A stretch of DNA of 32,000 nt from assembly GCA_934182605.1 (NCBI GenBank), contig CAKPRQ010000001.1, positions 119,783-151,782 of the forward strand, read 5' to 3'. The DNA comes from an uncultured Clostridia bacterium (lineage in GTDB: Bacteria > Bacillota > Clostridia > TANB77 > CAG-508). Made by a program: the position numbers and the translations under genes. Shown one piece after another: positions 1 to 32,000 of this stretch. Numbering within the stretch: the stretch's first letter is position 1; the number at the start of each line of letters is the position of its first letter. Below the pieces are notes generated by a model, which did not search any database, was not told the origin of the DNA, and saw nothing but the letters and a program-made list of their open reading frames with translations.

Positions 1-495
1 TCTAATACTGTAAATAATCAAGATAAAGAATTTATAGATAATAATTCCAGCAAAATTTTTTCTTGGCCTACTCCTGGATATACAACTATAACTTGTAATT
101 TTGGATATAGAAAAGCCCCTACTCAAGGTGCTTCTACATATCATGGTGCTATAGATATTGGTGCACCTACAGATAGTAAAATTGTTGCTACATTTTCTGG
201 TAAGATAATTTATACTGGTTTTTATGGTGCTAATGGCTTTACGATTATGTTACAAAATGGTAATGTTGTTGCTGTATATTCTCATTTATCTCCAGATTTT
301 ATTGTGAAAAAAGATGAATATGTATTAAAAAATCAAGTTATTGGAAAAGTTGGACCTAAAAATGTATATGGAATTCCTAATAATAAATATAAAGATTCTA
401 ATGGAAATCCTACAAATGGTGCTACAACTGGTCCTCATCTACATTTTGCTATTAAAATAGATAATGTGGCTGTAAATCCTCTTGAATATGTCTAG
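1..495 (+). CDS. M23 (LytM-type) metallopeptidase, C-terminal part; 5' end lies outside the window
   Basis: Frame 1 is open from base 1 to TAG at 493-495. Translation carries HGAIDIG (HxxxD) and GPHLHF (HxH), the zinc-ligand motifs of peptidase family M23. Confidence 0.85.
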   Translation, partial: SNTVNNQDKEFIDNNSSKIFSWPTPGYTTITCNFGYRKAPTQGASTYHGAIDIGAPTDSKIVATFSGKIIYTGFYGANGFTIMLQNGNVVAVYSHLSPDFIVKKDEYVLKNQVIGKVGPKNVYGIPNNKYKDSNGNPTNGATTGPHLHFAIKIDNVAVNPLEYV

Positions 496-512
496 AGACT
501 TTGTACTGTTAA

Positions 513-558
513 AAAAACACATCTAACCTTTTAAAGTATAAGATGTGTTTTTAATTTT
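513..558. terminator. Bidirectional rho-independent terminator between the M23 peptidase (+) and the Rpn gene (-)
   Basis: 10-bp stem aaacacatct (515-524) / agatgtgttt (541-550). An A-run lies upstream and a T-rich tract downstream, so it can act on either strand. Confidence 0.6.
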
Positions 559-596
559 AATTTTACTTTTTATTCTTTTTCTTTAAATATATGTTT

Positions 597-920
597 TTAT
601 GAACATTTTTCTATTTCCTCTTTTGTTAATCCTGTTGCATTTATTATAATTTGCATATTGACTTTTTGTTTTAATAAATTTTTTGCAATTTCTTTTTTGC
701 TTTCTGTCCTACCTTCTGCCCTACCTTCTTCTCTACCTTCTCTTCTGCCTTTTCTTCTACCTTCTGCCATCCCTTTTTCTTTTGCATATCTTTCACTTGC
801 CTTTCTATCCATTTCTGCCATTTGCCTCCTGAAACTTATTTCTACAACTTCTGGTATACTTGAAAGCTCTTCATATTGTCTTATTGCTTCTTCTAAGTTA
901 AAATTCTTTTTAGCTGCCAT
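597..920 (-). CDS. Candidate intragenic in-frame product (C-terminal 107 aa of the Rpn protein, starts MAAKKNFNLEE)
   Basis: In-frame ATG at 920-918 preceded by GGGAGGTGA (926-934, - strand) with a 5-nt spacer. This 8-nt match to the Firmicute SD consensus is built from the codons AGG GAG GTG. Confidence 0.3.
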   Translation of the reverse strand: MAAKKNFNLEEAIRQYEELSSIPEVVEISFRRQMAEMDRKASERYAKEKGMAEGRRKGRREGREEGRAEGRTESKKEIAKNLLKQKVNMQIIINATGLTKEEIEKCS

Positions 921-1523
921 GTCTCTCACCTCCCTATTTTTATCACTTAAAAATATACACCATTCATCTAATTTACTTTTTATTATATCTTCATATTTGC
1001 TACTGGGATTTAATATCTTTCTTTCTTCTTCAAATCTTGGTAATTGTATAAAGTATACAGTTGCTCCTTTTACAAAATAATCATTATCATTACTTATATG
1101 ACATTTTGTTATGTACTCTTTTACTTTTGGTATTTTATAATTTAATATATTTATAACTATTACTTCTTTTATTTTTGCGTATTCTTCTCCTGATTTCACT
1201 TGGCTTATTATTAATTTGCTTAAATAATATAATACTCTTTTATCATAATAAGAATATTTACCGTTCTGCATTTCTATATCTATTATTTTATCATTTTTTA
1301 ATTCTGCTTTTATATCTATTATTGCTTTTTTTCCATATACATTTTCCGCATCTAATTCCTCATTCTTATAAATATTTTTTACTTTAACTCTTTCACCTAG
1401 TATACTTTCTAATAAATCTTCTAATATATTTTCATTGCCTTTTTTCCCAAATATATTTTTAAATATTAAATCTGTTCTTGGTGTAATTCTTACTTCTTTA
1501 TTGTAATTATCAGTATTACCCAT
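597..1523 (-). CDS. Rpn/YhgA-like recombination-promoting nuclease (PD-(D/E)XK nuclease family, putative transposase)
   Basis: 308 aa. N-terminal TDLIFKNIFG motif and D..IDIEMQ nuclease core. C-terminal EGR/KG-rich repeat followed by a helix (IAKNLL...GLTKEEI), typical of this family. GGAGG SD 4 nt upstream of the ATG. Confidence 0.85.
   Translation of the reverse strand: MGNTDNYNKEVRITPRTDLIFKNIFGKKGNENILEDLLESILGERVKVKNIYKNEELDAENVYGKKAIIDIKAELKNDKIIDIEMQNGKYSYYDKRVLYYLSKLIISQVKSGEEYAKIKEVIVINILNYKIPKVKEYITKCHISNDNDYFVKGATVYFIQLPRFEEERKILNPSSKYEDIIKSKLDEWCIFLSDKNREVRDMAAKKNFNLEEAIRQYEELSSIPEVVEISFRRQMAEMDRKASERYAKEKGMAEGRRKGRREGREEGRAEGRTESKKEIAKNLLKQKVNMQIIINATGLTKEEIEKCS
706..770 (-). 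repeat. Imperfect tandem repeat (ctaccttct units) encoding the GRRKGRREGREEGRAEGR tract of the Rpn protein
   Basis: ctaccttct recurs at about 709, 721, 733 and 757 on the + strand. It also explains the spurious LPS-rich + strand ORF 658-1080. Confidence 0.7.
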
Positions 1524-1548
1524 TTTCCTCCTTTTAACTACTATCTTT

Positions 1549-1577
1549 ATTCTAACACAATTTTACTTAGTAGTCAA
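1549..1577 (-). promoter_or_regulatory. Sigma-A type promoter for the Rpn gene
   Basis: On the - strand: TTGACT (1577-1572), 17 nt, TAGAAT (1554-1549), with TG one base upstream of the -10 (extended -10). Confidence 0.45.
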
Positions 1578-1821
1578 TATATTTTACCGCAAAATCAAAA
1601 ATACTTACTAATATTGTTATTTAGTTTTTACATTGATTTTTCATAAGCGATTGCTTTAAGATTATTACTATGCTATAACAAAGTAGTAATTCTGTTTTTT
1701 TAATTTTTTATTATAATTTAGTACTAAGATTATAAATAAAACTCTATAAAAATGATACCACAATTTAAATATTATGTCAAGAAAAATCGTACGGCAAACT
1801 CTTCTATTTTTCGACACTTAT

Positions 1822-1861
1822 AGAAGAAAAAATAATAGTAAGAATTTCTCTTACTATTATT
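1822..1861 (-). terminator. Rho-independent terminator ending the ABC exporter operon
   Basis: Perfect 13-bp stem aataatagtaaga (1831-1843) / tcttactattatt (1849-1861) with a 5-nt loop. On the - strand it is followed by tttttt. Confidence 0.65.
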
Positions 1862-1923
1862 ACTTATACTTAATTTTTACATCGCATTATATTTTTGTTA
1901 TGAATAATAAAGTACATAAACAT

Positions 1924-2178
1924 TTAATTCAACTTATTAGTTCTCTCATAACAATCACGTATTATTTCATCTTTTTCATTTTCAGTCAAATCTCTTTTAA
2001 GTTCTTTTATTCTATTATAAATAATATCGCTAGAATTATCAAGAGCTATTTTTAATTTTTTAGAAACAAATCTTTGTCCATTTATCATTGCTTTTTCTTT
2101 TGAACTCTCATAAAAATATATAGCTCCTGCTAATCCTAAAATTAATCCTAATATGAAGTATATAACTTCTAACTCCAT
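1924..2178 (-). CDS. Small membrane-anchored protein (one N-terminal TM, charged helical tail), last gene of the ABC operon
   Basis: 84 aa. GGAGGGAG SD just upstream of the ATG, 21 nt after the stop of the upstream ABC gene. TM segment VIYFILGLILGLAGAIYF. Confidence 0.55.
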   Translation of the reverse strand: MELEVIYFILGLILGLAGAIYFYESSKEKAMINGQRFVSKKLKIALDNSSDIIYNRIKELKRDLTENEKDEIIRDCYERTNKLN

Positions 2179-2199
2179 AAACTCCCTCCATTTATTACA

Positions 2200-4071
2200 C
2201 TAAATTTCTTCTGCTTCTTCAAATTGACTATTATATAACTTAGCATAACTTCCATTTTTTTCTAATAATTCCTTATGTGTTCCTTGTTCTACTATGTCTC
2301 CATGTTCCATAACAAGTATTAAATCTGCCTCTCTTATTGTAGATAATCTATGTGCTATTATAAAACTTGTTCTACCTTCCATAAGAGTTTCCATTGCTTT
2401 TTGTATTTGAATTTCTGTTCTTGTATCCACTGATGATGTTGCTTCATCCAATATTAATATTTTTGGATCCGCAAGTATTGCTCTTGCTATTGTTAATAAT
2501 TGTTTTTCTCCTTGAGAAACGTTTGTAGATTCTTCATTTAACATCATCTTATATCCATTTGGTAATGTATTTATAAAATGGTCAGCTTGTGCTGCTTTTG
2601 CAGCTTTTACAACTTCTTCATCTGTTGCATTTAACTTACCATACCTAATATTTTCCATTATCGTTCCGTTAAAAGTCCACGTATCTTGTAATACCATTGC
2701 AAATAATGAACGTAAATCATCTCTTCTAAAATTTCGTATATCTTTACCATCTATTTTTATACTTCCTGAATTTATATCGTAATATCTCATTAATAATTTT
2801 ACTATTGTAGTTTTGCCAGCACCTGTAGGACCTACTATAGCAATTTTTTGTCCAGCTTTTATACTAGTGTTAAAATCATTTATTACAATAGTGTCTGGAT
2901 TATATCCAAAATGTACATGTTCACATTCGATATTTCCTCTTATATTTTCAATACTTTCTGGATTTTCTACATCTTTTACTTCTTCTTTTTCATTTAACAA
3001 GTCAAAAATTCTTTCCGCTGCTGCTATAGTTACTTGAAAAACGTTTGTTATATTAGCTAATTGGTCTATTGGTTGGTTAAATGACCTCATATATTGTACA
3101 AAGCTTTGTATATTACCTACTGTTATAATTCCTCTTGTAGCATACATAGCTCCCACTATGCATATTGCAACATATCCCATATTACCAATAAACATTGTAA
3201 ATGGTCTCATTAAACCTGATAAAAATTGTGACTTCCAAGCAGCTCTATATAACTTATTATTAAACACATCAAAATCTTCTACTGATTTTTTCTCACCATT
3301 AAAAGCTTTTATTATAGTATGGTTACTATACATTTCTTCTATATGCCCATTTACATGTCCTAAATTAGATTGTTGTTTAGCAAAATATTTTTGTGATTTT
3401 TTCATTAATAAAACCATAGAACCCATTGAAAGTACTAGAACTGCAATTGCTATAAATGTCATTGAAACTGATATAGAAAGCATCATTACTAAAATACCTA
3501 TAAGCATTGTAACAGAAGAAATAACTTGTGTTATAAGTTGATATAAGTTTTCAGATAATTTATCTATATCGTTTGTAATATATGATAAAACCTCACCTTT
3601 ATTTTTCTTATCAAAATACGATAATGGTAATCTATTTATTTTTTCAGAAATTTCTTTTCTCAAATTATATGTTATAAGCATACTTACTTTAGACATTATA
3701 TATCCTTGCCCGTATGAAAATAATGCACTTATACCATATAATATTAACAATGTTATAATAATATTTCTAATAGCTTCAAAATCCATTCCTAATCCATTTG
3801 CAGAAATAATATTCATAACGCCTTCATATATTACAGTTGTAGCATCACCTAAAATTTTAGGTCCTAATATACTAAATACTGTAGATATTATTGAAAAGAT
3901 AATTACAATAGCTATCATTATTTTATATTTTGATATATATTTTAATAATCTTTTTATAGTACCTTTAAAGTCTTTTGCTTTTTCAACTTTTCCTTTTATT
4001 CTATGTCCCGGTCCACCACCAATTTCAGGGAAATCATTATTATTATTTTTTTCTGCCTCGTTATTACTCAT
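2200..4071 (-). CDS. ABC exporter permease/ATPase fusion, consensus-site subunit of a heterodimer
   Basis: 623 aa. Six-TM domain plus NBD with Walker A GPTGAGKTT, Walker B ILILDEATS, H-loop IAHRLST, and a degenerate signature VSQGEKQ. The ATG overlaps the upstream gene by 8 nt and has a GGAGGGG SD. Confidence 0.9.
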   Translation of the reverse strand: MSNNEAEKNNNNDFPEIGGGPGHRIKGKVEKAKDFKGTIKRLLKYISKYKIMIAIVIIFSIISTVFSILGPKILGDATTVIYEGVMNIISANGLGMDFEAIRNIIITLLILYGISALFSYGQGYIMSKVSMLITYNLRKEISEKINRLPLSYFDKKNKGEVLSYITNDIDKLSENLYQLITQVISSVTMLIGILVMMLSISVSMTFIAIAVLVLSMGSMVLLMKKSQKYFAKQQSNLGHVNGHIEEMYSNHTIIKAFNGEKKSVEDFDVFNNKLYRAAWKSQFLSGLMRPFTMFIGNMGYVAICIVGAMYATRGIITVGNIQSFVQYMRSFNQPIDQLANITNVFQVTIAAAERIFDLLNEKEEVKDVENPESIENIRGNIECEHVHFGYNPDTIVINDFNTSIKAGQKIAIVGPTGAGKTTIVKLLMRYYDINSGSIKIDGKDIRNFRRDDLRSLFAMVLQDTWTFNGTIMENIRYGKLNATDEEVVKAAKAAQADHFINTLPNGYKMMLNEESTNVSQGEKQLLTIARAILADPKILILDEATSSVDTRTEIQIQKAMETLMEGRTSFIIAHRLSTIREADLILVMEHGDIVEQGTHKELLEKNGSYAKLYNSQFEEAEEI

Positions 4072-6310
4072 AATCTTCCCCTCCTAACTGTGAATCTGCT
4101 ATTTCTTTATACGTTTTACAATTTTTCATAAGCTCTTCATGAGTACCTTTTCCTACTATTCTACCTTCCTCTAAAACTATAATTTGTTCAGCATCTATAA
4201 TTGTATTTATTCTTTGTGCTACTATTATTTTAGTTACATTTTTAAAATTATCTTTTAAAGCAGTCCTTAAATTCAAATCTGTTTTAAAATCTAAGGCAGA
4301 GAAACAATCATCAAAAAGATATATTGGGGCATCTTTTACTAAAGCTCTTGCTATAGATAATCTTTGTTTTTGTCCACCTGAAATATTAGTACCTGCTTGT
4401 GATATTATTTCTTCATATTTATTTTCCTTTTCATCTATAAATTCTTTAGCTTGTGCAATTTTAGCACATTTTTCTACAGTTTCCATAGATGCATCTTTCT
4501 TACCATATCTTAAATTAGACTCTATTGTTCCAGAGAGTAAACTTGGCTTTTGAGGTATATATGCGATTGTCTCATGTAAATCATGTAAATTTACATCTTT
4601 AATATTTACCCCATTTACTAAAAGTTCTCCACCAGTAACGTCATAAAATCTTGGTATTAATTTTAAAATAGTAGTTTTACCAGAACCCGTAGAGCCAATA
4701 ATCGCAATTGTTTCACCTGGTTTAGCCACAAAACTAATATCTTTTAACACATCCTCATCTGCATCGTCATATCTAAAAGATACATTTTTAAATTCAACAT
4801 AACCTATTTTATCTTTATTGAATTCTTTTGGCTCTTCAGGATCTTTAATATCAATCTTCATATTTAAAACTTCTGATATTCTATTGATTGAAACTAATGC
4901 TCTTGGGAACATTATAAACAACATAGAAATCATTAAGAATGACATCATAACTTGCATTGTATATTGTATAGCAGCCATCATATTACCAACTTGTAAATTT
5001 GAATCTGCAATTTTGTCTGCACCTACCCATACTATTAAAAGTGTTAATAAATTCATTATAATAGTCATAGCAGGCATCATAAATGCCATAACTTTATCTA
5101 TAAAGAACATTGTATTTGCCAATTCAAAGTTTGCTTTATCGAAACGTTTTTCTTCATATTTTTGCGTTCCGAAAGCCCTTATAACCATAATTCCATTTAA
5201 AGTTTCTCTTGAGATAAGATTCAATTTATCTATTAAGCCTTGGAATATTTTAAATTTAGGCATACTTATAAATAACATAATAAGGATTAAAAGTAAAATC
5301 AAACCAAAACCCAATGCTAACACCCATAACATAGAACTTGCTGTTCTAGTAATCATGATTATAGCACCTATCATCATTATTATGGCAAAGAATACTATTC
5401 TTAAAACCATAAATATTAAATTTTGAACTTGCATAACATCATTTGTAGTTCTTGTTATTAATGATGAAGCTCCTATTTTAGAAAATTCTTTTTCTGAAAA
5501 TTTTTGGACCTTTTCAAAAATATCTTGTCTTAAATTTCTGGCAACAGCTGCAGATAATTTAGCAGCTATATAGCCTACTGTAATAGAAGCTACAATTATA
5601 ATTAGAGTAGTGGCAATCATTATTGCACCTATTTTAAACATATATTCAGTTTGAATATCTTCTATCTCTAAGCCTACTTCCGAATAAAATGCTTTAGTAA
5701 AAGTTAATGCCACTTGTGAAAGCATAGTTTCTTCCATATTCTTAGCATTTTCTATAGAAGTTTCTAACAATTCAGGTGTCATAGAGTTTAAAACTAACGG
5801 CATTATTTTATTTAATTCACTAAAATTAAATTCTCCATCACTATTGCTATTTTCACCTTCCGTATTAGCTATTGGTAATTCCAAATGAGTAATAACATCT
5901 ACTACAACCTTATCTGTAACCATAAAAATACTATCTAATTGTGACATTACTTCTTTATTGTCCATTACATCCTCATCTAAAACATATATGTTACTGTTCT
6001 CTAATAATGGATATTTTTCTTCATACTTTTGCGTAATTTCATCATTTGAACCTGATTTAAGTAATATATAATTATCTTCTACCACTTCTCTATCTTCATC
6101 ACTCATAAAATTTTTTAATATCTCTAAAGAATTTTCGCTTATAGCCTTAGGAGTAGCGTCTTCCACACCATTAGATTGAATTCCTATATTAACTATATCG
6201 GCCATATAATCTGGTAATCGTAAGTTACCCATAGCTTGTATGTATATTAATATTATTGTTATTATTAGAACTATAATGTATGGCTTTAAGTATTTTAAAA
6301 TATTTTTCAT
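4064..6310 (-). CDS. ABC exporter permease/ATPase fusion, degenerate-site subunit, with a large insertion between TM1 and TM2
   Basis: Walker A GSTGSGKTT, canonical signature ISGGQKQR, Walker B IYLFDD (Asp where the catalytic Glu is expected), and VAQRIN in place of the H-loop. The ORF track starts at TTG 6328. I prefer ATG 6310 (MKNILKYLK), which is preceded by GGAAAGGAAAA. Confidence 0.88.
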   Translation of the reverse strand: MKNILKYLKPYIIVLIITIILIYIQAMGNLRLPDYMADIVNIGIQSNGVEDATPKAISENSLEILKNFMSDEDREVVEDNYILLKSGSNDEITQKYEEKYPLLENSNIYVLDEDVMDNKEVMSQLDSIFMVTDKVVVDVITHLELPIANTEGENSNSDGEFNFSELNKIMPLVLNSMTPELLETSIENAKNMEETMLSQVALTFTKAFYSEVGLEIEDIQTEYMFKIGAIMIATTLIIIVASITVGYIAAKLSAAVARNLRQDIFEKVQKFSEKEFSKIGASSLITRTTNDVMQVQNLIFMVLRIVFFAIIMMIGAIIMITRTASSMLWVLALGFGLILLLILIMLFISMPKFKIFQGLIDKLNLISRETLNGIMVIRAFGTQKYEEKRFDKANFELANTMFFIDKVMAFMMPAMTIIMNLLTLLIVWVGADKIADSNLQVGNMMAAIQYTMQVMMSFLMISMLFIMFPRALVSINRISEVLNMKIDIKDPEEPKEFNKDKIGYVEFKNVSFRYDDADEDVLKDISFVAKPGETIAIIGSTGSGKTTILKLIPRFYDVTGGELLVNGVNIKDVNLHDLHETIAYIPQKPSLLSGTIESNLRYGKKDASMETVEKCAKIAQAKEFIDEKENKYEEIISQAGTNISGGQKQRLSIARALVKDAPIYLFDDCFSALDFKTDLNLRTALKDNFKNVTKIIVAQRINTIIDAEQIIVLEEGRIVGKGTHEELMKNCKTYKEIADSQLGGEDYE

Positions 6311-6353
6311 TAAGATTTTCCTTTCCAAATCATTTACTAAATTTTACGGAATC

Positions 6354-6382
6354 ATTATAACATATTTTTTCCCCTGTAGCAA
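6354..6382 (-). promoter_or_regulatory. Sigma-A type promoter of the ABC exporter operon
   Basis: On the - strand: TTGCTA (6382-6377), 17 nt, TATAAT (6359-6354), with TGt immediately upstream (extended -10). Confidence 0.5.
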
Positions 6383-6415
6383 TAATGATATGAACGAATT
6401 TACAAATAATTTACA

Positions 6416-6447
6416 AAAAGGCGGCAGTAATTATACCGCCGCCTTTT
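6416..6447 (-). terminator. GC-rich rho-independent terminator closing the higher-GC cassette (can act on either strand)
   Basis: aaaaggcggc (6416-6425) pairs perfectly with gccgcctttt (6438-6447). On the - strand it is followed by ttttt. Confidence 0.65.
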
Positions 6448-6463
6448 ATGAATTTCAAAGTTG

Positions 6464-6559
6464 CTAGTGGGGGGTTATCCCCAGGTACAGCCAAGCCGTA
6501 AAAATGGCCATCAGACACAAAAGCCCCATCTTGAAGGCTTCAAAGAAAATCCGTAGCAT
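6464..6559 (-). CDS. Candidate 31-aa hydrophobic peptide (MLRIFFEAFKMGLLCLMAIFTAWLYLGITPH)
   Basis: Not in the ORF track because it is too short. ATG at 6559-6557 is preceded by GGAGAG and lies 15 nt after the stop of the 73-aa ORF. One predicted TM. GC-rich codons, including an in-frame CGG. Confidence 0.3.
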   Translation of the reverse strand: MLRIFFEAFKMGLLCLMAIFTAWLYLGITPH

Positions 6560-6574
6560 ATTTCTCTCCTGTTT

Positions 6575-6796
6575 CTATAATGACACACAAAGTGCCACAA
6601 TACCAGGGACTATAAAACACGCTGCCAACGTGTACCCAATGGTTTTCACTACCAAAGCACTCTTGCACTCCCTGTGGGGAATAACCAGAGTGGCGATTAT
6701 CAAAATTAGGCCAATAACAATCCAAGAAAACCCGAACACAGGACTATGCAAAATTTTAAGGAACAACATAACCACTTTCTGAAATTCAGCAATCAT
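6575..6796 (-). CDS. Small 2-TM membrane protein of unknown function, in a higher-GC cassette
   Basis: 73 aa. GGGGG SD 7 nt upstream of the ATG. Two hydrophobic helices (FGFSWIVIGLILIIATLVI and IGYTLAACFIVPGIVALCVSL). About 41% G+C by hand count. Confidence 0.55.
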   Translation of the reverse strand: MIAEFQKVVMLFLKILHSPVFGFSWIVIGLILIIATLVIPHRECKSALVVKTIGYTLAACFIVPGIVALCVSL

Positions 6797-6850
6797 TTTT
6801 TTCCCCCAGTTAAAGGTTGATAAAAAAGATTATAAAACTTTCATAATTTA

Positions 6851-6879
6851 ATTTTACCACTGATTTGTATTTATGTCAA
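6851..6879 (-). promoter_or_regulatory. Sigma-A type promoter of the higher-GC cassette, directly after the uppP stop
   Basis: On the - strand: TTGACA (6879-6874), 17 nt, TAAAAT (6856-6851). Confidence 0.45.
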
Positions 6880-6884
6880 ATTTA

Positions 6885-7736
6885 CTAAACTGTCAATATT
6901 CCACATGCTCCACACAATATAACAATTATACCTAAAATAATTCTATAATATCCAAATACCTTGAAATCATGTTTCTTAACAAAATTTACTAAGAACTTAA
7001 TAGATATCATAGATACTACAAATGCTGTTACCATACCCACAGCCAAGATTATAATTTCTGTACCTGAAAAGCCAAATCCCACTTCCATAAAATATTTTAA
7101 AAGTTTTACAAGCGAAGCTCCTAACATTACAGGTATTGCCAAGAAAAATGTAAACTCTGTTGCTGCAATTCTTGATGCTCCTAAAAGCATTGCTCCAAGT
7201 ATAGTTGCTCCAGAACGTGACGTTCCAGGTATTAACGATAATACCTGTGCTATTCCTATTAAAAAAGCTGTCATAAATGTAATATCTGTCACTGTTTGTA
7301 TTGCACTTTCTTTATTCTTTTTCCTATTCCAAACCTCTATTAAAATAAAGAACACACCATATATAATTAATGTAACTGCTACTGTTTGCCAATTATAAAA
7401 AATTTCATTTAATTTATCATCAAATAATATACCAATAACGCCTGCAGGGATACATGCTAAAATTACTTTTGCTATTAATAACCAAGTCTCTCTCTTTTCT
7501 TCCTTATTTTTCTTAGAAGAAAATGGATTTAACTTATTAAAAAATGCTACAGCTACTGCTAATATAGCACCTAATTGTATAACTACAAAAAACATTTCTT
7601 TAAATGCATCTGTTACATTTAATTTAACAAAGGCATCTACTAAAATCATATGACCGGTACTACTTATTGGTAACCATTCAGTTATTCCCTCTACTATTCC
7701 TAAAAAAATTACTTTTATTAATTCTACTATGTCCAT
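6885..7736 (-). CDS. uppP: Undecaprenyl-diphosphate phosphatase
   Basis: 283 aa polytopic membrane protein with the BacA/UppP motifs [14 protein letters not shown] and [10 protein letters not shown]. Confidence 0.9.
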
Positions 7737-7789
7737 ACTTAATATAATTCCTTCCTATAACTCATTTATACGCTAAATTTTTTTATTTA

Positions 7790-9229
7790 TTACACTTTTA
7801 GAATTCCACCTAATGTTTTATTTAGTTGAAATTCATCATTTCTATCTTCTTTTAAGATTTTTCCTCCACCAGAGATTACAATAACATCATCAGTTTTTAT
7901 TAACTCTTTATTTTTCATATCTTTTATACTATGAGATACTAAAGCCTCTATTGAACCTTGCTTATTATATAACATTGGATATATATTCCAAGATAATCCT
8001 AATTGTCTAAATGTTTTTGGATTATCCAATATTGCATATATTGGACAACTTGGCAAAAATCCAGCCAATTTTTTTGGACTATTTCCCGTATTCGTATATG
8101 CAAATATTGCTTTAGCATCGCTTGCCATTGCTGTTAGGCATATTGCCCTTGCCGAATTTGTTTCAAATCTATCTTTTCCAGTTAGTCCTCTTCTATTAGA
8201 AAACATTGCCCAATAATCTATAGAATTTTCTGTTTCTTCTGCTATTCTAGACATTGTTTTCACACATTCCACAGGATATTGTCCTGTTGCACTTTCTGCT
8301 GATAACATTATTGCACTTGTCATATCGAAAATTGCATTTGCTATGTCACTAACTTCTGCTCTAGTTGGCCTAGCATTTGTTACCATACTTTCTAACATTT
8401 GTGTTGCTGTTATTACTGGTTTACCTGCTAAATTACATTTTTGTATAAATTTCTTTTGGAGTATTGGTACCTCATATACGGGAATTTCTACACCCAAATC
8501 TCCTCTTGCAACCATTATTCCATCAGATACTTCTAATATCTCATCAAAATTATTTATACCTTCTCTATTTTCTATCTTAGATATTATTTTTATATTTTCT
8601 CCACCATTTTCTTCTAAAACTTTTCTAATATCTAAAACATCTTGTGCTTTTCTTATAAAAGAAGCTGCTACAAAATCAAAATCTGCTTTTATGCAATATT
8701 TCAAGTCACTTATATCATTTTCAGTTAAGCTAGGTAAATTTAGATTTAAATCTGGAACATTTATACTTTTCCTATTTGAAATCTTACCTCCATGTATTAT
8801 ATCACATAAGATATCTTTATCGACTATTTTCTTAACTTTTAATTCTATTATTCCATCATTTATTAGAATCTTAGAACCTTCGTATACTTCCTTATATAAG
8901 TTTTTATACGTAATACTAACTTTAGTATTATCACCTACTATATCTTCATGTAAAAGAGTAAATTCATTTCCTGCTTCTAATATATATTCGTGTTCTCTAA
9001 ATATACCAATTCTTATTTCAGGCCCTTTTGTATCCATAAGCAAGGCTACAGGCAAGTTTAATTCTCGCCTCACCTCTTTTACATTATTTATTCTTTCTAC
9101 TTGTTCCTCATAACTTCCATGTGAAAAATTAATTCTTGCAACATTCATACCTGCTTTCATTAATTTTCTTAAGGCTTCTTTACTATCACTTGCAGGTCCT
9201 ATTGTACATACTATTTTAGTTTTCCTCAT
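7790..9229 (-). CDS. pyk: Pyruvate kinase
   Basis: 479 aa. N-terminus MRKTKIVCTIGPAS, then MVARGDLGVEIP and other pyruvate kinase barrel motifs. Lies 19 nt downstream of the phosphorylase gene. Confidence 0.92.
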   Translation of the reverse strand: MRKTKIVCTIGPASDSKEALRKLMKAGMNVARINFSHGSYEEQVERINNVKEVRRELNLPVALLMDTKGPEIRIGIFREHEYILEAGNEFTLLHEDIVGDNTKVSITYKNLYKEVYEGSKILINDGIIELKVKKIVDKDILCDIIHGGKISNRKSINVPDLNLNLPSLTENDISDLKYCIKADFDFVAASFIRKAQDVLDIRKVLEENGGENIKIISKIENREGINNFDEILEVSDGIMVARGDLGVEIPVYEVPILQKKFIQKCNLAGKPVITATQMLESMVTNARPTRAEVSDIANAIFDMTSAIMLSAESATGQYPVECVKTMSRIAEETENSIDYWAMFSNRRGLTGKDRFETNSARAICLTAMASDAKAIFAYTNTGNSPKKLAGFLPSCPIYAILDNPKTFRQLGLSWNIYPMLYNKQGSIEALVSHSIKDMKNKELIKTDDVIVISGGGKILKEDRNDEFQLNKTLGGILKV

Positions 9230-9248
9230 ATTTTAATCATCGCCCCTA

Positions 9249-11837
9249 TTATTTTTCTAACCATTTAACTAAATTTAAATTTTCCTCACGTAAAATCATA
9301 TCTGTTTTAGGTACTACTCTAAAAGTATATCCATAATTTCCACTAATATTCAATTCTATAGTAGCCTCATACTCACAAACTGTTTTATTTAAGGAATCAA
9401 ATACTTCTACTGAAATACAATTCATAGGTAAAATTTCTTTTTCCTCTATTACTCCTGAACTTAATATTTTGCCATAATATAATTGTACTTCTATATCTTC
9501 CGAACTTATATTTTCTAATTCTACTCTACATTTTACTGTAATAGCATCTCCAACATTTGTTATTGTATGCTCTAAATTATCTACTTGTTCTAATTTCATT
9601 TTATCCCAATTATTACGTAAATTTTCTTTCCACTTTATATATTCTTCTATTTCTGCTGTACCTTCATAATGATTTTGTGTCAATTCGCAAAGTGGCATAT
9701 ATAGTTTTTCGGTATATTCAACAAGCATTCTTGCGGTACTATATCTCCAAGAGTTTGATATTATAGATTCTTTCATTATTTTTAGCCATTCATCTGAAAA
9801 GCCACTTCTATTTAAATTATAATAGATTGGAATAATTTCTTTTTCTAATATATCGTAGATACTTTCACTGTCTGCTCTATCTTGTGCTTCATAAGACTCA
9901 TACATTGCATTTGTTCCTATAGCCCAACCATTCTTTCTTTTAGCATCATAACCTTCTGCCCACCAACCATCTAAGACACTAAAATTAATAACTCCATTGG
10001 TTGCAGCTTTTTGACCACTTGTTCCAGAAGCCTCCATAGGTCTTCTAGGATTATTTAACCAAACATCTACACCACTTATTAAATATCTTGCAACAGCTAT
10101 ATTATAATTTTCAATCACAAATATTTTTCCTTTAAACTGTGGCATTTGAGAAATTTCATTAATATATTTTAAAACATTTTGACCTTCAACATCTGCTGGG
10201 TGAGCTTTTCCTGAAAATATTAATTGCACTGGTCTTTCAGGATTACTTAATAACTTAGTTATTCTCTCTAAATCTTTAAATATTAAAGCTGCCCTTTTAT
10301 ATGTTGCAAACCTTCTAGCGAAACCTATTGTTAATGCATTTGGATTTAGCTTTGATACTATATCTTTTATTTCATCATAAGGTTTTCCATACTTTTTATA
10401 TCTTTCAACTGTATCTTTTTTTACTAATGCAAATAATTTTTCTTTTCTAACAATATGTTCTCTCCATAACTTTTCGTCTGGAATACTTCTTATATCTTTC
10501 CATATTTCTGGCTGATAAATCTTATCTTGCCAATATGGAGTTAAATATCTATTATATAATTCTTTTATATTTTGGCCTAACCATGTACAAGTATGAATAC
10601 CATTTGTAATATACTCAATCGGTGCTTCTGAAGTAGCTATATTACTCCATAATTCTCCAAACAATTCTTTTGAAACTTCTCCATGCAATTTACTTACGCC
10701 ATTTTTCTTACCTGCTATTTTTAAAGCTAATATTGCCATATTAAATCCTTTTTCAAGTTCATCATTCTTAGTTGGTTTCATACCTAATTTTAAAAATTCT
10801 TCTCTATCTAAGCCTATTCTACCCCAAAAGTCTTTAAAATATTTTTCAACTAATGATATTGGGAAAACATCATTGCCAGCAGGTACAGGAGTATGTGTTG
10901 TGAATACTGTCTTTGAAGATACTTTTGCCTTTGCTACTTCAAAAGGAACATGTTCTGTTTCCATTATATCTCTTATTAATTCTACAGTTACAAAAGATGA
11001 ATGTCCTTCATTCATATGGTATACTGTAGGTTTTATTCCTAACTTATTAAATAAATTAGTTCCTGCCATACCTAAAATAATTTCTTGTCTAATTCTCATA
11101 TCTTGGTCTCCGCCATATAATCTTAATGTTATTGGGCGTATTGTCTCGTCATTTTCAGGTATATCTGTATCTAATAAATATAAATTAACTCTTCCTACTG
11201 CTATTTTCCATACTTTTAAATAAACTTTTTTCTTACCAAATCTTACATATGTAATTAAATCATCCCCGCTCTCTGTTTTAACAGGGAATATTGGTAAACT
11301 ATATAAATCAATATTCTTATATTCAGAACTTTGTGAGCCATCTGGATTTATTATTTGATGAAAATATCCATTTTTATATAGGAGTCCTACTGCTACAAAT
11401 GGTAAACCTAAATCACTAGCTGATTTTAGATGGTCACCAGATAAAATTCCAAGGCCACCTGAATATATTGGTAATATTTCATCTAAACCATATTCGGCTG
11501 AAAAATATGCGATTAAATCCTTATCATTATTTGGATATTTCTTTTTAAACCACGTATTTTTACTCTCCATATAAGCATCAAAGTCTTCTACCATTTTATC
11601 ATATTTTCTTAAAAAATCGTAATTTTCAGATGCTCTTTCTAATTTTCTTTGATCTACTATTTTTAGAAATTTTACTGGATTTTTTCCTGCTTCTAACCAT
11701 AAGTCTAAATCAATCATTTTAAATAATTGTAAAAATTCTGTGTTCCAAGACCACCACAAATTGCTTGAAACATCGAATAATCTGTTTATTCTTTTAGGTA
11801 ATTGTGGATTAACTGTTATTCTATTAAATATGTACAT
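9249..11837 (-). CDS. glgP: Alpha-glucan (glycogen/maltodextrin) phosphorylase, GT35 alpha-glucan family
   Basis: 862 aa. GGLGILSGDHLKSASDLGLP, and EASGTSGQKAATNG containing the PLP-lysine motif. GGAGG SD. Confidence 0.88.
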   Translation of the reverse strand: MYIFNRITVNPQLPKRINRLFDVSSNLWWSWNTEFLQLFKMIDLDLWLEAGKNPVKFLKIVDQRKLERASENYDFLRKYDKMVEDFDAYMESKNTWFKKKYPNNDKDLIAYFSAEYGLDEILPIYSGGLGILSGDHLKSASDLGLPFVAVGLLYKNGYFHQIINPDGSQSSEYKNIDLYSLPIFPVKTESGDDLITYVRFGKKKVYLKVWKIAVGRVNLYLLDTDIPENDETIRPITLRLYGGDQDMRIRQEIILGMAGTNLFNKLGIKPTVYHMNEGHSSFVTVELIRDIMETEHVPFEVAKAKVSSKTVFTTHTPVPAGNDVFPISLVEKYFKDFWGRIGLDREEFLKLGMKPTKNDELEKGFNMAILALKIAGKKNGVSKLHGEVSKELFGELWSNIATSEAPIEYITNGIHTCTWLGQNIKELYNRYLTPYWQDKIYQPEIWKDIRSIPDEKLWREHIVRKEKLFALVKKDTVERYKKYGKPYDEIKDIVSKLNPNALTIGFARRFATYKRAALIFKDLERITKLLSNPERPVQLIFSGKAHPADVEGQNVLKYINEISQMPQFKGKIFVIENYNIAVARYLISGVDVWLNNPRRPMEASGTSGQKAATNGVINFSVLDGWWAEGYDAKRKNGWAIGTNAMYESYEAQDRADSESIYDILEKEIIPIYYNLNRSGFSDEWLKIMKESIISNSWRYSTARMLVEYTEKLYMPLCELTQNHYEGTAEIEEYIKWKENLRNNWDKMKLEQVDNLEHTITNVGDAITVKCRVELENISSEDIEVQLYYGKILSSGVIEEKEILPMNCISVEVFDSLNKTVCEYEATIELNISGNYGYTFRVVPKTDMILREENLNLVKWLEK

Positions 11838-11882
11838 AATTATATTATCCTCCTTAGTTATTTTTAAATTTTCAATAGCTTT

Positions 11883-11911
11883 ATTATATTTTATATTATA
11901 TATTTTGTCAA
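11883..11911 (-). promoter_or_regulatory. Consensus sigma-A promoter for the phosphorylase-pyk unit
   Basis: On the - strand: TTGACA (11911-11906), 17 nt, TATAAT (11888-11883). Confidence 0.55.
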
Positions 11912-11943
11912 TATAAAAAAATAGGTTTGTAAAAAAAAAATGC

Positions 11944-12072
11944 TACAGTTCAGTAACTATTTTATAAAATCGTGATATATAGCTATTTGCGAGTCAAGAC
12001 CCGGATTGTGTCACCCTAGATATGTTTTGACTAAAAATAGCTATATATCACGATTTTATAAAGGATTCTGTA
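11944..12072 (+). repeat. Hairpin repeat element, copy 1 (conserved 46-nt core inside perfect 28-bp inverted arms)
   Basis: Arms 11961-11988 and 12035-12062 are exact reverse complements. Core 11989-12034 is gcgagtcaagacccggattgtgtcaccctagatatgttttgactaa. The strand given is the core orientation. Confidence 0.85.
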
Positions 12073-12128
12073 AAATTAAAAAAAATTATCCTAACTTATA
12101 TGCTAGAATAATTTATATGTATTTAATT

Positions 12129-12380
12129 TTAAATTTTTCTATAAATAAATATTGCACCTATCATCCCAATAATACTTGCTACATTCACGTTTACCATTAA
12201 TGCAAATGTTAATTTTATTATACCCATATCCAATTCTAATGGTGTTGACAATCCAAACCTTTCTCCATATGCTAACCAACTTAAAAAATCTACGCCCTTT
12301 GCCGCATTACCTAATAGACCGCCTAATACTAAACCACATAATATAAATAAAATTAACAGCCAGCCGCCTTTGTTTTTCAT
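12129..12380 (-). CDS. Small membrane protein, DUF4321-like
   Basis: 83 aa. WLLILFILCGLVLGGLLG N-terminal TM and a C-terminal IIGMIGAIFIYRKI helix. This resembles my recollection of the DUF4321 family. GGAGG SD. Confidence 0.6.
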   Translation of the reverse strand: MKNKGGWLLILFILCGLVLGGLLGNAAKGVDFLSWLAYGERFGLSTPLELDMGIIKLTFALMVNVNVASIIGMIGAIFIYRKI

Positions 12381-12413
12381 TTATTTTCCTCCACAATTAT
12401 TACTAATATTTAA

Positions 12414-12749
12414 TTAATTTGTTTTCTGCCAGAACCAGTCTAAACTATTATCAATACTTTTTCTGTTTTTTACTTTTGCTTCTATATCGTCCACCCATAA
12501 GTAAGAGATAAATGATATAAATATAAATATGAAGTTAATTGACATACAATTTAATATTGTGTTCTTCATTTCAGCTAAATCTGGATTTCTTAATGCTACT
12601 ACATAATATATTAATAATCCTAAAAAGACAACCAATGCTCCAGCTGGCAATAAACTATTTTTTGTAGTTTTTCCTAAAAGAATAGTACCAATTAAAAGAA
12701 CTAATATTAATAATAAAGTGAATGGATTTGAAATATCTATAATTCCCAT
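12414..12749 (-). CDS. Hypothetical membrane protein (3 predicted TM)
   Basis: 111 aa. GAGGAGG SD upstream of the ATG. Lies 21 nt downstream of glmM. Confidence 0.6.
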   Translation of the reverse strand: MGIIDISNPFTLLLILVLLIGTILLGKTTKNSLLPAGALVVFLGLLIYYVVALRNPDLAEMKNTILNCMSINFIFIFISFISYLWVDDIEAKVKNRKSIDNSLDWFWQKTN

Positions 12750-12770
12750 ATTTACTCCTCCTCTTTTTAT

Positions 12771-14135
12771 TTATTTTAAGACATCTTCTATTAAATTAGC
12801 TAAACTTTTAGCTTTTTCAGTTATAAAATTTATGTCCTTTCCTTCTATCATAACTCTTACTAAAGGTTCTGTTCCTGAAGCTCTTACTAAAACTCTACCT
12901 TTATTCTCTAAAAGTTTGTTTATTTCTTCTATTGCATCACAAATAATCTTATTACTATTATAATCTTTTTTCTTCTCATTGTCAACCCTTGCATTTATTA
13001 AAATTTGAGGATATTGTTGAAATACTTCCCAGATTTTAGATGGTTTCCAAGATTTCTCTAATAAAATTTTTATTAAAAATAATGATGTTAAAATTCCATC
13101 TCCTGTATTATTATACTTTCTTAATATTATATGTCCTGATTGTTCTCCTCCTAGTACATAATTTCCTTCTAGCATTCTTTCTAATACATACCTATCGCCT
13201 ACTTTTGTTTGCTCAAATTTTATATTATTATTTGAGACAAATTCGTGTAATCCAATATTGCTCATTACTGTTGCTACAAGTGTATCACTTTCTAGTTCAT
13301 TCTTTTCTTTTAAGTATTGAGAGATTATTGCTAAAAGTGCATCTCCATCTATAATTCTACCGGTTTCGTCTACAGCTAACATTCTATCTCCATCGCCATC
13401 GTATGCGATACCTAAATCATATTTATTTTTTACAACACATTCTTTTAACATTTCTAAATGTGTTGAGCCACATTTTTCGTTTATATTTATTCCATTTGGT
13501 TTATTATTTATAATATCAAATTTAATATTTAATTTTTTAAATAGATTTTCTGCCATCTTATAAGTAGCTCCATTTGCTGTATCTATCAGTACCTTGAAAT
13601 CATTTTTATTTAATGCAAGTATATCTTTAAGAATGTCTAAAATATATTCCTCATATTCATTATTTAATTCATAAGCTAATGTTAATTGCCCAATTTTATC
13701 ATATCCTACATTTAAGCTACGTAATGTTTCCTCATCTTCTAACAAAGCTTCTATTTCTTCTTCTATTTCATCTGAAAGCTTCATTCCTTTATTACTAAAA
13801 AATTTTATTCCATTATATTCATAAGAATTGTGTGAAGCTGATATAACAACTGCTGCATCCGCTTTTTCTTTTACAGTTAAATACGATACAACTGGAGTTG
13901 GTGTTACTCCTAATGATTTTACATTTGCTCCTACGCTTAAAAATCCTGCAATCATTGCACATTCTAACATATTTCCTGATATTCTAGTATCTTTTCCTAT
14001 TAATATAACTGGTGTGTGTCCCATAGTTTTAGCTAACACAGTTGCTCCTGCTTTAGCTACTCTAAAAGCAAATTCTGGTGTAAGATTAATATTTGCAATG
14101 TCTCTTATACCATCTGTTCCAAAATATTTTCTCAT
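12771..14135 (-). CDS. glmM: Phosphoglucosamine mutase
   Basis: 454 aa. MRKYFGTDGIRD N-terminus, active-site loop SASHNSYEYNGIKFF, metal site YDGDGDR. Confidence 0.92.
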   Translation of the reverse strand: MRKYFGTDGIRDIANINLTPEFAFRVAKAGATVLAKTMGHTPVILIGKDTRISGNMLECAMIAGFLSVGANVKSLGVTPTPVVSYLTVKEKADAAVVISASHNSYEYNGIKFFSNKGMKLSDEIEEEIEALLEDEETLRSLNVGYDKIGQLTLAYELNNEYEEYILDILKDILALNKNDFKVLIDTANGATYKMAENLFKKLNIKFDIINNKPNGININEKCGSTHLEMLKECVVKNKYDLGIAYDGDGDRMLAVDETGRIIDGDALLAIISQYLKEKNELESDTLVATVMSNIGLHEFVSNNNIKFEQTKVGDRYVLERMLEGNYVLGGEQSGHIILRKYNNTGDGILTSLFLIKILLEKSWKPSKIWEVFQQYPQILINARVDNEKKKDYNSNKIICDAIEEINKLLENKGRVLVRASGTEPLVRVMIEGKDINFITEKAKSLANLIEDVLK

Positions 14136-14204
14136 TTTTAACCCTTCCTTATAACATTCATTTAAGAATACAGTTTTTGTATTCCTTTTTTTAACATAGA
14201 AAGT

Positions 14205-14233
14205 ATTCTATCATATTTTTTTTTAAAATGCAA
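14205..14233 (-). promoter_or_regulatory. Sigma-A type promoter of the glmM operon
   Basis: On the - strand: TTGCAT (14233-14228), 17 nt, TAGAAT (14210-14205), with TGa upstream (extended -10). Confidence 0.5.
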
Positions 14234-14239
14234 ATACAG

Positions 14240-14261
14240 GGCGGAGCAAAAATGCTCCGCC
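14240..14261 (-). terminator. GC-rich hairpin terminator of the second higher-GC cassette
   Basis: ggcggagca (14240-14248) / tgctccgcc (14253-14261) with a 4-nt loop, 6 nt after the ORF stop. The downstream T-tract on the - strand is interrupted (ctgtatttgcatttt). Confidence 0.5.
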
Positions 14262-14267
14262 TGAAAC

Positions 14268-14519
14268 CTATGCCTTTATTGCTATGAGATACACGACCCA
14301 TGAAAGAAGCGAGAGAAATGTTGTCAAGAAAAATACCACCAAGGCATTTTCAAGAAACTCAATCAATCCATACATTTTAGTATTCTTGACGGAGCGTAAC
14401 AACACTGCCAAAATGACAGTTATCACAAAAAGTGCCAATACAATATATCCATCATGGAAAAAACTGCCAACGGCTTCAAGCACTCCCATATTCAGCCAAC
14501 TGTCGATGTACTCAGACAT
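14268..14519 (-). CDS. Small 2-TM membrane protein of unknown function, in a higher-GC cassette
   Basis: 83 aa. AGAGGAG SD. Two hydrophobic helices (YIVLALFVITVILAVLL and ALVVFFLTTFLSLLSWVVYLIAI). 98 G+C of 252 nt (39%) by hand count, with GC-ending codons atypical of the neighbouring genes. Confidence 0.55.
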   Translation of the reverse strand: MSEYIDSWLNMGVLEAVGSFFHDGYIVLALFVITVILAVLLRSVKNTKMYGLIEFLENALVVFFLTTFLSLLSWVVYLIAIKA

Positions 14520-14562
14520 AACTAACTCCTCTAATTATAGGGTTAATAAAAACATTATTATA

Positions 14563-14591
14563 ATTTTATCACTTCTAAGGCATTATGTCAA
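14563..14591 (-). promoter_or_regulatory. Sigma-A type promoter of the second cassette, 3 nt after the fmt stop
   Basis: On the - strand: TTGACA (14591-14586), 17 nt, TAAAAT (14568-14563). Confidence 0.5.
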
Positions 14592-14593
14592 AT

Positions 14594-15565
14594 TCAACTT
14601 AAAATTGTGTTACCTCTCAAATAATCTAATATATTCATTTTTTTAGCATTTTCTGCTTGAATTTCTAAAATTGAGATTATTCCATTTTTTGCCTTTAGAA
14701 ATAAACCTTTTTTTGAATCTGCTATTAATACATCTCCATAATTATTCTTATTTAATTCTTCTAATGGACAATTATATTGTTGTATAAAATCTTTTTCATC
14801 TATAACTTGAGCTTTCCAAATCTTAATCTTTTTATTGTTTATAAATGTATACGCTCCCATTATAGGATTTAGACCTCTTATTAAATTTTTTATTTCTTGA
14901 GCAGTATTAAGCTCCCAATTTATTTTTGCAATACTTTTATCTAACATTGGAGCATATGATGGTTCTTCTTGTCCTACACTTGTCTGAGGTATCCTTCTTA
15001 TTCTTCCTTTTTCTATTCTTCTAATTGTTTCTACTAATAGTTTTGAACCTATTTTGGCTAATTTATCCCAAACTTCTCCTAGCGTTTCGTCTTCACCAAT
15101 TTCAACTTCTTCTTTTAATAACATATCTCCTTCATCCATTTTTTCATTTATAAGCATAGTTGTTATTCCAGTTTTTTTATCTCCATTTATAACTGCCCAT
15201 TGTATTGGTGCTGCACCTCTATATTTAGGAAGAAGTGAGCCGTGAACATTTATGCAGCCTATTTTAGGAAGGTCTAATATTTCTTTAGGTATTATTTTAC
15301 CATAAGCAACAACACATATAAGATCTGGTTTTTTAGACTTTATTTTATCTATTAATTCATTATTACCTTTTAATTTTAAAGGTTGTTCTATCTCTAAACC
15401 ATTTTCTAATGCATATTCTTTTACAGGCGAATATACAAATTTTAACCCTCTACCTTTTTGTTTGTCTGGATTTGTGATTACTAAACTTACATTATAACCT
15501 GCCTCAACTAATTCCTGTAAAGATTCCTTAGCAAAATCAGGTGTTCCCATAAATATTATATTCAT
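14594..15565 (-). CDS. fmt: Methionyl-tRNA formyltransferase
   Basis: 323 aa. MNIIFMGTPDFA N-terminus and INVHGSLLPKYRGAAPIQ catalytic motif. Lies downstream of def. Confidence 0.93.
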   Translation of the reverse strand: MNIIFMGTPDFAKESLQELVEAGYNVSLVITNPDKQKGRGLKFVYSPVKEYALENGLEIEQPLKLKGNNELIDKIKSKKPDLICVVAYGKIIPKEILDLPKIGCINVHGSLLPKYRGAAPIQWAVINGDKKTGITTMLINEKMDEGDMLLKEEVEIGEDETLGEVWDKLAKIGSKLLVETIRRIEKGRIRRIPQTSVGQEEPSYAPMLDKSIAKINWELNTAQEIKNLIRGLNPIMGAYTFINNKKIKIWKAQVIDEKDFIQQYNCPLEELNKNNYGDVLIADSKKGLFLKAKNGIISILEIQAENAKKMNILDYLRGNTILS

Positions 15566-15610
15566 TTAAAATTCTCCTATCTTACTAAAATTATAATATA
15601 TATAATGTAA

Positions 15611-16084
15611 CTACTCAGGTGTTACTACTTCTAAAGTTCCTGGCAAAATCTTATCTATAAAAACTTCACCATTCAAATGATCTATTTCATGGCATAACGC
15701 TTGTGCTAATAAACCTTTTGCTTTTATTGTTGTTTTTTTACCATTTTCATCTAAACCCGTTACTACTACCTCTTCTGGTCTTTCCACTTGTCCAAATGTT
15801 GTAGGAAAACTTAAGCAACCTTCTCCTACAATTTGTTTTCCTTTAGTCTTTTCTAAAACTGGATTTATTAATGCAAAACTAGGGCCATCATCATATAAAT
15901 CTATTACTATTACTCTCTTCAAGATTCCTACTTGTGGAGCAGCAAGTCCTAGTCCATCAAATTTATGCATCGTGTCCATCATATCTTTTATAAGGTCTCT
16001 TATTTTATCATCTATAACATCTACTTCTTTAGAACGTTTTCTTAATATTTCGTCATCTTCTTTTCTAATATTTCTAATTCCCAT
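15611..16084 (-). CDS. def: Peptide deformylase
   Basis: 157 aa. Contains the three PDF motifs GLAAPQ, EGCLSFP and HEIDHLNG. Confidence 0.93.
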   Translation of the reverse strand: MGIRNIRKEDDEILRKRSKEVDVIDDKIRDLIKDMMDTMHKFDGLGLAAPQVGILKRVIVIDLYDDGPSFALINPVLEKTKGKQIVGEGCLSFPTTFGQVERPEEVVVTGLDENGKKTTIKAKGLLAQALCHEIDHLNGEVFIDKILPGTLEVVTPE

Positions 16085-16134
16085 TTATATTACCTTCCCT
16101 TTCTAGCTTTTCTTAAAAATCATAAATCAATACA

Positions 16135-32000: not shown

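What the first reader, a model, noticed from the sequence alone, without database searches (positions are those of the whole stretch)
11944..12072. Three-copy intergenic element: conserved ~45-nt core held inside long perfect inverted arms whose sequence differs between copies
Three intergenic loci (11961-12062, 18490-18578, 23772-23860) carry the same core. Copy 1 is gcgagtcaagacccggattgtgtcaccctagatatgttttgactaa. The copy 2 reverse complement is gcaagtcaagaacccgattgttaaccccagatatgttttgactaa. Copy 3 is gtaatcaaagacccggattgttagccccagctatgtttttgatag. Each core sits between exactly complementary arms of 28, 22 and 22 bp. Copies 1 and 2 share only the 12 arm bases nearest the core (atatagctattt), and copy 3 has essentially unrelated arms, yet all arms pair perfectly. 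The core itself folds into an 8-9 bp inner stem (agtcaagac / gttttgact). That stem has one non-Watson-Crick position, conserved in all three copies: G-T on the copy 1 strand, A/C on the other. It closes a conserved 22-23 nt C-rich loop (CCGGATTGTTAGCCCCAGATAT). Conserved pairing with divergent sequence is the reverse of an ordinary MITE, where the termini are conserved. It suggests a structured RNA or a DNA hairpin recognised by a protein. I do not recognise it as any named repeat or Rfam family. Copy 1 lies between the last gene of the glmM operon and the consensus promoter of the phosphorylase gene, so it may also serve as that operon's terminator. A T10 run follows 21 nt downstream on the - strand.
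Basis: seen in the sequence. Interest (0 to 1): 0.7.

Follow-up and report, generated by a model that had tools for sequence, protein, structure and literature searches.

The report
New hairpin-centred MITE family in gut Clostridia
The three hairpins are the conserved middle parts of a small non-coding transposon (a MITE, about 140-160 bp, with terminal inverted repeats and 8-bp target duplications) that is scattered in many copies through a group of uncultured low-GC gut Clostridia; it is a new family of an ordinary kind of element, not a new kind of RNA.

Summary
Three copies of a ~45-nt core sit inside perfect 28/22/22-bp arms.

A genome-collection scan found over 100 stretches carrying the core, in 14 species-level MAGs of uncultured Clostridia. 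That gave 126 pattern-matching copies, and 161 places by nhmmer.

Complete copies are 140-162 bp. They end in GT(T/A)AC...GT(A/T)AC with 11-15-bp terminal inverted repeats and carry 8-bp direct target duplications: 17 of 30 are perfect and 4 have one mismatch, against about 0.9 expected by chance. Window copy 2 is intact (18464-18603, duplication ATAAATTT).

Filled and empty sites differ between the window and a relative that is ~87% identical. Copies show no orientation bias relative to genes and no G.T versus A.C asymmetry. Rfam has no match.

The arms fall into two related subfamilies, so they are not unrelated sequences. What is unusual is that the central hairpin, not the terminal repeat, is the best-conserved part across species, with heavy compensatory change. 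No transposase was found. An IS66-like enzyme is an untested lead.

The parts
11942..12078 (+). MITE copy 1, about 137 bp. The left terminus is mutated (GCTACAGTTCAG) and the right terminus has decayed (..CTGTAAAATTA).
   Evidence: I8; nhmmer full-length model 17-133
11934..11941 (.). Probable target-site duplication of copy 1 (AAAAAAAT), left copy. The right copy is at 12079-12086. This is tentative, because the sequence lies in A-runs and the same 8-mer occurs 7 times in the window.
18464..18603 (-). MITE copy 2, an intact 140-bp element. Termini are GTAACAACTCAG / CTGAGTTGTTAC. Arms 18490-18511/18557-18578, core 18512-18556 (core strand is the - strand).
18456..18463 (.). Perfect 8-bp target-site duplication of copy 2 (ATAAATTT), left copy. 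The right copy is at 18604-18611.
23736..23884 (+). MITE copy 3 (arm subfamily B). The left terminus GTTACAATTTACAGC is intact at 23736-23750, and the right terminus is lost after ..ACTAATATTTATTTA (23875). Arms 23772-23796/23836-23860. There is no element at the syntenic site of the relative L066.
   Evidence: (I18)
24975..24995 (-). Remnant of a fourth copy (GATTTCAAAATATTAATATAT: one arm plus the edge of the inner stem). The relative L066 has the whole element at the same site (1925-2035).
6413..6427 (.). Empty insertion site (ACAAAAAG|GCGGCAG, directly before a G+C-rich hairpin). The relative L034 carries a full MITE here, with ACAAAA(A)G on both sides.

Best explanation
[quoted passage not shown] This is a 140-162-bp non-coding DNA transposon, present at roughly one copy per 10 kb in the window and in many copies in at least 14 related uncultured low-GC Clostridia species.

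Anatomy, from outside to inside:
1. an 8-bp target-site duplication;
2. the terminus GT(T/A)AC, which opens an 11-15-bp terminal inverted repeat;
3. a poorly conserved, partly unpaired linker of about 15-20 nt on each side;
5. an 8-9-bp inner stem with a conserved G.T;
6. a 22-23-nt C-rich loop.

Shown here: multicopy dispersal, terminal inverted repeats, a fixed 8-bp duplication, insertion and absence polymorphism between relatives, an intergenic position usually just after a gene's 3' end, and decay into half-copies.

Inferred: the element is moved in trans by a DDE-type transposase that makes 8-bp staggered cuts. The GTAA/GTWAC ends plus the 8-bp duplication point to the IS66/ISBst12 family as a lead, but no such gene was found.

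Also inferred: the long fold-back is kept because lineages that transpose well need it. A cruciform or hairpin would bring the two ends of an element shorter than one DNA persistence length together, or the intermediate may be single-stranded. Intramolecular template switching may also contribute. This would explain compensatory changes between subfamilies with no sign of selection on individual copies.

The function of the conserved loop is unknown. My best guess is a protein contact used during transposition.
For: - Spread: the core pattern occurs in over 100 stretches, almost all from 14 MAG species of uncultured Clostridia. There are 126 pattern-matching copies plus the window's 3 (129 listed), and 161 places by nhmmer.
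- Termini and duplications: complete copies end in GTTAC...GTAAC with clean 8-bp direct repeats. Of 30 copies with both termini, 17 have a perfect and 4 a 7/8 duplication, against about 0.9 in random pairings. Window copy 2 has ATAAATTT on both sides.
- Mobility: the window is ~87% identical to BRZ_PK__bin13. Copy 3 is absent at the syntenic L066 site. L066 and L034 have copies where the window has none, or only a remnant, including a clean empty site at window 6413-6427.
- Not strand-specific: orientation relative to genes is unbiased, and arm mismatches are 19 G.T against 17 A.C.
- Shared ends: other small elements with the same GTWAC..TTCAG ends and 8-bp duplications carry unrelated interiors. 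So the ends, not the core, define what is mobilised.
- IS66 lead: IS66-family inverted repeats start GTAAGCG or GTAACCG (PMC12888890). That IS66 makes 8-9-bp duplications is from my own memory of ISfinder.
Against: - No autonomous element was found. There is no pair of GTWAC ends with a target duplication more than 250 bp apart in 789 kb, no long intragenomic repeat encoding a transposase, and no DDE transposase among the window ORFs scanned with Pfam.
- Only the terminal 5 nt are invariant between subfamilies. The rest of the terminal repeat differs, although the two ends of one element always match. That is unusual if a single transposase recognises all of them.
- Only 30 of about 160 copies have both termini recognisable under strict criteria.
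- The central ~95 nt are better conserved across species than the ends. The plain MITE model does not predict this.
Confidence: 0.85

Rival explanations
1. The element is a structured non-coding or cis-regulatory RNA. On this view the hairpin with its conserved loop is a functional RNA transcribed from one strand.
For: Covariation in both stems is strong. The G.T position pairs only on the core strand (117 of 123 copies). The covariance model scores the core strand far above the opposite strand.
Against: Orientation relative to flanking genes is random, and copies lie in tandem, divergent and convergent intergenic regions alike. Arm mismatches show no G.U-over-A.C excess (19 against 17). Sites are not conserved between genomes that are 87% identical. 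Terminal inverted repeats and target duplications show that the unit is DNA that moves. No Rfam family matches; the only sub-threshold hits are plant miRNA hairpins. No internal promoter-like site was found in copy 1.
Confidence: 0.04
2. The element is a REP/REPIN-like or IS200/IS605-type hairpin, recognised as folded single-stranded DNA and moved by an HUH (RAYT/TnpA) enzyme.
For: Structure is conserved while stem sequence varies, the loop is conserved, and the copy number in intergenic DNA is high. This is the pattern expected for structure-specific recognition.
Against: A fixed 8-bp target duplication and terminal inverted repeats are not produced by HUH enzymes (established knowledge of IS200/IS605 and REP/RAYT). 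No Y1-transposase domain was found among the window ORFs scanned with Pfam. The element lacks the short REP unit with a conserved 5' tetranucleotide.
Confidence: 0.04
3. Individual copies have been taken over by the host as bidirectional transcription terminators or mRNA 3'-end stabilisers. This does not exclude the MITE origin.
For: In tandem gene pairs the element sits directly after the upstream gene's 3' end: the median distance from core centre to gene end is 90 nt, about half an element. The long stem is bracketed by AAAA on one side and TTTT on the other in most copies. Copy 1 is followed on the - strand by a T10 run and lies between the DUF4321 gene and the phosphorylase promoter. In L066 the element even supplies the stop codon of holA.
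Against: 29 copies lie between divergent genes, where no terminator is needed. Stems are A+T-rich with a very large loop, and the consensus terminator scan finds none at copy 1. Private mutations are about as frequent in hairpin columns as elsewhere, roughly 0.15 against 0.13 per column by my own count from the per-column output; the numbers are small. Sites turn over quickly.
Confidence: 0.2
4. The central stem-loop is an independent cargo module, such as a binding site for a host or transposon protein, that hitch-hikes in a GTWAC-ended MITE chassis and is itself the selected part.
For: Across seven species the central ~95 nt are far better conserved than the linkers and most of the terminal repeat. 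In an ascertainment-corrected sample of 19 copies, the first half of the core and the proximal arms are nearly invariant. The same ends carry other, unrelated hairpin cargos.
Against: There is no evidence for any binding protein. The second half of the loop does vary. Conservation could simply reflect a few successful master copies or recent spread between species.
Confidence: 0.2

Closest known systems
Bacterial MITEs (e.g. Neisseria Correia elements, Streptococcus pneumoniae RUP, Coxiella QMITE1/2 [PMC5896051], Acinetobacter MITEAba12 [PMC6382973])
   Same: Size of about 100-200 bp, no coding capacity, terminal inverted repeats, a fixed-length target duplication, many dispersed intergenic copies, strong fold-back potential, and insertion polymorphism between relatives.
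   Different: There is no sequence similarity to these families (comparison from memory only, not tested). Here only 5 terminal nt are invariant across subfamilies, and the best-conserved part is a central asymmetric stem-loop. The stems evolve by compensatory change. The parent IS is unknown.
IS66 family / ISBst12 subgroup insertion sequences
   Same: Ends beginning GTAA(G/C)C (PMC12888890). Window copy 2 ends in GTAAC. Target duplications of 8-9 bp (from memory of ISfinder).
   Different: Most copies begin GTTAC, not GTAA. No IS66-type transposase or long element was found. The link is a lead, not a result.
REP / REPIN elements mobilised by RAYT
   Same: High-copy intergenic hairpins whose structure is conserved.
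   Different: REPINs have no terminal inverted repeats of this type and no target duplication. No RAYT was found among the window ORFs scanned.
Integron attC sites
   Same: Pairing is conserved while sequence diverges, and recognition is as a folded strand.
   Different: attC sites lie in cassette arrays next to an integrase and have no target duplication. These copies are dispersed singly between housekeeping genes.
Eukaryotic MITE-derived hairpins (plant MIR precursor families in Rfam)
   Same: Long, near-perfect A+T-rich fold-backs. These are the only sub-threshold Rfam hits.
   Different: Scores are 30-34 bits against gathering thresholds of 94-140. This is a generic hairpin resemblance, not homology.

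Membership tests
MITE (non-autonomous DNA transposon) | Small size and no coding capacity | tested here: met
   Complete copies are 140-162 bp. Only 2 of 127 copies overlap a predicted ORF.
MITE (non-autonomous DNA transposon) | Terminal inverted repeats | tested here: met
   GT(T/A)AC plus 6-10 further complementary nt at both ends. Window copy 2 has GTAACAACTCAG / CTGAGTTGTTAC.
MITE (non-autonomous DNA transposon) | Target-site duplication of fixed length | tested here: met
   8 bp. Of 30 copies, 17 are perfect and 4 are 7/8; the control gives about 0.9 of 30.
MITE (non-autonomous DNA transposon) | Multiple dispersed copies and presence/absence polymorphism | tested here: met
   161 places in 789 kb. 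Filled and empty sites differ between the window and L034/L066.
MITE (non-autonomous DNA transposon) | A related autonomous IS with the same ends | tested here: inconclusive
   None was found in the window or in 757 kb of related loci.
IS66/ISBst12-derived element | GTAA ends, 8-9-bp duplication, DDE_Tnp_IS66 transposase in the genome | tested here: inconclusive
   The ends are partly compatible (GTAAC in some copies, GTTAC in most), and the 8-bp duplication is met. No transposase was found or searched for genome-wide.
REP/REPIN | No target duplication; association with a RAYT gene | tested here: not met
   An 8-bp duplication is present. No Y1 transposase was found among the window ORFs scanned.
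Any Rfam RNA family | Score at or above the family's gathering threshold | tested here: not met
   0 hits at gathering thresholds in the whole window. The best sub-threshold hit is 33.5 bits against 100.
Intrinsic (Rho-independent) terminator | Short G+C-rich stem, small loop, T-run directly after the stem | tested here: not met
   No terminator-like site in 11800-12200. The stem is A+T-rich and the loop region is 46 nt. Function as an atypical terminator is not testable here.
Strand-specific cis-regulatory RNA | Fixed orientation relative to the regulated gene | tested here: not met
   ++ 26, -- 37, divergent 29, convergent 15.

The most novel reading that the evidence does not exclude
The central stem-loop (conserved 22-nt C-rich loop, conserved G.T, stems kept only as pairing) may be a structure-specific recognition module that transposition needs. 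It would be recognised as a cruciform or single-strand hairpin. That would make this a structure-dependent MITE superfamily: GTWAC ends, an 8-bp duplication and interchangeable hairpin cargos, moved by an enzyme that reads shape rather than terminal sequence. The enzyme might be non-classical. One candidate is the PD-(D/E)XK 'putative transposase' (Rpn-like) encoded at window 597-1523, whose homologue in L067 is directly followed by a diverged copy of the hairpin.
Probability: 0.12. Interest if true: 0.65.

Novelty: new member of a known kind. Interest (0 to 1): 0.3.

Why it matters
- It explains a conspicuous repeat that makes up a visible share of the intergenic DNA in a clade of small-genome gut Clostridia, including a species found in human gut metagenomes.
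- It gives annotators a model, so that these hairpins are not mistaken for RNA genes or terminators.
- The copies are useful markers of strain and species divergence, because they turn over quickly. They also visibly remodel gene ends: one supplies the stop codon of holA in a relative.
- For mobile-DNA specialists, the mildly interesting points are that the middle of the element, not its ends, is the most conserved part, and that the whole fold-back evolves by compensatory change.

Tried and rejected
- Rfam at gathering thresholds on the whole window, and at E<=10 on copy 1: nothing but generic hairpin hits.
- Viral contig scan for the core: 0 hits.
- Search for an autonomous IS, three ways. 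GTWAC end pairs with a target duplication up to 5 kb apart: none above 250 bp. Long intragenomic repeats among the loci: only two candidates, both non-transposase proteins with weak, sub-threshold N-terminal methylation-motif hits. TIR-like 12-mers away from cores: only further small MITEs and chance matches.
- Pfam on 32 window ORFs (nearly all of those over 80 aa not overlapping a longer gene; those at 12718-12963 and 14284-14646 were not scanned): no DDE or HUH transposase. There is one PD-(D/E)XK 'putative transposase' at 597-1523, with no GTWAC ends around it.
- Internal promoter or terminator in copy 1: none.
- Test for selection on individual copies: private mutations in an ascertainment-corrected set of 19 copies. 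There were too few events, and no difference between the hairpin and the rest.
- Within-species variation at copy 1 in three other assemblies: no informative differences; one assembly is identical and the other two are 1 nt shorter.
- Literature searches for a described Clostridia MITE of this type: none found in the held library.
- Ideas rejected on sequence grounds. IHF-site consensus in the core: no match by eye. CRISPR or attC arrays: the copies are dispersed singly.

Full report
**Observation.** The three loci are as described.
- The repeat finder reports the 28-nt perfect arms of copy 1 (11961-11988/12035-12062) and the arms of copy 3 (25 nt at 96%, 22 perfect).
- Copy 2 folds with 22-bp perfect arms and, in addition, a 13-bp outer stem, GTAACAACTCAG(G)/CTGAGTTGTTAC.
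- Fold energies are 7.5-11 standard deviations below shuffles on both strands.
- The core consensus has no match in 100 shuffles of the window.
- A covariance model built later finds exactly these three full copies in the window.
- The window is ~27% G+C with nearly all genes on the - strand.
- Copy 1 lies between a DUF4321 gene (last gene after glmM) and the glycogen phosphorylase gene, whose consensus promoter is confirmed at 11911->11883. Copy 2 lies between priA and a divergent membrane-protein gene. Copy 3 lies between topA and a Xaa-Pro peptidase gene.

**More copies.** Rfam gives nothing at gathering thresholds, and the viral collection has no copy.
- 100 of these stretches come from 14 MAGs labelled uncultured Clostridia or Clostridium sp. 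(gut samples). The other two, from Omnitrophota and Saprospiraceae, are chance matches without arms.
- With the window this gives 129 matches (126 family copies plus the window's 3, once the chance matches are removed). nhmmer finds 161 places, 33 of them without the exact pattern.
- The window is ~87% identical in DNA to one of these MAGs, BRZ_PK__bin13. The same species occurs in human gut metagenomes.

**What the copies show.** The arms are not arbitrary.
- They fall into two related subfamilies. Subfamily A is ..TTGATATATAGCTATTT / AAATAGCTATATATCAA.., with inner stem GTCAAGAC/GTTTTGAC. Subfamily B is ..CTTATATATTAATATTTT / AAAATATTAATATATAAG.., with inner stem ATCAAAGAC/GTTTTTGAT. The 5-8 bp furthest from the core are hypervariable but complementary.
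- Pairing is very well kept. 97.2% of cells are paired against 79.7% in column shuffles and 34-49% when partners are slid. 16 of 22 pairs show double changes, in 447 double-change cells.
- The outer 3 bp of the inner stem occur in six fully paired versions.

**True extent of the element.** Similarity between copies continues about 40 nt beyond the arms on both sides and ends abruptly at GTTAC on the left and GTAAC on the right. In some copies, including window copy 2, the two are swapped.
- Directly outside these ends lie 8-bp direct repeats, for example AATTAATT, TAACGATT, TATGCAGT, GATTTTTT, AACTTTTT, TTTCTAAA and AACTCCCT.
- Among 30 copies with both termini recognisable, 17 have a perfect and 4 a 7/8 duplication. 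Random pairing of flanks gives about 0.9 of 30.
- Element length is 140-162 bp.
- Window copy 2 is an intact 140-bp element (18464-18603) flanked by ATAAATTT on both sides.
- Copy 1 spans about 11942-12078, with a mutated left end (GCTAC), a decayed right end and AAAAAAAT on both sides. This duplication is tentative because the context is A-rich.
- Copy 3 keeps its left end (23736) but has lost the right one.

**Mobility.** Comparison with the syntenic loci of BRZ_PK__bin13 gives four informative sites.
- The copy 3 site has no element in L066.
- L066 has a full copy where the window keeps only a 21-nt half-arm remnant (24975-24995).
- L066 has a copy at the 3' end of holA where the window has none. 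There the element provides the last seven codons and the stop: the window reads ..GTGNEE* and L066 reads ..GTGYSSIKNK*.
- L034 has a copy where the window shows a clean empty site with a single ACAAAAAG, directly before a G+C-rich hairpin (window 6413-6427).

Copies also decay into halves and occur in short tandem arrays.

**Against a strand-specific RNA.**
- Relative to flanking ORFs, the core strand is co-oriented in 26 tandem cases and anti-oriented in 37. A further 29 copies lie between divergent genes and 15 between convergent genes.
- Arm mismatches are 19 G.T against 17 A.C.
- Private mutations in an ascertainment-corrected sample are about as frequent inside the hairpin as outside, though the numbers are small.
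- In tandem gene pairs the element abuts the upstream gene's 3' end. That fits either insertion next to A/T-rich terminator regions or purging of copies that disrupt promoters. It leaves a secondary terminator-like role open.

**What remains unusual.**
- In a full-length alignment across seven species, only the terminal 5 nt and the central ~95 nt (proximal arms plus core) are conserved. The rest of the terminal repeat and the linkers differ between subfamilies, while the two ends of each element stay complementary.
- In Lapin-004__bin73 the outer modules occur as X..Y', X..X' and Y..Y'. This suggests that one arm is occasionally copied onto the other.
- At least three to five other small elements share the GTWAC..TTCAG ends and the 8-bp duplication but carry unrelated hairpin interiors. 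The ends therefore define mobilisation, and the core is not strictly required for it.
- The first half of the core (CAAGACCCGGATTGT) and the proximal arms are almost invariant even in unbiased copies. The second half of the loop has alternative versions.

**Mechanism.**
- Shown: this is a DNA element with terminal inverted repeats that duplicates 8 bp of target and is gained and lost between close relatives.
- Inferred: it is moved in trans by a DDE transposase making 8-bp staggered cuts.
- Lead for the family: GTAA-type ends with 8-9-bp duplications are the signature of IS66/ISBst12. IS66 repeats beginning GTAAGCG or GTAACCG are documented in PMC12888890, and ISBst12 is listed as an IS66 subgroup in PMC8024623. 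The duplication length is from my memory.
- No transposase was found in the window or the related loci. The only transposase-like gene in the window is a PD-(D/E)XK 'putative transposase' (PF12784) at 597-1523, which has no GTWAC ends around it.
- The maintenance of the fold-back is most simply explained by selection on the transposing lineages, possibly helped by intrastrand template switching. A cruciform or hairpin would juxtapose the ends of an element shorter than a DNA persistence length, or the intermediate may be single-stranded. This is inference.

**Comparison and verdict.** The element meets every testable defining feature of a MITE, and it fails those of REP/REPIN, attC, Rfam families and classical terminators (see the membership table). 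I found no prior description in the held literature. It is a new family of a known kind. The 'reverse of a MITE' reading arose from seeing only three copies and only their inner parts.

Noticed in passing
window 16135-18380 (- strand): priA is split into three overlapping or adjacent ORFs: 17613-18380 (3'BD domain), 16535-17683 (helicase and Zn ribbon) and 16135-16575 (PriA_C). Two other assemblies of the same locus show a split PriA as well, but a third encodes one 750-aa PriA. This could be a frameshifted pseudogene, strain variation or an assembly error.
   Followed up: partly
window 597-1523 (- strand); L034 553-1232; L067 5785-6740: This gene encodes a PD-(D/E)XK nuclease family 'putative transposase' (PF12784, Rpn/YhgA-like; E 2.4e-43). 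It contains a 12-nt tandem repeat (678-785) coding for a (GRxE)n tail. The ortholog in BRZ_PK__bin13 is broken. A 29%-identical homologue in L067 is directly followed by a diverged copy of the hairpin element.
   Followed up: partly
L013 7695-7841, L087 4210-4356, L026 7452-7632, L082 3178-3254, L004 ~2191, L053 ~199, L082 ~4967: Other small MITE-like elements share the same GTWAC..TTCAG ends and 8-bp target duplications but have unrelated hairpin interiors. Together they look like a superfamily with interchangeable cargo.
   Followed up: partly
L066 3362-3498, compared with window 26296-26310: In the relative, a MITE inserted at the 3' end of holA (DNA polymerase III delta) replaces the last codons and supplies the stop codon (..GTGYSSIKNK* against ..GTGNEE*).
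   Followed up: yes
L027 ~6020-6270, L076 2054-2250, L010 2571-2819, L068 1287-1452, L030 5237-5507: Two or three copies of the element lie head-to-tail or nearly adjacent, forming short tandem arrays.
   Followed up: no
window 18668-20122 (+ strand): This is the only long + strand gene in the region, and the GC skew flips locally. It encodes a 484-aa membrane protein with an acidic low-complexity N-terminal part and a lysine-rich tail, and has no Pfam family. An A+T-rich hairpin follows at 20124-20169.
   Followed up: partly
L006 ~4734-4800: Four direct repeats of AAAGATGTCCAYA lie next to a chance TIR-like match. They may be DnaA-box-like or iteron-like.
   Followed up: no
window 6421-6450: A G+C-rich hairpin (GGCGGCAGTAATTATACCGCCGCC) followed by TTTTAT lies directly beside the empty MITE target. 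Insertions seem to favour A/T runs flanking terminator-like hairpins.
   Followed up: no
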